This document shows positions 1 through 64,000 of a stretch of DNA of 64,000 nucleotides, piece after piece. The number at the start of each line of letters is the position of its first letter. The first letter of the stretch is position 1. The stretch lies in the sequence record PZ445427.1; one strand, written 5' to 3'. A program made the translations under genes and the position numbers. Source of the stretch: a phage. The notes beneath the pieces were generated by a model that searched no databases, was not told the DNA's origin, and saw only the letters and a list, made by a program, of their open reading frames with translations.

Positions 1-173
1 TCATCTTCACCACAGAAGCGACGGAAGCCAGCTTCAAAGTTAGGCAAGCTACATACTTCCTCTAGATCGTACTCATCCCACAAGGATTTCCCACTAGCAG
101 TATCAGTACGGAAAGCACGAACACCACTATCTACACTCAAACCTGCACCACTAACAACGATTAGTCTACGCAT
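1..173 (-). CDS. Sir2-like NAD-dependent deacetylase, N-terminal part (gene continues left of window)
   Basis: Minus-strand ATG at 173..171; translation MRRLIVVSGAGLSVDSGVRAFR... matches sirtuin GAGxSxxSGIxxFR NAD-binding motif; TAATG overlap with upstream gene. Confidence 0.5.
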   Translation of the reverse strand, partial: MRRLIVVSGAGLSVDSGVRAFRTDTASGKSLWDEYDLEEVCSLPNFEAGFRRFCGED

Positions 174-325
174 TATACGATTCCTTGCTTGAATCCTTCG
201 ATGATATTTTGGAGCAGAATTGCTTCTTCTGGGCGAACCTTCTCTTGCTTAATAAGTATATCCAAACCAGCAATACAGGTAGCTACTCCAGCATTATACC
301 CAGCATTCCACTGCTCCATGAGCAT
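173..325 (-). CDS. hypothetical small protein (50 aa, internal Met of track ORF 173..451)
   Basis: Track ORF 173..451 overlaps 336..539 in another frame; only the part after stop of 336..539 is likely coding. Confidence 0.25.
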   Translation of the reverse strand: MLMEQWNAGYNAGVATCIAGLDILIKQEKVRPEEAILLQNIIEGFKQGIV

Positions 326-335
326 ATTTTCTAAA

Positions 336-539
336 TTACTTTTTAGATTCTGATTCAAGAAGTCCATAAAGTTTTTCCTCCAATTCCATAATACGATTTT
401 CGTAAGAAGCACGCAGCTTCTCGATGGACAAAGCACGAACTGTAACTTCATCTGAATTGATCGCTAGCTGAGCTAGATCTTCTGTTTCCATACGTCCGTT
501 GTAAATTAAGCGATATTTAAGATGTTTTACGTTTTTCAT
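336..539 (-). CDS. hypothetical protein (67 aa)
   Basis: ORF with AAGGAAC RBS upstream of ATG 539; in operon with flanking minus-strand genes. Confidence 0.45.
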   Translation of the reverse strand: MKNVKHLKYRLIYNGRMETEDLAQLAINSDEVTVRALSIEKLRASYENRIMELEEKLYGLLESESKK

Positions 540-548
540 TCTTGTTCC

Positions 549-830
549 TTAGTTCTGTACTGTAAATTCATTCTTATCACAGTGAGCATAATAATACCCA
601 TACATACGATAAATTTTAACAGCCTTAGTAGATCCTTTGGATTCTTCATAATCAATCCAGAGCCACTTGTCTTTACCTACATAATGTACCCGAAACTTCT
701 TAACTTTCTTATCATTCCATGTTGCAACAACACGACGATAATCAAATCCGCCTAACCAATCGAGAGCCTTACGTTCATCACTAGGCTCTCCAAGATGTGA
801 AACATCTACTTTAGGAAGCAATTCGCTCAT
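549..830 (-). CDS. hypothetical protein (93 aa)
   Basis: ORF preceded by GAGGAG RBS and a T5-type promoter on minus strand. Confidence 0.6.
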   Translation of the reverse strand: MSELLPKVDVSHLGEPSDERKALDWLGGFDYRRVVATWNDKKVKKFRVHYVGKDKWLWIDYEESKGSTKAVKIYRMYGYYYAHCDKNEFTVQN

Positions 831-857
831 AGCTTTCTCCTCTCAAATTTATAAATC

Positions 858-886
858 AATTATACATAAGTTTTAGCTCGAAAGCA
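858..886 (-). promoter_or_regulatory. sigma70 promoter (minus strand) TTGCTT-17-TATAAT
   Basis: plus-strand attata 858..863 and aagcaa 881..886 give minus-strand -10/-35 with 17-bp spacer; followed by ATAAATTTGAGAGGAG box. Confidence 0.6.
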
Positions 887-889
887 AAT

Positions 890-920
890 AAAATAAAAGC
901 CAGGTCGACTAGCAACCTGG
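890..920 (-). terminator. rho-independent terminator downstream of nrdD
   Basis: Stem gccaggt/acctggc (898..904/914..920) followed on minus strand by TTTTATTT. Confidence 0.6.
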
Positions 921-928
921 CTGATTCA

Positions 929-2803
929 TTATTTAGCGCGAATGTCCTGATGTTTCACTCGACCCATAACCTCATGTTGTTTGCCTGGGTTAAATGGACG
1001 AGCACCTGGATTTCCAAGATATCCGCAAACTCGACGAGTTACCTCAAGAGTCTCAGGATCATGATTGCCACAAATTGGGCATTTGAAACCATCCTCAGAA
1101 GCTATAGTTTCACCCAAGAACCCACATTCCCCACAAGAGTCTACTGGAGTATTAATACCGAAGTAATGAACTTTACTTGCAGCATAGTTAATAACCCATT
1201 CCAGTGCATCAGGGAATCGTTTCATATCCGGTAATTCCACATAGGAAATGCACCCACCAGAAGCAATAGGAGTAAAGTTAGACTCATAATCAAACTTCAC
1301 ATTTGGAGCAACCTTACGTTCTACATCAAGGTGATGGGAATTAGTGTAATATCCTTTAGCCAGAATATCTTCATGCTCTGGGAAATACTCACGGTCTAGG
1401 CGACAGAAGCGATCACATAGAGATTCAGATGGTGTAGCATACAGACTATACCCTAATTGAGTCTCTTCCTTCTTCTGATCAGCACGATCACGCATGTATT
1501 GTAGCACACGTTGAACGAACTTGATACAAGACTCAGACATTGTATCTACATCTTTACCAAACATGAGTTGCAACATTTCGTGGCAGCCAATATATCCTAG
1601 GGATACAGAAGCACGCTTGTAGAAATGATCAAATACATATTCATCTGGCCCCAGACGTAATCCAAAGGCTCCTGACATATAGAGGATGGGCGCAGCTTTA
1701 GCTTGAATGTATTTTAAGCGATCAACCCTCCACTCCAATCCTTTTAACGCGGTATCCACACGCAGCTCAAGCAGATCGAAGAATAGATCAATATTTCCTT
1801 CCGCTTCGATAGCAATTCGAGGAAGGTTCACAGAAACAACACCTAAGTTATTACGGCCAGAAGTTTCACCATCTTCCGCAGCAGCTAGGAATGAACGACA
1901 GCCCATAGAGACTTTGTAGTCACCAGTAACTTCTACAACCTTATCATAACTGATATAGTCAGGATACATACGTTCAGCAGTACATTTCATAGCTAACTTC
2001 TTGATATCATAGTTAACATCACCAGGTTTCATGTTAACACCATCACGAAGTACAAATACCAGTTTAGGGAAGATAGCTGTACGTTTATTAATACCCAAAC
2101 CATCCATACGCACTTCTAAGATTGCTTTCTGTACAAGACGTGCTTCCCAAGAAGTTCCTAGACCAAAACCAAAGGTAATAAATGGACTCTGACCATTAGA
2201 GTTGAACATCGTATTGATCTCATACTCTAGACCCTGACAGGCATCGTAAACTTCCTTCTCAGTCATTTCCGTAGCCATTACAGATGCTTTAGCTTCATCC
2301 TTAGTCCAACGTTTTGCAAACGCATGATTCTTATCATAAGACTTACGAACATAAGGAGCCAATACTTCATCTAATCGGTCTACAGAAGTACCACCATATT
2401 GATGTGAACTAACCTGAGTGATAATCTGAGCTGTGATAGCAGCCGCAGTAGTAATAGAGTTTGGCGTACTGATTTCAGCATTACCAACCTTCATACCGTT
2501 TTTCAACATATCTTCCAAAGCAACCAGGCAACAGTTAGTCATACCTAACGCAGCGTAATCAGCATCATGGAAGTGAATATCACCAATCATGTGAGCATTT
2601 CGAATCTGGATTGGCATTTCTTCCAGAATCAGATATTTACTCAATTCCCCTGCAAGCATGTCCCTTTGTGTAGGGAAACGTTCTGAGGGCTTATTGGCAT
2701 TATTAAACAGCAGCTCTTCATCTGCTGAACCTTCGATAATTTCTTTGCAGTTTCGAATCAAGGACTGCATTCCTTTATACTTTAGTTCTTCATTGCGATT
2801 CAT
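929..2803 (-). CDS. nrdD: anaerobic ribonucleoside-triphosphate reductase (class III)
   Basis: 624 aa; C-terminal glycyl-radical motif RVCGYLG and CxxC...CxxC zinc site; AAGGAGG RBS. Confidence 0.9.
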   Translation of the reverse strand: MNRNEELKYKGMQSLIRNCKEIIEGSADEELLFNNANKPSERFPTQRDMLAGELSKYLILEEMPIQIRNAHMIGDIHFHDADYAALGMTNCCLVALEDMLKNGMKVGNAEISTPNSITTAAAITAQIITQVSSHQYGGTSVDRLDEVLAPYVRKSYDKNHAFAKRWTKDEAKASVMATEMTEKEVYDACQGLEYEINTMFNSNGQSPFITFGFGLGTSWEARLVQKAILEVRMDGLGINKRTAIFPKLVFVLRDGVNMKPGDVNYDIKKLAMKCTAERMYPDYISYDKVVEVTGDYKVSMGCRSFLAAAEDGETSGRNNLGVVSVNLPRIAIEAEGNIDLFFDLLELRVDTALKGLEWRVDRLKYIQAKAAPILYMSGAFGLRLGPDEYVFDHFYKRASVSLGYIGCHEMLQLMFGKDVDTMSESCIKFVQRVLQYMRDRADQKKEETQLGYSLYATPSESLCDRFCRLDREYFPEHEDILAKGYYTNSHHLDVERKVAPNVKFDYESNFTPIASGGCISYVELPDMKRFPDALEWVINYAASKVHYFGINTPVDSCGECGFLGETIASEDGFKCPICGNHDPETLEVTRRVCGYLGNPGARPFNPGKQHEVMGRVKHQDIRAK

Positions 2804-2832
2804 TATACCCTCCTTCTCTAACTAAGACTACT

Positions 2833-2861
2833 ATTATAACTCATTCGAAGGCGGATGTCAA
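2833..2861 (-). promoter_or_regulatory. consensus sigma70 promoter for nrdD (TTGACA-17-TATAAT)
   Basis: plus-strand attata 2833..2838 and tgtcaa 2856..2861 = perfect -10 and -35 on minus strand, 17-bp spacer, about 25 nt upstream of nrdD start. Confidence 0.65.
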
Positions 2862-2912
2862 CAATATTTTACTATAACATTCTGTAAATTGATCTGAGTC
2901 AAAAAATTTTAT

Positions 2913-2941
2913 TTGCCAACCTCTATTAAAAATAGTATAAT
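2913..2941 (+). promoter_or_regulatory. sigma70 promoter TTGCCA-17-TATAAT
   Basis: ttgcca 2913..2918, tataat 2936..2941 in divergent nrdD/phoH intergenic region. Confidence 0.45.
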
Positions 2942-3053
2942 CACGCGCCCGTGTACGCGATATAAAATGATTATCTAGTACCACACATCTCCCAATAAAA
3001 GCAAGCAAATTTTTTATTTAAAAGCAATATCATAGGCTTATTTAAAATTGTAG

Positions 3054-3082
3054 TTGCTTTCTCCCGTATATATTGGTATAAT
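3054..3082 (+). promoter_or_regulatory. sigma70 promoter TTGCTT-17-TATAAT (phoH)
   Basis: ttgctt 3054..3059, tataat 3077..3082. Confidence 0.55.
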
Positions 3083-3155
3083 ATATTTGTAAGTTGATAA
3101 ACAAGATCTTTTTGTTGATCCTCTGTTAGCGAAGTACACTATAGGAGTGTTATTT

Positions 3156-3908
3156 ATGGGAAAAGCACGTCAAAAAAGAGAGAACCGCAATGGTTCAAGA
3201 AAGCGTGGCAACAAGTACGAGAGTAACGTAATTCAAGCAGATTTCTCTGGTGATTACGCCAATCCAGTTGCTAAATCCCTAGTTGGTAAAAACCGTGAGC
3301 AAAAATCATATATCAATATGATCAAGAACAACACAGTGACTGTGGGTATTGGTGAACCAGGTACTGGTAAAACCTTTATTCCATCCGTTCTTGCAGCTCA
3401 GGAACTCGTAGACATTCACTCAGATATTGAGCAAGTGATCCTCGTGCGTCCGAACGAACCTCTAGGTAAATCTCTTGGTATGCTCCCAGGTGATCTGGCA
3501 GAAAAGCTAGAGCCTTGGTTGGAACCAATAGCCGATGGCATGAAATGGGCAATCGGTGATCACGCCTACAAAGGATATGTCGAACGTCAGAAAATTAAAT
3601 TCCTGGCTATCGAACATGCCCGTGGCCGAACTTTCAACAACTCCTATGTAATTGTCGATGAAGCTCAGAATATCTCCGTTGAAGCAATGATCTGTCTCTT
3701 GACTCGTGTAGGACAAGATTGTCGTTTAATTATCTGTGGGGATATAGCGCAGAAAGACATCAAGGGTGATTCAGGTCTAGCACTTCTTATGGAAGTCTAT
3801 GAGAAGTATGAAAACTCTCCTTTCTCTATGATCGAACTGATCGACAACGTTCGCTCACCAGAGTCTAAAGCATTCTACGATATCTTTAAGGATATGGGGA
3901 AGGTGTAA
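3156..3908 (+). CDS. phoH: PhoH-like ATPase
   Basis: Walker A GEPGTGKT, PhoH-like fold; likely start ATG 3156 after AGGAG (track start 3147 is GTG). Confidence 0.8.
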   Translation: MGKARQKRENRNGSRKRGNKYESNVIQADFSGDYANPVAKSLVGKNREQKSYINMIKNNTVTVGIGEPGTGKTFIPSVLAAQELVDIHSDIEQVILVRPNEPLGKSLGMLPGDLAEKLEPWLEPIADGMKWAIGDHAYKGYVERQKIKFLAIEHARGRTFNNSYVIVDEAQNISVEAMICLLTRVGQDCRLIICGDIAQKDIKGDSGLALLMEVYEKYENSPFSMIELIDNVRSPESKAFYDIFKDMGKV

Positions 3909-3909
3909 T

Positions 3910-4152
3910 ATGGGAAACGTCGTACATCTGCACCGCAAAACTAAGATCCACCGTACTTCACTGAGTGCTGCTAATATGATTACACGTAAGGAAGGGGAAG
4001 AAAGTCCTAAGACTACCCTAGCGTGGAAAATTGTAGCCTCTAATCCAAATCGGCCTTTTAATTATAATGAACTTTCAACATCAGTAGATATTCTTCTGAG
4101 GGCGAATGCGAAAGCAAAAGTAATTAATCAAGCCGAAAAACTAGACTGGTAA
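3910..4152 (+). CDS. hypothetical protein (80 aa)
   Basis: ORF directly coupled to phoH stop (TAATATG). Confidence 0.4.
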   Translation: MGNVVHLHRKTKIHRTSLSAANMITRKEGEESPKTTLAWKIVASNPNRPFNYNELSTSVDILLRANAKAKVINQAEKLDW

Positions 4153-4273
4153 TATAGAAGGCCTGGGTATGAAAATACTCGGGCCTTTTCTATCAGAAAA
4201 TTTTATTTGCCAAATGACTGAGAATAAAGTAAACTATTTCCTAAATCCTGATAACTACAAAAAGGAAAGCCAA

Positions 4274-6604
4274 ATGAGCCATCGCATAGAAAAAGTAATC
4301 AAACGTGACGGTACTGTAGAAGACTTTGCTCCTGAAAAACTCAATGGTTGGGCAGTGTATGGCTGCAAAACAGTTGATGTAAGCTGGTCATCCATCACTA
4401 TGGCTGCTCAAAAAACTCTACCTAAAGGTGTTGTAGACTCCGACACCCTAATGGATGCGTTAATTAAAGCCGCTGAAGGTCTTATCAAAGATAACCCAGC
4501 ATATGATGTGCCAGCTAAGGAATTACGTCTTGCGCAGATGCGTAAACGTCTATATGACTCCTTCGAGCCTCCTTCTCTGCGTTTCTTCCACGATCATATG
4601 GTTAGTGTTGGAGCTTGGGAAGACATGAGTGCATGGATTAGCGATGATCAGTTTGATGCTCTGAATCAAGTTATCGATCATGATCGCGATCGTTTATTCA
4701 CCAGTGGTGGACTGAAACAGTTCTTCGACAAGTATTCCCGTCGTAATATTGCAACTGGTGAAATTTATGAAACCCCGCAGTTTGCCTACATGGGCATGGC
4801 AATGGCGATGTTATCTCAACCTAACTGGACAATCCTAGATGCAATCGACCTCTACAATGCAATGTCGCTCCACAAAATCAACGTTCCTACTCCACCTCTC
4901 GTGGGTCTTAGGAGCAGCGACCGCGGTTTTGCTTCTTGTTGTCTTGTTGATAGTACTGATACCCTCGATTCAATCGACACAGCCGAGCATATCGTCTTCA
5001 AAATGGTCGCAGCCAGAGCGGGAATCGGGTATCATCTTGAAAGCCGATCAATTGCTGATCCGGTGCGAAATGGGGCATTCCCGCATTCCGGAAAACTGCC
5101 ATATTATCGACACATTGACCGTTCAGTAAAAGCTAACACTCAGCAAACCCGTGGCGGTTCTGCTACTGTGTCTTATCCATACTTCGATCCTGAAATCATT
5201 CAGTTGATGCAGGTTAAGCAGCAACGTGCTACAGACGAGAATAAAATCGATAAGATGGATTATTCTCTGAGCTTTAACAACCTTCTGTTAAAACGTTACC
5301 TGAAAAACGAAGATATTACGCTAATGTCCTACTTCTACGCACCAGAAGTTCATGAAGCGTTTTATGGTGAAGATGAGGCTAAGTTTGAAGAAATCTACGT
5401 GGCAGCGGAGAAACGTGTGGCATCTCTTACAAAGACCGACCACGAAGGAAAAACAATTCCAGCAGCTCCTAGAATCTCTGCAAAAGAAATCCTAGATACT
5501 TGGTTACGTATCCGTATGGAAACAGGGCGTATGTATGCTCATCACATTGGTGAATCTAACCGTCATGGTAACTTCCTTGACCCGATTCGTATGACCAACC
5601 TTTGTGTTGAAATTACTCAGCCAACCCGTCCATTCCATCACATTACGGAACTGTATAAAACCCAAGATCAGTTAGACGATATGCGTCCAGAAGATATTGG
5701 TGAAGTATCTCTGTGTAACTTAGGTGGTGTTGTACTAGGCCGCATGGAATCTCTGGCTGAATGGGAGAAAACTTGCTACATCCTTCTGAAATTCGTTGAT
5801 ACAATCATCGAGATTCAGGATTACCCATTCCCAACTATGGAATACACGGCTAAGAAACGTCGAAACGTTGGTATTGGCCTGATGAACGCAGCAGGTGCAA
5901 TGGCAGCAGAAGGTTTGGCTTACGAAGGTGTTGAAGCTCGTAACTGGATTCACCGTGAAGCTGAAAAACTGTCTTACTTCCTGCACAAAGCATCTGTACG
6001 TCTGGCTAAAGAACAAGGTGCATGTGACTGGTTTAATCGTACTAAGCCATCCAAAGGAACTCTGGTAATCGACACGTACAAGAAAACTGTTGATGAACTG
6101 GTAACCGTAGGTCTAGAAATGGATTGGGAATCTCTGCGTGCAGATATCCTGAAATACGGTATGCGTAACTCTGTTCTGACTGCTCAGATGCCGGGTGAAA
6201 GTTCCTCTGTACTGCTAGGTGTTACTAACTCTATTGAACCACCTCGTAAGATTGTATCTATCAAGGGTAGTGCAGTGAATAAAGTAATTGCAATTGCTCC
6301 AGGTGCAACCGATTGGGATACATTAATGAGCTATAAACTGGCTTATGATGTAGATCGTATCGAGTGGATCAAATGGGTAGCAACCATGCAGAAATTTTTC
6401 AGTCAGTCTATCAGTACGAATATGTACTATGACTACACCAAGTTTGAGAATGAAATCATTCCTGGTCCAGTAGTAGTTCGTGATTTCATGACTGCTGTTA
6501 AGTACGGTTGGAAAACTTGGTACTACGCTAACTTCAACACTGAAAATGGTGGTGGAGCTGGTGAAGAAGCAGCAGGTTGTGCATCCGGTGGTTGTAACCT
6601 ATAA
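4274..6604 (+). CDS. nrdA: ribonucleoside-diphosphate reductase large subunit (class Ia)
   Basis: ATP-cone VIKRDG start, C-terminal CxxxxC tail; start taken at ATG 4274 after AAAGGAAA (track ORF starts earlier at 4169). Confidence 0.9.
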   Translation: MSHRIEKVIKRDGTVEDFAPEKLNGWAVYGCKTVDVSWSSITMAAQKTLPKGVVDSDTLMDALIKAAEGLIKDNPAYDVPAKELRLAQMRKRLYDSFEPPSLRFFHDHMVSVGAWEDMSAWISDDQFDALNQVIDHDRDRLFTSGGLKQFFDKYSRRNIATGEIYETPQFAYMGMAMAMLSQPNWTILDAIDLYNAMSLHKINVPTPPLVGLRSSDRGFASCCLVDSTDTLDSIDTAEHIVFKMVAARAGIGYHLESRSIADPVRNGAFPHSGKLPYYRHIDRSVKANTQQTRGGSATVSYPYFDPEIIQLMQVKQQRATDENKIDKMDYSLSFNNLLLKRYLKNEDITLMSYFYAPEVHEAFYGEDEAKFEEIYVAAEKRVASLTKTDHEGKTIPAAPRISAKEILDTWLRIRMETGRMYAHHIGESNRHGNFLDPIRMTNLCVEITQPTRPFHHITELYKTQDQLDDMRPEDIGEVSLCNLGGVVLGRMESLAEWEKTCYILLKFVDTIIEIQDYPFPTMEYTAKKRRNVGIGLMNAAGAMAAEGLAYEGVEARNWIHREAEKLSYFLHKASVRLAKEQGACDWFNRTKPSKGTLVIDTYKKTVDELVTVGLEMDWESLRADILKYGMRNSVLTAQMPGESSSVLLGVTNSIEPPRKIVSIKGSAVNKVIAIAPGATDWDTLMSYKLAYDVDRIEWIKWVATMQKFFSQSISTNMYYDYTKFENEIIPGPVVVRDFMTAVKYGWKTWYYANFNTENGGGAGEEAAGCASGGCNL

Positions 6605-6613
6605 TAAAAACAA

Positions 6614-6640
6614 GGAGATCTTCGGGTCTCCTTTTTCTTT
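6614..6640 (+). terminator. rho-independent terminator after nrdA
   Basis: ggagatc-ttcg-ggtctcc hairpin then T-run. Confidence 0.6.
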
Positions 6641-6650
6641 GAAATTTTAC

Positions 6651-6679
6651 TTGCTAATCGCTACCAGATTTGCTATAAT
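6651..6679 (+). promoter_or_regulatory. sigma70 promoter TTGCTA-17-TATAAT (nrdB)
   Basis: ttgcta 6651..6656, tataat 6674..6679. Confidence 0.6.
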
Positions 6680-6710
6680 ATTCCTGAAATAGTGAGAAAG
6701 AGGAAAATCA

Positions 6711-7856
6711 ATGACTACTTTACTAAACCTGAATTGGGATCATACTAACGCTGACCTTTTCCTGGGCGATTCTCTTGGTATCGCAGATTACGTTCGTGTA
6801 GCACATCCTGAACTTGAGCGTCTAGCACTTCTGCAACGTTCTCAATTTTGGACTGAAACTGAAATCAGTCTGGAAGCTGATAAGAAACAATGGCCAAACC
6901 TCCCGCGTGATATCCAGGAAATTACTCTCCTGAACTTAGCATGGCAAACTCAAACAGATTCTTTCATTAGTCGTGCTCCTGAGGCAGCTATTATGCCACT
7001 TGTAAGCCGTCCTGAATTGGAAGGTATGCTCAAGCAGTGGAGCTACTTCGAAGATCTACATAGCCGTGCGTATAGTAACATTATTCGTAACGTTCTGACT
7101 GACCCAGCAGAATTTATTGATTCTGTAACTAAAAACCAAGAAGCATTTGCACGTATCGCAGATTCTGTTGAACTGTTTGATGAATTGTATCTGTTAGGTC
7201 AGTATTTCCTTGCAGTACGTGATCATCAGGGTGATAATACTTATCCAGAAACTGAGTTCCCTGAAGTTAAACGTGAAACTCAGGCTAAGCTGTTAGATGC
7301 TTACTTTGCAATCTACGGTCTGGAAGCAATGCAGTTCTACGCATCTTTTGCATGTACCTTTGCTCTAGCAGAGAACGATATTCTGCAAGGTATTGCCAAG
7401 AACCTGCAACTAATTGCTAAAGATGAAGCTCTGCACACTCAAATGTCTAAAGCTATCATCCAGATTATGTTTCAGCAGTTTGATAAAGATCTGGTAGATG
7501 AAGCATTAGCTAAAGCACCAGCACAACTCCTAAAAACTCTGAAAACTGAGATTGAATGGGGTCACTTTATCTTTAAAGGCCGTAGTCTGATTGGTTTGAA
7601 CGCAGAACTGCTTGAAGAATATCTTTACTTTGTAGGACGTAACGCATTTATGCATATTGGTGTAGAATGGCCAAGCCACTTACCTGTAATTACTAAGAAC
7701 CCTATTCCGTGGATTATGAACTGGTTGGATACTACGTCTTTACAACCTGCTCCGCAAGAGATTCAGATTGGTGCGGCATACCGCGTAGGTCAGGTCACAG
7801 AAACCTCTGCTGATACTCTGAAAGATCTTGGCAACGAATTTGAGGGTATGTTCTAA
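6711..7856 (+). CDS. nrdB: ribonucleoside-diphosphate reductase small subunit
   Basis: 381 aa, ferritin-like diiron R2 fold, AGAGGAAA RBS. Confidence 0.9.
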   Translation: MTTLLNLNWDHTNADLFLGDSLGIADYVRVAHPELERLALLQRSQFWTETEISLEADKKQWPNLPRDIQEITLLNLAWQTQTDSFISRAPEAAIMPLVSRPELEGMLKQWSYFEDLHSRAYSNIIRNVLTDPAEFIDSVTKNQEAFARIADSVELFDELYLLGQYFLAVRDHQGDNTYPETEFPEVKRETQAKLLDAYFAIYGLEAMQFYASFACTFALAENDILQGIAKNLQLIAKDEALHTQMSKAIIQIMFQQFDKDLVDEALAKAPAQLLKTLKTEIEWGHFIFKGRSLIGLNAELLEEYLYFVGRNAFMHIGVEWPSHLPVITKNPIPWIMNWLDTTSLQPAPQEIQIGAAYRVGQVTETSADTLKDLGNEFEGMF

Positions 7857-8386
7857 TGATAGCAGCAATCTATGCAACTGGGCCGAATGGGGAGTTCGGC
7901 CTCAACGGTAAACTCCCTTGGGGTTCTTTCAAAGAAGAACTAGATATCTTCTACGCTACTTTGGATTCTCTAGCACCTGATAATATTATTGTAGGAGCAG
8001 GAACTTGGTTAGCCTTCCCTGAGACTCTGCAAAAAAGAATACTAGGAGATTCTGACCTATTTATTTATGCAAATAGACCACTACCTAACTCTGTAGGATC
8101 AGCCACACGCATAAGTAACATTGGATACAGTCTACCTGATTTCCTCAAGGAAGAAGTAACTGTAGTATTAGGGGGAGCAACTCTGCTTCTTGAAATGTAT
8201 GTCAAAAATCATCTAGATATGGCGTATATCTCTACTATTACTTCAGCTACACCATTATCTGCTGATGTACATCTGCATCATCACATTACTTTAACTAATT
8301 CAATGGCAACTAGAATGGACTATGTAGCAGGACAGAATGCAGATAAAACACTTTCTTTCTTACAAGAATTGGTGATATTTAAATGA
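7856..8386 (+). CDS. frd: dihydrofolate reductase-like protein
   Basis: N-terminal GLNGKLPWG and IVGAGTW / VLGGATLL motifs as in phage DHFRs; translationally coupled to nrdB and thymidylate synthase. Confidence 0.6.
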
Positions 8387-9237
8387 GGCAATATATTGAA
8401 ACTGGAAAACGTATTCTAGAAGAGGGTGTATGGGTAACGAATCCTAGAACAGGGGTTCGTTGCCTAACTATTATTGATGCAGACTTTACCTTTAACGTAG
8501 GAGCAGGAGAACTGCCGCTAGTAACTACTCGTAAAGCATTTGCTAAACAAGCAATAATGGAAATGATCGGATATCTCCGTGGGTACGACTCAGCAGCACA
8601 ATTCCGCGCTATTGGTGTTAATACATGGAATGCTAATGCAAATGAAAATATTGCCTGGCTAGGTAATCCATTCCGTAAAGGCGAGGATGATATGGGACGA
8701 GTCTATGGTGTTCAAGGACGTCATTGGACTAATTCTGATGGTATGGTATTTGATCAGTTAGCCAAAGTCTATCATAATTTGAAAAGAGGGATTGACGATC
8801 GTGGAGAAATTTTAACTTTTTGGAACCCTGGGGAATTTCGTAAAGGATGCCTACGTCCGTGTATGCATACCCATCAATTCTCTATTTTAGGTGATACACT
8901 ATACCTAAACTCTTTCCAGAGGTCTAATGATTTCTTGCTGGGCCAAGTATTTAATATGGTGCAATGTTATGCACTTCTAGCTATTATGGCACAGATTACA
9001 GGTCTTAAGCCAGGTATTGCTCGTCAAAAGATTATCAATCTTCATATCTATGAAGATCAGTATAATGTTCTGATGGAGCACAAGCAATTCGATCGTAAAC
9101 CTTTTGCATCTCCTACTTTAGAAATCAATCCAAATATCCAAACTTTGGATGATGTATTAACGTGGGTAAATAAGGATGATTTTACTGTTCGTGGCTATGA
9201 ACACCATCCTGCTATTGCATACCCATTCACAGTCTAA
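8383..9237 (+). CDS. thyA: thymidylate synthase
   Basis: 284 aa; catalytic RPCMHTHQF motif; ATGA overlap with upstream gene. Confidence 0.85.
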
Positions 9238-9242
9238 TTCAA

Positions 9243-9267
9243 ATAGCCCTTCGGGGCTATTATATTT
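9243..9267 (+). terminator. rho-independent terminator
   Basis: atagccc-ttcg-gggctat hairpin followed by TATATTT. Confidence 0.55.
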
Positions 9268-9276
9268 AAATTTCAT

Positions 9277-9305
9277 TTGCTTACTGAGTGAAATTCAAAT
9301 ATAAT
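9277..9305 (+). promoter_or_regulatory. T5-type early promoter
   Basis: ttgctt 9277..9282, 17 bp, tataat 9300..9305. Confidence 0.6.
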
Positions 9306-9329
9306 ATATTTTATAAATTGGAGACACTT

Positions 9330-9584
9330 ATGGGACTCTTTAAAAAGAAAGTTTATTTAACACAAAGTCAAGAACGCAGGTTCTTAGCTCTGTCTCAGTA
9401 TTACCATTTACCTTTCGATCATTTCATAGAACGGGCGTTAGAACAATTCCTAGAAAAGGAATTAAGGGCAATTAGACCTGAACCGCCAAGAGCACCAAAT
9501 GATGCACAGAGAGGTCATCCACGTATCCCACCTATGCCGCCAGTTCCACCAGCGACTAGGGTCATTATAGAAGGTGAAAAATAA
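9330..9584 (+). CDS. ribbon-helix-helix-like small DNA-binding protein with Pro-rich tail
   Basis: ATG 9330 after GGAGA; N-terminal KKVYLTQSQERRFLALSQYY resembles RHH beta-strand/helix; C-terminal PRIPPMPPVPP. Confidence 0.45.
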   Translation: MGLFKKKVYLTQSQERRFLALSQYYHLPFDHFIERALEQFLEKELRAIRPEPPRAPNDAQRGHPRIPPMPPVPPATRVIIEGEK

Positions 9585-9853
9585 TGTCTATTCTTTTATC
9601 TGCTTTAGAAGCAAAACAAAATACTATTGCTAGTATTAAAAAGGAAGTAATTGACTTAGAGTCACTTATTGCCGTAGAGATTGACAAAGCCATCAAAGAT
9701 AAAGAATTTAACTGTCACATCCAGGGATTGACTGAATATTCAGAAAATGCTAGAAATAGCGTCATGCAAAAACTTAGCAAACTAGGTTATGTTGTGGAAG
9801 CTAAGTATGAGCAACGTGAAGGTTTTTGGCTTGAAATTGATTGGAGCAAATAA
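9584..9853 (+). CDS. hypothetical protein (89 aa)
   Basis: ORF translationally coupled (TAATG) on both sides. Confidence 0.5.
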   Translation: MSILLSALEAKQNTIASIKKEVIDLESLIAVEIDKAIKDKEFNCHIQGLTEYSENARNSVMQKLSKLGYVVEAKYEQREGFWLEIDWSK

Positions 9854-10329
9854 TGTCGGTTTTCCACATATATACAGATGGTGCATGTAAGGGCAATCCT
9901 GGTTTAGGTGCGTGGGGATTCGTTGTCTATAATGATAATGATGATCGTATTGGCTCTAAATCTGGCTTCAGCCATAAAACTACTAATAACGAAATGGAAC
10001 TTACTGCAATTGTTGAAGTTCTTCGTTGGTCTACTAAGAAAGATAATCGTCCAGTAATTATCTACACTGATTCTGCTTACTGCAAAAATGGTATGGAAAG
10101 CTGGATGTGGTCTTGGCAGAAGAAAGGATGGAAGAAAGGAGATGGTGAAACTCCTCTTAATCTAGAACTCTGGCAAGAAGCGTTTAAACTAACTCAACAG
10201 TATATTAATTTCCATGATACTAACCCAACCTTTGTTAAGGTTAAAGGTCACTCAGGTATTCGTGGTAATGAAGAAGTTGATGCTCTATGCAATACTGTAA
10301 TTACTGAGCAAGAACTTGCTGAGATGTAA
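9853..10329 (+). CDS. rnhA: ribonuclease H
   Basis: HIYTDGACKGNPG and ELTA motifs of RNase HI; ATG 9853 overlaps upstream stop. Confidence 0.8.
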   Translation: MSVFHIYTDGACKGNPGLGAWGFVVYNDNDDRIGSKSGFSHKTTNNEMELTAIVEVLRWSTKKDNRPVIIYTDSAYCKNGMESWMWSWQKKGWKKGDGETPLNLELWQEAFKLTQQYINFHDTNPTFVKVKGHSGIRGNEEVDALCNTVITEQELAEM

Positions 10330-10349
10330 TAAATAATTTAAAAATTCAC

Positions 10350-10378
10350 TTGCTTAAAGCCCTCGAATTTAGTATAAT
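10350..10378 (+). promoter_or_regulatory. T5-type early promoter
   Basis: ttgctt 10350..10355, 17 bp, tataat 10373..10378. Confidence 0.6.
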
Positions 10379-10405
10379 ATTCGTATTGAAAGTGAGGAGG
10401 GCTTT

Positions 10406-10684
10406 ATGCGAATTTACAACTCAAATTCATTAGGATTTAAACCTTTGAGAAAACGCGCACAATCTCCGCGTCAGATCAGAAAGGCAAATATTGGTGAGCC
10501 AGAAACTAGGCTTCCACCACCTCCGGAGCAGCGTCTAGTTTATCTAGATGAAGAATTAGCCGAAAGGGAACGCAAAGCTCAAGAAGAAATTGAGCGCAAG
10601 AAACTGTGTACTGCTCCTGCATATAACAAGGGTGGTTATCAGTACGTTTCCAGTGAGGAACAAGCTAAGATGATCGGCAGATAA
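10406..10684 (+). CDS. hypothetical protein (92 aa)
   Basis: GAGGAGGG RBS. Confidence 0.55.
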   Translation: MRIYNSNSLGFKPLRKRAQSPRQIRKANIGEPETRLPPPPEQRLVYLDEELAERERKAQEEIERKKLCTAPAYNKGGYQYVSSEEQAKMIGR

Positions 10685-10700
10685 TTTTTAAAAAATTCAT

Positions 10701-10729
10701 TTGCTAAACGCTTCAAAATTTCGTATAAT
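10701..10729 (+). promoter_or_regulatory. T5-type early promoter
   Basis: ttgcta 10701..10706, 17 bp, tataat 10724..10729. Confidence 0.6.
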
Positions 10730-10767
10730 ATATCTCATAAATTGATCAACAAAAAGGAAAACAAATA

Positions 10768-11283
10768 ATGGCTAAGCAGAAAAACGCAAAAACTCAGGCA
10801 GCTCCGGCAGTTAAAACTTTCGCTCAGACCGAAGCCAATCGTAAGGCTCGTCTGGAACGTCATCTGCGTAAGCATCCTACTGATGCTCAGGCTCAGACTG
10901 CCCTGAAGTCTGCGGCTCCGGTTCGCCAGAAGCCGAAGGCCAAGAACTCTACTCGCGCAACTGCTAAGCAGATTGTGTTCATCAAGGATGAAGGTCATAA
11001 GTCTGTACCGGTAACTCTGAGCTTTAACGGCGGTGCTGAGATGTTCGCCCGCAACGGTATGGCTCTGAAAGACTACGAAAAAGCAGTCAATCAGAAGCGT
11101 AAGCCAATGGCTGACGTAATGCGTGAATCCCGTGGACAGTTTGGCTCCGTTAAACCGAATATTTTCGGTGTAGAGTATAGCCGTGACAACGTTCGCGCTC
11201 TGTGCTACGGTATCGGTATTAAGTTTACTGGTGCTTCTGATCGTAAATCCGCTAAACCTACTCGTAAGCGTAAAGCGAAGTAA
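10768..11283 (+). CDS. basic (K/R/A-rich) hypothetical protein, highly expressed codon style
   Basis: 171 aa, AAAGGAAA RBS, strong codon bias (CTG, CGT, GCT); antisense ORF 10735..11307 is spurious. Confidence 0.6.
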   Translation: MAKQKNAKTQAAPAVKTFAQTEANRKARLERHLRKHPTDAQAQTALKSAAPVRQKPKAKNSTRATAKQIVFIKDEGHKSVPVTLSFNGGAEMFARNGMALKDYEKAVNQKRKPMADVMRESRGQFGSVKPNIFGVEYSRDNVRALCYGIGIKFTGASDRKSAKPTRKRKAK

Positions 11284-11344
11284 TGATTGATGGGGCGAAA
11301 GCCCCATATACTAACTCTTTCTCTGACTAATTAAGGATATTTTT

Positions 11345-11560
11345 ATGTTCTCTAAGAAACCACGTTCCGTTACTGAAATCGTTGCTTCCTTTACCACTAT
11401 TACTGATGAACTTCAAGCTCGTATTGAAGCTGACCAGAAAACTGCTGCTGATATTCAGAAACAGCAGGAAGAACTCGCTCTGAAACTGGCTGAAACCAAT
11501 AAGAGTGAAAAATCTGCTCAAACTATTAAGGAAAATATCCTTAAACTGCTGGGCAAGTAA
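11345..11560 (+). CDS. hypothetical coiled-coil protein (71 aa)
   Basis: AAGGA RBS. Confidence 0.5.
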   Translation: MFSKKPRSVTEIVASFTTITDELQARIEADQKTAADIQKQQEELALKLAETNKSEKSAQTIKENILKLLGK

Positions 11561-11601
11561 TTTAAATCAGGGGGCGAAAGCCCCTCTTATTTGGAGAAAC
11601 T

Positions 11602-11814
11602 ATGCGTAACTTCGTTGCAAAGAATGATTTTAACCGTGCTAGCACTCACAAGTCTGCTAGAGACTACACTCGTCTTTCTAAACATGAGCTTCTAGAAGAA
11701 ATCATGGAAGAAAACTGGGATGTTAGTGAAAATGGAACAGACCTGTTTGAAGAAGAGGAACTTCCTCTGAAAGACCCCAAACAGTGGGAGTCTATTAAAG
11801 AGACAGCTCTTTAA
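11602..11814 (+). CDS. hypothetical acidic protein (70 aa)
   Basis: GGAGA RBS. Confidence 0.5.
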   Translation: MRNFVAKNDFNRASTHKSARDYTRLSKHELLEEIMEENWDVSENGTDLFEEEELPLKDPKQWESIKETAL

Positions 11815-11844
11815 TAGTTTTCTACAACAATAAAGGACATAATT

Positions 11845-12546
11845 ATGAAATTCAAGCCCTTTGGTATGCTGGACATTGAATCTCTAGGTACTCCAGGAAA
11901 TTGCGGTACTACTCATATTGCAATGCCTTCTTTCGCTTTTGTAGCGATGCACGGAATTGATAAAGATCCTGATCTGGTATTCGTTACTCTAGACGTTCAA
12001 GATCAGCTTAATGCGGGTGCTAAGGTAACTGCCTCTACTATTGCATTCTGGATGGATCAAGCTAAAAACAGTCCATCTGCGCTCCATATTATGGAGGCTC
12101 TAAATGGTCGTAATCCTAAACTGATTGCCTTCCGTGATGGTAAGCATCACTGCACTAATGACGTAGGCTCTAATTATGCTGCCTTCTCTATGGCTCAGAA
12201 CATTATGGAATTGTCTCTAGGAGATAATGCTCTGTATTACGGCAATGGCCCAGAGTTTGATATGACAATCTACTCTGCAAATACGTTCCATGCCGGAACC
12301 CATGAAGAAATAGTTCCGTGGAAATTCTGGAACTTAGGTAACGTTCGATCTTTCCGTAATCAGTGGATGCAAGCTGGTTATAGCTATAAAGATCTAGAAG
12401 CCGAAGGTGCTAGCTGGGCAAAAGCTAAAATGGAAAAGATGGACACCATTCGTTATGGAATCTATCCTGTGAAGCATGATCCAGCATTCGATGCTTTAGT
12501 TGAAAGTTATTGTGTAGCCGTCATGATCGAAAAAATCAAAATTTGA
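11845..12546 (+). CDS. DEDDh-type 3'-5' exonuclease-like protein
   Basis: Exo I motif LDIES near N-terminus and Exo III motif HDPAFDA near C-terminus. Confidence 0.5.
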   Translation: MKFKPFGMLDIESLGTPGNCGTTHIAMPSFAFVAMHGIDKDPDLVFVTLDVQDQLNAGAKVTASTIAFWMDQAKNSPSALHIMEALNGRNPKLIAFRDGKHHCTNDVGSNYAAFSMAQNIMELSLGDNALYYGNGPEFDMTIYSANTFHAGTHEEIVPWKFWNLGNVRSFRNQWMQAGYSYKDLEAEGASWAKAKMEKMDTIRYGIYPVKHDPAFDALVESYCVAVMIEKIKI

Positions 12547-12547
12547 T

Positions 12548-12576
12548 TTGCTTTCAGCTCCAAAATTCTGTATAAT
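12548..12576 (+). promoter_or_regulatory. T5-type early promoter
   Basis: ttgctt 12548..12553, 17 bp, tataat 12571..12576. Confidence 0.6.
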
Positions 12577-12616
12577 ATATTCATAAATTTGAGAGAACAA
12601 CAAAAGGAAAACAATT

Positions 12617-12799
12617 ATGCCAGTATCTAAAAACGTCCGTAAAAATGGTAAAGTAGCAAAACGTAACCTGGGTCTGCGTCGTATGGCTGAACGTCAGTCC
12701 GGCATCCAGAAAATCTTTAACGTACTGAATCGCGCCAATCCGAATATTGATAACAGTTCTGATACTGTTCTGCGCACTCTGCTCGCAATCGGTCTGTAA
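12617..12799 (+). CDS. small basic protein (60 aa)
   Basis: AAAAGGAAA RBS. Confidence 0.5.
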   Translation: MPVSKNVRKNGKVAKRNLGLRRMAERQSGIQKIFNVLNRANPNIDNSSDTVLRTLLAIGL

Positions 12800-12853
12800 T
12801 AGACCGTTTTTAAAACAAATTCAAATCTCAAACTTCATATAAGGAAGCAAATA

Positions 12854-13492
12854 ATGACTACTCGTATCTCTAAAACTCGTGCTCTGGCAACTATCAAGTC
12901 TCTGGAAGCTAAAATCCGTAAAGCTACTGAACAACAGCTTTTGATTGCTGTTGGTGAAGGTAAAGACAAGAATCAAGTTGTCGTTGGTGCTGCAATCGAA
13001 GTAGATGCTCTGTCTACTCGTATTAAAACTGATTTCCAGTCTCTGCTGGATATGATGACCCAGCGTGATCATCTGAAAGCAGCGCTGATCAAGAGCAATG
13101 CTGAAACTGTTGTAGAGATCGGTTCCCGCTCTATGACTGTTGCGGAAGCAATCGAAGCTAAGCGTTCTATGGAACTCAAAGCTCAGTTGCTGGCTAACAT
13201 GCGTAAGCAGTTCCATGCTGCTACTGTTAAGTTTAACACTCAAAAGGCTCAGTTTGATGCCAAGTATGAGCGTTTGCAGGATACCATGGCTACCCGTGAC
13301 AAGAAGACTTCCGAGGATGAAGTTAAGATGCAGCTTAACCTGCTGGAACTCAAGAACACTCCGTTCCTGATCGATCCGCTGGAGCTGGAAAAGCTGATCA
13401 AGCAACACGACGAAGAGTACCAGGACTTTGCAACCAACGTTGACTTTGTTCTGTCTGAGTCCAACGCCTCTACTTTTATCGAAGTAGAGTAA
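12854..13492 (+). CDS. hypothetical protein (212 aa), highly expressed codon style
   Basis: TAAGGAAG RBS; antisense ORFs 12821..13408 and 13249..13464 are spurious. Confidence 0.6.
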   Translation: MTTRISKTRALATIKSLEAKIRKATEQQLLIAVGEGKDKNQVVVGAAIEVDALSTRIKTDFQSLLDMMTQRDHLKAALIKSNAETVVEIGSRSMTVAEAIEAKRSMELKAQLLANMRKQFHAATVKFNTQKAQFDAKYERLQDTMATRDKKTSEDEVKMQLNLLELKNTPFLIDPLELEKLIKQHDEEYQDFATNVDFVLSESNASTFIEVE

Positions 13493-13501
13493 TAATTTAA
13501 A

Positions 13502-13855
13502 AGACTAGTAAATCGGTAGACGAAAGCCCAAGCATCTTACCTCGCAGCAGCGGTTGAAATACGAGGTTAAATAAGACCGCTGACCATACTATAAAGTATA
13601 ATCTATTGGAGATTATGTTTATTACATCAGACATTTAATCTGACACGTAAAAACAAAAGGTCGTTGGTAGTACCAACACAACTTCAAAGATCAACGCTCA
13701 AGTATGAAAGCTGAAAAGTTAAAAGCACTCAAACTTCTAACCTTCTAAAGCTAAAAGATGCAAAGTATTCGTTGATGATTCAAACCCTAGATCAAAGGTA
13801 CATGGCTCATAAGATATGGCCTGTGGCGCCTCTAGGCTGTTTATCGGTTTACTAG
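13502..13855 (+). other. ORF-free structured region closed by long-range stem (candidate ncRNA or processed 3' UTR)
   Basis: agactagtaaatcgg at 13502.. pairs with ccggtttactagtct at about 13840..13855; no ORF of 60 aa or more and no tRNA motif inside. Confidence 0.3.
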
Positions 13856-13876
13856 TCTCTCAATTTAAAAATGTAT

Positions 13877-13905
13877 TTGCTAATTAGTTTAGTTTTCTAT
13901 ATAAT
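13877..13905 (+). promoter_or_regulatory. T5-type early promoter
   Basis: ttgcta 13877..13882, 17 bp, tataat 13900..13905. Confidence 0.6.
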
Positions 13906-13935
13906 ATATTTTTAAATTGATGAGACGAGGCTATT

Positions 13936-14253
13936 ATGATTTTTCATATTCTGATTGATGATGTGCGTAACCTTCATGGAATGGACATTATCATTCGAAC
14001 CCCCGAAGCCGCTGTTGAGTTTCTGAATAAAACCGATACCACAGGTCATTTCGTTTATATGGATAACGATCTGGCTGTAGATGGTATGGAAGGTTATCAA
14101 ATTCTTCGTTTACTCCTAGAATTTGGTCAGAGACCCAAGAAAGTGGTACTAGTAACCTCGAACCCAGTAGCTAAAGAGACCATGCGTAATGATCTCTTAG
14201 ACGAAGGGTATCAAGAAAGCCCTAATCGTATTGAGTACGATTGGCCGGAGTAA
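13936..14253 (+). CDS. CheY-like receiver-domain protein (orphan)
   Basis: ILIDDV acidic pocket, YMDNDLAVDGMEG around the putative phospho-Asp, VVLVTSNP; 105 aa. Confidence 0.4.
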   Translation: MIFHILIDDVRNLHGMDIIIRTPEAAVEFLNKTDTTGHFVYMDNDLAVDGMEGYQILRLLLEFGQRPKKVVLVTSNPVAKETMRNDLLDEGYQESPNRIEYDWPE

Positions 14254-14258
14254 ATAAA

Positions 14259-14708
14259 ATGAAGGCAGCTTTGCTTTTAATAGCTGCCCTAACCTATAGC
14301 TTCAATAGTCATGCGACCTACGACTCAAAGCAGATTGATTGCATTGCAAAAAATATCTACTTCGAAGCACGAGGTGAGGGCACTAAAGGAATGATCGCAG
14401 TTGCACAGGTTACTAAAAACCGTGTTAACTCTGGTACTTTTCCTGATTCTTACTGTAAAGTAGTATATCAGTCTAACCAGTTCTCTTGGGTGGCCAAGAG
14501 ACCAAAAGTTGATAAAACCGATGAGGCTTGGCAAGTTGCTAAGAATTTAGCTAGAGTGATATACTACGTTGATTTACCACAAGATCCAACACATGGAGCG
14601 TTATACTTCCATAGTGGTAAAGATAAACCGTACTGGACAAAGAAGTTTAAGAAAACAACGAAGATTCAAGGCCATACGTTCTACAAGCCTGTGGTTAAGA
14701 AAACTTAA
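14259..14708 (+). CDS. secreted SleB-like cell-wall hydrolase (Hydrolase_2 family)
   Basis: Start ATG 14259 after GGAG gives signal peptide MKAALLLIAALTYSFNSHA; motifs NIYFEARGE, AVAQVTKNRV, YQSNQFSWV. Confidence 0.6.
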   Translation: MKAALLLIAALTYSFNSHATYDSKQIDCIAKNIYFEARGEGTKGMIAVAQVTKNRVNSGTFPDSYCKVVYQSNQFSWVAKRPKVDKTDEAWQVAKNLARVIYYVDLPQDPTHGALYFHSGKDKPYWTKKFKKTTKIQGHTFYKPVVKKT

Positions 14709-14716
14709 AAATTCGA

Positions 14717-14745
14717 TTGCTTAAAGCCTTAAATTTCTGTATAAT
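14717..14745 (+). promoter_or_regulatory. T5-type early promoter
   Basis: ttgctt 14717..14722, 17 bp, tataat 14740..14745. Confidence 0.6.
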
Positions 14746-14776
14746 ACTTTCATAAATTAATGAGAGGAAGCGAAAT

Positions 14777-14947
14777 ATGAAATCAGTTGTAATTATTGGT
14801 GTTAATACTCGTGGTATCCGTACTACGAAAACAGTTAAAACTACTAACGTTGCTGAAATTACTACAAACCCTAAGAAGTTTGATTTCGCTAAAGTCTCGG
14901 CAGTTATGACAGAACAATCTTTTAACCAAGCACTGGGAATTAAATAA
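14777..14947 (+). CDS. small hypothetical protein (56 aa, below track cutoff)
   Basis: GAGAGGAAG RBS then ATG 14777; stop overlaps next start (TAATG). Confidence 0.45.
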   Translation: MKSVVIIGVNTRGIRTTKTVKTTNVAEITTNPKKFDFAKVSAVMTEQSFNQALGIK

Positions 14948-15390
14948 TGGAAGAGAATATTCTAAATGTTTTGCGTAGGGCTTTGCAGGAATCTAAGGTT
15001 GATGGTTCTGATAAAGAAGTAGCTAAAAGCTACCAGACCATAATCGGAGATCTTCAGCGTGTTGATAAAGACTTCATTACTTCTGAACAGTTTGTATCTT
15101 ATCTAAAAGCTCAACTGAAAAGCATTAATCAGACGAAAGCTAAACTTCACGGTCAAGACCTTGATAATTATAGCTTGCAGTCTGCTCAGTATGAGTATAT
15201 ACTGAACAAATGGCTACAACAGTATCTGCCGCCTCAGTTATCTGATTCTGAGATTCGCAAATACTTTGCAGAATTAGTTAAGTTGAACCCTGGGATTACA
15301 AAAGGTATGCTGATGAAAGCGATTAAGGAAGAGTTTCCTGGTCGTTACGACGGTGGCATTGCTGCTCAGGTTGCTGGCGAATTTAATTAA
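14947..15390 (+). CDS. YqeY/GatB-domain-like protein
   Basis: 147 aa; LNVLRRALQESK ... ELVKLNPGITKGMLMKAIKEEFPGRYDG resembles YqeY family. Confidence 0.45.
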   Translation: MEENILNVLRRALQESKVDGSDKEVAKSYQTIIGDLQRVDKDFITSEQFVSYLKAQLKSINQTKAKLHGQDLDNYSLQSAQYEYILNKWLQQYLPPQLSDSEIRKYFAELVKLNPGITKGMLMKAIKEEFPGRYDGGIAAQVAGEFN

Positions 15391-15398
15391 AAATTGAT

Positions 15399-15427
15399 TT
15401 GCTAAACGCCTCAAAATTCTGTATAAT
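15399..15427 (+). promoter_or_regulatory. T5-type early promoter (very close to classical P_N25 sequence)
   Basis: ttgcta 15399..15404, 17 bp, tataat 15422..15427, then AGATTCATAAATT. Confidence 0.65.
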
Positions 15428-16286
15428 AGATTCATAAATTAGAGAACAGCGAGCCGATTACGCTGAGTGAGTTTAGTGATTCCTACTAGGATAGCTATTC
15501 CACTGAATAGAGTCGGTGAGTTGGAGACTAGTAAGTACTCTGAGAGAGGCTACGAGCTAACGCTTATTGCTATTGATAGGGAACTGAAAATCTGCGGAAA
15601 ACTCGGGAGCTGTCCCGAAATCTCGTAAACTCTTCTCTAGTTTATGTTAGTGGGGTGTCGAACTGACTTATGTGATAACACTGCCGTCCTAGTATAAACG
15701 GTAATATCAAACCGTAACTGGTGGAAGATGCAGGTTCGAATCCTGCGGTCGGAAAGAATCAGATAACTCGGGCTTATACCGGATAAGCATTCGCTGCTGG
15801 AGTACATACTATGACGGTTCAGGAGGTACGCCACCTGATCAGTATTAGGTTAGAATCGAAACAGCTAAACCACGAGGAAACCTGACGGCCTCAACCAAAC
15901 TCGGAACTCGGGATCACTGCCTAGTGTGTGCCCCGTTTAACCTGAGACTAGGCATCCAGCTTCGCATCGAAAATCGGAGGTGCGATTCTAACAGACCGCG
16001 TGAATATGAGAGTGGGAAACGCTGACATGAGAGATGTCACTAATGGTGCCCAATAGTACAGGTAATTCGCGATAATTCCTGTTGAGCGGCAGCAGTAGGC
16101 TGGGAGTCATGACCTAAGCCTAACCGAGTTCTTCACATACGGAGAACATAACCACAAAGTCACCCTGACTTAAACTGGAAGATATTGTCTGACGGAAGGG
16201 CTGCAGAGCTTAATCTGAGGGGGCTGACCCTACCTACCGTCGGGTATCTTTAAGAGCTTTTATAAGAGTTCTTAAAAATACCTAAA

Positions 16287-16361
16287 CGGGGTGTAGTCTA
16301 AGGGATAGGCAGGAGTCTTCTAAATTCCTTTATGCAGGTTCGAATCCTGTCACCTCGGCCA
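16287..16361 (+). tRNA. tRNA-Arg(TCT)
   Basis: Acceptor cggggtg/cacctcg, anticodon loop cttctaa, T-arm gcagg-ttcgaat-cctgt, CCA encoded. Confidence 0.75.
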
Positions 16362-16387
16362 ATTTTATTAACTGCTAGGAAAATAAA

Positions 16388-16588
16388 GTGAAAACACGAT
16401 ATATAGTAAAAGTAGTAGGTGAACATTCACAAGTAAATACCACCGATGTTACAGCGCTAGCATTTGAAGTAGTCTCCGGTATAGTCATATTTCATAACGG
16501 AGATATCAAAGCTCCTGAATTTGCTGTGGATGCTAGCCTGTTTATTTCTGCAACTAAAGTAACTGTAGTAGCTAACTCTTCTAAATAA
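16388..16588 (+). CDS. hypothetical protein (66 aa, GTG start)
   Basis: AGGAAA RBS before GTG. Confidence 0.45.
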   Translation: MKTRYIVKVVGEHSQVNTTDVTALAFEVVSGIVIFHNGDIKAPEFAVDASLFISATKVTVVANSSK

Positions 16589-16599
16589 TAAGGAAATAT

Positions 16600-17544
16600 A
16601 TGTTTACTAAAAACACTAAAGAACTGACTTCCGATCAAAAAGTAATTCGTACTATTAAACGTTGGGGTGTTGGTGCTGTAGTTGGTCTTGGCGCTCTTAT
16701 TCTGGCTCTCAATTCCTACACAGTTGTTCAGGATGGTACTGTTAAGACTCAAACCTTCCTGGGTAAAGTTAGCCCGAACCCTGTACTGCCAGGCTTCCAT
16801 ATTGTTAACCCATTTGCTTCTTTTGATACTTTTAGTACGAAAGATATTTCTATGAAACTGGATAAACTTCAGGTTCCTAGCCAGGATAAGTTTAAGTCTA
16901 CTGTTGACATTACCGTTATGTTGCAGTTTGATGGTGCTAAAGCTCCTATGAACCGTGTTAACGCAGGTACTCAGGATCAGGCTCTGAACAAGTACGTTGA
17001 AGAGAAGATGCTATCTACGATTCGTGAGTTTGGTAAGTCTGTACCAAAAGCACAAGATCTGTTCGACGCTAAGATTCAGGCTCAACTGCAAACTGCTATT
17101 CAGCAAGAAGTAGAGGAGTATGCGCGTCCTTATGGTTACACCGTTAAGCAAGTATTCCTTCAGGATATTACTCTGCCACCGGTAATCATGGAACAGGTAC
17201 AGAACACCAAAGTTCGTGAAGAACAAGTTAACGCTGCAAAAGCTGAACTGGCTCGTGTTGAACAAGAAGCACAACAGAAAGTTAAGCAAGCTGAGGCAGA
17301 TCGTTCTGCTCGTGAAAACATGGCAGTAGCTAACGAACGTGACGCAGATGCTAAACTGTACGCAGCTAAGAAAGAAGCTGAAGCTAACGCCGCTCTGCAA
17401 CGTACCATTACTCCTGAAATGATTCGTTGGAAGCAGCTGGAAGTTGAAATGCTTCGTGCTGAAAAATACCAAGGTGGTGTACCGCAGACTGTTGTTGGTA
17501 CTGGCTATGATGGTCAAATGATCATGGATATGCGTAACAAGTAA
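16600..17544 (+). CDS. SPFH/band-7 (prohibitin/HflK-like) membrane protein
   Basis: N-terminal TM segment then SPFH-like core (VVQDGTVKTQTF, PGFH, DITV) and long coiled-coil tail. Confidence 0.6.
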   Translation: MFTKNTKELTSDQKVIRTIKRWGVGAVVGLGALILALNSYTVVQDGTVKTQTFLGKVSPNPVLPGFHIVNPFASFDTFSTKDISMKLDKLQVPSQDKFKSTVDITVMLQFDGAKAPMNRVNAGTQDQALNKYVEEKMLSTIREFGKSVPKAQDLFDAKIQAQLQTAIQQEVEEYARPYGYTVKQVFLQDITLPPVIMEQVQNTKVREEQVNAAKAELARVEQEAQQKVKQAEADRSARENMAVANERDADAKLYAAKKEAEANAALQRTITPEMIRWKQLEVEMLRAEKYQGGVPQTVVGTGYDGQMIMDMRNK

Positions 17545-17568
17545 TAGTTACACGTAATCTTCGAACCA

Positions 17569-17601
17569 AGCCCGCGTTTCCTCCGAGAGCGCGGGCTTTT
17601 C
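17569..17601 (+). terminator. rho-independent terminator
   Basis: agcccgcg ... cgcgggct hairpin then TTTTCT. Confidence 0.6.
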
Positions 17602-17611
17602 TGTATTTAAG

Positions 17612-17654
17612 ACAAAAGAAAAGCCCCTTACCTTTCGGCAGGGGCTTTGTTTTT
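17612..17654. terminator. bidirectional terminator between convergent transcription units
   Basis: aagcccct ... aggggctt hairpin flanked by A-run upstream and TTTGTTTTT downstream. Confidence 0.6.
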
Positions 17655-17861
17655 GGTTTAGAACCATATACTCTTGTTACAGCAACCACCCATACGGGAG
17701 ACCAATCTTGACTGAAAATCTACTCTAGGGGGCAGGATAAGAGTAGGCTTAAAGGCAAACGGATTGAACACCGGTATTTGCGTAAACATTGCTGGAGAGC
17801 AACAACGTGCTACAGGCATTGGGCAGCATGATGTAGGTTTTCTACAACACATATAAACTCC

Positions 17862-18281
17862 TTAGGATTTCTCCCCATTTTGCGCTTTTGCAACTTGACT
17901 TTGACAGAAACTATTAAACTTACCCATAAGTGAAACAAGTTGCTTCCCATCCTCTGTTTTAGCGAAGTCTTCGAAAAGGGCTAGAACAGCCTGTCCTTCC
18001 GCAGATACCTGCGGTTGTTGGGTTTGTTGAGTCATCTGCTGCTGTGGTTGCATTTGCTGAGGCATCATCTGCTGAGGCACCATTTGTTGCATTTGCATTT
18101 GCGGCTGCATTTGCATCTGGTTGATGTTTCCCTGCGGGTTTTGCAGGGAATTTTGCATTTGCTGTGCTTCTGCCAATCTCTGTTGCAACTGTTGTAAGTA
18201 GGGGTTATCCAGCCCCGGAACGGGCTGCTGGGAGCCCATACTTTGATTAAATCCGTTGTTCACAAAACCATATTTACTCAT
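17862..18281 (-). CDS. Q/M-rich low-complexity protein (139 aa)
   Basis: GGGGAGGAG RBS; central QMQMQPQMQMQQMVPQQMMPQQMQPQQQ tract. Confidence 0.6.
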   Translation of the reverse strand: MSKYGFVNNGFNQSMGSQQPVPGLDNPYLQQLQQRLAEAQQMQNSLQNPQGNINQMQMQPQMQMQQMVPQQMMPQQMQPQQQMTQQTQQPQVSAEGQAVLALFEDFAKTEDGKQLVSLMGKFNSFCQSQVAKAQNGEKS

Positions 18282-18303
18282 GATGGGCTCCTCCCCTTAA
18301 TTA

Positions 18304-19299
18304 TTAAGCCGGCAGTTTAGCCTGCAGACCAGCCAGAGTCTGAGTGATAGCACCAAGACTTACAGCGATTTGGTTGATTACCTGACCGTTAGCACCGCTA
18401 CCCTGAGCGATAGCTTCACGCAGACGGCATTCGTTCAGTTCGTCCTGAATACGCGCAGTAGTTACACCAGCGATTGCAGACTGAAGTTCACAGCAGCATT
18501 CAGCGATCTGACGTTCCAGAGCGTTCTGGTTAGCACAAGCCTGAGCAGCTACAGCAGCGAACTGGTTGTTAGTCTGGATAGACTGAGCAAACATGATCTG
18601 AGCGGTATCGAACTTGTCTTGAGCACGTGCGATCTGGTTAGCAGCGAAAGCTTGATCCATTTGACGAGAAAGATCGAACTGACCCTGAATAACATTACGA
18701 GTTTCCTGACAGATCTGGTTGGACAGGTTAGCACCAGTACCGTAGATCGTAGTCAGAAGCTGTTGAGTACTAGCAGCTTGAGCAGCTCCTACACCATTTA
18801 CTGCACTCAGAACAGCACCAGTACCCTGATTAGCTTCAGTACGAGTAGTGTTGATTGCAGCTAGAATACTTGCAGTATCCTGGTTAGAAAGGATCGCATC
18901 CACAGCAGTTCCCTCAGCGGCAACACCAGCACCGCGGCCAAAACCACCGAAACCACCGAATCCGCCTGTTAATAGAGCACCGATTAGGATAGCTCCGAAT
19001 AGACCCATACCTTCACCACCGAAAGCACCATTAGCAACTGCTGGGTAACCACCCATTAGGCCAGGGAAGCCACTAGTGAATACGTTTACTGGTTCTTGCA
19101 TTTTATGTTTTCCATGTTTATGACAATGTTCATCATCGTCATCTTCTTCATCATTTTCATCGTGTTCACGATGTTCTTTTTCGTAGGCCTTGACCTTCTC
19201 CCACTTTTTCTTGTCTGATTCTTCGTGACGACGCAGTTCTGCTGCTACGCCAGCGACCGTATCAGGACTCTTAGCTACTTCTTCTGTCATTTTTGACAC
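18304..19299 (-). CDS. membrane-anchored Gly/Ala/Gln-rich protein (331 aa)
   Basis: AGGAGGTG RBS; acidic His-rich segment, TM LFGAILIGALLTGGFGGFGGFG, A/Q-rich C-terminal half; antisense track ORFs inside are spurious. Confidence 0.6.
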   Translation of the reverse strand: MSKMTEEVAKSPDTVAGVAAELRRHEESDKKKWEKVKAYEKEHREHDENDEEDDDDEHCHKHGKHKMQEPVNVFTSGFPGLMGGYPAVANGAFGGEGMGLFGAILIGALLTGGFGGFGGFGRGAGVAAEGTAVDAILSNQDTASILAAINTTRTEANQGTGAVLSAVNGVGAAQAASTQQLLTTIYGTGANLSNQICQETRNVIQGQFDLSRQMDQAFAANQIARAQDKFDTAQIMFAQSIQTNNQFAAVAAQACANQNALERQIAECCCELQSAIAGVTTARIQDELNECRLREAIAQGSGANGQVINQIAVSLGAITQTLAGLQAKLPA

Positions 19300-19351
19300 C
19301 TCCTAGTATATAGAAAATGTGTGTCTCTTTGATCACTCATCCATATCATAT

Positions 19352-19380
19352 ACTTTACATTACCCCAGCGAAAATGTCAA
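19352..19380 (-). promoter_or_regulatory. sigma70 promoter (minus strand) TTGACA-17-TAAAGT
   Basis: plus-strand tgtcaa 19375..19380 gives minus -35; -10 TAAAGT 17 bp downstream. Confidence 0.45.
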
Positions 19381-19496
19381 GGGGTCTTTAAAAATTGCCC
19401 CCGGATTTTTAGTGGGGTAACAATTTCTGGACTTCACCACTCACCTGCTACCCTTAAGTGCCCTGCGATTTTCCACTAAAAAGTTTAAAAATTCGA

Positions 19497-19525
19497 TTGC
19501 TTGAATGCTAAATTCTCTGTATAAT
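19497..19525 (+). promoter_or_regulatory. T5-type early promoter
   Basis: ttgctt 19497..19502, 17 bp, tataat 19520..19525. Confidence 0.6.
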
Positions 19526-19555
19526 ATATTTATAAATTTGAGAGAGGAATCAAAT

Positions 19556-20611
19556 ATGATTAAGACTGGTCTAGTAATTGGTAAGTTCGCACCATTAACG
19601 CGTGGTCATATTAACCTAATAAACACAGCAGCAACTATGTGTGAACGAGTTATTGTTGTAGTTAGTCATGATAATCGTTGGCTGGATAAGCAGAACACAC
19701 GTGATCAGGAAGTATTACAGTTAAAGAATCGACTTCGTTGGTTAGAACAAACTTACGCGGATATTGAGCACATTTCGGTAGAGTACATTATTGAAGATGA
19801 TATTCCTGAATATCCGAATGGTTGGCCGGAATATGCTAGAATCCTTAATGAAAATTACGGACATTTGCCTGAGATCACCATTTTCTCTAGCGAACTAGAC
19901 TATGATGCAGAATATAAGAAATATCTGCCGAAGTTTGGTCATTATATTGTAGATTCTGATCGGACTCGTGTTCCAATCTCAGCTACAATGATTCGTAATG
20001 ATCTTATGAAGTATTGGGAGTTTCTTCCTAGCGTAGTTCGTAAAGATTACGTGCGTAAGGTTGTAATCATTGGGACTGAAAGCTCGGGAAAGACTACTTT
20101 AACAAAATACCTTGCGAAGCTATACAACACTTCGTGGGTAGAAGAATATGGCCGAACGTATTGTGAAGTTGATCTAGTTGGTAACGAAAATCTACTTACC
20201 AGTGAAGATTATAGTAAAATTGCGTTCAGACACAAAGAGCTAGAGTTTGAAGCAGAACGTACTGCAAATAAGATCATGTTTGTGGATACAAATGCTTTTA
20301 TTACTGAGTTCTACCACAGACTTTATGAACATCGTAAGAATCCTGTGGTTACAGCAATTGCAAAAGAAGAACATTACGATTTAGTAATTGTTCTAGCGCC
20401 TACTGTTAAGTGGGTAGATGATGGTTTACGTATTAACTCCGATCGTTCAATTACTTCTGAACTGTTCGAGCAGATGAAGAAAGAATTTCCAAATCAGTTC
20501 CCTGAAGGGCGTACTGTTTACATCGACTCCCCGGACTACAAAGTTCGTATGGACGAAGCAGTAAACGCAGTAGACTGGCTGATTCATCACTTTAACGTTG
20601 GAGAGTTTTAA
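19556..20611 (+). CDS. nadR: NadR-like bifunctional NMN adenylyltransferase / ribosylnicotinamide kinase
   Basis: GKFAPLTRGH nucleotidyltransferase motif and IIGTESSGKTTL P-loop; start ATG 19556 (track start 19505 lies in promoter). Confidence 0.7.
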   Translation: MIKTGLVIGKFAPLTRGHINLINTAATMCERVIVVVSHDNRWLDKQNTRDQEVLQLKNRLRWLEQTYADIEHISVEYIIEDDIPEYPNGWPEYARILNENYGHLPEITIFSSELDYDAEYKKYLPKFGHYIVDSDRTRVPISATMIRNDLMKYWEFLPSVVRKDYVRKVVIIGTESSGKTTLTKYLAKLYNTSWVEEYGRTYCEVDLVGNENLLTSEDYSKIAFRHKELEFEAERTANKIMFVDTNAFITEFYHRLYEHRKNPVVTAIAKEEHYDLVIVLAPTVKWVDDGLRINSDRSITSELFEQMKKEFPNQFPEGRTVYIDSPDYKVRMDEAVNAVDWLIHHFNVGEF

Positions 20612-20612
20612 T

Positions 20613-21290
20613 ATGACTAACTATCTTGTAAATGACTTTAAAAACTGGAAACCTTTGGAATATCTGTGGCTGTTTATAGCAGTCGCCTTTATTAGTTTAG
20701 CAAACTATAATGGTACAGCTCTAGATTGGGCTACTGCAATAACCAATGTGGTTTGTGTTATTCTGGTTGCAAAAGGACGTGTTTCCAACTATATTTGGGG
20801 CTTAGTGGGTGTTCTTACATATGGTATTACAGCTTTAAACGCAGATCTTTATGGTAACGCTGCACTAAACCTGCTATACTACGTTCCTATGCAGTTTTAT
20901 GGAATGTACTTATGGCATAAAAATAAGCCAAGTAATCTGCCAGATGTTCCAACTAAGGTTCTGACTAAAGCCCAAGCTCTGCTGACTCTAGGGATTCTAG
21001 CAGTAGCCACGTTAGGGTATGGTAGTTTCTTAGCTACTACGGCTGATCCATTCCCAATGTTGGATGCATTTACTGCGGTAGGTAGTGTGATCGCTATGTG
21101 GCTTATGGTTAAGCAGTATGCCGAGCAGTGGCTGATCTGGATTGCTATTAACATTGGTACTGTGTACATTTGGCTTGTAACTGCTCAATCTACAGGTGCA
21201 TCTTATGCAATCCTAGCAATGTGGCTAGTATTCTTAGGTAACTCTATTATGGGAGCCTATAAAGGATACTTTGTACGCGTTAACAAATAA
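20613..21290 (+). CDS. pnuC: PnuC-like nicotinamide riboside transporter
   Basis: Polytopic membrane protein immediately after nadR; start ATG 20613 after GGAGAG. Confidence 0.6.
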   Translation: MTNYLVNDFKNWKPLEYLWLFIAVAFISLANYNGTALDWATAITNVVCVILVAKGRVSNYIWGLVGVLTYGITALNADLYGNAALNLLYYVPMQFYGMYLWHKNKPSNLPDVPTKVLTKAQALLTLGILAVATLGYGSFLATTADPFPMLDAFTAVGSVIAMWLMVKQYAEQWLIWIAINIGTVYIWLVTAQSTGASYAILAMWLVFLGNSIMGAYKGYFVRVNK

Positions 21291-21296
21291 AGTAGT

Positions 21297-21325
21297 TATA
21301 GCCCTCGCTTAGAGGGCTATTATAC
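21297..21325 (+). terminator. hairpin, probable terminator
   Basis: tatagccctc-gctta-gagggctat stem-loop, weak U-tract. Confidence 0.4.
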
Positions 21326-21337
21326 AGAAATTTTCAC

Positions 21338-21366
21338 TTGCTTTATATAGAAAATTTCTGTATAAT
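21338..21366 (+). promoter_or_regulatory. T5-type early promoter
   Basis: ttgctt 21338..21343, 17 bp, tataat 21361..21366. Confidence 0.6.
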
Positions 21367-21396
21367 ATATTTATAAATTTGAGAGAGGAATCAAAC

Positions 21397-21693
21397 ATGA
21401 AACGCATTGTACTTGCATTGACTCTAGTATCTACTTCTGTATTTGCTGTTCCACAACAGGAACTTTGTCAAGTTCAGGTTTGTAATAAGTTAGAACGATT
21501 TACTTTGGATATTTGGTCACACATTAAAGATAATATGGGTGAACAGTGTTTTGATATTGTTCTGCCAAAAGAGCAGGCTGTTCCTGGTGCTGTTCTTAGC
21601 TCAGAGTCACGTTGGTGGCAGGGTTCTTCTATCAACCCAACTAAGAAGTCAGTGACACGTATCAAACAGGTATATCAGTGCAATGTTCAGTAA
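21397..21693 (+). CDS. secreted hypothetical protein (98 aa)
   Basis: ATG 21397 gives signal peptide MKRIVLALTLVSTSVFA; track start 21379 is TTG inside promoter box. Confidence 0.55.
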   Translation: MKRIVLALTLVSTSVFAVPQQELCQVQVCNKLERFTLDIWSHIKDNMGEQCFDIVLPKEQAVPGAVLSSESRWWQGSSINPTKKSVTRIKQVYQCNVQ

Positions 21694-21701
21694 AATTTCA
21701 C

Positions 21702-21730
21702 TTGCTTAATGCCGAAATTTTCTGTATAAT
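21702..21730 (+). promoter_or_regulatory. T5-type early promoter driving tRNA cluster
   Basis: ttgctt 21702..21707, 17 bp, tataat 21725..21730. Confidence 0.6.
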
Positions 21731-21744
21731 ATATTCATAAATTT

Positions 21745-21838
21745 GGAAGATTAACCCTAAAGGTAAGGGAGCTGTTTGCTAAACAGCCAGTAACTGTGGA
21801 GACACGGTGTGCCAGTTCGAATCTGGCATCTTCCTCCA
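21745..21838 (+). tRNA. tRNA-Ser(GCT)
   Basis: Acceptor ggaagat/atcttcc, anticodon loop ttgctaa, long variable arm, T-loop ttcgaat, CCA. Confidence 0.75.
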
Positions 21839-21843
21839 AATTT

Positions 21844-21921
21844 GGTTCTCAAGCTCATTTGGTATGAGCCGTCGCCTCATAAGCGAAAGGTAGGTAGGTT
21901 CGAATCCTCCGGGAGCCACCA
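21844..21921 (+). tRNA. tRNA-Met/Ile(CAT)
   Basis: Acceptor ggttctc/gggagcc with G-U pairs, anticodon loop ctcataa, T-arm with one mismatch. Confidence 0.55.
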
Positions 21922-21938
21922 ATTAATTAGGAGACTAT

Positions 21939-22124
21939 ATGTCTAGATTCTACGAAATGAAGAAAGCATTAGAAGAATGTCGGTGTAAGGACTGTCATGG
22001 TGGTGGTAGGCAGGATGATGCAGAACCTGGGGATATTTTCTGTAGAGAATGGGAATGTCCTACATGTAAAGGTACTGGTATCAACCCTGAATATGCAATT
22101 TGTCTAGACATTGAGCGAGGCTAA
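21939..22124 (+). CDS. small zinc-ribbon-like protein (61 aa)
   Basis: AGGAGA RBS; CxxC...CxxC. Confidence 0.5.
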   Translation: MSRFYEMKKALEECRCKDCHGGGRQDDAEPGDIFCREWECPTCKGTGINPEYAICLDIERG

Positions 22125-22125
22125 G

Positions 22126-22464
22126 ATGGATATTTTTACTACTCCGGCAATAAACCTTTTAGGTGTTGGCTTGTTCCAAGCTACGGTGTATCGTACCGAT
22201 GATTCTACTGATGTGGTAACGTTCATCGTACCTGAGTTCTTCCTAGAAAAGTTCTTTGAAGAGTTTGAGCAGTTCCGTGAAGAACACAATGCTCATTCCG
22301 ATATGGAAGATCTAGCAGCTATGTTCCCTGCGGTTTACGGCTATATCTTTGAAGGTAATGGCCTAGATCTTAATAAATCTGAACTCGTTGAACTTAATTG
22401 GGGCATCAATTTTGAGGTTGGCTCTCCATTCCCTCGATATTTCCAGGGTTTAGAGATTCGCTAA
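22126..22464 (+). CDS. hypothetical protein
   Basis: ATG 22126 after previous stop; track start 22111 is TTG. Confidence 0.5.
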   Translation: MDIFTTPAINLLGVGLFQATVYRTDDSTDVVTFIVPEFFLEKFFEEFEQFREEHNAHSDMEDLAAMFPAVYGYIFEGNGLDLNKSELVELNWGINFEVGSPFPRYFQGLEIR

Positions 22465-22472
22465 GATTACAT

Positions 22473-22549
22473 GGGGGTGTAATCGAATTGGCATAGGTAC
22501 TGGACTTAAAATTCAGGTTTTGTGGGTTCGAATCCCACCACCCCTACCA
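22473..22549 (+). tRNA. tRNA with anticodon TAA (Leu-like, short variable loop)
   Basis: Acceptor gggggtg/cacccct, anticodon stem ctgga/ttcag loop cttaaaa, T-arm gtggg-ttcgaat-cccac, CCA. Confidence 0.5.
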
Positions 22550-22564
22550 AATTAAGGAAATAAA

Positions 22565-22686
22565 ATGAAAGCTATTAAGAAAGCACTACGTAAATTTATG
22601 TACTGTCGTTTCCATAGTATTAAGGCTTCAACTAATGGTACGACTTACGATCGCTATGATCCTAAGTTTGGCTTACATTCTAAATA
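22565..22686 (+). CDS. small hypothetical protein (40 aa)
   Basis: AAGGAAA RBS then ATG; below track cutoff. Confidence 0.3.
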
Positions 22687-22700
22687 ACTGGAGATAATAA

Positions 22701-22907
22701 ATGGCTAATCCTGAAATTACTGCACAGCGCTTTATGCTGAAAGGTATTATTGCTGAAGCAGGCATGACAGAAGAAGTTGCAGATTTTCAAAAGCAGTTCC
22801 TAAATATTCTCACTCAAGCCAAAGAGCTAGGAGAGAAAGAACATGGCGCGGCTATTATGGCAATCACATTGGTTGGGCTTGATCTGGCAGAAGAATCAGG
22901 AGTTTAA
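22701..22907 (+). CDS. hypothetical protein (68 aa)
   Basis: GGAGA RBS. Confidence 0.5.
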   Translation: MANPEITAQRFMLKGIIAEAGMTEEVADFQKQFLNILTQAKELGEKEHGAAIMAITLVGLDLAEESGV

Positions 22908-22937
22908 CTCCTCCAAGCAGAAATTTTAAAAATGTAC

Positions 22938-22967
22938 TTGCTTTTTACTTAAGATTTCTGCTATAAT
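22938..22967 (+). promoter_or_regulatory. T5-type early promoter
   Basis: ttgctt 22938..22943, 18-bp spacer, tataat 22962..22967. Confidence 0.55.
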
Positions 22968-22997
22968 AGTTATATAAATTGATGAAGGAGTTAACGA

Positions 22998-23273
22998 ATG
23001 TCAAAACGTGTTACTTCAACTGGTGTTGAAAGTGCTGTTTGTAAATCCTGGGGTGGCTGGGAAGGTGAGATTGAATGGCTTTATTTCTACGATGTAGAAC
23101 TTCTGCCGGAAGTCAAAGCTAAATGTGTGGAAGCTGGTATGGCTCCTGATGCAAAGGCTGATATCGAAATCACCATGACTAAGCTAGAAGGTCGTGTAAT
23201 TACGCTCAATGATGATTATGAAGAAGTGTTCGAGCTTCCATTCAAACTGAGTGTCACTCCTAGCTTCGAGTAA
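22998..23273 (+). CDS. hypothetical protein (91 aa)
   Basis: AAGGAG RBS. Confidence 0.55.
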   Translation: MSKRVTSTGVESAVCKSWGGWEGEIEWLYFYDVELLPEVKAKCVEAGMAPDAKADIEITMTKLEGRVITLNDDYEEVFELPFKLSVTPSFE

Positions 23274-23309
23274 CTGATATAGCACTGAGCAAGTTCTTTA
23301 AAATTTGAC

Positions 23310-23338
23310 TTGCTCAGTCCTTCAAAACTTGATATAAT
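23310..23338 (+). promoter_or_regulatory. T5-type early promoter
   Basis: ttgctc 23310..23315, 17 bp, tataat 23333..23338. Confidence 0.55.
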
Positions 23339-23403
23339 ATTTATCTAATTTGGAAACATATTTAAAAGTGTTTAAATGAGAATTTTTGAATACTTCTAAA
23401 TAT

Positions 23404-23491
23404 GGGCGTTTATTCCGTAAGTGGTAGCGGAGGGGATTGTAAATCCCTGGTCATTGCGACTCGAGTGGTTCGACTCCATTAACGCCCACCA
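23404..23491 (+). tRNA. tRNA-Tyr(GTA)
   Basis: Acceptor gggcgtt/aacgccc, anticodon loop ttgtaaa, long variable arm, T-loop ttcgact, CCA. Confidence 0.75.
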
Positions 23492-23508
23492 AATTAAAGG
23501 TAAAGGAT

Positions 23509-24000
23509 ATGTATATTGATCGGATAATTCAAGAAGCTGCAAATAGGGGTATTATACAGTTGGGTTCACCCGCTGATATAAATAAAGATCTAATATTAGA
23601 AAGCCTCACATTTGGTACAGCTAACTTTGGTCGCGATAGTAATCGTCGATATAGCTTGAAGTTATCTGCACTATCTTTTATCAAGTATAACAAAAGTATT
23701 GGAGAAAAATCCAGCTGTGGTTTTATTTACGCAATAACTAACCCAGCTTGGGATAACTATGTAAAAATTGGTATGTCTTCTGATCCTAAAACAAGATTAA
23801 GAAATTACCAAACCTATTCTCCTTTACGTGATTATAAGTTAATACATTGGTCATTCTGGTTTAATGCTAGAGAAGCGGAGAAAATGCTTCATAATAGCTT
23901 TCCTGAACGGCTTAACGAATGGGTAGTGTTAGACAGAGGTGTAGACGAAATACTTTCCGAGTTTAACAATTTATCCAATAAGCAATTTAAGTCCTGTTAG
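23509..24000 (+). CDS. GIY-YIG nuclease-like protein (T5orf172-type domain)
   Basis: CGFIYAITN ... YVKIGMSSD ... RLRNY arrangement typical of GIY-YIG/T5orf172 domain; sits inside tRNA cluster; stop overlaps tRNA-Glu. Confidence 0.5.
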   Translation: MYIDRIIQEAANRGIIQLGSPADINKDLILESLTFGTANFGRDSNRRYSLKLSALSFIKYNKSIGEKSSCGFIYAITNPAWDNYVKIGMSSDPKTRLRNYQTYSPLRDYKLIHWSFWFNAREAEKMLHNSFPERLNEWVVLDRGVDEILSEFNNLSNKQFKSC

Positions 24001-24067
24001 ACAAACTGGTAAAGTCACTACCCTTTCAAGGTAGGATTTGCGGGTTCGATCCCCGCACAGGACGCCA
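23991..24067 (+). tRNA. tRNA-Glu(TTC)
   Basis: Acceptor gtcctgt/acaggac, anticodon stem ctacc/ggtag loop ctttcaa, T-arm gcggg-ttcgatc-cccgc, CCA. Confidence 0.7.
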
Positions 24068-24075
24068 ATTTCTGC

Positions 24076-24152
24076 ATTCCTAGAGTGTTACTGGACAGCA
24101 TGTCGGTCTCCAAAACCGTACGGTCTAGGTTCGAGTCCTAGTAGGTTTGCCA
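24076..24152 (+). tRNA. tRNA-Trp(CCA), acceptor stem imperfect
   Basis: Anticodon loop ctccaaa, T-arm ctagg-ttcgagt-cctag, CCA; 5' acceptor pairs only 5 of 7. Confidence 0.4.
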
Positions 24153-24158
24153 ATATTT

Positions 24159-24233
24159 GCACCTTTAGCTGAGATGGATTAGCGCTTGCCTGAAGAGCTT
24201 GAGAGGTTCGTTCAATTCGAACAGGGTGCACCA
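24159..24233 (+). tRNA. tRNA-Phe(GAA), weak anticodon stem
   Basis: Acceptor gcacctt/agggtgc, anticodon loop ctgaaga, T-arm gttcg-ttcaatt-cgaac, CCA. Confidence 0.45.
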
Positions 24234-24252
24234 ATTAATCAATATAAGGCTT

Positions 24253-24633
24253 ATGGAAACAAAAACGTGTAATAAGTGTGGAAATACATTTCCCTTGAGT
24301 ACGGACTACTTCTTTAAAAGTGGTAAGCAAGTCTCAGGAAAACAAAAATGGAAACCTATGTGCAAACAATGCGAAAGTATATCTCGTATTGAATACTATA
24401 ATAATACAATTGCCGAGGTTTTTCCTGACTTACATTGTGCTATTTGTGGGTATAACAAGTGTCCACAGGCGATTGATTTCCATCATTTAGAGCAGGATGA
24501 TAAAGAGTTTAATATTAGTGAAGCTAGACGGGGTACGTTTAACAAAGAAAAACTAATAGAAGAGCTTGAGAAATGTGTACCTTTATGCTGTAGGTGTCAC
24601 AGAGAATATCATGCTGGAGTTATTGAGCTTTAA
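24253..24633 (+). CDS. HNH endonuclease-like protein
   Basis: CAICGY...HHL...N...CCRCHREYH HNH/zinc motif; start ATG 24253 (track start 24199 overlaps tRNA). Confidence 0.65.
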   Translation: METKTCNKCGNTFPLSTDYFFKSGKQVSGKQKWKPMCKQCESISRIEYYNNTIAEVFPDLHCAICGYNKCPQAIDFHHLEQDDKEFNISEARRGTFNKEKLIEELEKCVPLCCRCHREYHAGVIEL

Positions 24634-24647
24634 ACTGAAAAATGTAG

Positions 24648-24676
24648 TTGCTTAAATCCTTAAAGTTCTGTATAAT
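24648..24676 (+). promoter_or_regulatory. T5-type early promoter
   Basis: ttgctt 24648..24653, 17 bp, tataat 24671..24676. Confidence 0.6.
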
Positions 24677-24704
24677 TATTATATAAATTGAACTGGAGAA
24701 CTAG

Positions 24705-24893
24705 ATGAAAGCACCTAAACCGAAATTAGTTAAGTTCGACTGCTGTGACACTGAAATCTTATTTACTAAGTTTGGTGAATTTAAGATGTGTGAATGTGGA
24801 ACATGTGGTTATGATCATGGTGATGGATATTATTGCAGAACCCTCGGGCCTTCTGAACTAATCCACTTCTCATGGCCGGAAAGTAAAGAATAA
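24705..24893 (+). CDS. small Cys-rich protein (62 aa)
   Basis: GGAGAA RBS; CCxxC...CxCGxC. Confidence 0.5.
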   Translation: MKAPKPKLVKFDCCDTEILFTKFGEFKMCECGTCGYDHGDGYYCRTLGPSELIHFSWPESKE

Positions 24894-24895
24894 TA

Positions 24896-24971
24896 CGACC
24901 GTTGGCTGAATGGCTTAGGCGGAGGCCTGCAAAACCTCCTTATGTGAGTTCGAATCTCATGCGGTCGTCCA
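24896..24971 (+). tRNA. tRNA-Cys(GCA)
   Basis: Acceptor cgaccgt/gcggtcg, anticodon region ctgcaaa, discriminator U, T-loop ttcgaat, CCA. Confidence 0.6.
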
Positions 24972-24978
24972 AATTTTA

Positions 24979-25061
24979 GGGTCGTTAGCCAAGCGGTTTG
25001 GCGGTGGACTGTTAATCCATGTCGAAAGACAACGTAGGTTCGAATCCTACACGGCCCGCCA
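24979..25061 (+). tRNA. tRNA-Asn(GTT) with unusually long variable arm
   Basis: Acceptor gggtcgt/acggccc, D stem gcca/tggc, anticodon stem gtgga/tccat loop ctgttaa, 13-nt variable arm (gtc-gaaa-gac), T-arm gtagg-ttcgaat-cctac, CCA. Confidence 0.6.
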
Positions 25062-25164
25062 TATTCTGTGTAGAGTTAAGTAAACCGGTAGCCAACCAGC
25101 TATCATTGCTGATATCGAATTCAGTCACAGATACCATTTTTCATTAACAACTGAGGAAATAGAT

Positions 25165-25350
25165 ATGACAACTCGTGCAATTGCTCGACTAGAAGCTGAT
25201 CGTGATAGTCTGATTAATAATATTAAGGTTTGGGATCAAGAAATTGAAAACCAAAAACTGACATTAATTCAAGATATGCAACAACAGAATGCCCGTCGTG
25301 AAGCTCTAAAAGAGGTTGAGGAAGCTATCGAAAAACTCAAAACTGAGTAA
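25165..25350 (+). CDS. hypothetical coiled-coil protein (61 aa)
   Basis: GAGGAAA RBS. Confidence 0.5.
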   Translation: MTTRAIARLEADRDSLINNIKVWDQEIENQKLTLIQDMQQQNARREALKEVEEAIEKLKTE

Positions 25351-25359
25351 ATAAATTAT

Positions 25360-25436
25360 GCGATCGGGGCTGGCTTGGTAATGGTACTCCCCTGTCACGG
25401 GAGAGAATGTGGGTTCGAATCCCATCGGTCGCGCCA
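25360..25436 (+). tRNA. tRNA-Asp(GTC)
   Basis: Acceptor gcgatcg/cggtcgc, anticodon stem ctccc/gggag loop ctgtcac, T-loop ttcgaat, CCA. Confidence 0.75.
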
Positions 25437-25442
25437 AATAAT

Positions 25443-25518
25443 ACATCCATAGCTCAATGGTTAGAGCTACCGCCTCTTAAGCGGAGGGTTCTAGGTTCAA
25501 GTCCTAGTGGGTGTACCA
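25443..25518 (+). tRNA. tRNA-Lys(CTT)
   Basis: Acceptor acatcca/tgggtgt, D stem gctc/gagc, anticodon loop ctcttaa, T-arm ctagg-ttcaagt-cctag, CCA. Confidence 0.65.
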
Positions 25519-25519
25519 A

Positions 25520-25731
25520 ACATCAGAGCAGCGTGATGTACTGCAAAGACCCAAAGTCCGGGGTGGACTTCTTGATTCAAAGGAGCAGGCATTAATTATC
25601 ATTCTAGCGTGGTGGAGAGGGGACACCAGCTTGCCGAGGGTAGAAGCTCGTTCGATTCGAGTGAAAGAATGGTTCTCGTAAATCCGCACAAGTGATAGTA
25701 GGTTCAAGTCCTACCTAGATTGACTCATTAT
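25520..25731 (+). other. unresolved tRNA-like region (two T-arm-like hairpins without canonical acceptor stems)
   Basis: gctcg-ttcgatt-cgagt at 25646..25662 and gtagg-ttcaagt-cctac at 25698..25714; no 7-bp acceptor partner found by eye. Confidence 0.3.
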
Positions 25732-25805
25732 GCGTTCGTAGTTAAAAGGTATAATTTTTGGTTGCCAACCAGAAGTTGAGGGTTCGATTCCCTCCGACCG
25801 CACCA
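25732..25805 (+). tRNA. tRNA-Gly(GCC)
   Basis: Acceptor gcgttcg/cgaccgc (1 mismatch), anticodon stem tttgg/ccaga loop ttgccaa, T-arm gaggg-ttcgatt-ccctc, CCA. Confidence 0.65.
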
Positions 25806-26053
25806 AATTTAGGTTTCTGCTTCCTAGAGAACTGACTCCTAGATAAACAAGGCGATGAGTTTCCGGCCGGTTCTAGTCGCTGAAAATCCTCCCGACCAGG
25901 TAGGTGTAAGTAAACGAAAGTTTACTTATTAAGTAAGTCCGACACATCGGCGGGTGTGTTCTAGTACTTAAAGAAGGTCTCGCAAACTTTCTCGCTAGCA
26001 TGAGTTGATAGCTCGGTGACTTACCTAATAAGTAAATTTATTAAAAAATGTAG

Positions 26054-26082
26054 TTGCTATTTAGCTTAATTCTCTGTATAAT
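26054..26082 (+). promoter_or_regulatory. T5-type early promoter
   Basis: ttgcta 26054..26059, 17 bp, tataat 26077..26082. Confidence 0.6.
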
Positions 26083-26114
26083 ATATTTTATAAAGTGAGT
26101 TAACAAAGAATATT

Positions 26115-26192
26115 CTCCGTGTAGCTCAGTTTGGCCAGAGCGTTTCGTTTGGGGCGATAGGGTCGGGGGTTCAAATCCTCCCACGGAGACCA
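26115..26192 (+). tRNA. tRNA-Pro(TGG)
   Basis: Acceptor ctccgtg/cacggag, anticodon loop tttgggg (G37), variable gggtc, T-loop ttcaaat, CCA. Confidence 0.7.
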
Positions 26193-26198
26193 AACAAT

Positions 26199-26276
26199 TG
26201 CGGGTTAGATCTCTGGTAGAGATCGCTAGTCTCATAAGCTAGAAAGAGGTAGGTTCGATTCCTACACCCGCTTCCA
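26199..26276 (+). tRNA. tRNA-Met/Ile(CAT)
   Basis: Acceptor tgcgggt/acccgct with 1:72 mismatch, anticodon stem ctagt/gctag loop ctcataa, T-arm gtagg-ttcgatt-cctac, CCA. Confidence 0.6.
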
Positions 26277-26297
26277 ATTTAATAGAAGGATTTCGAA

Positions 26298-26462
26298 ATG
26301 AAATTATTTCGTTTAAAAGTAAGTGATCTACGTTCTAGCAAAGATCGTAAGAAGTATCCACTAGCCCATTACGGTAAAGATGAAAATGAAGTGATGGCGG
26401 AATTTGGTATTAATCATCCTTACTTGAAAGTTCACTCTATTAAAGAAGTATACATGTATTAA
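26298..26462 (+). CDS. small hypothetical protein (54 aa)
   Basis: AAGGA RBS; between tRNAs; below track cutoff. Confidence 0.35.
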   Translation: MKLFRLKVSDLRSSKDRKKYPLAHYGKDENEVMAEFGINHPYLKVHSIKEVYMY

Positions 26463-26464
26463 AT

Positions 26465-26542
26465 TGACCGTTAACTCAACTGGATAAGAGTACCGAGCTT
26501 TTACCTCGTAGGTTCTGGGTTCGAATCCCAGACGGTCAACCA
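26465..26542 (+). tRNA. tRNA-Lys(TTT)
   Basis: Acceptor tgaccgt/acggtca, anticodon loop cttttac, T-arm ctggg-ttcgaat-cccag, CCA. Confidence 0.7.
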
Positions 26543-26559
26543 ATTTAAAGGAATTTGTT

Positions 26560-26877
26560 ATGAATATTAACAAAGTTCTAGGAACAATATCAGAAATGTC
26601 TGGTAGAGCTGGAAAACGCTTTACTGAATTATGTATTAAAAATCAAAAAGTACCAGAACATCAATGTCATTATTGTCGAGACTGTGAACAATACCATGAA
26701 ATGTGTGTGGTTGAAGATTGGGTCTGGGATCAGATAAGAAAAGAACAATCCAAAGATATTGTTCTATGTTTTACTTGTATGGAACGACGTTTAGGACGTA
26801 AAATTACTCTTAAAGATCTTAAACATGTTCCCTGTAACGCTCCTTACTTCATTGGTTTTAGAATGGAGAGATTTTGA
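26560..26877 (+). CDS. Cys-rich zinc-ribbon-like protein (105 aa)
   Basis: AAAGGAA RBS; CHYCRDC and CFTC motifs. Confidence 0.55.
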   Translation: MNINKVLGTISEMSGRAGKRFTELCIKNQKVPEHQCHYCRDCEQYHEMCVVEDWVWDQIRKEQSKDIVLCFTCMERRLGRKITLKDLKHVPCNAPYFIGFRMERF

Positions 26878-27010
26878 TGATAATCTGGTTTTACTTAATG
26901 AAACAAAAAGTCAAGCAGTACAACGTATTTTCTGCTGATTTTACTATTGGAATGTTCTTAGCGGGATTATGTGAGTTTCTGTTTGAAGCCTACATCATAG
27001 GAAGTCTTTT

Positions 27011-27084
27011 GCTCGGTTAGTTTAATGGGAGAACCCCGTCTTTACACGGCGGTTGCGATAGTTCGATTCTATCACCGAGTACCA
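27011..27084 (+). tRNA. tRNA-Val(TAC)
   Basis: Acceptor gctcggt/accgagt, anticodon stem ccgtc/ggcgg loop tttacac, T-arm gatag-ttcgatt-ctatc, CCA. Confidence 0.7.
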
Positions 27085-27103
27085 ATTAACTCAAAATAAG
27101 GAA

Positions 27104-27463
27104 TTGCAAATGCAATTATCAAGCAAGGTTCAAGGCTATTTCGGGCATGTAACAATGGAGTTCGCTATCTCTAAAGGTTGGGACTTCGAACAAGATCTAG
27201 CTGAATTCTACAAAGATATTGATCTGAATGTACCGTACATAGGACTCTCTACTGGTCAAGAGATCACAGAAGGCGATGTGTTCAAGGCAAGTCAAGGTGA
27301 GGTAACACCTAGTTTTGCCGAGTTCTGGTTAGGTATTACTTTGAAAGAAGATGCACCGGATGGTGGTGTGGTTATGCAGAGTATGCACTCTGGAAGCTCT
27401 GACTACCTTTTCGTTAGTGACGTTAAGGAAATACAAGAAATCTGCAAAAATGTACTTGCTTGA
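27104..27463 (+). CDS. hypothetical protein (119 aa)
   Basis: AAGGAA RBS. Confidence 0.55.
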   Translation: MQMQLSSKVQGYFGHVTMEFAISKGWDFEQDLAEFYKDIDLNVPYIGLSTGQEITEGDVFKASQGEVTPSFAEFWLGITLKEDAPDGGVVMQSMHSGSSDYLFVSDVKEIQEICKNVLA

Positions 27464-27484
27464 TGCTTAATTTCTTGTTATAAT
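27456..27484 (+). promoter_or_regulatory. T5-type early promoter
   Basis: ttgctt 27456..27461, 17 bp, tataat 27479..27484. Confidence 0.6.
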
Positions 27485-27727
27485 ATTTATATAAATTGAT
27501 GGGGAGAAATCCTCATCAAAGTTCACTAAGGTATTAGCTCGACCTAGGACTGGCTGCCAAAAAGCACGATCCCTACGACTTGGGAGAAGTTCTAGATTAG
27601 TCCACTAGATTCAGTGGCAACTGAATAGTGTATCGGGTTTGTGAAGAGCGGTTATCCTCTACTGGCTAATGTCTGAGGGTAATACGCACACCGAGCTAAT
27701 AGCCTTAGTAAACTAGAAGGAATATCT

Positions 27728-27991
27728 ATGTTTGATCTTAAAGATATGGCTAAGAAACTAATGTCGCAACGTTATCAACAAAGAACCCTCCATAAACGAG
27801 TTTCCGATATGAAGAAACGTTGCAATAATGCTAAGTATTATAATAGTCTTAATAAACTATCTGATGTAGATCTTGCTAAAACTGAAGCAATATATAATCA
27901 CTTAGTAGTAGAATCTGATATAGTGAATAAAGATATTGCTAGGCTAGAAGCTCAGATTGTAGCAACTGTTCTCGATATGTATAGAGAATAA
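27728..27991 (+). CDS. hypothetical protein (87 aa)
   Basis: AGAAGGAA RBS; preceded by about 240-nt ORF-free leader. Confidence 0.5.
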   Translation: MFDLKDMAKKLMSQRYQQRTLHKRVSDMKKRCNNAKYYNSLNKLSDVDLAKTEAIYNHLVVESDIVNKDIARLEAQIVATVLDMYRE

Positions 27992-28000
27992 ATAAATTTT

Positions 28001-28079
28001 GGGGAATGGGTCTGCATGGAGTGGACACCTCGCTTGCACCGAGGACATCAGAACGGTTCGATTCCGTTATTCTCCACCA
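28001..28079 (+). tRNA. tRNA-Ala(TGC)
   Basis: Acceptor ggggaat/attctcc with G3-U70, anticodon stem cctcg/cgagg loop cttgcac, T-arm aacgg-ttcgatt-ccgtt, CCA. Confidence 0.65.
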
Positions 28080-28085
28080 AAATTC

Positions 28086-28161
28086 GGGGTCATAGGTTAT
28101 TTGGTTAAACTTACTGCCTTGCAAGCAGTGGAACTCAGTTCAATTCTGAGTGACTCCACCA
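28086..28161 (+). tRNA. tRNA-Ala(TGC) second copy (divergent sequence)
   Basis: Acceptor ggggtca/tgactcc with G3-U70, anticodon stem actgc/gcagt loop cttgcaa, T-arm ctcag-ttcaatt-ctgag, CCA. Confidence 0.6.
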
Positions 28162-28180
28162 AACAAATTAAGGAAATAAT

Positions 28181-28399
28181 ATGGTATTCTTAGCAGCCTC
28201 TGTAGTTCTTGCAGCTTTAGCACTAGCTATCTATTTTAGAACTATTAAAGATTTAGCTAAAGAAAAGAAAACTTTCTTTACTGATTATTCTTGGGGCGCT
28301 CCATATACCGTCCGCTTTATCAGCTTAGAAGCTATGCTGATAATGGTATTCAGTGGTATAGGTTCCGTTGTTACAGGGTTACTATTTATTTCTAACTAA
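28181..28399 (+). CDS. small membrane protein (72 aa)
   Basis: AAGGAAA RBS; two hydrophobic segments. Confidence 0.5.
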   Translation: MVFLAASVVLAALALAIYFRTIKDLAKEKKTFFTDYSWGAPYTVRFISLEAMLIMVFSGIGSVVTGLLFISN

Positions 28400-28406
28400 A
28401 TAAAAT

Positions 28407-28487
28407 GGGGATGTGGCGAAATTGGCAGACGCGCTAGATTTAGGCTCTAGTCTTCGGGTGTGGGTTCGAGTCCCTCCATCCCTACCA
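28407..28487 (+). tRNA. tRNA-Leu(TAG)
   Basis: Acceptor ggggatg/catccct, anticodon stem ctaga/tctag loop tttaggc, long variable arm, T-loop ttcgagt, CCA. Confidence 0.7.
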
Positions 28488-28661
28488 AACATTGGATTAA
28501 CTCATGATGAAAACTCCTATAACTGATATCTGGTTAGCTGTTAATACATTAACTAAAGAGTATGTGTTTATAGAGTATGGTCAGAGGTATGACCAAAAGA
28601 TGTATAATCTCATACTTCCAGTATCCGCTAATGAAGTTTATGATTTAATCCTGAGATCTAC

Positions 28662-28752
28662 GGAAGAGCAAATCGATTAGGTGACGAAAACCGCTTGGAA
28701 AGTGGCTGACTGGTAAAACGGCTTGAGAGTTCGAATCTCTCTTCTTCCGCCA
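28662..28752 (+). tRNA. tRNA-Ser(GGA)
   Basis: Acceptor ggaagag/ttcttcc, anticodon loop ttggaaa, long variable arm, T-arm gagag-ttcgaat-ctctc, CCA; 91 nt. Confidence 0.55.
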
Positions 28753-28774
28753 AACAACTTACTAGGAAACTAAT

Positions 28775-29131
28775 ATGTCAGAAGTGACAATCTATAATGA
28801 AATGCTTGGCAAAATTTTTACTAGTGTATGCCAAGACCAAGATACTCTTATCTTCATTTGTACTGATGGTAAGAACTATAAGTTTTATCATGAGCAGGAC
28901 TGCTGTGAAGATGTTCATATAGATGATATTATTGGTGATTTACATGACCTTTTAGGTTATCCAATCATAGAAGCAGAGGAAGTAATCACACACGCTACAG
29001 AAGATTGGGATTCAGTAACCCATACATGGTATAAGTTTGCCACAGCTAAAGGCTGTGTAACCGTTAAATGGCATGGTTCTAGTAATGGTTATTACTCTGA
29101 ATCTGTAAACTTTGTAATATACGAACAATAG
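28775..29131 (+). CDS. hypothetical protein (118 aa)
   Basis: AGGAAA RBS. Confidence 0.55.
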   Translation: MSEVTIYNEMLGKIFTSVCQDQDTLIFICTDGKNYKFYHEQDCCEDVHIDDIIGDLHDLLGYPIIEAEEVITHATEDWDSVTHTWYKFATAKGCVTVKWHGSSNGYYSESVNFVIYEQ

Positions 29132-29219
29132 AAGATAGGACGTAGTGGTACGTAACCGGTCTTGAAAACCGGCCCGCTGTAGTGATATGGTGATGGTTCG
29201 ACTCCATTATCTTCTGCCA
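29130..29219 (+). tRNA. tRNA-Ser(TGA)
   Basis: Acceptor agaagat/atcttct perfect, anticodon stem ccggt/accgg loop cttgaaa, long variable arm, T-loop ttcgact, CCA. Confidence 0.75.
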
Positions 29220-29356
29220 AATCTTGAAGTATGCCGGAATCGGTAGACGGGGCTTCCTAAAGGGCGTAAGGGGAACATCCACTCCTCATAAGATACCCGA
29301 AAACGAGGCTGAGATAAATGGTCTATCTCGTGAAGGTTCAAGTCCTTCTGCTTCTT
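29220..29356 (+). other. unresolved tRNA-like structured region
   Basis: Hairpin gagata-aatggtc-tatctc followed by T-arm-like gaagg-ttcaagt-ccttc; no canonical acceptor stem found. Confidence 0.3.
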
Positions 29357-29577
29357 GATATTCAATGGCTCAAAGAGTAACGGTGCACCTTTCTAGAGAA
29401 TTTCCTGGGCGAGAATCCAGGTGTAATCAACTAGTTGTTAGTGTGATGAGTTTCGGAGAGCCGCCACAATTGAAAATTCGTACTCGTCTTGAGCTTCGTG
29501 CAATAGAAGATAACTTGATTAGTATTCTAGAAAATGCTATTTGAGGATGGTTTCGCTAACCCTGCGAGTTTTCAATT

Positions 29578-29654
29578 GTGGCTATATCATAATTGGTTAA
29601 TGATCCTGATTGTGAATCAGGCCTATGTGGATTCGAGTTCCACTAGCCACCCCA
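29578..29654 (+). tRNA. tRNA-His(GTG)
   Basis: Acceptor gtggcta/tagccac, anticodon stem cctga/tcagg loop ttgtgaa, T-arm gtgga-ttcgagt-tccac, CCA. Confidence 0.75.
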
Positions 29655-29660
29655 AATATT

Positions 29661-29735
29661 GCGTCCTTATTTCAACGGAAAGAATGTAAAGCTACGAACT
29701 TTACGATCGGGGTTCGATTCCCTGAGGATGCACCA
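29661..29735 (+). tRNA. tRNA-Arg(ACG)
   Basis: Acceptor gcgtcct/aggatgc, anticodon stem taaag/cttta loop ctacgaa, T-arm cgggg-ttcgatt-ccctg, CCA. Confidence 0.7.
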
Positions 29736-29759
29736 ATTAACTTAAACAGGAAAATAATA

Positions 29760-29960
29760 ATGGCTGATTTCTGTAAAGAATGCTCTATCGATATGTGGGG
29801 CAAAGATACACAAGATCTTTCTGGTCTTATCACTGAAGCCGAGGTTAAAGAGGGCTACGGTGCTGTAGTAATCTGCGAAGGTTGTGGTATTATCCGTGTT
29901 GATCATGAAGGCAAACGCCTTGAAGAACCTGAGCCAATCGCAACGGTTCCTGTAGAGTAA
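29760..29960 (+). CDS. small zinc-ribbon-like protein (66 aa)
   Basis: ATG 29760 after AGGAAAA; CxxC...CxxC; track ORF 29625.. overlaps tRNAs and is rejected as start. Confidence 0.5.
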   Translation: MADFCKECSIDMWGKDTQDLSGLITEAEVKEGYGAVVICEGCGIIRVDHEGKRLEEPEPIATVPVE

Positions 29961-29968
29961 AGAATTAT

Positions 29969-30044
29969 TGGGATGTAGATCAATTGGCAGATCGTCGGCC
30001 TCTGACTCCGAAGGTTCCACGTTCGATCCGTGGCATCCCAGCCA
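29969..30044 (+). tRNA. tRNA-Gln(CTG)
   Basis: U1-A72 acceptor tgggatg/catccca, anticodon loop ctctgac, T-arm ccacg-ttcgatc-cgtgg, 3' end CCCAGCCA. Confidence 0.7.
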
Positions 30045-30050
30045 AACAAT

Positions 30051-30126
30051 TGGAGAGTAGTGTAACGGTTAGCACAACGGCCTTTGACTCCGTTAATGGT
30101 AGGTTCGATTCCTCCTTCTCCAGCCA
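30051..30126 (+). tRNA. tRNA-Gln(TTG)
   Basis: U1-A72 acceptor tggagag/ttctcca, anticodon loop ctttgac, T-loop ttcgatt, CCA. Confidence 0.65.
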
Positions 30127-30132
30127 ATTTAT

Positions 30133-30207
30133 GCGTGATTAGTTCAGTGGCTAGAATAACTGGCTTCCAACCAGTAGACACGAGTTCGACTCTCGTATCC
30201 CGCACCA
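30133..30207 (+). tRNA. tRNA-Gly(TCC)
   Basis: Acceptor gcgtgat/atcccgc (1 mismatch), anticodon stem actgg/ccagt loop cttccaa, T-arm acgag-ttcgact-ctcgt, CCA. Confidence 0.7.
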
Positions 30208-30223
30208 AATATAAGGAAACGTT

Positions 30224-30466
30224 ATGGACGTTTTTGAGTTTCGTAATAAAAGCCCCAATAGGCGCGTTTTGATTATTGGTGAAACATATCGAGCTTATGA
30301 GCAAGAAGATGGTTCGGTTTTACTAAACGATGAAAAGCAAGGTTATAGCTTTTATCCAGAAGAAACGTATGAAGAATTTCGTACCAAGTTTCTCTTACCA
30401 GACTGGCTAGCAGTAGCCGAGCAACGAGAATCCGAAGATGGCAGAAAACCTAAAATTAAAGGTTGA
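30224..30466 (+). CDS. hypothetical protein (80 aa)
   Basis: AAGGAAA RBS. Confidence 0.55.
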   Translation: MDVFEFRNKSPNRRVLIIGETYRAYEQEDGSVLLNDEKQGYSFYPEETYEEFRTKFLLPDWLAVAEQRESEDGRKPKIKG

Positions 30467-30612
30467 CAAACAAAAGAAATACGTTGAGGTTGAATTAGGC
30501 GAAGAACGCTTAAAGCTATCCTTCGAGTTTCTTCAGCAGTTGGCGATGACAGTAATGTCTGATAAGTCTCCTGTATTTGAGAAAGAAATCCCGTTGAAAT
30601 GACGGGTTTATT

Positions 30613-30687
30613 GCTCCTAAAGCATTGCTGGCGATGCAGTTGCCTTGTAAGCATCTGAACCGGGTTCGATTCCTGGTGGGAGCACCA
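30613..30687 (+). tRNA. tRNA-Thr(TGT)
   Basis: Acceptor gctccta/tgggagc, D stem gcat/atgc, anticodon loop cttgtaa, T-arm ccggg-ttcgatt-cctgg, CCA. Confidence 0.7.
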
Positions 30688-30702
30688 AATTTAAAAATTC
30701 AT

Positions 30703-30731
30703 TTGCCTTCTCTCTTATTTCTTGTTATAAT
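30703..30731 (+). promoter_or_regulatory. T5-type early promoter
   Basis: ttgcct 30703..30708, 17 bp, tataat 30726..30731. Confidence 0.55.
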
Positions 30732-30761
30732 ATTTATATAAATTAATGAGAGGGAAACCAA

Positions 30762-31055
30762 ATGAAACGTTATCTTTCTGTCGTATTCCAAACGGGTGGT
30801 CAACGCTACACTTACGAATTTCCTGAGTCTTGGAAAATCAAAGAGGGTGATCAAGTTGTTGTGTTAACACCTCGTGAAGGCTTCAAAGTAGTAACGGTTA
30901 AACAAGTATTTCCAAAAGATCACGAACCATCTAAGTCTCTTAACTATAAGATGATTCATGGTCTGGTACGAAAAGTACCTAGAACAGAAGTCGAAGTAGA
31001 TAAAACTGGAGAAGCTAAATACCAGTATACCTCTTACTTAGACGAAATGATGTAA
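30762..31055 (+). CDS. hypothetical protein (97 aa)
   Basis: GAGAGGGAAA RBS. Confidence 0.55.
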   Translation: MKRYLSVVFQTGGQRYTYEFPESWKIKEGDQVVVLTPREGFKVVTVKQVFPKDHEPSKSLNYKMIHGLVRKVPRTEVEVDKTGEAKYQYTSYLDEMM

Positions 31056-31056
31056 T

Positions 31057-31132
31057 GCTCCGATAGTTCAAACGGTTAGAACAGGCGACCGATAATCGTC
31101 AAATCTTGGTTCGATCCCAAGTCGGAGTACCA
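31057..31132 (+). tRNA. tRNA-Ile(GAT)
   Basis: Acceptor gctccga/tcggagt, anticodon stem ggcga/tcgtc loop ccgataa, T-arm cttgg-ttcgatc-ccaag, CCA. Confidence 0.6.
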
Positions 31133-31138
31133 AATTAT

Positions 31139-31211
31139 AGTTAGTTGGCAGAGTGGTTATGCACCTCCTTCATACGGAGTGACTACAGTGGTTCAAATCC
31201 ACTACTAACTA
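31139..31211 (+). tRNA. tRNA-Met/Ile(CAT), CCA not encoded
   Basis: Acceptor agttagt/actaact perfect, anticodon loop ttcatac, T-arm agtgg-ttcaaat-ccact. Confidence 0.6.
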
Positions 31212-31583
31212 CTAAACAGAGGATCAGGTCATTGTACCAGATCCTGCTGAGAAGAGAGTCCACATTCTATAAATGGCCGGGCGTGACAGCAGGAAGTAGA
31301 CTGCAACTCCATGCTATCCAGGAGTATAAATGTAGAAGCTAGGACTTTAGATAGCCATTGTCTTAGCGTGAGCAATCACGTAGTTGCAACAGACCTGGAA
31401 GATCGCAACGTTAAAATCAAAGTTCCAGTGCTTATTTATCTAATCGAGACCATCAATCTCACCGGAATGCTAGCACCCCAACAGTAGCTAGTGATTAGAT
31501 AATAAGCAAGCCTGCCTTCCAGTTTTTATCTTGCTTCTGGGTTAACAAAAAGCTGAGCCAAATTCTAACATCAGGGAGATCTA

Positions 31584-31952
31584 ATGAAAGCATATCAAAG
31601 TCTTAAGTCTGGCGTAATTAACATTGTTCATAACAATCAGATCATTCAACTATATTCTAAAGATGGTGAACTTAAACAGAAAGTTCTAGTCGAAGATCTA
31701 GAAGGTATCACACCTCACTTTGACCCTGAGGCCTTTCGCATTGTAGATGTGGAAGTGGTTCCTCAAGTCGAGGGTGGTCAGCACCTAAATGTCAATGTGT
31801 TAAGCCGTGATCAGCTTTTGGATGCACAGAAACATCCTGAAAAATATCCTCAGTTGACCATCCGTGTCTCTGGCTATGCTGTTCGATTTAACGCATTGAC
31901 GCGTGAACAACAGAACGACGTTATTAGTCGTACATTTACTCAGGCGATATAA
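31584..31952 (+). CDS. grcA: autonomous glycyl radical cofactor (GrcA/YfiD-like)
   Basis: 122 aa; [11 protein letters not shown] and [32 protein letters not shown] closely match the GrcA / pyruvate formate-lyase C-terminal glycyl-radical domain. Confidence 0.8.
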
Positions 31953-32033
31953 TGGGGTTTGGATACGATTTCTCCCAGCTACGCAAGGTAGTCGAGCAAA
32001 CTCCATTTATCTCCCAAGTTTTAGGAGAAATGT

Positions 32034-32333
32034 GTGGATCGAGCATTAAGACGCCATCACCGGCAACGTGTGAAAAACAACCGAAAGAAGTATTGGACAG
32101 TATTCCCTCATGAAGAAAGTCCTAAGCGGTTAGGCATTATTACTACCACGCCTTGCATCTGTTCTTGTTGGATGTGTGGGAATCCTCGCAAATACTATAA
32201 GAATAGTAAAGCAGGTATGAAAATCTCGGAGATTAAAAAGATGGATGCAATGATTATGGGCACCACCTTTACAGGTGGTATCTCTGATGAATTCGACGGT
32301 TTTGTAACTCAAGATATTGTTGAAATTATCTAA
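32034..32333 (+). CDS. hypothetical protein (start uncertain)
   Basis: Track ORF; overlaps an alternative 53-aa ORF at 31952..32113; no clear RBS. Confidence 0.3.
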   Translation: MDRALRRHHRQRVKNNRKKYWTVFPHEESPKRLGIITTTPCICSCWMCGNPRKYYKNSKAGMKISEIKKMDAMIMGTTFTGGISDEFDGFVTQDIVEII

Positions 32334-32342
32334 TTAATAATA

Positions 32343-32378
32343 AACCCCAGCTATTGAATAAGTAGTCTGGGGTTTTCT
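32343..32378 (+). terminator. rho-independent terminator
   Basis: aaccccag ... ctggggtt hairpin then TTTCTT. Confidence 0.6.
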
Positions 32379-32397
32379 TGTATGTAGGATTTTCGAA

Positions 32398-32583
32398 ATG
32401 AAAATTTTTAAAGTGAACTATAGAGGCCTGTGGTTAGGTGGTACAGCTATTGTTGTTGCGGAAACTGCGGAAGAAGCAATCGAACTGGCTAGAAACCATA
32501 GAAGTTCTATAGAGTTCGAAGATGCGAGGGTAGAAGAACTCCCAAGCAGTGGGGTAGTATACAACGACAACGGAGATTACTAA
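32398..32583 (+). CDS. hypothetical protein (61 aa)
   Basis: Track ORF, weak RBS. Confidence 0.4.
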   Translation: MKIFKVNYRGLWLGGTAIVVAETAEEAIELARNHRSSIEFEDARVEELPSSGVVYNDNGDY

Positions 32584-32641
32584 TGTTATATTTTGAAGTT
32601 CGTCCACATTAAGTTAATTCAAAAGACTTAATGGAGGTAAT

Positions 32642-32989
32642 ATGAGCCGTACTTATCGTAAACAATCTGGTGATCAGTGGTGGAAATCAAAAGCTAAGTA
32701 TACTCAGGAGTACACTCTCCTCAAAGGTAGTGGCTACTGGATTCGAGTTACTTACGCTAAATCCTGGGATGAAGTAGAGCAGGAAATGAAGGAAGCAACT
32801 ATCCGCAACGAGAAAAAGGATGGTTACAACTGGGATTCTGTTAGCAAGAATGTTAAGTGGCATTCTAACAAAATGGTTCGTCAAGGGAATCGTCAAGAAC
32901 TCCACCGTGTAATGAGAGATCCAGAAAATTACGACTATAATCGCGACCATGACATGCGTAAGCGTGGTTTATGGTGGTGCTACGACTAA
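32642..32989 (+). CDS. hypothetical protein (115 aa)
   Basis: GGAGG RBS. Confidence 0.55.
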   Translation: MSRTYRKQSGDQWWKSKAKYTQEYTLLKGSGYWIRVTYAKSWDEVEQEMKEATIRNEKKDGYNWDSVSKNVKWHSNKMVRQGNRQELHRVMRDPENYDYNRDHDMRKRGLWWCYD

Positions 32990-32995
32990 GGAAAT

Positions 32996-33493
32996 ATGGA
33001 AACCTGGAAAGACATAACAGGTTTTGAGGGTAAATACCAGATATCTAATAAGGGGAATGTCTCTAGTTATTTATCTGGTAAAATTCTCAAACCCCAAGTA
33101 AATAGACAAGGGTATCTTGTCATCAACCTATATTATGAAGTAGGTAAAGCTAGAAAATTTAGGATACACAGACTTGTAGCTGAGCACTTTATACCTAATC
33201 CAGATAATAAACCCTTCGTTAATCATCTGGATGGTGATAAGTCAAATAATGACGAGGATAACCTAGAATGGAGCACCTCGGAAGAGAATAATAGACATGC
33301 CCGTGAAAATGGTTTAGCTAATTGGGCGAAAGGGGAACAGCATGGTAGGTGTAAACTATCTGATGCAGATATCTTTTGGATAAGAAGTCATTATCAGCCA
33401 AGAAACCGAGAATTTGGTCAAGCTGCTTTAGCTAGGATGTTCGGTGTAAGTCAACCTCACATATCGTATATAATTAACGGGCATAAAAGGTAA
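32996..33493 (+). CDS. HNH homing endonuclease (NUMOD4 + HNH)
   Basis: GFEGKYQISNKGNV NUMOD4 motif and HRLVAEHFIPNP...NHLDGDKSNN...NLEW HNH motif; C-terminal HTH-like tail. Confidence 0.85.
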   Translation: METWKDITGFEGKYQISNKGNVSSYLSGKILKPQVNRQGYLVINLYYEVGKARKFRIHRLVAEHFIPNPDNKPFVNHLDGDKSNNDEDNLEWSTSEENNRHARENGLANWAKGEQHGRCKLSDADIFWIRSHYQPRNREFGQAALARMFGVSQPHISYIINGHKR

Positions 33494-33509
33494 AAATGAA
33501 ATAATTCAT

Positions 33510-33538
33510 TTGCTAAAGAACCTCTTTATTGATATAAT
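33510..33538 (+). promoter_or_regulatory. T5-type early promoter
   Basis: ttgcta 33510..33515, 17 bp, tataat 33533..33538. Confidence 0.6.
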
Positions 33539-33569
33539 ATTTATATAAATTGATAGAGAGGGCTTTGAA

Positions 33570-33851
33570 ATGAAAACTCGCCTAGACTGTGCTGTTCATG
33601 TACTTGAGCATGATATTGTTGGGACTTGTATGTCTTATCATGAAGCAGGTAAAATGATTGTTAAACGTGTTGCTGATGTTTGTAGTTTGAAAATCACCGA
33701 AGATGAAGCAGACGAACTGCTTGGACAGGCAATAGAGAAAACAGAAATTTTCTTGTGCGATTCTTGTTCTTGGTGGTGTGAAGCTCACGAACATTCTTTC
33801 AATGATTATGATGTATGCCGTGACTGTAAAGAGGACGATGAAGATGAATAA
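33570..33851 (+). CDS. Cys-rich acidic protein (93 aa)
   Basis: AGAGAGGG RBS. Confidence 0.55.
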   Translation: MKTRLDCAVHVLEHDIVGTCMSYHEAGKMIVKRVADVCSLKITEDEADELLGQAIEKTEIFLCDSCSWWCEAHEHSFNDYDVCRDCKEDDEDE

Positions 33852-34143
33852 GTTTATTATTGCTCTGGTAATTTCAGCAGTCAGTTTCGGTTCTCTGGCA
33901 TCTACCAAAGTTTCTATGAAAAATGGTAATGTTAAAGTTCAGCAGAATGGCATTACCACCGAATATGGTAAAGTACGTGATGTAAAAGAACGTAATGGCA
34001 AAGTAGAAATATATACTAATAAAAACTTCTCTACTCCGGCTGTTACTGTTAGTAAACGTGGTGAAATCACTACTCAACGTACTAATAGTTCTGATTCTTT
34101 TACTTGCCGTTATGACTGCGGCTTTGAAGGTGAAGATGAGTAA
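33844..34143 (+). CDS. secreted protein with signal peptide (99 aa)
   Basis: ATG 33844 gives MNKFIIALVISAVSFGSLA signal peptide; track start 33778 rejected. Confidence 0.5.
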   Translation: MNKFIIALVISAVSFGSLASTKVSMKNGNVKVQQNGITTEYGKVRDVKERNGKVEIYTNKNFSTPAVTVSKRGEITTQRTNSSDSFTCRYDCGFEGEDE

Positions 34144-34555
34144 TTTAGACCCTAGAATTAAACATGCAGTTGAAGAAATCCAAGATCAAATCGATGAGGA
34201 TTTCACTGTTTGGTCAAGATTTGGTAATGGTGAAGGTTGTCAGCTTTATAGCATGAAAATGGGTATCTCGATTGAACTTAGTATCAATCCCGAGGGTAAC
34301 GTAGAAGCCCAACCCATGTTCAGTGTTCCAGGCTTCTCTGGATTTGTTATGGGCATGAAACTATGTCTACCAAATAAACATCTTTACCGTGTTATCTGTC
34401 AGCTAGAAACAATTAAACATTTCTTGCCAGAAGATAACATTAATGACTACTATCATGAAGTTGTAGCAGCTTACATGATGAAAGAACGCAAACGTCGGAG
34501 AGCAGAACGTGAAAGAGCTAAATCTCAACAGTCTAGTACAGATTCCAGCAACTGA
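34136..34555 (+). CDS. hypothetical protein (139 aa)
   Basis: ATG 34136 (MSNLDPRIKHAVEE); track start 34058 is upstream in overlap. Confidence 0.5.
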   Translation: MSNLDPRIKHAVEEIQDQIDEDFTVWSRFGNGEGCQLYSMKMGISIELSINPEGNVEAQPMFSVPGFSGFVMGMKLCLPNKHLYRVICQLETIKHFLPEDNINDYYHEVVAAYMMKERKRRRAERERAKSQQSSTDSSN

Positions 34556-34805
34556 TGCTGTACTAGACTTCCTCAAGCAGGAACATATTAAGTTCTGGAC
34601 TAACTATGCAGAACAGTACGAAGAAACTTCTAGTGCAATAACATTCGCGGATAAACGAATAGCTGAGTATACAGATCCTAGAGTTAAAAATGGTATGATT
34701 ACCTTACCACTTTGGGATGTAATGGAAAAGTTTGGTAAAGATTTGTGCCCAGGTTGTATACCATTGTTTGTTACTATTCTAATTGACGAAAAGGATCTTA
34801 AATGA
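34509..34805 (+). CDS. hypothetical protein (GTG start, uncertain)
   Basis: Track ORF begins with GTG overlapping previous gene by 47 nt. Confidence 0.3.
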   Translation: MKELNLNSLVQIPATDAVLDFLKQEHIKFWTNYAEQYEETSSAITFADKRIAEYTDPRVKNGMITLPLWDVMEKFGKDLCPGCIPLFVTILIDEKDLK

Positions 34806-35086
34806 TTATCTCTCCATTTGCTTTGTGGTTTGTTATTGGTGCAGTTGTCGCGATTTACAGTCTGATTGATGATCTGTATATCTCTAAAAATAAAGATGTT
34901 ATTCTTTATGTTATAAACAAATATCGTCCGCCAGAATTAGCAGAATTTGACGATGAAAAGATGTTCAAATTCATTATGTCAGGTATGCTTATTATGGACA
35001 CCTTGTTCGGGCCAGTAGCTACTTATTTCTTCTTCCGTAAAACTCGTAAGATGAAAAAGTTCCGTGCTGAAATGCAGAGCAAGTAA
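34802..35086 (+). CDS. membrane protein (94 aa)
   Basis: ATGA overlap start; two hydrophobic segments. Confidence 0.5.
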   Translation: MIISPFALWFVIGAVVAIYSLIDDLYISKNKDVILYVINKYRPPELAEFDDEKMFKFIMSGMLIMDTLFGPVATYFFFRKTRKMKKFRAEMQSK

Positions 35087-35202
35087 AGAACTCGCGTAGG
35101 ACCGAGTTGCGTCACCTGCAACTGTTACGGATAAGGGAGTCGTGCCCCTTAGTGCGGTAAGTGGTGAGTTGGTCGCTGACCTCAACTTTAACTGGAGATA
35201 TC

Positions 35203-35550
35203 ATGAGCTTTATTTTATTTATTGTAGCAGCATGGTTTATTATTGGTTTAGGCTATGCTATTGCAGTTATTCGTCATCTGGATGAATATTCTGCTGAATG
35301 GTTTATTAAGTACCTACGTTTAGACGATCAAGAACACGAGTTCGACAGTGCTGAGGAAAGACAGGCTGTCCAGTCAATGACTCCCAAAGAATGCTTGCTT
35401 TACATGCGTGTAATTGGTTTCTTTGGACTGTTGGTAGCGGGGCCGCTAGGTCTTACTATTGCTCCCTACAAAGAAGTTGTTGACGACATTAAACTATGGA
35501 GAACCGCTGGATCGCTACGTCGTGCTAGAGAATTAAGTAAACAAGAGTGA
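35203..35550 (+). CDS. membrane protein (115 aa)
   Basis: ATG 35203 after GGAGA; track start 35161 is upstream alternative. Confidence 0.5.
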   Translation: MSFILFIVAAWFIIGLGYAIAVIRHLDEYSAEWFIKYLRLDDQEHEFDSAEERQAVQSMTPKECLLYMRVIGFFGLLVAGPLGLTIAPYKEVVDDIKLWRTAGSLRRARELSKQE

Positions 35551-35585
35551 TGATAATCACCTCCTAGCAAGAATAATAATGACAA

Positions 35586-35620
35586 AGCCCAGCCTGCAAT
35601 TTTGCGACTGGGCTATTTTT
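35586..35620 (+). terminator. rho-independent terminator
   Basis: agcccag ... ctgggct hairpin then TTTTT. Confidence 0.6.
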
Positions 35621-35635
35621 GTAATAAAATTTCAG

Positions 35636-35664
35636 TTGCTCAGATGCCACAAGTATTGTATAAT
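35636..35664 (+). promoter_or_regulatory. T5-type early promoter
   Basis: ttgctc 35636..35641, 17 bp, tataat 35659..35664. Confidence 0.55.
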
Positions 35665-35695
35665 ATGTTTATAGATTGAGGCAAAAGGATAATTT

Positions 35696-36394
35696 ATGAG
35701 AATCATTTCAAAGTTCAATGATGTATACGATTTGCAGAATAGTTTATTTGATCCAGATCGTGTCTGGGAGCGTAAAACTGAAGAGCTGCTAGTAAAAGTA
35801 ACTGACGATGTAGAAAAGAATATCGTTCATAATCGTCAGGTGTTTCGTGAGGGTTCCTTATCCTTCCGTGGTGACTTCGAATACTCAGTAAATCCACTGT
35901 TTATTGCAGGCGAAGTTTACTGGTTACATGAACTGTCCTGCTGGCATCCAGCATTCAGTTTCAAAACGTTCAACATCGATGCTGTGTTCGATAAAATGGA
36001 AGAAATGGGATTACATGCCCGTTCTTACTTACTAGATAAGAATCGTGGTGATGTTCGTGAAACCATGCGAGATATGTTGGTTGAAGCAAAACCTAAAGCA
36101 GAACGTATCTTATCTGAACTGCGCGTACCAATTGCATATGTGAAAGGTATTAAGAAGAACGATAACGATGATGTTCGTAACTTCGTAATTCAGACAAACA
36201 TTCGTTTCCATCAGTCAGGTATTCCGTGGCAGGAAATTGAAAGTAACTTATACCGTTTACACCAAGTTCTCGAACAGTATATCTTCGGTGTACTAGGAAC
36301 TGGTGAGCCTGATATGATTACCGTATCAGATAAAGACAGGTTAGCAGCACATGGATTTGATACAAAAACTTCTTTCAGGAATATGGCAAGGTAA
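35696..36394 (+). CDS. hypothetical protein (232 aa)
   Basis: AAAAGGA RBS. Confidence 0.55.
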   Translation: MRIISKFNDVYDLQNSLFDPDRVWERKTEELLVKVTDDVEKNIVHNRQVFREGSLSFRGDFEYSVNPLFIAGEVYWLHELSCWHPAFSFKTFNIDAVFDKMEEMGLHARSYLLDKNRGDVRETMRDMLVEAKPKAERILSELRVPIAYVKGIKKNDNDDVRNFVIQTNIRFHQSGIPWQEIESNLYRLHQVLEQYIFGVLGTGEPDMITVSDKDRLAAHGFDTKTSFRNMAR

Positions 36395-36800
36395 GTGGTA
36401 TATCCTGGGAGCTGGTCTTGCGATAGGTATCGGATTCGGTGCTTATCACTTAGTAAATAAGGTTGAAACCCTAGCTGGGGATCTTGCAATTGCGACTAAA
36501 AAGATCTCCACTCTAGAGACTTCCCTTAATAAGGTGAAAACTGAGAGTGAACTTCGTGAGACTCGAATGAACCAGTATTTCACAATGAATAATATTTCGC
36601 AAGCAGATCTAGACAAAAAGATTAAGCAGTTAGATAAAGCTCTTAGTCGTCAAGATGTTATCGCTGCAAAGCCTGGATTGGTAACATTAATTGCTAAAAA
36701 GCAGAATAAAGAGTTCGAGGAAAGATTAGCATGTTTAACTGGAAACTTGGAGTACTGCTCGCAGCCGCAATCACAATCACAGGCTGTGCAGAAGAAATAA
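36351..36800 (+). CDS. membrane-anchored coiled-coil protein (i-spanin-like)
   Basis: N-terminal TM WYILGAGLAIGIGFGAY then coiled-coil; overlaps next gene. Confidence 0.4.
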   Translation: MDLIQKLLSGIWQGKWYILGAGLAIGIGFGAYHLVNKVETLAGDLAIATKKISTLETSLNKVKTESELRETRMNQYFTMNNISQADLDKKIKQLDKALSRQDVIAAKPGLVTLIAKKQNKEFEERLACLTGNLEYCSQPQSQSQAVQKK

Positions 36801-37084
36801 AACCAGAGCCATCTCATGAGTTAAAGCAAGCTCATGTTGACTGGCCTAAAGGACTTCAGCCGTGTAGCTTTGATTTCAAATTCGAAAAGAAATTAGCTAC
36901 AAATGGTGAAGATGGCGTAGTAGTTGTTGTACCTTACAAAGATTGGAATGCAAAAGCAAAATGCGAGGAAGCAGTTTACTCTTACATTTCACGACTGACC
37001 GGTATGGTTTGCTTCTATCGTCAAGATTTACAAGAAAAACGTTGCTTAGTTTACTATCCACCCATTACAAATAGGAAAGATTAA
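36731..37084 (+). CDS. lipoprotein (o-spanin-like), overlapping upstream gene by 70 nt
   Basis: GAGGAAAG RBS; signal peptide with lipobox LLAAAITITGC. Confidence 0.45.
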   Translation: MFNWKLGVLLAAAITITGCAEEIKPEPSHELKQAHVDWPKGLQPCSFDFKFEKKLATNGEDGVVVVVPYKDWNAKAKCEEAVYSYISRLTGMVCFYRQDLQEKRCLVYYPPITNRKD

Positions 37085-37836
37085 TGTCAGTATTAGTCGG
37101 TTTACATGGTGAGGCTGGTGCGGGAAAAGATACCGTTGCAGAATTAATGATTGACTGGTGTAATGACACGTTCCCAACGTGTTTATCCCGTCGTTATAGT
37201 TTTGCTAAACCCGTTTACGAACTTGCATCCGTAATCCTCGGGGTAACCCCAGAGTTTCTGGGAGAGCGCAGGGGAAAAGAGATTGACCAATGGTTTACAG
37301 TCACACAATCTCAATTGGAGCGAGCTAGAGACGTATGGTTTAAGTATGGTATCGATAAGTTTGAGGACTTCTCGTACGTTTGGCCGATATTTGAAGGAAA
37401 ATACCTTGATCCTCAGCAGTTAATTGGGCAAGCTGATGATGCGCTGTATAGCGTATTTATCTCCCCAAGAAAAATGCTACAGCTTGTAGGTACTGAGTTA
37501 GGAAGGCAGCTGGTGCATGAACGCATTTGGCTCATAATTCTGGAGCAATCCATCGATAAAGACGACCCAGACGTCGCAATCGTTACCGATGTGCGTTTCC
37601 CCAATGAGGGAGAGCTAATCATGGAAACCAATACTCTAGATATGGATTCCATGCTTATTAAGGTTGAATCTGGTATTACTAATAAGTATCGCATCGAGAC
37701 AGATCATCCGTCTGAAAGCGGTATTCCTGAAAAATACATTTCTCATAAATTTGAGAATACCTTCAACGGACTTGATGCACTTCGTACCGATGTGTACCAC
37801 TTCTGTGACTTAGAGCTAGAACCACTAGTTGGATAA
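37084..37836 (+). CDS. dnk: deoxynucleoside monophosphate kinase
   Basis: GLHGEAGAGKDT P-loop and overall similarity pattern to phage dNMP kinases (T4 gp1 type). Confidence 0.65.
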   Translation: MSVLVGLHGEAGAGKDTVAELMIDWCNDTFPTCLSRRYSFAKPVYELASVILGVTPEFLGERRGKEIDQWFTVTQSQLERARDVWFKYGIDKFEDFSYVWPIFEGKYLDPQQLIGQADDALYSVFISPRKMLQLVGTELGRQLVHERIWLIILEQSIDKDDPDVAIVTDVRFPNEGELIMETNTLDMDSMLIKVESGITNKYRIETDHPSESGIPEKYISHKFENTFNGLDALRTDVYHFCDLELEPLVG

Positions 37837-37848
37837 TTAAGGATCACT

Positions 37849-38448
37849 ATGACTAATAAGAAAGAAGAAAAGACTAACCTGTTTCACACTGTTCGCCAAT
37901 CTAACGAATATACCTTTTTCTTTGATGAAGAATTAGGCTCACCGGATGAGTATCGTGATCTATCAATGATACTGATGCAGGCTGGTGAAGATGATGAAAT
38001 TAATCTGATGATTAATGGGCCTGGTGGTTACGTTGATACTGCTGCACAACTATCTAACCTAATCGCTAACTGTCGTGGAACGGTTATTGGACACCTGCTC
38101 GGTCCTAGTGCTTCTGCTTACTGCACAATCTTCCTGTCTTGCCATGGTTGGGTTGTACATCCACATGCTACGCTTATGGGACATACGTTCTCTGGCGGAT
38201 TCTGTGAGAAAGGTCAAGAAATCAAGAAAGCCTATGAATCTTACAACCAGTTTGTAGAAGATATGATGCTCGATGTTTACTTCCCGTTCTTCTCTATTGA
38301 CGAGATCGAGGACATGGTAAAAGAGAATAAGAATATCTACCTCAACAGCAAAGAAATCAATAAGCGTATTGAAATTTTGGCGAATTATCGCAAAGAGCAA
38401 TATAGTAAAGCTCAAGCTCCACATCCAGAAGAACATGGAGAAGTGTAA
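37849..38448 (+). CDS. ClpP-family serine peptidase-like protein
   Basis: LMINGPGGYV and GPSASAYC resemble ClpP/S14 core motifs. Confidence 0.45.
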   Translation: MTNKKEEKTNLFHTVRQSNEYTFFFDEELGSPDEYRDLSMILMQAGEDDEINLMINGPGGYVDTAAQLSNLIANCRGTVIGHLLGPSASAYCTIFLSCHGWVVHPHATLMGHTFSGGFCEKGQEIKKAYESYNQFVEDMMLDVYFPFFSIDEIEDMVKENKNIYLNSKEINKRIEILANYRKEQYSKAQAPHPEEHGEV

Positions 38449-38457
38449 GTAGTTTTA

Positions 38458-38489
38458 AGCCAGAGTTTAACGACTCTGGCTTTTCTTTT
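38458..38489 (+). terminator. rho-independent terminator
   Basis: agccagag ... ctctggct hairpin then TTTCTTTT. Confidence 0.6.
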
Positions 38490-38551
38490 GCCTAAAATTC
38501 TTCTTGACAACGACAAAAAATTATGCTCCAGAAGTGATCTTTAAAAACACG

Positions 38552-38580
38552 TTGTAATTTTCCTCTAGAATTAGTATAAT
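38552..38580 (+). promoter_or_regulatory. sigma70 promoter TTGTAA-17-TATAAT (lysis cassette)
   Basis: ttgtaa 38552..38557, tataat 38575..38580. Confidence 0.5.
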
Positions 38581-38604
38581 GGTAATGGTTAGAGGAGGTT
38601 ACAA

Positions 38605-39261
38605 GTGGAAAAGTTTCTACAACTATTAACGGTACTGCTCCAAGAAGCGAAAGATCCAGCTTCGCTACTAAAACGTCTGCTAACTATCTTAGTTGCTGTC
38701 ATTATTTTCTTGTTTGTAAGTAACACTAGCGAGGTGATGTCATTTTTAAAGACTTTCTCCACGTCTGCGGTTTTACAGGATGTTCAAACCCAAAGGATAG
38801 ATAACTTTCCTAATGTAGCACGAGAAAAGAGCATGGTTCTTTTCTCTCAGACGGGTGCGGATGCTGTTTTTGTAGTCAAGTATAAACCCGATGCTATAAA
38901 CGATTATTCGAACATTATTGCATGGGAAAGCAATGCGCAATTGGATAGGGCTGACTTGGCCGATAAAGCAGTAAACAAGACGTCTGAACTTTATAGACGT
39001 CACCTGGAAGGCTTTAACTACGCTTCGGATTTAAGTGTAAAAGTAAATAAATATATGGGGTCAAATATACCCGCGTTTAAGAACGTTACTTTTAATTACG
39101 TCTATACTTGTCCGTATTTCAACCTAAATAATATCTATGCTGGATACATAGGTATTGCCTGGAAGGATAAACCCGTAGATACAGCTGACTCGGAACAATT
39201 TAAGGAGTACTTAACAAAGCTTTGCTCACCGCAGCAAAGATCATTAGGTAGATCTATATGA
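38605..39261 (+). CDS. holin (T5-type)
   Basis: GTG start after AGAGGAGG; 218 aa with single N-terminal TM; immediately upstream of and overlapping endolysin. Confidence 0.7.
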   Translation: MEKFLQLLTVLLQEAKDPASLLKRLLTILVAVIIFLFVSNTSEVMSFLKTFSTSAVLQDVQTQRIDNFPNVAREKSMVLFSQTGADAVFVVKYKPDAINDYSNIIAWESNAQLDRADLADKAVNKTSELYRRHLEGFNYASDLSVKVNKYMGSNIPAFKNVTFNYVYTCPYFNLNNIYAGYIGIAWKDKPVDTADSEQFKEYLTKLCSPQQRSLGRSI

Positions 39262-39671
39262 GTTTTAAATTTGGTAAAAATAGCGAAAAACAATTAGCAA
39301 CTGTTAAGCCCGAGCTACAAAAGGTAGCTCGTAGGGCTTTAGAACTATCCCCATATGATTTCACAATCGTACAAGGTATTCGTACAGTAGCACAAAGTGC
39401 CCAAAACATTGCTAATGGTACTTCATTTTTGAAAGACCCTAGCAAAAGTAAGCATGTAACTGGAGACGCTATCGATTTTGCACCATATATTAATGGTAAG
39501 ATTGATTGGAAAGATCTGGAAGCATTTTGGGCTGTTAAGAAGGCTTTTGAACAAGCTGGTAAGGAACTTGGTGTCAAACTTCGTTTTGGTGCCGACTGGA
39601 ATAGTTCTGGTGATTATCATGATGAGATCGATCGTGGTACTTACGACGGTGGTCACGTAGAATTAGTCTGA
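39258..39671 (+). CDS. lys: endolysin, L-alanyl-D-glutamate peptidase (M15-type)
   Basis: 137 aa; Zn-binding H...D...H pattern (SKHVTGDAIDF ... GGHVELV) as in T5 Lys. Confidence 0.8.
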   Translation: MSFKFGKNSEKQLATVKPELQKVARRALELSPYDFTIVQGIRTVAQSAQNIANGTSFLKDPSKSKHVTGDAIDFAPYINGKIDWKDLEAFWAVKKAFEQAGKELGVKLRFGADWNSSGDYHDEIDRGTYDGGHVELV

Positions 39672-39681
39672 TAATAAATCA

Positions 39682-39705
39682 AGGCGGGGTAATTCCCGCC
39701 TTTTA
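39682..39705 (+). terminator. rho-independent terminator
   Basis: aggcggg-gtaatt-cccgcct then TTTT. Confidence 0.6.
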
Positions 39706-39746
39706 AAGCAAAGGGGGCTTTAAAAACTTAATGATAGGAGAAAGCC

Positions 39747-40163
39747 ATGTTTGCAGAACTATTCACCATGATATTACTAGGAATATGGAAAATAAGCCTA
39801 GTAGTTTTCATCTTAATGATAATTCTCACTGTTGTCGCACTAGTTACCCAAAATGATACATTAAAGAAAGTCGTTCATGGGCTAGAGTATATAATTATGG
39901 GCACATTCGGCGTTTGCAAATGCAACTGCCAGAGGAATACGAAATATTGTTGGCTTTGGATGGAGTTAGAGAACTGCATCACAGTAGCCCTGGCTGTCTC
40001 ATTCGGTATGATTCTTATGGCCCTTACTCTAGCATTGATACCACTGATGTTAGCTGGGGGAGTCACGGCTTATTTCACCCTTTTCTCCCCTATACTTATG
40101 TATTCAATATATCCAATAACTATGTACTTAGTTAGGAAGAGATTCCCACATCAAGCACACTAA
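39747..40163 (+). CDS. polytopic membrane protein (138 aa)
   Basis: AGGAGAAAG RBS; four hydrophobic segments. Confidence 0.55.
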   Translation: MFAELFTMILLGIWKISLVVFILMIILTVVALVTQNDTLKKVVHGLEYIIMGTFGVCKCNCQRNTKYCWLWMELENCITVALAVSFGMILMALTLALIPLMLAGGVTAYFTLFSPILMYSIYPITMYLVRKRFPHQAH

Positions 40164-40175
40164 TATAAAAAAGTA

Positions 40176-40204
40176 GTTGACTTTCCGCTGAAATTTTTAT
40201 ATAA
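40176..40204 (+). promoter_or_regulatory. T5-type early promoter
   Basis: ttgact 40176..40181, 17 bp, tataat 40199..40204. Confidence 0.6.
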
Positions 40205-40238
40205 TATTTGTATAAATTGAATCAGAGGAGTTTCACAA

Positions 40239-40649
40239 ATGTCAGATCGTTACTATACTCAGATGGCTAACCATTACAATATGGCTCCGTATGAATTGAA
40301 CATCGCATTACGTGACCTCGATTCACCAGAGCGTGCAAAACTTGAGAAAAAGGCGGGAATTCGTATGTCTAGCAATGGCAAGAAACTTACTCGTATTGAC
40401 TTAAATACCATGCTAATGGAAGAGCTTGGCGTGAATATTGAAGGTCAGAAGTTGCCTCTCAATGTTCTTGAAACGATGCTGGATATAGTCAAAAAGAAAA
40501 CCTATAAGAAAGTACAAGTACCGGAAGGCAGGCTAAAAGCCCCTTATCAGGCTGCTGTATCTGAGTGCTTAGGTGCTACCTTAGATCTTAGCACTGCAAC
40601 TGTTAAAGTGATGAAGGCATTTTTGGAGGCCATTAATAAACATGAGTAA
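40239..40649 (+). CDS. hypothetical protein (136 aa)
   Basis: AGAGGAG RBS. Confidence 0.55.
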   Translation: MSDRYYTQMANHYNMAPYELNIALRDLDSPERAKLEKKAGIRMSSNGKKLTRIDLNTMLMEELGVNIEGQKLPLNVLETMLDIVKKKTYKKVQVPEGRLKAPYQAAVSECLGATLDLSTATVKVMKAFLEAINKHE

Positions 40650-40932
40650 ATTAGTATATCTATTAAAGGGATCTACCTGCAATCCGTGCAAAATGTTCGA
40701 GCCTGTATTTGATAAAGTAGTACAGGACTACAGTCTAGAAGTTCATAAAGAGACTGATAACACAGAACTTATGCAGAAATTTGGCGTTCGTCAGGTTCCT
40801 GTAGTAGTTTTAGCAGATCGTCTCCCGAATGGTCGTGTGGAAGCCAACCACATTCTGATTGGTCGTCAGCTTCGTAAAGAAACTATGCACGATGCAATCA
40901 AAAACTTCCTGGAAGATAATCCAGAAGATTAA
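40642..40932 (+). CDS. thioredoxin/glutaredoxin-like protein (CNPC active site)
   Basis: N-terminal GSTCNPCKMFEP CxxC motif in thioredoxin-fold context. Confidence 0.55.
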   Translation: MSKLVYLLKGSTCNPCKMFEPVFDKVVQDYSLEVHKETDNTELMQKFGVRQVPVVVLADRLPNGRVEANHILIGRQLRKETMHDAIKNFLEDNPED

Positions 40933-40940
40933 TAAATCCA

Positions 40941-40970
40941 ACCCAGATCTTAGCTGATCTGGGTTTTTTA
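40941..40970 (+). terminator. rho-independent terminator
   Basis: acccagatc ... gatctgggt hairpin then TTTTTTATT. Confidence 0.65.
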
Positions 40971-40974
40971 TTAC

Positions 40975-41003
40975 TTGCTTTCTGCTAAAAATTTTGATAT
41001 AAT
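40975..41003 (+). promoter_or_regulatory. T5-type early promoter
   Basis: ttgctt 40975..40980, 17 bp, tataat 40998..41003. Confidence 0.6.
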
Positions 41004-41034
41004 ATATGTATAAATTGATGAGAGGAGTATCACA

Positions 41035-41415
41035 TTGAATTACGCATATCTTATAATACATAACAACGTGGTCTGTGGTACTCGTGCTGTAGAGATGGGA
41101 ATCACAGAAGAAAAGTATAAGTCACTGCCTGAAAAGGAGCAAGAATATTATGTTGAGCAAGCTGCTTGGGAATATGCTGAAGTTTATCCCGAAGAACGTG
41201 AAGGCCGTGTTACTATTGTTGTTGCTCTGGGGCTGGTGGGCTGTGATACCGAAGTTGATACAGATCTAGAAACACTTGAAGAATGGGAAGAGCTGGATAT
41301 TGCAGAGCAAAATGCTATTATCCGTGAATCTTTCTGGGAAGCAGTAGACTGTCACGTTGTATTTGAGCCAAACGATACAGAAGCTGAAAAACACACTAAT
41401 TGGATGACTCGATAA
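41035..41415 (+). CDS. hypothetical acidic protein (TTG start)
   Basis: GAGAGGAG RBS 6 nt before TTG 41035. Confidence 0.45.
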   Translation: MNYAYLIIHNNVVCGTRAVEMGITEEKYKSLPEKEQEYYVEQAAWEYAEVYPEEREGRVTIVVALGLVGCDTEVDTDLETLEEWEELDIAEQNAIIRESFWEAVDCHVVFEPNDTEAEKHTNWMTR

Positions 41416-42278
41416 TGAAAAAAGAATTTAACCTGCATGAAATGTTAGTAGTACCAGATGATGTTAACCTGTTCTTCGTAGGAGATATTCACGGCTGTAA
41501 TGATATGCTGGAAGATGCTCTTAAACTAGCAGGGTATAAAGAGAAGCGTGATTATGTTGTCTGTGTTGGCGACCTAATTGACCGTGGCCCGCAGAACTTA
41601 CAGGTTCTAGCCAAATTCTTATATAACCCACGCTTCCGTAGCGTTCGTGGCAACCATGATCAGTTTATGATTGCTGGTGACTATGCCAACTGGATGTATA
41701 ATGGTGGAATGTGGGCAATGAATGATCTGGATACCGATACAATTAAAGGTATCGCAGAAGATATGGCAGTTAAAATGCCAGTATTCATGACTGTACTCCA
41801 TCGTGGCAAGAAATACGGTGTTGTTCATGGTGGAATACCATTCCAATATAAAGATGCGGGATTCGATGTACATACACCTAATTGGGACGATATTATTGAT
41901 CATATCGCTGCAAGTGAAAATGATCCTAATGATCATCCTAGTTATTACATTGAGCCATATCTATGGGATCGTGATGTAATTCAGGAAATTGGTTTTCATC
42001 TGTCTAAGCAAGGTGCAGAGCACCCCTATTTCCAGCGTTATACAGGATTTAAAGATGAACTGACTGTGGAAGTGCCAGAAGTTGAAAGTGTAGATTTCGT
42101 ATTCCATGGTCACACTGGTGTTCCTTACCCAATTCTGTACAAGAACCGTGTTTATCTCGATACTGGCGGTGTTTTCAACGGGCAGTTGACGGTTGCGCAA
42201 GTTAATGATGAAGCTGGTAAGATTATGACATTTACCACTGACAAAGATGATAGCTGTGGTGTACAGAGGATTCTATAA
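41415..42278 (+). CDS. Ser/Thr protein phosphatase (calcineurin-like, lambda-PP type)
   Basis: GDIHGC, GDLIDRG, RGNHDQ motifs; ATG 41415 overlaps upstream stop. Confidence 0.8.
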   Translation: MKKEFNLHEMLVVPDDVNLFFVGDIHGCNDMLEDALKLAGYKEKRDYVVCVGDLIDRGPQNLQVLAKFLYNPRFRSVRGNHDQFMIAGDYANWMYNGGMWAMNDLDTDTIKGIAEDMAVKMPVFMTVLHRGKKYGVVHGGIPFQYKDAGFDVHTPNWDDIIDHIAASENDPNDHPSYYIEPYLWDRDVIQEIGFHLSKQGAEHPYFQRYTGFKDELTVEVPEVESVDFVFHGHTGVPYPILYKNRVYLDTGGVFNGQLTVAQVNDEAGKIMTFTTDKDDSCGVQRIL

Positions 42279-42646
42279 TGGAACGTGAAGAACGTTATGT
42301 AGTTATAAAGCTGTCTGATATTGAGAAAGCCCTAGAATTAGGGCATATCACTCAGAGTAACTTTACCACTTTGGAACATATCTTGTCCAAACTATGGTAT
42401 AGTCGAGCACAACGTGGTAAAGAAGATCTCAAAACCGTCGTGGTAGAGCATGATTGGCCAGAGTACGAAGAAGTCTGGAAAATGCTAGAGAATCGTGTTG
42501 GTTTTGAGCAAGCACGACAGGAAGAACTTGACAAAGGATATCAAGAAGCGAAAGAGCACCATGAGGTTTATGATGAAATATTCAAACTTCGTGGTATTAG
42601 TAGTTATTGTCAGGGTTGGAATAAATATGCGGAGGAAGTTCTGTAA
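42278..42646 (+). CDS. hypothetical protein (122 aa)
   Basis: ATGA overlap coupling. Confidence 0.5.
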   Translation: MEREERYVVIKLSDIEKALELGHITQSNFTTLEHILSKLWYSRAQRGKEDLKTVVVEHDWPEYEEVWKMLENRVGFEQARQEELDKGYQEAKEHHEVYDEIFKLRGISSYCQGWNKYAEEVL

Positions 42647-42852
42647 TGAAGAGATTACTACTAGTATCAGTACTAATACTAGCTGGATGTGATCCTTATG
42701 ATAATAGTATGAGATTCACCGCAGAAGATACTAGACACTTGTGTGATGTAGCTGGAGGTGAGCTGGATAATTCCAGCATCCAAATTGGACTCACAAAAGG
42801 TATATTCTACGATAGTTATACTATTACCTCAACTTGTGTAAGGAATAAGTAA
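42646..42852 (+). CDS. small lipoprotein (68 aa)
   Basis: Signal peptide with lipobox LILAGC. Confidence 0.5.
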   Translation: MKRLLLVSVLILAGCDPYDNSMRFTAEDTRHLCDVAGGELDNSSIQIGLTKGIFYDSYTITSTCVRNK

Positions 42853-43442
42853 TGAAAGTTAAATTCTGGTCGGATTTGCACCTAGACCATCCTGGAACTC
42901 TTCGCTTCCGTCCGTGGTTTAAGAACATGAAAGAGCACGATGAATATATCCTAGATACTTTGTCCAAGCACATTGGCAAGCGTACAAAACTTGTATTGCT
43001 AGGAGATATTGCCGTGGGGCGTGAAGGGTTGGCTAAATTGAAGTCGGTTATCCACAATGTGCCTAACCAATTAATCATGGGCAACCACGATGCTGAACGT
43101 CAGGGTCTGCGTATTAAAGATCTTGTAGACGTTTATGATGATATTCAGGCTCTAGGTAAGCAAACAGGTGGTGGCAAGAAGTTTTGGCTGTCACACTGTC
43201 CATTGCACGAAGCAGAACTTCGTGGTAAGCTAAACATTCACGGACATGTGCACACCAATTCTGTGCGTGACCCACGTTATATCAACGTCTCTTTTGAGAT
43301 GAGCAAGACTCCTATTCCTCTAGAGGATATTGTGTCTGGCAAGTTCACAAGCTATGATAAAGTGGTTAACTGCACTACTGGTGAAATACTCCAAATCGAT
43401 GAAGATGTGGCGGCGGTATTGAGAGGAGATATCAATGTTTGA
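42852..43442 (+). CDS. metallophosphoesterase
   Basis: DLHLDH, GNHD, GHVH motifs. Confidence 0.7.
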   Translation: MKVKFWSDLHLDHPGTLRFRPWFKNMKEHDEYILDTLSKHIGKRTKLVLLGDIAVGREGLAKLKSVIHNVPNQLIMGNHDAERQGLRIKDLVDVYDDIQALGKQTGGGKKFWLSHCPLHEAELRGKLNIHGHVHTNSVRDPRYINVSFEMSKTPIPLEDIVSGKFTSYDKVVNCTTGEILQIDEDVAAVLRGDINV

Positions 43443-43537
43443 TTTTGATGGCATGGCTCGTGAGATATTTATAGCAATAGGTATAGTAGTTCTTATCTCT
43501 TTCTTTACGGGCCTAGGCTTAGGCCTTTTATTTTAAA
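43436..43537 (+). CDS. small hydrophobic peptide (33 aa)
   Basis: ATG overlapping upstream stop; single TM-like segment; below track cutoff. Confidence 0.25.
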
Positions 43538-43544
43538 ACTTCAT

Positions 43545-43573
43545 TTGCTAAAATGCTTAGTTTTCTGTATAAT
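43545..43573 (+). promoter_or_regulatory. T5-type early promoter
   Basis: ttgcta 43545..43550, 17 bp, tataat 43568..43573. Confidence 0.6.
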
Positions 43574-43603
43574 TACTTTATAAATTGATGAGAAGGAATC
43601 AAA

Positions 43604-44035
43604 ATGCAAAAGATTGATAAAGCACTCTTAATCGCAACAGCAGATAAGTTTGAGCAAGTTAAAGCTACTTTTAAGGCAGTCTTTCAGTCCTATGTTCAAG
43701 ACAAATCGAACCCGATTTCTGAGCGTTTGATGATGTGGGAATGTTTTGCTTGCAATGCTCTGCTAATTTCCGATTATAAGGGAGAAGTATCTGAGGAATT
43801 GCATGAGATCTTTATTAATGAGGATACTCCACGCTATCAGTTAGTGAACTTCCAAGATCTAGCTGAGCAAGTTATTCCTGATGATCTTTGGGACAAGTAT
43901 TACGGTGATCCTGAAGAAGATGGTATGGAACCTGAGAAGTGCATCGAACTGATCTGTAAGGATCACCCTGAAATTGCTGAGAAATTTGAGCTAGTATTTG
44001 CTTCTGAGTTCTCAGGTTTCGTTAACGATTGGTAA
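43604..44035 (+). CDS. hypothetical acidic protein (143 aa)
   Basis: AGAAGGAA RBS. Confidence 0.55.
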   Translation: MQKIDKALLIATADKFEQVKATFKAVFQSYVQDKSNPISERLMMWECFACNALLISDYKGEVSEELHEIFINEDTPRYQLVNFQDLAEQVIPDDLWDKYYGDPEEDGMEPEKCIELICKDHPEIAEKFELVFASEFSGFVNDW

Positions 44036-44051
44036 GTAAATAAAAAATTCA

Positions 44052-44080
44052 GTTGCTTTTAGCTTTAAAATTCTGTATAA
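44052..44080 (+). promoter_or_regulatory. T5-type early promoter
   Basis: ttgctt 44052..44057, 17 bp, tataat 44075..44080. Confidence 0.6.
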
Positions 44081-44113
44081 TAAGTTCATAAATTAATGAG
44101 AGAGGAAATTCTA

Positions 44114-44365
44114 ATGGAAAACATGACTAAAACTGAAATGGCTAACGTTCTGGCAATTCTCCTCGATATGCAGGGTTTTGAAGGTCAGCTCATGAAGATG
44201 TCTATTCCGGCAATGAAAAAGATGTATGATTCTCTGAACAAGAATGCTATGGCATTCAACCTTGCAAAACAAGAAGCACGTTTTGCAAAAGAGCATCAGG
44301 CAACTGCGGAACGTCGTGCAGCATCTTTTGAGCGTGAAGTTAAGCAACTGAAAGGTAAAAAATAA
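44114..44365 (+). CDS. hypothetical protein (83 aa)
   Basis: ATG 44114; track start 44096 is the ATG inside the conserved promoter box ATGAGAGAGG. Confidence 0.5.
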   Translation: MENMTKTEMANVLAILLDMQGFEGQLMKMSIPAMKKMYDSLNKNAMAFNLAKQEARFAKEHQATAERRAASFEREVKQLKGKK

Positions 44366-44778
44366 TGACTTACGGCCAATTCTTCTATACACTAGGGCTT
44401 GGTGCCCTAGTTTCACTCTGTATTTCGATGGGCACGACGGGCTATATGCTTAGTCAAAGAGATGCAGATCTACCAAAACCAGTAACTAAAGAAGTATACG
44501 TTTACTCCAGTCCTGAAGTACAAGCAATAGCGGAACGTAATAAAATGCTCGCAGAAGCAAACGTTGCACTTAAACAAACAGAATTAGATGAAGCGTTATC
44601 GAAATATTCTGGGGTTGAAGTAGTAGATGCCTACAAAATGGAAGACTCAATTGAAGTCAAGCTTCAAATTGAAGAGGGTAAAAGATTCTGTAAAATGAAT
44701 GATTCCTCCTTAGTAAAAATTAAGTTTTATGAAACTATAAGCCCCTACATTAAATGTAGTAATGGAGTAACGGATTAA
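44365..44778 (+). CDS. membrane protein (137 aa)
   Basis: Overlapping start; N-terminal TM. Confidence 0.5.
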   Translation: MTYGQFFYTLGLGALVSLCISMGTTGYMLSQRDADLPKPVTKEVYVYSSPEVQAIAERNKMLAEANVALKQTELDEALSKYSGVEVVDAYKMEDSIEVKLQIEEGKRFCKMNDSSLVKIKFYETISPYIKCSNGVTD

Positions 44779-45059
44779 TGATTACAGAAATTTTAATTGG
44801 ATTGCTGGTTCTCACGACTTTAGCAGCAATTGGTGGAATCATTGGCATTCTTAATGCTAATAAAAATATGGAAGCAATGAAGGCCACCAATAATGCGCTT
44901 TGGGAAAAATATATAGCTGCTGAAAAAGATATCGAAGACACGCAAAGACGTTCAGATCTTCTTAAAGAAAAGCTAAAGAATGTTGAAGCTCTTGTTGGTA
45001 ACACTAAACTTCCTATTAAAGTCCTGCGCGCTCAGGTAATCACGGAGATTAAGAAATGA
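44778..45059 (+). CDS. membrane protein (93 aa)
   Basis: Overlapping start; N-terminal TM then coiled-coil. Confidence 0.5.
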   Translation: MITEILIGLLVLTTLAAIGGIIGILNANKNMEAMKATNNALWEKYIAAEKDIEDTQRRSDLLKEKLKNVEALVGNTKLPIKVLRAQVITEIKK

Positions 45060-45301
45060 TGTTAATTATCTTAGCTTTTTATCTGGTTATTGTTGGTGTT
45101 CTGGTTACTAAGTATCACACCTGGACTCCAAAGAACGTTGGTAAAGTAGCGCTGTTTGTTCTGCCAGTTCCTATCATCATTGTTGCTATGTTGTTCACGA
45201 TGTTGGCAGGTAAAGTGACAAAAACTGATGTAAAACGCATTGTAGACGAACTACAGCAATCTTCTGACCTGATCGAGGATATTCTGAAAGATGAAGCTTA
45301 A
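45056..45301 (+). CDS. membrane protein (81 aa)
   Basis: ATGA overlap; two TM segments. Confidence 0.5.
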   Translation: MMLIILAFYLVIVGVLVTKYHTWTPKNVGKVALFVLPVPIIIVAMLFTMLAGKVTKTDVKRIVDELQQSSDLIEDILKDEA

Positions 45302-45623
45302 TTTTAGTGAATTAACCCTGCTGGACGAGTTTCTAGGTTTTGTTACTGAACGTGGGTTTATTAACGTAGACCCCCAGACACTAGAAGTCCTTCAATCTAT
45401 CCAGAATAAAACTAAAACAGATCTGGAAGACTTATGGCGACCGCTTTCTGAGTTAACTCCTCTTAATATGAAAGTGATTGTTAAAAATATTGAAACTGGT
45501 GAAGAACGTGAGATGGTTCGTAAAGAACTAGCTAATAGTTATTCTCCAGAGTCCTTAGTGATGCATCATGACGATGAACCAGAAACACTTTGGACAGCCC
45601 ATTACGTTTGGCGTCTACCTTGA
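45291..45623 (+). CDS. hypothetical protein (110 aa)
   Basis: Track ORF in coupled gene run. Confidence 0.5.
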   Translation: MKLNFSELTLLDEFLGFVTERGFINVDPQTLEVLQSIQNKTKTDLEDLWRPLSELTPLNMKVIVKNIETGEEREMVRKELANSYSPESLVMHHDDEPETLWTAHYVWRLP

Positions 45624-45722
45624 TTGATTTAACAACTGTTACGGCAATCTTAATCTTCGGTTTAGTGGTTGCCGTTTTCATAATCATTGAGCAGGCCAAA
45701 GTAATACGGAGACTTAAAAACA

Positions 45723-45923
45723 ATGCTAAGACTTCTTAGTTCCAAGCTCTCCCAATCCATTTGGGAGTATTTTATAATTCTACCAGCTTTTATGTTAAGT
45801 TGTGCAATCATTAACATTATGTATCAAGAAGCTGGTTGGACAGTCCAAGATTTCCACATTTCACAAGTTCTTCCTTTCATGTATGAAGGCGTTATCGCAG
45901 CAATAAATGGAGTTCGTAAATGA
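45723..45923 (+). CDS. small membrane protein (66 aa)
   Basis: Track ORF; hydrophobic core. Confidence 0.45.
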   Translation: MLRLLSSKLSQSIWEYFIILPAFMLSCAIINIMYQEAGWTVQDFHISQVLPFMYEGVIAAINGVRK

Positions 45924-46387
45924 CAGCACTGCAAAGATTACAGAATTACTGGTTTGATGACCAATTTAATGATTTATTCATCCAGTTGTTTGTCGAAACG
46001 AACGGACGTTTTAACTACCGCTTCTTTAATACTTTCCATGAAACGAAGTTCTCGCATACAGAGATTAACGCAGCGATTCAAGATCTCACTGGTTCTAAGG
46101 TAATTCCTTATCGTGATGTAGATTTTGCACCTGACTGTTTTGGTTTTGAACTGTTTAAGAAAGCATATAAGTTTGGTAAGTTCGAAGATGCACGACATTG
46201 GGTTCATGACTTCTGGTATAATACCGATATCGTCCCTAGCCGTGTACTGATCCTCAACTGGATTGCTAAACAACATCCGCCGAAGGCACAATCGGCATTC
46301 CTTCCAACTGATACAGGAAATCTTTACCATGACACAAAAGAAAAATCCAGTGCTAGAGCAGATGAAGCAGTTGGAGAAGCAGATTGA
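45920..46387 (+). CDS. hypothetical protein (155 aa)
   Basis: ATGA overlap start. Confidence 0.5.
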   Translation: MTALQRLQNYWFDDQFNDLFIQLFVETNGRFNYRFFNTFHETKFSHTEINAAIQDLTGSKVIPYRDVDFAPDCFGFELFKKAYKFGKFEDARHWVHDFWYNTDIVPSRVLILNWIAKQHPPKAQSAFLPTDTGNLYHDTKEKSSARADEAVGEAD

Positions 46388-46712
46388 GGAAGGAAGCGTT
46401 GATGGACAGTCAATTGTCAATCATGCTTTTGATCTTACAGTAGGATGTGCTAATCCGCTGGTGGCAGGTGAAACAGCAGATATTCTTGGGCTTTTAATGG
46501 CAGTTGGCCAGTTAATCGAGATTACCCAAGAAGAGCTAGACAATGATGAAGAAGTAACTGTTCATGATGTTCTCGGTGCTCTAGATCTGATTGTTAATGC
46601 TTATGCCTATAAACGCCGCCACTCAATTGATGAATATCTAGTTTCTCGTGAGATTACCGAATCTCTTCTGGAAACTGCTGATATGGCCTTAAACGGCAAG
46701 CAACTTCACTAA
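46329..46712 (+). CDS. hypothetical protein (127 aa)
   Basis: ATG 46329 after AGGAAA; track start 46263 is upstream in overlap. Confidence 0.5.
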   Translation: MTQKKNPVLEQMKQLEKQIEEGSVDGQSIVNHAFDLTVGCANPLVAGETADILGLLMAVGQLIEITQEELDNDEEVTVHDVLGALDLIVNAYAYKRRHSIDEYLVSREITESLLETADMALNGKQLH

Positions 46713-46719
46713 TCCTAGA

Positions 46720-46747
46720 GGCCAGGACTTAATTGTTCTGGCCTTTC
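46720..46747 (+). terminator. hairpin, probable terminator
   Basis: ggccag ... ctggcc hairpin then TTTCG. Confidence 0.4.
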
Positions 46748-46756
46748 GTGTATACT

Positions 46757-47275
46757 ATGAGAGATAAAATAAACGAATTACTTTATGAGGAAGCACTACA
46801 ATTCCCCATAAATAGATTCACTAAATCAGATGGATCTATTAATAGAACTAAGCTCAAACAACTTCATCCAGACTTCCAGCAAGATGCACTTAATCTTATC
46901 TTTATTAGAAGAGCTGTAGAAGCACATGGTAAGTTCTTTGGATATGAAAGAGTTAAGTATAGAACAATGCAACAGCAGGTTGAGGTCTATTGTCCAGATC
47001 ATGATGGCTACTTCTTGCAAACTGCACGGTCTCACTTAGAAGGATACGGTTGCCGATTATGTGCGCATAAAGTTGTGACACGCTTAACAGAATATGGAGT
47101 GTACACCGTACCAGCACCTTTCCACAAATTTGTAGTTGACGGTGAGCACATAATTTGGTATAATAAAGATCAAAAGTTAAAACAGGAGTTAAAGAAAGAT
47201 GGAGTACGTAGTCTGGTCAAACCCCTTAGCTCTACTCTCCCACAAACTGTTCAAGACGACGTGGGGAAGGCATGA
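46757..47275 (+). CDS. hypothetical protein (172 aa)
   Basis: ATG 46757; 3' end overlaps next ORF by 77 nt in another frame. Confidence 0.45.
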   Translation: MRDKINELLYEEALQFPINRFTKSDGSINRTKLKQLHPDFQQDALNLIFIRRAVEAHGKFFGYERVKYRTMQQQVEVYCPDHDGYFLQTARSHLEGYGCRLCAHKVVTRLTEYGVYTVPAPFHKFVVDGEHIIWYNKDQKLKQELKKDGVRSLVKPLSSTLPQTVQDDVGKA

Positions 47276-47483
47276 AGTCTTTATAGATACAAATCCTTAC
47301 CCAAATAATCATCCATTAGTTCCTACATTATTTAAGGTAAAAATTGATGGTAAAGAATATTTACTAGATTCTTTTGGGCATGAGTTTGTAATAGAAGCCA
47401 TAGAAGATAATAGTATCTCTATGCGTGAAGTAATTAATAGAGCAGCCAACTTTGATAAGAGTTGGATGCTAATCTGGGGTTAA
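47199..47483 (+). CDS. hypothetical protein (94 aa), overlaps upstream ORF
   Basis: AAAGAAAG RBS-like before ATG 47199. Confidence 0.4.
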   Translation: MEYVVWSNPLALLSHKLFKTTWGRHEVFIDTNPYPNNHPLVPTLFKVKIDGKEYLLDSFGHEFVIEAIEDNSISMREVINRAANFDKSWMLIWG

Positions 47484-47484
47484 T

Positions 47485-47670
47485 ATGGAAACACTACTTC
47501 TTGTACTACTAGGTGGCTCACTCTTAACCATTCTAGGCTTGATAATTGTATGCAGTCGCCTCAATGTTAAGAATCTAGAATTAAATAGTGAGAATGAGAT
47601 TCTTAACCGAGAAATTAAACAACATAATATCGCAGCTCGTAAGCTGTTAGATAAACTGGAGAATAGATAA
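47485..47670 (+). CDS. small membrane protein (61 aa)
   Basis: N-terminal TM then coiled-coil. Confidence 0.5.
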   Translation: METLLLVLLGGSLLTILGLIIVCSRLNVKNLELNSENEILNREIKQHNIAARKLLDKLENR

Positions 47671-48281
47671 TGTTTACACAACAAACCATTAAAGTAGTTG
47701 CAGATCATGAACTCGACACATGGGATTACAGCTTTAAAGATCTGACTGCTACAGTACAGTTTAAATCTATGCAACTGTCGTTTTTGCACACTGATCTTCA
47801 AGGTTGCAAGGAATTTCAGGCTAAACTCATGAATGCTCGTGCTATCTTTGGCACAGCTCGCATCCCGGCAGATAATCTGATTAATGCACTAATCGATGCG
47901 GGGTATAAACTCATGAAGACTGAGGTGAACCGCCCTAGTACTCCAGTGACTATTCGGGATCCATGGCAGTCAGGGCCAATCGCAATGCTGAATAATTCTG
48001 ATAAAAGATTAATGTCGGATATGCACAATGTTCCTTGTGGTGGCGTGGTAAGCAATACACAATCATATAAGTTTGGGGAAGCATCTAGCGTAGACGAGTG
48101 GGATAAAGCTGGCGTTGCAATGATGGGCTTTGCAAAAGATCGCGGAGCACAAGAAGACTCCGGAGTTTCTAGGAACTCATATACTATTCGTTTGAGCAAT
48201 CCTAGCAAAGAAGGTGAGCTTGAAGAAATGTTAACGAAAGTATTCGAAGCTATTGATGCAGATAAAGCTAGAGGTCGTTAA
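47670..48281 (+). CDS. hypothetical protein (203 aa)
   Basis: TAATG coupling. Confidence 0.55.
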   Translation: MFTQQTIKVVADHELDTWDYSFKDLTATVQFKSMQLSFLHTDLQGCKEFQAKLMNARAIFGTARIPADNLINALIDAGYKLMKTEVNRPSTPVTIRDPWQSGPIAMLNNSDKRLMSDMHNVPCGGVVSNTQSYKFGEASSVDEWDKAGVAMMGFAKDRGAQEDSGVSRNSYTIRLSNPSKEGELEEMLTKVFEAIDADKARGR

Positions 48282-49171
48282 TGGGATTTTATAGTAATAG
48301 AAAGCCGAAAGGTGTAGTTGGTAAATTCGCGGTGGAAGAGAGACCTTTTCCACCGGTCGATGTAGAGAAACTACGTGAACTTCTCGAAATGTTAGAGGGC
48401 TGCCATGAACGTTGTTACTCTGAGCTTTCTTTAAACGAGAAACGTGTTGTTGAGATGTTCTGTATTCGGTCAGCTAGAACAGTTAGAGGTACTTCTCCAA
48501 AAGATGAAATAAAAGAATACAGAGTTCTAGTGATGCATGCTTGGGCACAACGTTTTGCAGTTCATTCACTTCAGGAATGGTTTAATCTTCCAGCATATAA
48601 AGACTTCCATGTTTATGAAGATGAAGTTATGAATTATAATGAGTTGTACGGTTTGTCATTTAAAAAGACAGGCTCACCAATGCATGATGCACTCAATTCA
48701 TTCCCTGATCATTATCTTCCAGTTCGTGAATACAGAGATCGTGAGGGAAATAAACCTTGCTTCACTATATGGAATAAGTCTAAGACAATATCTGATCTAG
48801 ACAATTATTGGTTCCGCACAAAAGAAGGATTCCTAGGAACAGAACCTTTACCTAAGGATCTCAAGCCTATCCTCCCACCTGTGAAACCTAAGCATGAAGT
48901 AACGATTGCTATTAATAGAATAATTCTAGGAGCAGATGATCTTACTAAACAAATCGCCGCAGTTATTGCAGTTCTGTTTGAAGGTACAAAATCTTCCCCA
49001 CGTTATGAAAAGCTAACTGATAACAAATTGCAGATACCTAACGAGTTGTACGAGAGTTCATGTAAGATCTATGATAACTTCAGTAAAGTAGATTACCCTG
49101 TGAGATCCATCAAAGAACTCATGGAGTATGCGGAGATGGGGATGAAAGGAAATCTCATGTTCGATGAATAA
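48281..49171 (+). CDS. hypothetical protein (296 aa)
   Basis: TAATG coupling; last gene before repeat region. Confidence 0.55.
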   Translation: MGFYSNRKPKGVVGKFAVEERPFPPVDVEKLRELLEMLEGCHERCYSELSLNEKRVVEMFCIRSARTVRGTSPKDEIKEYRVLVMHAWAQRFAVHSLQEWFNLPAYKDFHVYEDEVMNYNELYGLSFKKTGSPMHDALNSFPDHYLPVREYRDREGNKPCFTIWNKSKTISDLDNYWFRTKEGFLGTEPLPKDLKPILPPVKPKHEVTIAINRIILGADDLTKQIAAVIAVLFEGTKSSPRYEKLTDNKLQIPNELYESSCKIYDNFSKVDYPVRSIKELMEYAEMGMKGNLMFDE

Positions 49172-49178
49172 ACTCTAC

Positions 49179-49207
49179 TTGACGTTATGATTTCTGCATG
49201 TTATAAT
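49179..49207 (+). promoter_or_regulatory. strong sigma70 promoter TTGACG-17-TGtTATAAT pointing into ORF-free repeat region
   Basis: ttgacg 49179..49184, extended -10 tg at 49199..49200, tataat 49202..49207. Confidence 0.55.
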
Positions 49208-49213
49208 AACTCT

Positions 49214-49400
49214 ATGAAATAACATAGAATAAAGAGATCCACCCGGATACGGATGGTGGATGGGAAACTTCTATTTCCCCCGTAGCTTGTCGGAGGGCTA
49301 GGGAAATCTTCAGAAGTTTTGTACCATCTCACGCAATTCGTATCCCAGGGGTGGAGCATCTCTCACAATCCCTTGGGGATCTTATACTTATATAAAAACT
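49214..49400 (+). ncRNA. candidate structured non-coding RNA
   Basis: Promoter-proximal ORF-free GC-rich segment with multiple local hairpins (gggaaacttctatttccc; cccagggg ... cccttgggg). Confidence 0.3.
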
Positions 49401-49456
49401 AATACTGTTGAATAGATAAATTAACGTTCAAGATGATACACTTGTTGCCGCCGCTC

Positions 49457-49650
49457 TTCCTAGGATGGCACAACACTTTCTAGTAGACTCCTAAGTTTCT
49501 AGGAAAACTCACACCAACTCAGGCGGTTTTCATATTCCTAGAAACTCTAGCAATAGGCGGTTTAATACAGGGCGGTTATTTCTAGGAGACATTTTTCCAA
49601 AACACATTTCTGGAAATTGCTATCGGATTTGCACTCTGTGTTTCTAGAAA
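49457..49650. repeat. array of about 8 TTCTAG(G/A)A motifs with 3 interspersed (A/G)GGCGGTT motifs
   Basis: tcctagga 49459, ttctagta 49479, ttctagga 49498, tcctagaa 49536, ttctagga 49580, ttctggaa 49609, ttctagaa 49643; ggcggtt at 49522, 49556, 49571. Confidence 0.6.
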
Positions 49651-50222
49651 TTTATGGTCGGATTTGCACAATTGCCTAAGTTTTCATGAACACATACTCT
49701 CCTGAAAATAACAGCATTATTTCGGGCCGAAGGCCCATGATTGCCTGAGTTTTTAGAGCCACAGGAATTTTCACTTGTCAAGCTATTTTGCCCCATTTTG
49801 CTAATAAAATTTCGCATAATCTCGCCCCACGCCCAATTATCCCAAAACATCCCACATTATCCCCAAAAACGCAGCAAACTAGGCGTTGCACGCCCTTCCA
49901 GCTGCTACTTTCGTAGTTCCTCCCAAAATCTCATCGGATTCGCACTTCTCCCCAAACTCACACAATCACACACCCTCCAATCGAAGTCACAAAAATCTTG
50001 TCGGTTCTGCACACCTTAACACTTGTCGGATTTGCACATATTCTAGTAAATCCAGCTGGATTGCATCGCAGTTGCGGATTGCTGGAGTTTTTAGGAAAAT
50101 TCATTGTCGGATTCGCACACTGTAAAAATATTTCCCATCGGATTTGCACACTACCAAAAATTGTCGGATTCGCACATGCACGCTGGCACGTAATCCATGG
50201 TGGCAAATGTCGGATTTGCACA
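49622..50222. repeat. dispersed array of about 9 copies of GTCGGATT(T/C)GCACA
   Basis: Copies at about 49622, 49657, 49932, 50000, 50025, 50106, 50137, 50163, 50209 plus 2 degenerate copies near 50057..50085. Confidence 0.7.
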
Positions 50223-50257
50223 AAAGCGCAGGGCAAAATGAAAATGCCCTGCCTGCC

Positions 50258-50405
50258 GAAATGCGAATGATAATGAGATTGATTCGCATTTGAGAAGTTG
50301 AATGCGAATGATAATGATTCGCGTTTAGAAAGGGGAATGAGAATGGTTATCCTTTACAGAGTTGAATACGAATGAGTCGCATTTAGAAAGCGAAGTGAGA
50401 AACAC
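50258..50405. repeat. three tandem palindromic units AATGCGAAT-N-ATTCGCATT
   Basis: gaatgcgaatgataatga...gattcgcattt repeated at 50260, 50301, 50367. Confidence 0.6.
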
Positions 50406-50416
50406 TGTTATTTAAG

Positions 50417-50425
50417 TTATCCACA
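50417..50425 (+). promoter_or_regulatory. consensus DnaA box TTATCCACA
   Basis: Exact 9-mer; two 8/9 copies TTATCAACA at 50478 and 50490. Confidence 0.55.
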
Positions 50426-50506
50426 GGTTTATTAACAGCACGATTTGACTTGACAAAATCCTAGTGATTTTGAGGCGTTATCAACAGACTTATCAACAGG
50501 TTATTC

Positions 50507-50526
50507 TACTGTATATTTATACAGTA
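50507..50526. promoter_or_regulatory. LexA (SOS) box-like palindrome TACTGTATATTTATACAGTA
   Basis: 19/20 match to TACTGTATATATATACAGTA consensus (CTGT-N8-ACAG). Confidence 0.5.
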
Positions 50527-50555
50527 TTCCTGCGTAGTGAATAACTCTAATATAG

Positions 50556-50587
50556 CTCTAAAACGCTCTCAAACGCATTCTAACGCG
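50556..50587 (+). repeat. 31-bp direct repeat copy 1 (tctaaaacgctctcaaacgcattctaacgcg)
   Basis: Second copy at 54824..54854 with 3 mismatches. Confidence 0.6.
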
Positions 50588-50627
50588 TTTATTTTTGGAG
50601 GACGTATTTTAATAAGGGGAAATTTGA

Positions 50628-50668
50628 GGAAGGCCAGAAAAAGCGGGGCCGATAGTTGCGCCCCGTTA
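50628..50668 (-). terminator. rho-independent terminator (minus strand)
   Basis: cggggc ... gccccg hairpin; minus strand reads stem then CTTTTTCT. Confidence 0.5.
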
Positions 50669-50671
50669 TTA

Positions 50672-50866
50672 TTAGTCCGGTATTTGATGGGAGAACTCTA
50701 CGCTTTCACCGTAGGAATCTACTAGATTAGTGTAGTAACCATACTCATCATATATAAGTTTGTCATACTCTTGATTCTCACAAATTGCGCGGTTTTCTTT
50801 TGTATCTTCTACATAGAATGTATCCACGGTAACACTAGTTTTACGAATAACAATTTTATCACTCAT
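50672..50866 (-). CDS. hypothetical protein (64 aa)
   Basis: Track ORF, last gene of minus-strand operon inside IR-bracketed cassette. Confidence 0.5.
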   Translation of the reverse strand: MSDKIVIRKTSVTVDTFYVEDTKENRAICENQEYDKLIYDEYGYYTNLVDSYGESVEFSHQIPD

Positions 50867-50883
50867 AGTAACGCCCTCTTTTA

Positions 50884-51144
50884 TTAGTATTCTGTATTAG
50901 TTATAACTATAGCCGTATTTTCTAATTGTCCAGCACTTTCCGCTAAAAATGTAATATGTGCTGTATTGTTAATATAGATTGACTTATGCGCATTTCTTAA
51001 AGCATAAGCCCACCCACGGATCGCTGGCAAAATCTTGTCAAGCGATATATTTTGCGCTCTCAATTCCTTAGCGCGTACTGCCATTGCTTCATGTGCTTCA
51101 GTCAGTCCCTTAACTGTAAAAATACCGTTGCCGTGGTTGATCAT
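50884..51144 (-). CDS. hypothetical protein (86 aa)
   Basis: Track ORF, minus-strand operon. Confidence 0.5.
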   Translation of the reverse strand: MINHGNGIFTVKGLTEAHEAMAVRAKELRAQNISLDKILPAIRGWAYALRNAHKSIYINNTAHITFLAESAGQLENTAIVITNTEY

Positions 51145-51270
51145 AGTGCCATTGCTCCTAGAATGAGAATGATTATCAATATCATTGTAAAGCCATTACC
51201 AAATCGTAAACGCTGGGAATGTTTCCCAGCGGTATTATTAGATTTATGGCTTTGTGTTTTTCGCCACCAG

Positions 51271-51471
51271 CTATTCACGGTAAACGCTCCAACCGTCTAG
51301 CTTCCATTCCTCCCCCTTGCGAATATTGAAAAACCAATCATTAAAATTGTAACCATCTTCCGACATGATCACGCCGTTTTCTTTCATGTACAAAAACTCA
51401 TCGCTAGTAAAATATTGATTACTAACTTTGAAACCTTGTTTCATTTTTTCTAACGCTTCATCTTTAGTCAT
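51271..51471 (-). CDS. hypothetical protein (66 aa)
   Basis: Track ORF, 4-nt overlap with upstream gene. Confidence 0.5.
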   Translation of the reverse strand: MTKDEALEKMKQGFKVSNQYFTSDEFLYMKENGVIMSEDGYNFNDWFFNIRKGEEWKLDGWSVYRE

Positions 51472-51812
51472 TGTGCAATTTCCCGAAACGCTGTTTCAAT
51501 ACTTTCAGCGGTTGATTGAATATATGCGCCTTTCATAATCAGGCGCTCTGTACATACTTTGCGGAAAATGTCAATAAATTCATTTTCATTTTCTGCTACT
51601 AATGGCTCACCCATAACCTGTACATCACATGCGCCAAAAGTAAGAAACTGGAAGGCAAGCTCGCGAGCAACAACGGCATTAATCTTATAATGTGATTTGC
51701 CCTCATAGATATTAACCACGCCTTTATAAACTGGTGAAAGCTGATTTAAATAGCTTGCTAATAATGCCGGACGGCAATTAGTAACAAAACGATTACCCTC
51801 GTAAATAACCAT
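51468..51812 (-). CDS. hypothetical protein (114 aa)
   Basis: Track ORF, minus-strand operon. Confidence 0.55.
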   Translation of the reverse strand: MVIYEGNRFVTNCRPALLASYLNQLSPVYKGVVNIYEGKSHYKINAVVARELAFQFLTFGACDVQVMGEPLVAENENEFIDIFRKVCTERLIMKGAYIQSTAESIETAFREIAQ

Positions 51813-51921
51813 TTGTCAAGCTCCTAAAGCTGGGAAAATATCAGGTACATTTTTAAAACAAATGCAGCGAATGAGCAAACAACGCCAACGGTAGCAAACG
51901 CTAGAGCAATATATAAGGATC

Positions 51922-52134
51922 TCATAATACCCCACGAAAAGCAGCGTAAAAGGTGGCAAAGTGTTTAACCGTTTCGGCTACCAAATTTCCGCGCTTGTCA
52001 AATTTCTTTTCAGTAACACGGAAAGCGTTTTTGTTACGTGCTACATATTCGATTTTACAATCTGGACGCTCAAACGTGTTAACATCCACCAGCTTAAAAC
52101 CTTTAGAACGGGCAAGGGAAACATTCTTTAACAT
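51922..52134 (-). CDS. hypothetical protein (70 aa)
   Basis: Track ORF; preceded on minus strand by extended -10 TGTTATAAT (plus 52192..52200). Confidence 0.5.
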   Translation of the reverse strand: MLKNVSLARSKGFKLVDVNTFERPDCKIEYVARNKNAFRVTEKKFDKRGNLVAETVKHFATFYAAFRGVL

Positions 52135-52191
52135 TTGCTTAACTCCTAGAAATCAGGGAAAATTTTCAATCCACCGTTTCGGTGTAAAGGC

Positions 52192-52200
52192 ATTATAACA
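52192..52200 (-). promoter_or_regulatory. extended -10 promoter element TGTTATAAT (minus strand)
   Basis: plus-strand attataaca; no clear -35. Confidence 0.35.
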
Positions 52201-52228
52201 AAAAAGGCCGCCGATTAGGGCGACCTTT
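52200..52228 (-). terminator. rho-independent terminator (minus strand)
   Basis: Minus strand reads aggtcgccc-taat-cggcggcct then TTTTTTGT. Confidence 0.55.
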
Positions 52229-52241
52229 ACAAAACTTTACA

Positions 52242-52763
52242 TTACATATATCTGATTATTGCATCGCCGTATAGCTCGCTTTCAGATCGTAACACTTGCT
52301 CGAAACGCTGGTATTCTAGCGCCCTGTTTTCTTTTGGGAAATAGCAAGCGTTTTCTAGTGCCTTTTGATAAACATGCAATTCATTATCAAAACGCTGAAC
52401 GATCCCCAGTTCTAGCAAGGCTTTATATACTTCATCCTCACCATGACCACCATTAACAAATTGATAACTTTTCGTGAATTGCCAGCGGTACGCCGTTGCG
52501 CCCACGTCTGGATTTTCTACCATGTTGCAATCGTCACACTCGCAATCATTAGCAGACTCATCACAATTCTGACAGATTTCATGATTGCTAAAACTGGAGG
52601 CGTTTTCCATCGCCATTTCATGCAACGGCGTTTCAATATCGCCAGCGAAAAAATGTTCTACGCTTGCCCATTGTTCGCCGTGGGTATTAGTGTAACAGTA
52701 CACTAGTGCAATGATCGGATGATCAATATGTGATCCGGTTACTACGTCGCCATACTTTGACAT
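52242..52763 (-). CDS. hypothetical Cys-rich protein (173 aa)
   Basis: Track ORF; CQNCDESANDCECDDC cluster. Confidence 0.55.
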   Translation of the reverse strand: MSKYGDVVTGSHIDHPIIALVYCYTNTHGEQWASVEHFFAGDIETPLHEMAMENASSFSNHEICQNCDESANDCECDDCNMVENPDVGATAYRWQFTKSYQFVNGGHGEDEVYKALLELGIVQRFDNELHVYQKALENACYFPKENRALEYQRFEQVLRSESELYGDAIIRYM

Positions 52764-52777
52764 TAATTAGTCTCCTA

Positions 52778-53086
52778 TTAATTAGCAGGGAAATAAAGAG
52801 AATTTGCTACATCGTAAAATCCTTTATTCAAGAAAATTACGTCATCACGGACTATTTCATCCATTCCATAATCCAGCAAAGTTTCATCTACAAAAATACA
52901 TAGCCAGCCATAACCACGATCAAAGAAAGCATGATAATTATTCGCGCTTTCTACATGTTCCCATAAAAAGGGACGGCCTTGCTTTTCCCATATAGGAATA
53001 TTGCTTTGATCGTCTGAATAATTAACGTGTGGGCTATTCGGCATCTTTTCGGCTAATTGCGTCAACATGATTTGATTCAGTTGCAT
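52778..53086 (-). CDS. hypothetical protein (102 aa)
   Basis: Track ORF. Confidence 0.5.
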   Translation of the reverse strand: MQLNQIMLTQLAEKMPNSPHVNYSDDQSNIPIWEKQGRPFLWEHVESANNYHAFFDRGYGWLCIFVDETLLDYGMDEIVRDDVIFLNKGFYDVANSLYFPAN

Positions 53087-53118
53087 AATAAGTAGTCTCC
53101 TAACAATTAACAGGGAAA

Positions 53119-53145
53119 TAGTAAAGCGGGGAAATAATCCCCGCT
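53119..53145 (-). terminator. hairpin terminator (minus strand)
   Basis: agcgggga-aataa-tccccgct; same stem recurs at 56588. Confidence 0.45.
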
Positions 53146-53153
53146 AGTTATTA

Positions 53154-54149
53154 TTATTCTGTTTCGGTGTTTTGGGTAAAGGTAGAAATGTCAATACCTT
53201 TTACCATTTCATCGATCATTTCAGCAATATTGAAACTTTGTACCATTTCCAACATTGCCGCTTCCATTGCCGCGCCTGCTACCGCTTTAGCTTTCGCATT
53301 AGTCGGGGCGTACTGGTCAACCGCTACACTCAGCAGGTTAGCGATCACTACACGACCAATCGGCGTATCAATATACCCTTTAATCATAAACGGCGCTTTT
53401 TTCGCCGCTACTTTTGTGATTTGAGTCAGTGCAATTTTACCCGCTTCCAGTTTAGCAGCGTTAACAACGGCGGATTTATTAGCGGCAACGATAGAAGATA
53501 CTTTAGACATAATATTTCCTTTATTTTCAGTAGTTTGCGCATTTGCGCTTGAAGTTTGAGAGTTTACAGCCTGTTTTGTTACGTTGTCAAGCGGTAAAAG
53601 TGTAAATCCAGCGTTTGCAACGTTTGATTCATTCCCATACTCTAAATAATCGTTAGGGATCAACATGTTACCGCTAGCGCGTTCAAAACACAATACGCCA
53701 GTTGTTTCGATTGCGTCACTATCAGCACGTTTAATGGCGCTTGTCAATTCGCCCCAAATACTAGATAGTAAATCTTCTACATCGCTGGAATTAATACCAT
53801 TTACGCGAGTAGCGAAAACCATTTCCTTTTCTTGTACATTGTAACCACGGGCAATATAGCTTTTTTCGTCGTGACCTACAATGATAAAATCAATATCGCT
53901 TCCCCGCTGATTTCGCATGATGTGATAGTCACGGTTGTAAAGCACTAGAACGCGGGTAGGGTCTAGTAGTTGTGTGAAATCACTTAAACAATAATGAGTA
54001 TCATTATTATCTAAAATATCATCGTGAATCTTTTCAACCATTGCCGCCGTATGTTGTAGGCTTGCTGGACTTGATCCGTCTAGCAGGTTGCGCAAACTAC
54101 CCTTAATAATAGTGGCGTTTGCTGGTACTGCAATTCTTACAGTAGACAT
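53154..54149 (-). CDS. hypothetical protein (331 aa)
   Basis: GGGAGACAAAGA RBS; first gene of cassette. Confidence 0.6.
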   Translation of the reverse strand: MSTVRIAVPANATIIKGSLRNLLDGSSPASLQHTAAMVEKIHDDILDNNDTHYCLSDFTQLLDPTRVLVLYNRDYHIMRNQRGSDIDFIIVGHDEKSYIARGYNVQEKEMVFATRVNGINSSDVEDLLSSIWGELTSAIKRADSDAIETTGVLCFERASGNMLIPNDYLEYGNESNVANAGFTLLPLDNVTKQAVNSQTSSANAQTTENKGNIMSKVSSIVAANKSAVVNAAKLEAGKIALTQITKVAAKKAPFMIKGYIDTPIGRVVIANLLSVAVDQYAPTNAKAKAVAGAAMEAAMLEMVQSFNIAEMIDEMVKGIDISTFTQNTETE

Positions 54150-54396
54150 TTCTTTGTCTCCCTCGTTAATCGGTGAGTGAATGATATAGATAATTGTTCG
54201 CTAGGGGCAAGAAAAAAGAAAAGGTTTTTTATTTCTTGCTTACTGCCTGTTTTTATGATAACCGCGCGTTTTCTATTTCTAGCTCTCTGTAAGCGTACAC
54301 AAGGCTTTATTATAGTAAGGGGTAATGCTGAAAAACCGCTTAGAACGCGTTTTAGGCCGCTTAAATTTGATTGCGGTTGTTACTGCTACCATTCTA

Positions 54397-54416
54397 CCCT
54401 GTATATTTATACAGTA
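54397..54416. promoter_or_regulatory. LexA (SOS) box-like palindrome (core CTGTATATTTATACAG identical to 50509..50524)
   Basis: ccctgtatatttatacagtagg. Confidence 0.5.
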
Positions 54417-54436
54417 GGATAACCTGTACATAAGTC

Positions 54437-54445
54437 TGTGGATAA
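54437..54445 (-). promoter_or_regulatory. consensus DnaA box (TGTGGATAA)
   Basis: Exact reverse complement of TTATCCACA. Confidence 0.55.
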
Positions 54446-54485
54446 GTCGCCAAAACGTCGCCTATTACGTCAAGTTATTTTGTGC

Positions 54486-54494
54486 TGTGGATAA
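54486..54494 (-). promoter_or_regulatory. consensus DnaA box (TGTGGATAA)
   Basis: Exact reverse complement of TTATCCACA; 8/9 copy at 54770. Confidence 0.55.
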
Positions 54495-54823
54495 CTTTGT
54501 GAATAACCTAAATGATAGTGGTTCTCACTTAGCCGATAGTTTCTTATAGTTATTATTTCTCTTTAATTTATAAATATATTATATAATATGAAATAGTTAG
54601 TTGGCTAATAGGTTTTTAGAGTATTAATAGTCTGCTAACTGTTTCGGCTGTTACAATCCACCAGCGTGATTATCATCCTAGCGATTGTTAGTCTACTAAT
54701 GCTCTGATGCACGTCCAGACTTATTTGTCAATGAAAAATAACAGCAGAAAATACTTTTTTGAAAAATCAAGTGGATAACTCATTAAATTTCATTTTTGCT
54801 TTTTGTATAAGTTATTAACAGGG

Positions 54824-54854
54824 TCTAAAACGCTCTGTAACGCATTCTAAGCGC
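54824..54854 (+). repeat. 31-bp direct repeat copy 2
   Basis: tctaaaacgctctgtaacgcattctaagcgc. Confidence 0.6.
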
Positions 54855-54921
54855 CTCAAAGGAAAAGATAGGCAATCATAAGGGGTACACCGAGAAAACC
54901 TCACCACGAGGATTTTAGATT

Positions 54922-54949
54922 TTGTCAAGTAGGGCAAAGCAAATATAAA
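54922..54949 (+). promoter_or_regulatory. candidate sigma70 promoter TTGTCA-16-TATAAA
   Basis: ttgtca 54922..54927, tataaa 54944..54949. Confidence 0.35.
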
Positions 54950-55180
54950 TGAAAAAATTACTTGCTAAAATGGTTGTTTTGGTGTTATTCGCGCGCCTGT
55001 TTCATTAAATTTAGTGCGCCGCTGGACGTTTGCGGGTAGTGGTTTTCTTTACGTTTCTTTACAAAAATACGCTTGCGCCATTTTCGGGAATAACCTATTA
55101 TTTATCTCGTAGGACGGCAAGACGGAAACGAAAGGCCAGACTACAACGGCGGGGAAGTTTACCGCCATGCTCTTTAAAAA

Positions 55181-55206
55181 CTAGGGAACATCTTAAAGCC
55201 TATCGG
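55181..55206. repeat. 26-bp inverted repeat, left copy (partner 55468..55495)
   Basis: ctagggaacatcttaaagcctatcgg vs reverse complement of ccgataggttttaagatgttccccgtag; flanked by 12-bp direct repeat gctctttaaaaa at 55169 and 55501. Confidence 0.6.
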
Positions 55207-55240
55207 CGGTAAACTTATACATTATAAGGAATCGACGATA

Positions 55241-55459
55241 ATGATCAAATCAAAAAACGCTTTAGTGATTAGTGCAAAACCTGCTAGCCCACTGGATAGC
55301 AGAACAAAAAATTTGTTGACAGTAGCGCAACGATCTGTAAAATACAGATTCAAGCAATACAAGAAAGGCAAGCAACAAGGGCTGGAAATGGTGTGGCGTA
55401 ATATAATGATTGATTTATATAACTCACATCAAATCGAAAAAAGTTTAAAAAACGCTTGA
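55241..55459 (+). CDS. hypothetical basic protein (72 aa) bracketed by inverted repeats
   Basis: Track ORF; lies exactly between the 26-bp IR copies. Confidence 0.45.
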   Translation: MIKSKNALVISAKPASPLDSRTKNLLTVAQRSVKYRFKQYKKGKQQGLEMVWRNIMIDLYNSHQIEKSLKNA

Positions 55460-55484
55460 CACGCTAGCCGATAGGTTTTAAGAT
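55456..55484 (+). promoter_or_regulatory. candidate sigma70 promoter TTGACA-17-TAAGAT
   Basis: ttgaca 55456..55461 overlapping right IR copy. Confidence 0.4.
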
Positions 55485-55495
55485 GTTCCCCGTAG
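55468..55495. repeat. 26-bp inverted repeat, right copy
   Basis: See 55181..55206. Confidence 0.6.
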
Positions 55496-55623
55496 TAACT
55501 GCTCTTTAAAAATTTGGATAACGGTAATGTTTAGGCTAACTCCTAGCGGATTATAATCTAATAGCGTTTCAAAGTATCGAGGCGCTATTGTGGAATAATC
55601 CCCAATAAACCGGAGTATTAAAA

Positions 55624-55875
55624 ATGCAAAACGTTATTACCGCGCCGAAAGTAGGTCAATCTGTATTCATTCCTTTTGTAACTAAAACGGATGAATTAAC
55701 CGGAAAAGCCGAACGTATTAAAGGTGCGGCGCTTGATCCCTTTGATAAGATTGAAGCGGTCTATGCGGAAACGGAACGCAGTAACCACGGCAAGCCTATT
55801 TATAACGTCCGTGTTAAATCTGGCGACGTTGTAAAAATCATTCAGAAAGATGATAAATGGCAAGCTATCGCATAA
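55624..55875 (+). CDS. hypothetical protein (83 aa)
   Basis: GGAGTATTAAAAATG initiation region (motif shared by several genes in this block). Confidence 0.55.
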   Translation: MQNVITAPKVGQSVFIPFVTKTDELTGKAERIKGAALDPFDKIEAVYAETERSNHGKPIYNVRVKSGDVVKIIQKDDKWQAIA

Positions 55876-56161
55876 ATTAATGCGCCTTACATATCATGCT
55901 TAGTTAGGCAATAAAGATAACTCGAAATATTCCTAGCGTGAACGGAATAATAAACAGCGTATAAATACAATGTTGCCTTATTAATTCTCTGGCAAGCCGG
56001 ATAAGGTGAGAATATAAATATATTCGGGAATTAATAAACCGCTTGAAACTGGAAATAAAAATAAAATGTTTCCGTTATATATTCTAGCTAATAGAATATA
56101 TAGCGATTAACATTTAGTTAATCATAATCCCTTAATTAATAATTGAATGGAGTATTAAATT

Positions 56162-56578
56162 ATGTCTAACGTTAAAACCGAAAAAACCGCAAAATTCTCT
56201 TGGAACGAAGAAAACACCGAAAAGGCTGTTTCTATGTATTCTGAAATGGTCGCTAAAAGCGGAATTGAATTTGCTAACAGTGACGGCCTGAAAGAAATTG
56301 CCGCCGCCGTTGGCGCTGCAAGCCCTGTTTCTGTACGTTCTAAACTGACAAGCGCAAAAGCGTACCAGAAAAGTGATAAACCGCGTAAAGTTGGCGGCGG
56401 GTCTAGTGTCCGTAAAGCTCACTATGTGCGCGTTATGGCTAAACATGCCATTGATGCTGGCGTTATCAAAGACGCTGATGATCTGGCAAGTCTGGAAAGT
56501 GCAAAACTGGAAACGCTGGAAGCCGTAGCGCAATTGTTAGGCGTAGCGGAGGAAGTAAAACAGGCCGCAGGTGAATAA
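56162..56578 (+). CDS. hypothetical protein (138 aa), possible A2-like pre-early DNA-binding protein
   Basis: GGAGTATTAAATTATG; position immediately upstream of the A1-like gene; identity is positional inference only. Confidence 0.35.
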   Translation: MSNVKTEKTAKFSWNEENTEKAVSMYSEMVAKSGIEFANSDGLKEIAAAVGAASPVSVRSKLTSAKAYQKSDKPRKVGGGSSVRKAHYVRVMAKHAIDAGVIKDADDLASLESAKLETLEAVAQLLGVAEEVKQAAGE

Positions 56579-56587
56579 ATTTTAATT

Positions 56588-56612
56588 AGCGGGGATTATT
56601 CCCCGCTATAAT
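56588..56612 (+). terminator. hairpin, probable terminator
   Basis: agcgggga-ttatt-ccccgct then ATAATTT. Confidence 0.45.
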
Positions 56613-56636
56613 TTCCCTTTGACCGGAGTTATTAAA

Positions 56637-56864
56637 ATGATCTTCTTCCCTAGTGAAGCGTTTATTTTAGGTTTATTTATAGTTGCCGCTATATTTATAT
56701 TTAATTACGGCAAATATATAATCTCTATTATCGGCATTAATTCAGCTTATGCCGCTGATATGTTTAAACGTCAAGCTAATAAACAAAAATATCTAGCGAT
56801 TATATTTTTAACGCTGGCTATTAGTTGCGGTTTTAGTTCTAGTCTTATGCCAATTCTAGAATAA
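56637..56864 (+). CDS. small membrane protein (75 aa)
   Basis: ATG 56637 after GGAGTTATTAAA; two TM segments; track start 56619 is upstream. Confidence 0.5.
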   Translation: MIFFPSEAFILGLFIVAAIFIFNYGKYIISIIGINSAYAADMFKRQANKQKYLAIIFLTLAISCGFSSSLMPILE

Positions 56865-56972
56865 TATTGCAAATTATAACGCCTTTTAAATTGTCCTCAC
56901 TTCAGGCAAGGCGTTATATTTGGCAATATTGCCAGTATTAATATTTATCCCTTTATAGGAGTTGATTTAGTT

Positions 56973-58637
56973 ATGAATATTTCCGCAGAAAAACAAGCTC
57001 AAATTCTGAAAATGGCCGCAGATTTTAACTTCTACGGTAAGCGTTTACGCGCTACTAAATTGGAAGTTTGCGACGATATTTCAAAAGCTGTTTATGATAC
57101 GCCGAAACATTCGACCGCAATTTGTGACTGGTTGGAAGCAAATAAGCCAGCGAAACCGAAAGCGGCAAAAGCTGAAAAGGCGATTAAAAATGATGATCGC
57201 CCCGAAGCGGCGGGGATTGTTTCTAGTACCGTCGAACAATGGGAAGTTAAATCCGGTCGCCGTTTTATTCTAACGTCGATTCAAAATAATACTTTCCCGC
57301 ATAAAAACTTTTTAGCAAGTCTGGAAAAATTCGCTGAATATTGCGGCGCTGAATTGCTGGTTAGTAAATTCATTTATAATAAAAATGGATTCCAGAATGG
57401 GGAAGGTAGCGACGGCATCAAATACGATCCCGCATTTAATAAATATATTTGCGAGAAAAACGTATTTTTAAATAATCGCCGCTTTGCTTTCATGGCTGAA
57501 ATTAACGTTTTACCAACGGCAGATTATCCGCTTTCAGGATTCGCAGAAACCGCCACGGCTTTAAATATTGAAGGGCTGGCAATCGGTCACGCTAAAATCA
57601 CCGCTGAAAGTGTACCAGCGTTAAAAGGTGAAGTAGTGCGCCGTATGTATTCAACCGGAACGGCGACACTAAAAAACTATATCCAGCAAAAGGCGGGACA
57701 AAAAGCCGAGGCTTTACATAATTTCGGCGCTTTGCTGGTAGAGTTTGACGACGACGGAGAATTTTATTGCCGCCAGCTTGAAACAATGGACGAAAGCGGA
57801 ATGTTCTACGATTTGAACGTGTGCGCTATCGCTACCGGATGTTATGAAACATCGGGCCATGTTCTAGGCTTGCAATATGGCGATATTCACGCCGAAAAAT
57901 TAGATGATGAATGCGCCGTTGCTTCATGGGCTAGTGAAAACAGCTTGCTTGATATTCTCAAGCCTAAATATCAATTTATTCATGATGTGCATGATTTTAC
58001 ATCGCGTAACCATCACAACCGCGCTAGTGGTGTATTCCTTGCTAAACAGTACGCCGCCGGACGTGATAAAGTTATTGATGATCTTATCGATACTGGACGC
58101 GTTTTAGAGTCTATGGAGCGTGATTTCTCTCAAACAATCATTGTGGAATCCAACCATGATTTAGCTCTTTCACGCTGGCTAGATGATCGTAACGCAAACA
58201 TTAAAGACGATCCCGCAAACGCGGAATTGTATCACCGTCTAAACGCTGCGATTTACGCCGCTATTGCTGAAAAGGATGATACCTTTAACGTTCTAGATTA
58301 CGCCTTGCGTAGTGTCGCAGGTTGCGAATTTAACGCTATTTTCCTGACGACAGACCAATCATTTAAAATCGCTGGCATTGAATGCGGCGTACACGGTCAC
58401 AATGGCATTAACGGCAGTCGGGGCAATCCTAAGCAGTTTAAAAAGTTGGGACGCCTTAACACTGGTCATACTCATACGGCTAGCATTTACGGCGGCGTTT
58501 ATACCGCTGGCGTGGCGGGGTCGCTTGATATGGGCTACAACGTGGGCGCGTCAAGCTGGACGCAAACGCATTTAATTACCTATGCAAACGGGCAACGTAC
58601 TTTGATTGATTTCAAAAACGGTAAATTCTTTGCATAA
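56973..58637 (+). CDS. A1: calcineurin-like metallophosphoesterase nuclease, T5 A1-like pre-early protein
   Basis: 554 aa; full set of metallophosphoesterase motifs (GDIH, IHDVHD, ESNHD, GVHGHNG, TGHTHT); TAGGAG RBS; assignment to T5 A1 rests on size, motif set and gene context. Confidence 0.5.
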   Translation: MNISAEKQAQILKMAADFNFYGKRLRATKLEVCDDISKAVYDTPKHSTAICDWLEANKPAKPKAAKAEKAIKNDDRPEAAGIVSSTVEQWEVKSGRRFILTSIQNNTFPHKNFLASLEKFAEYCGAELLVSKFIYNKNGFQNGEGSDGIKYDPAFNKYICEKNVFLNNRRFAFMAEINVLPTADYPLSGFAETATALNIEGLAIGHAKITAESVPALKGEVVRRMYSTGTATLKNYIQQKAGQKAEALHNFGALLVEFDDDGEFYCRQLETMDESGMFYDLNVCAIATGCYETSGHVLGLQYGDIHAEKLDDECAVASWASENSLLDILKPKYQFIHDVHDFTSRNHHNRASGVFLAKQYAAGRDKVIDDLIDTGRVLESMERDFSQTIIVESNHDLALSRWLDDRNANIKDDPANAELYHRLNAAIYAAIAEKDDTFNVLDYALRSVAGCEFNAIFLTTDQSFKIAGIECGVHGHNGINGSRGNPKQFKKLGRLNTGHTHTASIYGGVYTAGVAGSLDMGYNVGASSWTQTHLITYANGQRTLIDFKNGKFFA

Positions 58638-58689
58638 TTAAATTTAATCGGCGGTTGAAATATACCGCCATTAATAAAAGGTTTATTAA

Positions 58690-58968
58690 ATGGCTAGTAA
58701 AATTAATATATCTATCCCTGATAGCAATTGTTTAGAAGATATTGCATGGTCTGAAATGTCTTTTGATAGTTGCGTTTATTTAGTTACCCGTGGAATGTAC
58801 GCGGGAATGTATGCCGTATGGGATAGTAATATTGGCGAAAATATGATCTTTTTCGGAAAAGATTCTATTCAGGTAATGACAGGCGATTACCTTAATCAAG
58901 AAAGGAAAGACGGCGACGAAACATATTTTCGTAAAACTGATTTATCTTTAAATGTATTTTTTCAATAA
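58690..58968 (+). CDS. hypothetical protein (92 aa)
   Basis: Track ORF. Confidence 0.5.
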   Translation: MASKINISIPDSNCLEDIAWSEMSFDSCVYLVTRGMYAGMYAVWDSNIGENMIFFGKDSIQVMTGDYLNQERKDGDETYFRKTDLSLNVFFQ

Positions 58969-59000
58969 ATCCCGTAATTAAATAATCTGGAGTCATAAAC

Positions 59001-59393
59001 ATGAAACAACAAAATATTCCTTTTGACCGCGCTACTTCTTCCATCGTTCTAGTTTATTCTAACGGCGAACGTTATCACGTTGAAGCGGGGCAAGTTAATT
59101 TCGATTTGCTAAATTATAATGACGCTTTGCAGGTTACTACCTTTGCTTATGATACCGGCAAAGTGGCAAGCCATACGAAAGCAAAAGGCGTTTACGCTGA
59201 TACTTTGACAGTGCAAACAATCATTATTGATGCGCTTAAATCCGGTCTAGCGTTTGCAGTTGTTAAGCCGTGTCCGGTCTGCAATCCCGAAGCTAGCGCA
59301 ATGGTTTATACTTGCGCGGGGATTCGTTCTAGCGTACATGGTGAAGATCTTAGTTTTATTGGTGACGCGCTAGCGTATGGCCTCACTAACTAA
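59001..59393 (+). CDS. hypothetical protein (130 aa)
   Basis: CTGGAG RBS. Confidence 0.5.
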   Translation: MKQQNIPFDRATSSIVLVYSNGERYHVEAGQVNFDLLNYNDALQVTTFAYDTGKVASHTKAKGVYADTLTVQTIIIDALKSGLAFAVVKPCPVCNPEASAMVYTCAGIRSSVHGEDLSFIGDALAYGLTN

Positions 59394-59480
59394 TAGTTAA
59401 TTGAACATTGCCAGCTAATCTAATATAATTAGCTGGCAAGATTGAATTAACCTAAATCCCTTAAATGGAGAATGTAACAA

Positions 59481-60215
59481 ATGAATCAAGTCAACATGAA
59501 TATTACCCGCACTTTCCCGCATATTTCCCGCGTTATGATTTGGGATTTAGACGGAACGATTATAAATTCTTTCCATCGTGTAGCGCCTTGCTTTGATGAT
59601 AACGGGAATTTAGATTTAAATAAGTATTCTCGCGAAGCCTGCAAACATGATTTAATTATGCAAGATTCTTTATTGCCGTTGGTTGAATATATGCGCCAAT
59701 GTATGAATGATGCAAATACATTAAATATAATTTGTACCGCGCGCTTAATGTCTAAAAGCGATTATTTTTATTTACGCAAACAAGGCTTGCGAGGGCGCGG
59801 AAATAGTAATATTCGCGTATTTTCCCGCGATACATTACATAAATACTTTGATGCAAATAAGGTTAGCGAAATATATCACAGTAAAGACGCTGTATATAAA
59901 TCTTATTACTTTGAACTGTTTAAACAGCTATATCCTAACGCTGATTTTACAATGATTGATGATCATAAAGGTGTATTATCGGCGGCGGCAAGTGCTGGAT
60001 TTAAAACGCTGGACGCTCAAGCCGTTAATGATATCCTATCAATCGGCGTAACATTGATCGGTGAAACCTTTATTGATGAATCGCTTGATGATGATAACGA
60101 TTATCAATTCCTAGCCGAACGTTTAAAAATGTGTTGGGAAGGTATGACCGAGGAAGAACGCGCGGAATATAGTACCACTCCGCAACAATTCATTGATAAA
60201 TTAAAAGTTGCCTAA
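59481..60215 (+). CDS. dmp: HAD-superfamily 5'-deoxyribonucleotidase (T5 Dmp-like)
   Basis: 244 aa; HAD motif I IWDLDGTIINS; TGGAGA RBS; last gene of the pre-early-like block. Confidence 0.55.
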   Translation: MNQVNMNITRTFPHISRVMIWDLDGTIINSFHRVAPCFDDNGNLDLNKYSREACKHDLIMQDSLLPLVEYMRQCMNDANTLNIICTARLMSKSDYFYLRKQGLRGRGNSNIRVFSRDTLHKYFDANKVSEIYHSKDAVYKSYYFELFKQLYPNADFTMIDDHKGVLSAAASAGFKTLDAQAVNDILSIGVTLIGETFIDESLDDDNDYQFLAERLKMCWEGMTEEERAEYSTTPQQFIDKLKVA

Positions 60216-60227
60216 CAATTAAAAATA

Positions 60228-60264
60228 AAATAGTCACACTGTGTAATGATAACATGGTGTGACT
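60228..60264 (+). terminator. 10-bp perfect hairpin after dmp-like gene
   Basis: atagtcacac ... gtgtgactat; no clear U-tract. Confidence 0.35.
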
Positions 60265-60378
60265 ATTAGCTTGCTAAGTACCGGGGCGGTAATGAGACTC
60301 ATTCTCATCTAGGGAACCTCTGGGCACACCTTCATGTGTAATCTTATGAGATTTCGAGAATTGGTAATTAGCGCTAAC

Positions 60379-60624
60379 TTAGGAGGAACACCGGTCTACC
60401 GGCTTGTCTCCTGATTCTGACATACGAAATCTCCTCCGCGATGCCCGAGATCCATCCGACCACTCTCGCTCAAACTCCTCCCGTTTCTCCGCAAACTTCC
60501 GCTCCCTTTCCGAAAGCTCCCGCGATACTCCCGCAATATATTCACGATGCTTATTAATCGCCCCGAGTGTTCCGAAGATTCCCGCAAGCACCCTGATAAT
60601 AAAGATAGCTACAAAGCTAAACAT
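60379..60624 (-). CDS. small membrane-anchored charged protein (81 aa)
   Basis: Track ORF; N-terminal TM then ERERKFAEKREEFERE. Confidence 0.45.
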   Translation of the reverse strand: MFSFVAIFIIRVLAGIFGTLGAINKHREYIAGVSRELSERERKFAEKREEFEREWSDGSRASRRRFRMSESGDKPVDRCSS

Positions 60625-60811
60625 CTAATTCCCTCTCAAGTTGGTGAATACGTGCCCGATCATTACGTTGGGAGTCCAGTAACTTATCCATATTAATATT
60701 CAGTTGGGTGACTTTATCCTCTAGCCGCTGTATACGATTACGATGTGACGTCATATATCCAACAATCCAGACAAGCCATACTACAAGTGTAATAAGTCCT
60801 AGCCAATCCAT
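60617..60811 (-). CDS. small membrane protein with coiled-coil tail (64 aa)
   Basis: Track ORF; 8-nt overlap with downstream gene. Confidence 0.45.
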   Translation of the reverse strand: MDWLGLITLVVWLVWIVGYMTSHRNRIQRLEDKVTQLNINMDKLLDSQRNDRARIHQLERELDV

Positions 60812-60916
60812 TATTTGTCTCCCCGCAGCTTACGTTCTATACGAGCTAAGTGGTTATCTAGAATGCACTGTCCGATAATTACCACAACTAGTAAAGCAAT
60901 AATTACTACTTCCATT
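60812..60916 (-). CDS. small hydrophobic peptide (34 aa)
   Basis: ATG at 60916 on minus strand; MEVVIIALLVVVIIG...; below track cutoff. Confidence 0.25.
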
Positions 60917-60987
60917 ATAACCACCCCGCCATAGCTGCTAACCAAAAGAGTACAAAGATAAAGAATAACACAGTCCCGAATCCGAAA

Positions 60988-61302
60988 CTATTTATCCAAC
61001 TTTCGTACACTTCCCCGCGTCTGTTCTTTCTTCTGTTGTCGTCTGACATCTCTTTGCTTCTCCTGTAGTCCTGGTATTTGGAATATCCTAGCAATTGCAC
61101 GAACCATTATGACCGTCCCGATAAGATCCATTACTTCATCGAAGCCGGATTCTTCTAGTAAGAAGGATGTTCCCATCACATCTTCCATTGTATCTTCTAT
61201 GACGTCTTGAATGATTTCGTTAATTGCATCATGTATTGCTTTAGTCCTGGGATCTATTTCAAAGTTAACAGGTTCCTGAAAGGCCTTTTCTTCATCTTGC
61301 AT
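60988..61302 (-). CDS. hypothetical acidic protein (104 aa)
   Basis: Track ORF; overlaps alternative ORF 60915..61100 in another frame. Confidence 0.4.
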   Translation of the reverse strand: MQDEEKAFQEPVNFEIDPRTKAIHDAINEIIQDVIEDTMEDVMGTSFLLEESGFDEVMDLIGTVIMVRAIARIFQIPGLQEKQRDVRRQQKKEQTRGSVRKLDK

Positions 61303-61376
61303 TGTGTTTGCTACCTGTACCTCATCCCAGAAATAAAAATTTTTGTTTACTTCGAGATCTTTTTACTTTATACTAA

Positions 61377-61643
61377 TTACAAGTGACCAGATTGTTCTAG
61401 TTTAAATTTGCAATCGCCATATTTGAGGTCAAACTGTGACAAATCCCACCACCCAAACTTAGTGCGTAACTGAGTTTTAGGGAATCGGTAGCCCACAGTA
61501 CGTGCTTCTCGAATATCTAAAGCATAGTGTTCTTCACCAACATGACCATAAGACTTCACGTATGCCTTACAGAATGGCTCGGGAGCTGGTACACAACCAG
61601 TCAACACTACTGCTGCAACTACGATAGCTAATAACTTTTTCAT
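61377..61643 (-). CDS. lipoprotein (88 aa), possibly Llp-like receptor-blocking lipoprotein
   Basis: Signal peptide with lipobox VVLTGC; divergently transcribed from adjacent receptor-binding-protein-like gene, as T5 llp is from oad. Confidence 0.45.
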   Translation of the reverse strand: MKKLLAIVVAAVVLTGCVPAPEPFCKAYVKSYGHVGEEHYALDIREARTVGYRFPKTQLRTKFGWWDLSQFDLKYGDCKFKLEQSGHL

Positions 61644-61726
61644 AATCGTTCCTCTGTTTAATTTATAAATATATTATAGCAAAATAGAGGGATCTAAGCA
61701 AATACATTTTTAAAGAAGGAGATTGT

Positions 61727-63508
61727 ATGAGTTTTTTCGCAGGAAAATTTAGTGATGGTAAAACTGTATTATCGCTAAACGCTGCTAATGGTGGTGATAC
61801 TGGTGAACACTACTCTCCAAATACTAATAGTATCTTTCACTCAGATATGCCTTTCGTCCTGGTTGATGGGACTTATGAAGCGGCTCTAGGTAATGCAGGT
61901 AATGGATACTTTGTTACTCAGATGCCTTGGGATATTATAAATATTAAATCCAATGATCCGGGTAGAGTTATATTAACTGCTATTGAGATTAATGGTACCC
62001 ATAGAGGATTCCTCAATGGTACTCAATCTCAGGTTGGTAGCTATTTAACTCTTGCGGAGGATCCAGGTTTTAGAGCATTCGCTCAAGTAGGCTTAAGTTC
62101 TGCTTTTGCAATCGGCGATAGTCTAGCACACGGTACTTATATTTATAATAGTGGATTAGGACATGAAGAGTCTATAGCCAGACAAGGTACTGGCGGAACA
62201 ATTATACAATCATCAGATGTGGGTATAGTGAGACCTGGGGGTGTTCCGGTAGGGGAAGCGGTTGCCAGAGCATATGAAATGCTTGGATTTCCTAGAGGAA
62301 CTATTAATGTACCTATAAATGCCGGAGATTTAAACTATTGGGATCCTAACTGGCAGGCACCTATTGGTTCTGCCGGTAGAGGTCATGATCATTTCTACGT
62401 ATGTAACTCAAATATTCGCAGCTATATAGGTAAGAAAAAAGAAATACCGGCAAATGTAAATCATATCTATTCCTCCCCTACTTTTCCTTATCTATATACC
62501 TGTAGAGGTTCGGCTAGTAATATGGGTTCTCAGTCTGTTAACACTGTTTATATTCAGGACTGGTATAATATTACACCTACTAAGGTTATCTGGTATGTTT
62601 TAAACCTACGTTACTCTAATGGTAATATGGTGGTTTCTGGTAATCCATTTACTGGTTCTGATATCCTTATCTCTCCATCTAACTTTACTATTAAAGGGGT
62701 AAGTTTACCTAACTCTGGTTATAAATTTATTAATCAGAATGCCTTTGGTAATCTAGGTTATCGTTCAGATATGGAATATATAGGTAATAATGCTGCGTAT
62801 ACTGGGGTTTTTGGGGATACTACTGCGCGATGTGAATTCATTGGCTCTAGCAATGGTGGATTATGGTCTCCAGTTAACTATGGGGGTGCTGCCTCTCAGA
62901 TTAGTTTATATAAGTTTGGTGCAGGTAAACAATGGTATGTAGATACTAATAGTAATTCCATAGGAAATGAACATGGTCCAGTTTGGAGTCCCTCTACAGT
63001 TCCACTACGATTATTCCCTGGTAACGTTGCTAGTACTTATGTTGGGGATGATATAAATCCATCTTACCCAGCGGCAGGCAACTATTATCAGCCTTTAGCT
63101 ACTGTATGGTTGGGTCTGCCTAATGCTCATTCTACTATTATACTAACCACTGAAGTTATTATGGGTAATATTAATACTGCTGGAATGCCTGTGCGTACTT
63201 ACGGAGGTAGTGCTTGGCAGGTACAAGGTAGACGGCAACAAAGTTATACTGCTGGTGATGGTATATTTCATCAAATACTAACATTGCCTCCAGGATATCT
63301 AGTACCATATCATAGTACTACAGCATATAGTTATACACAGGAATGGGCGAGCCGACCAGATAGTATGATTTTTAGAAGGAATGGTTATATTTATACTATT
63401 AAAAACCTTGGTAATGGCAACGTTGAGTTGGGTGTTATTATCCATGCTGCAGAAGCAGCTGCTATCTTCTTACCAAGACTACGTGTAACAGTTCAACGCC
63501 TAACCTAA
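61727..63508 (+). CDS. tail receptor-binding protein-like (pb5/Oad-like), 593 aa
   Basis: GGAGA RBS; large Gly/Asn/Ser/Tyr-rich beta-type protein; position next to lipoprotein gene; identity by context and composition only. Confidence 0.45.
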
Positions 63509-63518
63509 AGGAGGATAT

Positions 63519-64000
63519 ATGGCAAATGATGTATTAGTTCCCGATCTCATGTCTCCCGAAGGCATGGATGTTATTGAAGCCTATTTACAGTGTAGTAGCG
63601 ACGTTCCTGCCGCCGCTCGTAGTCTTGGTATGTCCGAGATTGCATTTCGTGATATAATGAATCGTGGAGAAGTTAAAAACTATCTCAACGATATATTTAT
63701 GGAAAGCGGCTTCCGTAACCGTGACCGTTTATTCGGAGTTCTTGATGAAGTTATCAAGCGTAAGCTGGAAGAACTTGAAGAAACTGGCATGGGTTCTGAC
63801 CAGGATATCATGGATATTCTCTGGAAGGCGCATAAGATGAAGATGGAAGAAATGAAAATGATGGTAGAACTGGAGAAAGTGAAGGCAGCAGCTCGTACTC
63901 CGGCTAACCAGACTAACATTCAGAATAATATTATTGCTGGAAGTGGTGACGAAAACTATATGAATCTTATTACCGCTCTAGCAGGAGGGGGTAAGAGATA
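63519..64000 (+). CDS. HTH-containing protein, 5' part (terminase small subunit-like); continues beyond window
   Basis: AAAGGAGGA RBS; N-terminal [16 protein letters not shown] helix-turn-helix then coiled-coil. Confidence 0.35.

What the first reader, a model, noticed from the sequence alone, without database searches (positions are those of the whole stretch)
55169..55512. Small ORF precisely bracketed by 26-bp inverted repeats and 12-bp direct repeats
ctagggaacatcttaaagcctatcgg (55181..55206) and its near-exact reverse complement (55468..55495) enclose the 72-aa ORF 55241..55459; a 12-bp direct repeat gctctttaaaaa lies outside both (55169..55180, 55501..55512). The architecture resembles a miniature insertion (terminal inverted repeats plus duplication) or a long hairpin insulating one gene. 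The right repeat also overlaps a candidate TTGACA promoter.
Basis: seen in the sequence. Interest (0 to 1): 0.55.

Follow-up and report, generated by a model that had tools for sequence, protein, structure and literature searches.

The report
rRNA-operon-like signals bracket phage hdi gene
The small gene is the T5-type host-division inhibitor hdi, and the repeats around it are not insertion scars: they look like copies of the host's ribosomal-RNA antitermination signal (boxA) next to a conserved long-range RNA helix, which suggests that T5-like phages borrow the cell's rRNA transcription machinery for their first genes.

Summary
A 24-nt inverted repeat (55184-55207 / 55467-55490, one G·U mismatch) and a 13-nt direct repeat TGCTCTTTAAAAA (55168-55180 / 55500-55512) bracket the ORF 55241-55459.

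The window is a T5-like phage (Epseptimavirus), and the locus heads the leftward pre-early operon (hdi, T5.007, A2, A1, dmp). The ORF is the homologue of T5.008/Hdi, a published FtsZ inhibitor.

- **Direct repeat:** both copies match the published boxA consensus GYTCTTTAANA, the NusB/NusE site of rrn operons. BoxA follows pre-early promoters in every Demerecviridae lineage I examined.
- **Inverted repeat:** it is present in all 48 distinct relatives. Six lineages have unrelated arm sequences but keep complementarity, including compensatory substitutions and one compensated insertion.
- **Right arm:** it always covers the spacer and -10 of a consensus sigma-70 promoter, so only read-through transcripts can form the helix.
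- **Cargo:** the genes between the arms vary among lineages.

The insertion reading (terminal repeats plus target duplication) is rejected. The "long hairpin around one gene" reading is broadly right.

My best model is an rrn-like module: boxA-mediated Nus antitermination plus a leader-trailer helix that is probably cut by RNase III. This is inferred from sequence and has not been tested. Davison had already named the inverted repeat (IRA/IRA'). I found no paper describing boxA in T5.

The parts
55073..55101 (+). Putative upstream sigma-70 promoter (TTGCGC, 17-nt spacer, TATTAT). It would give transcripts that start near 55108 and carry the left boxA, the left arm and hdi.
   Evidence: The hexamers and spacing are conserved in T5, Klebsiella, Keyvirus and Yersinia phage relatives while the spacer sequence varies. 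The -35 is weak (3 of 6), so the scan did not list it. This part is inferred.
55148..55166 (+). Small GC hairpin (GGCGG, 9-nt loop, CCGCC) one base upstream of the left boxA. It is arranged like the rrn boxB hairpin.
   Evidence: It is predicted in the MFE and centroid folds. The E. coli rrn leader has GCCGC...GCGGC, then AC, then TGCTCTTTAACAA. Equivalent hairpins occur in T5, Keyvirus-type L059, KEY (L066) and UTK0009 (L060); phiR2-01 (L067) has a degenerate version.
55168..55180 (+). Left direct-repeat copy, read as boxA-L (TGCTCTTTAAAAA). It is the putative NusB/NusE binding site on transcripts from upstream promoters.
   Evidence: Positions 55169-55179 match the consensus GYTCTTTAANA exactly. 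The motif is invariant in 41 aligned relatives and is present in every lineage just 5' of the left arm.
55184..55207 (+). Left arm of the long-range helix (5' or 'leader' strand).
   Evidence: Covariation with the right arm is shown.
55241..55459 (+). hdi (T5.008 homologue, 72 aa), a host-division (FtsZ) inhibitor. The Shine-Dalgarno sequence AAGGAA is at 55226-55231.
   Evidence: It is 68% identical to T5.008 over 60 aa, E = 1e-32, and matches phrog_4718 at E = 4e-38. The function of T5.008 is taken from PMC10714956.
55316..55343 (+). Internal promoter (TTGACA, 16-nt spacer, TAAAAT) inside hdi. It is the homologue of T5 P_H22.
   Evidence: It matches 11 of 12 consensus positions. T5 annotates P-H22 at 4799-4873 inside T5.008. 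The sequence is nearly invariant in T5-type hdi alleles.
55456..55484 (+). Sigma-70 promoter (TTGACA, 17-nt spacer, TAAGAT) with an expected start near 55491. It is tentatively the P_D/E20 homologue. The hdi stop codon lies inside its -35 hexamer.
   Evidence: The hexamers are invariant in 41 relatives. Every other lineage has the same layout with its own -10 (CATAAT, TATTAT, TATGAT, TACTAT, TATAAT). The preprint 10.64898/2026.04.02.716235 says P_D/E20 partially overlaps hdi.
55467..55490 (+). Right arm of the long-range helix (3' or 'trailer' strand). It coincides with the spacer, the -10 and the first bases before the start of the promoter above.
55500..55512 (+). Right direct-repeat copy, read as boxA-R (TGCTCTTTAAAAA). 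It lies at about +10 on transcripts from the 55456-55484 promoter.
   Evidence: Positions 55501-55511 match the consensus exactly. A boxA or boxA-like core lies 102-124 nt upstream of the T5.007 start codon in 10 of the 13 loci listed (-191 in My1; not found in L009 or L039). In several lineages it reads as the exact rrn form CGCTCTTTAACAATTTGG.
55624..55875 (+). T5.007 homologue (83 aa), the next gene of the operon. A2, the small ORF annotated 'A1 precursor' and A1 (56973-58637) follow it.
   Evidence: It matches phrog_3747.

Best explanation
The locus is the regulatory head of the leftward pre-early (first-step-transfer) operon of a T5-like phage. It is built like the leader of a bacterial rRNA operon.

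**BoxA elements.** Each sigma-70 promoter is followed on the transcript by a boxA element, which is the 'direct repeat'. BoxA recruits host NusB/NusE and, with NusA, NusG and SuhB, turns RNA polymerase into a fast, Rho-resistant antitermination complex.

**Helix.** The left boxA sits 3 nt upstream of a 24-nt sequence that is complementary to the promoter core 260 nt downstream. Transcripts from upstream promoters are the only ones that can encode Hdi. They therefore fold into a 24-28 bp leader-trailer helix that loops out the hdi cassette.

**Processing.** By analogy with 16S and 23S precursors, the Nus complex tethered to boxA would hold the 5' arm at the RNA exit channel, so the helix forms as soon as the 3' arm emerges. 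RNase III would then cut the helix. This would separate the mRNA of the toxic division inhibitor from the A2/A1 mRNA. It would also leave a downstream RNA whose 5' end nearly coincides with the primary start of the internal promoter. The second boxA, a few bases further on, reloads the Nus factors, as the spacer boxA does in rrn operons.

**Shown here:** the identity of the gene, the boxA consensus matches and their family-wide conservation, the conservation and covariation of the helix, and its overlap with a conserved promoter.

**Inferred:** Nus factor binding, antitermination, helix formation in vivo and RNase III cleavage.
For: **Context.** The window is an Epseptimavirus-like T5 relative, and the locus heads the hdi, T5.007, A2, A1, dmp operon inside the terminal repeat. 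The ORF is Hdi.

**BoxA.**
- Both repeat copies match GYTCTTTAANA, the gamma-proteobacterial boxA consensus of Baniulyte et al. 2017. The window has 4 hits against 0.69 expected; the other two look like chance.
- The E. coli rrn leader reads hairpin, AC, TGCTCTTTAACAATTT about 130 nt upstream of 16S. The phage reads hairpin, A, TGCTCTTTAAAAA.
- All copies in the phage leaders are on the sense strand of their own operon, downstream of promoters. This holds in T5, Keyvirus, Klebsiella, Yersinia, Pectobacterium My1 (3 copies), Proteus Stubb (4-5 copies plus one facing the divergent operon) and Vibrio T5-like phages. Many copies are the exact rrn form CGCTCTTTAACAATTTGG.

**Helix.**
- It is present in 48 of 48 distinct loci.
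- In 41 T5/Epseptimavirus sequences, 99.7% of 984 cells are standard pairs. Three pairs changed on both sides. When the 3' partner is slid by 1-3 columns, pairing falls to 28-43%.
- L015 has a compensated 1-nt insertion in both arms.
- Six lineages have unrelated arm sequences. Cognate duplexes are -34 to -47 kcal/mol, against a mean of -12.6 (best -26.9) for unrelated non-cognate pairs.
- One-sided changes give G·U on the sense strand at 7 positions (46 cells). They give A·C at 3 positions, each in a single sequence.
- The MFE and centroid folds of 55108-55530 contain the helix; z = -6.06.

Against: - There are no experimental data for this phage group. I found no paper linking T5 to boxA, Nus factors, Rho or RNase III.
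- The helix encloses protein-coding genes, not a structural RNA, so translating ribosomes could melt it.
- The excess of G·U over A·C is not significant when counted as events (7 against 3 positions).
- In T5-type phages the right boxA is displaced by about 95 nt and is degenerate (GTTCTTTAAAT, 10 of 11 positions). It was not found at all in L009 or L039. In these phages the left boxA is itself paired with an 'anti-boxA' in an extended 39-nt helix, which complicates a simple reload model.
- Local folds pair parts of both boxA copies weakly.
- The upstream promoter that would feed the left boxA is only predicted.
- Why the 3' arm always coincides with the -10 region is explained only by compactness, and a role at the DNA level is not excluded.
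Confidence: 0.5

Rival explanations
1. The helix is an RNA element that acts on hdi alone, without coupling to Nus factors or RNase III. A long-range stem ties together the 5' and 3' ends of the hdi mRNA segment. It could stabilise that segment against exonucleases or RNase E, or throttle translation of a toxic protein. The boxA-like repeats would act separately as plain antiterminators, or would be conserved for another reason.
For: The helix ends about 20 nt before the Shine-Dalgarno sequence and begins 8 nt after the stop codon. Hdi is toxic and the locus is hard to clone. Covariation and folding support an RNA helix but say nothing about what acts on it.
Against: This does not explain why boxA sits immediately 5' of the left arm and shortly 3' of the right arm in unrelated lineages. 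The cargo differs between lineages, and some lack hdi altogether, so the helix is not tied to Hdi itself.
Confidence: 0.2
2. The repeat works at the DNA level. The left arm is an inverted copy of the promoter core and acts as a second binding site (operator or decoy) for RNA polymerase/sigma or for a pre-early protein such as A1 or A2. This could loop or shut off the strong pre-early promoters.
For: In every lineage the right arm coincides with the spacer, the -10 and the start of a consensus promoter. A1 is reported to dampen pre-early promoters and A2 binds DNA.
Against: The arm sequences are completely different in six lineages, whereas A1 and A2 are conserved. Two sites for one protein need to stay similar to a consensus, but they do not need compensated insertions or G·U-type asymmetry. 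The left arm has no -35 at the right spacing on the opposite strand (read directly).
Confidence: 0.15
3. The unit is a mobile or recombining cassette. It could be a miniature transposable element with terminal inverted repeats and a target-site duplication, an invertible promoter segment, or a cassette exchanged by recombination at the repeats.
For: It has the formal look of terminal inverted repeats plus a direct repeat. The genes between the arms differ among relatives: hdi only; an extra ORF plus hdi; the extra ORF only; or other ORFs. A promoter lies between the arms.
Against: There was no empty site in 48 distinct loci and no other copy in the window. The direct repeat does not abut the arms and is conserved as a motif across the family. 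The cargo is never found inverted relative to T5.007. Exchange of cargo is explained by ordinary homologous recombination in the conserved flanks.
Confidence: 0.04

Closest known systems
E. coli rrn operon leader and spacer: boxB-boxA-boxC plus the RNase III-cleaved leader-trailer helices around 16S and 23S rRNA
   Same: - A GC hairpin is followed after 1-2 nt by TGCTCTTTAA(C/A)AA.
- BoxA lies a few bases 5' of the upstream strand of a long-range helix of about 24-30 bp.
- A second boxA follows the downstream strand.
- The helix strands covary while the enclosed unit is conserved or exchanged.
   Different: - The enclosed unit is 260-640 nt of translated mRNA (one or two small genes), not rRNA.
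- The 3' strand doubles as the core of an internal promoter.
- No GU-rich boxC is evident.
- Nus binding and RNase III cleavage are untested here.
Phage lambda nutL with the RNase III site in the N leader (from general knowledge, not checked here)
   Same: A phage early transcript carries boxA close to the promoter, followed by an RNase III-sensitive duplex upstream of the first gene. Host Nus factors are used for antitermination.
   Different: - Lambda has the order boxA-boxB and needs the phage N protein; here the order is hairpin-boxA, as in rrn operons, and no N-like protein is known.
- The lambda structure is a local hairpin, not a helix spanning a gene.
- T5-like phages are virulent, not lambdoid.
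Other cellular boxA targets: the suhB 5' UTR and CRISPR array leaders (PMC5725501, PMC7665894)
   Same: They have the same consensus motif, a short distance downstream of a promoter, protecting poorly translated RNA from Rho.
   Different: Those cases have a single boxA and no associated long-range helix. They are chromosomal, not phage.
IRA/IRA' of 'Repeat Region 1' in the T5 left terminal repeat (Davison, bioRxiv 10.1101/866236)
   Same: This is almost certainly the same inverted repeat. Repeat Region 1 is given as T5 4682-5310, and the T5 arms lie at about 4684-4707 and 4951-4974. Davison notes that it is conserved among T5-like phages.
   Different: Davison treats the region as untranslated, assigns no function, and dismisses it as a candidate for the injection stop signal. 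BoxA, the promoter overlap and covariation are not discussed in the text I could read.
Miniature inverted-repeat transposable elements and invertible promoters
   Same: Inverted repeats flank a short segment. A direct repeat lies outside them and a promoter lies inside.
   Different: There is no copy-number, presence/absence or orientation polymorphism. The direct repeat is not adjacent to the arms and is a conserved motif.

Membership tests
boxA (NusB/NusE-binding antitermination element) | Sequence matches the gamma-proteobacterial consensus GYTCTTTAANA | tested here: met
   Both copies (55169-55179 and 55501-55511) match exactly. Relatives carry GCTCTTTAACAA, the rrn form.
boxA (NusB/NusE-binding antitermination element) | Lies on the sense strand of a transcribed region, downstream of a promoter | tested here: met
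   The right copy is at about +10 of the TTGACA-17-TAAGAT promoter. The left copy is about 60 nt downstream of a predicted promoter and upstream of the expressed hdi gene. In relatives the sense-strand copies that were read in context each follow a consensus promoter (Stubb four copies, Vibrio L070 and L071). The copies listed in 13 enterobacterial loci are all sense-strand; the one antisense core hit in L009 (-779) was not examined, and the antisense copy in Stubb faces the divergent operon. The promoters are predicted by sequence; two T5 promoters are reported as experimentally characterised.
boxA (NusB/NusE-binding antitermination element) | Conserved in relatives beyond the level of its flanks | tested here: met
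   The motif is invariant in 41 aligned sequences. It is retained in lineages whose neighbouring arm sequences are unrelated.
boxA (NusB/NusE-binding antitermination element) | Binds NusB/NusE and confers Nus-dependent antitermination or Rho resistance | not testable with these tools
   This needs EMSA, ChIP, reporter assays or phage boxA mutants.
rrn-type leader-trailer helix (RNase III processing stem) | Long-range complementary sequences flank a unit and are kept by covariation | tested here: met
   The fold contains the helix.
rrn-type leader-trailer helix (RNase III processing stem) | BoxA lies just upstream of the 5' strand, and another boxA follows the 3' strand | tested here: met
   In the window the gaps are 3 nt and 9 nt. 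The layout is the same in Keyvirus, Klebsiella, My1 unit 1, Stubb and phiR2-01. The right boxA is displaced in T5-type phages and in My1 unit 2.
rrn-type leader-trailer helix (RNase III processing stem) | Cleaved by RNase III | not testable with these tools
   An uninterrupted 24 bp helix is long enough for RNase III (general knowledge), but cleavage is only inferred.
rrn-type leader-trailer helix (RNase III processing stem) | Encloses a structural RNA (rRNA) | tested here: not met
   It encloses protein-coding genes (hdi and others). Rfam finds no RNA family in 54300-56200. The locus therefore works like this family but is not a member of it.
Miniature transposable element (terminal inverted repeats plus target-site duplication) | The direct repeat directly abuts the inverted repeats and differs between insertions | tested here: not met
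   There are 3 nt and 9 nt between repeat and arm. The repeat is the same conserved motif in all lineages and also occurs without arms in Vibrio phages.
Miniature transposable element (terminal inverted repeats plus target-site duplication) | Multiple copies and/or presence-absence polymorphism with empty sites | tested here: not met
   There are only two arm matches in the window. The unit is present in 48 of 48 distinct loci. The rest of this phage's genome was not available.
Invertible promoter segment | Both orientations of the segment are observed, and a site-specific recombinase is present | tested here: not met
   The cargo ORFs are always in the same orientation as T5.007. No recombinase is annotated in the neighbourhood. 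Read-level data were not available.
Hdi (T5.008) host division inhibitor | Sequence homology to T5.008 at the syntenic position | tested here: met
   It is 68% identical, E = 1e-32, at the same position upstream of T5.007. FtsZ inhibition by this particular protein was not tested.

The most novel reading that the evidence does not exclude
T5-like phages (Demerecviridae) hijack the host's complete rRNA antitermination complex. They would use it not only for speed and Rho resistance during the short first-step-transfer phase, but also for its RNA-looping chaperone activity. That activity would fold and excise, co-transcriptionally with RNase III, an exchangeable cassette of host-takeover genes from the A2/A1 messenger. 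This would be the first rrn-style boxA plus leader-trailer-helix architecture found around protein-coding genes, and the first in a virulent phage that needs no phage-encoded N-like factor.
Probability: 0.3. Interest if true: 0.8.

Novelty: new variant of a known kind. Interest (0 to 1): 0.6.

Why it matters
T5 pre-early expression has been studied for decades, but how a few very strong promoters deliver A1 and A2 within minutes from only 8% of the genome is not understood.

If the repeats are functional boxA elements, host Nus factors, SuhB and Rho become testable determinants of T5-like infection and of two-step DNA transfer. That is relevant to phage therapy, because many Salmonella, E. coli and Klebsiella therapeutic candidates are T5-like.

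It would also extend the short list of boxA targets (rrn operons, lambdoid nut sites, suhB, CRISPR arrays) to a family of virulent phages. It would give a compact natural system, with a 260-nt loop instead of 1.5 kb, for studying how the antitermination complex helps distant RNA segments pair and be processed.

It also explains a conserved repeat (IRA/IRA') that has been noted but left without a function. Finally, it warns annotators that small ORFs called across the left boxA and arm, such as T5.009, are probably spurious.

Tried and rejected
- **Rfam:** scanning 54300-56200 at E ≤ 1 gave nothing.
- **Further copies:** I found no other copy of the arm in the window. Two other boxA-consensus hits exist. 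One (11806) spans the stop codon of an ORF. The other (23293) sits in the loop of a hairpin between tRNA genes. Both fit the chance expectation of about 0.7.
- **Mobile element and invertible segment:** both rejected (see membership tests).
- **Left arm as a divergent promoter:** rejected. No -35 lies at a workable spacing on the opposite strand in the window, T5 or Keyvirus-type sequences.
- **Helix plus the boxA U-run as an intrinsic terminator:** rejected, because the distance from helix to U-run varies from 2 to 14 nt or more between lineages.
- **Strand asymmetry (G·U against A·C):** suggestive, but not significant by event count.
- **T5.007 homologues outside the pre-early region:** those in Vibrio phages and in a Stephanstirmvirinae phage lie in other contexts and were not informative. 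A1-anchored loci were used instead.
- **Literature:** Davison's 2015 review could not be retrieved, so equating the repeat with IRA/IRA' rests on coordinates given in the 2020 preprint.
- **Promoter recollection:** my first recollection of the P_D/E20 sequence turned out to belong to another phage promoter and was dropped. NC_005859 annotates 'P-D/E 20' as 4338-4664, which excludes the TTGACA/TAAGAT hexamers at 4718-4690. Equating the two is therefore tentative.
- **BoxA accessibility:** local folds were equivocal.
Full report
The region reads hairpin, TGCTCTTTAAAAA (55168-55180), CTA, GGGAACATCTTAAAGCCTATCGGC (55184-55207), Shine-Dalgarno, ORF 55241-55459, GCCGATAGGTTTTAAGATGTTCCC (55467-55490), 9 nt, TGCTCTTTAAAAA (55500-55512). 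The arms are 24 nt with one mismatch, and that mismatch is a G·U on the + strand. With up to three mismatches the arm occurs nowhere else in the 64 kb window, and none of 100 shuffles produced a match. The exact 13-mer direct repeat occurs only at these two places. TTGACA (55456-55461), a 17-nt spacer and TAAGAT (55479-55484) overlap the right arm. The ORF's TGA stop codon lies inside the TTGACA hexamer.

**2. Context.** The window carries 29 tRNA genes. The region is 96-98% identical to many Salmonella and Escherichia T5-like phages of the genus Epseptimavirus. In annotated relatives it lies inside the terminal repeat, which is the first-step-transfer or pre-early DNA. There it heads the operon small ORF, T5.007, A2, the small ORF annotated 'A1 precursor', A1, dmp, divergent from a second pre-early operon.
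- The ORF is 68% identical to T5.008.
- T5.008 is Hdi, an inhibitor of FtsZ ring formation. It is toxic to E. coli, dispensable for the phage, and gives a competitive advantage (PMC10714956; bioRxiv 10.64898/2026.04.02.716235).
- T5 annotates promoter P-H22 inside T5.008. The window keeps it (TTGACA, 16-nt spacer, TAAAAT, 55316-55343).
- The 2026 preprint states that P_H22 and P_D/E20 are experimentally characterised strong promoters that overlap hdi fully and partially, and that they make the locus unclonable. The TTGACA-17-TAAGAT promoter is the only consensus-grade promoter that partly overlaps hdi, so I equate it tentatively with P_D/E20. NC_005859, however, places its 'P-D/E 20' feature at 4338-4664, just downstream of these hexamers.

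**3. The inverted repeat is conserved and covaries.** I collected relatives from IMG/VR, metagenomes and GenBank phages.
- All 48 distinct loci with enough upstream sequence have the repeat at the same place.
- In a 41-sequence alignment of the T5/Epseptimavirus group, 99.7% of 984 cells of the 24-pair helix are standard pairs. When the 3' partner is slid by 1-3 columns, only 28-43% pair.
- Three pairs changed on both sides: A-U to U-A, and C-G to U-A at two positions, one of them (cols 28/503) through a widespread U·G intermediate.
- One phage (L015) has an extra A in the left arm matched by an extra T in the right arm.
- One-sided changes give G·U on the sense strand at seven positions (46 cells, some at high frequency). 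They give A·C at three positions, each in a single sequence. This leans towards an RNA helix on the sense strand but is not significant as an event count.
- Six lineages have unrelated arm sequences: T5/Epseptimavirus, Keyvirus (KEY, AAS21 and a metagenome contig), Klebsiella Sugarland-type, Pectobacterium My1 (two tandem units) and Proteus Stubb. Cognate arms form duplexes of -34 to -47 kcal/mol. Unrelated non-cognate pairs average -12.6 kcal/mol, with the best at -26.9.
- Folding the predicted read-through RNA (55108-55530) puts the long-range helix in both the MFE and centroid structures; z = -6.06.

**4. The right arm is always a promoter core.** In every lineage a TTGACA or TTGCAA hexamer lies 4-10 nt upstream of the right arm. 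The arm contains that lineage's own -10 (TAAGAT, CATAAT, TATTAT, TATGAT, TACTAT or TATAAT) at a spacing of 17-18 nt. Transcripts that start at this promoter therefore begin at or near the 3' end of the arm and cannot form the helix. Only transcripts from further upstream can. These are the only ones that can encode the enclosed genes, because no promoter lies between the left arm and the start codon.

**5. The direct repeat is boxA.**
- Both copies match GYTCTTTAANA, the consensus that Baniulyte et al. derived for gamma-proteobacterial boxA, the NusB/NusE binding site (PMC5725501).
- I checked my recollection of the rrn leader against E. coli genomes. The 47-mer containing TGCTCTTTAACAATTT occurs a median of seven times per genome. 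It lies about 130 nt upstream of 16S rRNA and is preceded by a GC hairpin and two bases.
- The phage has a GGCGG...CCGCC hairpin one base before the left copy.
- In relatives many copies read CGCTCTTTAACAATTTGG, the exact rrn form.
- A boxA or boxA-like core lies 102-124 nt upstream of the T5.007 start codon in 10 of the 13 loci listed. It is at -191 in My1 and was not found in L009 or L039. In T5 itself it is degenerate (GTTCTTTAAAT) and separated from the arm by a roughly 95-nt insertion.
- My1 has three copies for its two units. Stubb has four or five, four of which sit about 11-20 nt downstream of the -10 hexamer of a consensus promoter (sequences), plus one facing the divergent operon. 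Vibrio T5-like phages have a single perfect copy behind a consensus promoter upstream of A2.
- The repeat is therefore a functional motif placed behind each promoter, not a duplication made by an insertion.

**6. The cargo varies but the frame does not.** Between the arms lie hdi alone (window, T5), an unrelated small ORF plus hdi (L015, L035, UTK0009, Klebsiella), that ORF alone (DT571/2), or other ORFs (Keyvirus, My1 unit 1, Stubb). The DT571/2 case agrees with Davison's note that DT57C lacks T5p008. The orientation is always the same. This fits gene exchange by ordinary recombination within a conserved regulatory frame.

**7. Mechanism.** The arrangement is hairpin, boxA, 5' strand, unit, 3' strand, boxA. 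This is the arrangement of rrn operons. [quoted passage not shown]
- The leader-trailer helices are cleaved by RNase III (PMC10250234).
- The Nus/SuhB complex tethers boxA RNA to the elongating polymerase, so that distant strands can pair (PMC4807359).

I therefore propose that the phage uses host Nus factors for fast, Rho-resistant pre-early transcription. I also propose that read-through transcripts form the helix, that RNase III cuts it, and that the second boxA then reloads the complex. Gene identity, motif matches, conservation and covariation are shown. Nus binding, antitermination, helix formation in vivo and cleavage are inferred. Points against the model:
- the enclosed RNA is translated;
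- T5-type phages pair the left boxA with an 'anti-boxA' in a 39-nt extended helix;
- there is no experimental link between T5 and Nus factors or RNase III in the literature I could search.

**8. Rivals.** An hdi-specific stability or translation element fits the helix but not the boxA geometry or the variable cargo. A DNA-level operator or decoy fits the promoter overlap. It does not fit the complete turnover of arm sequence beside conserved A1 and A2, nor the compensated insertion. The transposon and invertible-segment readings fail their defining tests.

**9. Novelty.** Hdi, P_H22 and P_D/E20 are known. The inverted repeat is almost certainly Davison's IRA/IRA' in 'Repeat Region 1' (T5 4682-5310), which he noted as conserved but left without a function (bioRxiv 10.1101/866236). 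I found no report of boxA in T5-like phages or of the rrn-like architecture. Older subscription literature could not be checked. I rate this a new variant of a known kind.

Noticed in passing
window 55316-55343: A near-consensus promoter (TTGACA, 16-nt spacer, TAAAAT; T5 P_H22) lies inside the hdi coding sequence. It is nearly invariant in T5-type hdi alleles. It is absent from a second, divergent hdi allele class (L006, UTK0009 L060, phiR2-01 L067).
   Followed up: partly
window 55155-55166 and 55205-55216: A perfect 12-bp local inverted repeat (AAGTTTACCGCC / GGCGGTAAACTT) encloses the left boxA and most of the left arm in a 38-nt loop. It competes with the small boxB-like hairpin. It is conserved in T5 and Epseptimavirus but not in Keyvirus or UTK0009. 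It could be a co-transcriptional alternative structure.
   Followed up: partly
L025 (T5) about 1993-2323, and most Tequintavirus loci: In T5-type phages the helix extends to 39 nt, so that the left boxA (CGCTCTT) pairs with AAGAGCG/GAGAGCG just after the right arm. The right boxA is displaced by a roughly 95-nt insertion and is degenerate (GTTCTTTAAAT).
   Followed up: partly
L039 (DT571/2), L015, L035, L060, L061, L065, L066: The gene content between the arms varies. A small ORF family (for example MTKRIFKTPEIITVEQAEAVINFCANHD...) occurs with hdi or, in DT571/2, instead of it. Keyvirus phages carry two other ORFs with no evident hdi motif.
   Followed up: partly
L069 (Proteus phage Stubb) 2095, 2501, 2676, 3378, 3466; L070 3741; L071 3355: Stubb has four or five sense-strand boxA copies, four of which follow a consensus promoter, plus one on the other strand just upstream of the first gene of the divergent pre-early operon. 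Vibrio T5-like phages have one perfect CGCTCTTTAACAATTTGG behind a consensus promoter upstream of A2. The window's own divergent operon has no boxA match.
   Followed up: partly
window 55047-55069: A tandem CTTTAC motif (CTTTACGTTTCTTTACAAAAATA) lies just upstream of the predicted TTGCGC/TATTAT promoter. It is conserved in Klebsiella, Keyvirus, Yersinia and Proteus relatives. In Stubb it also occurs as an inverted copy 245 nt away, on the side of the divergent operon. It may be Davison's IRB.
   Followed up: partly
window 54337-54362 and 54828-54853: An imperfect inverted repeat built on CGCTTAGAA / TTCTAAGCG lies in the 800-nt non-coding stretch between the divergent operons. Similar GCTTAGAATCG motifs recur in the Klebsiella, Yersinia and Vibrio relatives. 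They are probably the IRC/IRD repeats that Davison links to the injection stop signal.
   Followed up: no
window 11806-11816 and 23293-23303: There are two further exact matches to the boxA consensus on the + strand. One spans the stop codon of ORF 11602-11814. The other lies in the loop of a 9-bp hairpin between tRNA-Leu and tRNA-Tyr. Both are compatible with chance (0.69 expected).
   Followed up: partly
L004 (T5 NC_005859) 4338-4664 versus 4690-4718: The RefSeq feature 'promoter P-D/E 20' covers a 327-bp stretch that excludes the conserved TTGACA-17-TAAGAT hexamers at the end of hdi. A 2026 preprint, however, describes P_D/E20 as partially overlapping hdi. The annotation and the literature disagree.
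   Followed up: partly
L004 4915-5022 (T5.009); L002 2641-2814 (Sepoy_009); window 55030-55212: Small ORFs annotated across the hairpin, the left boxA and the left arm differ in frame, length and end point between close relatives. They are probably not genes.
   Followed up: no
window 55548-55601: An imperfect hairpin (arms 55548-55566 and 55583-55601) lies in the 5' UTR of T5.007, downstream of the right boxA. It is recovered in the MFE fold of 55491-55640 (z = -3.3). A TATAAT at 55552-55557 lies within it, without a convincing -35.
   Followed up: no
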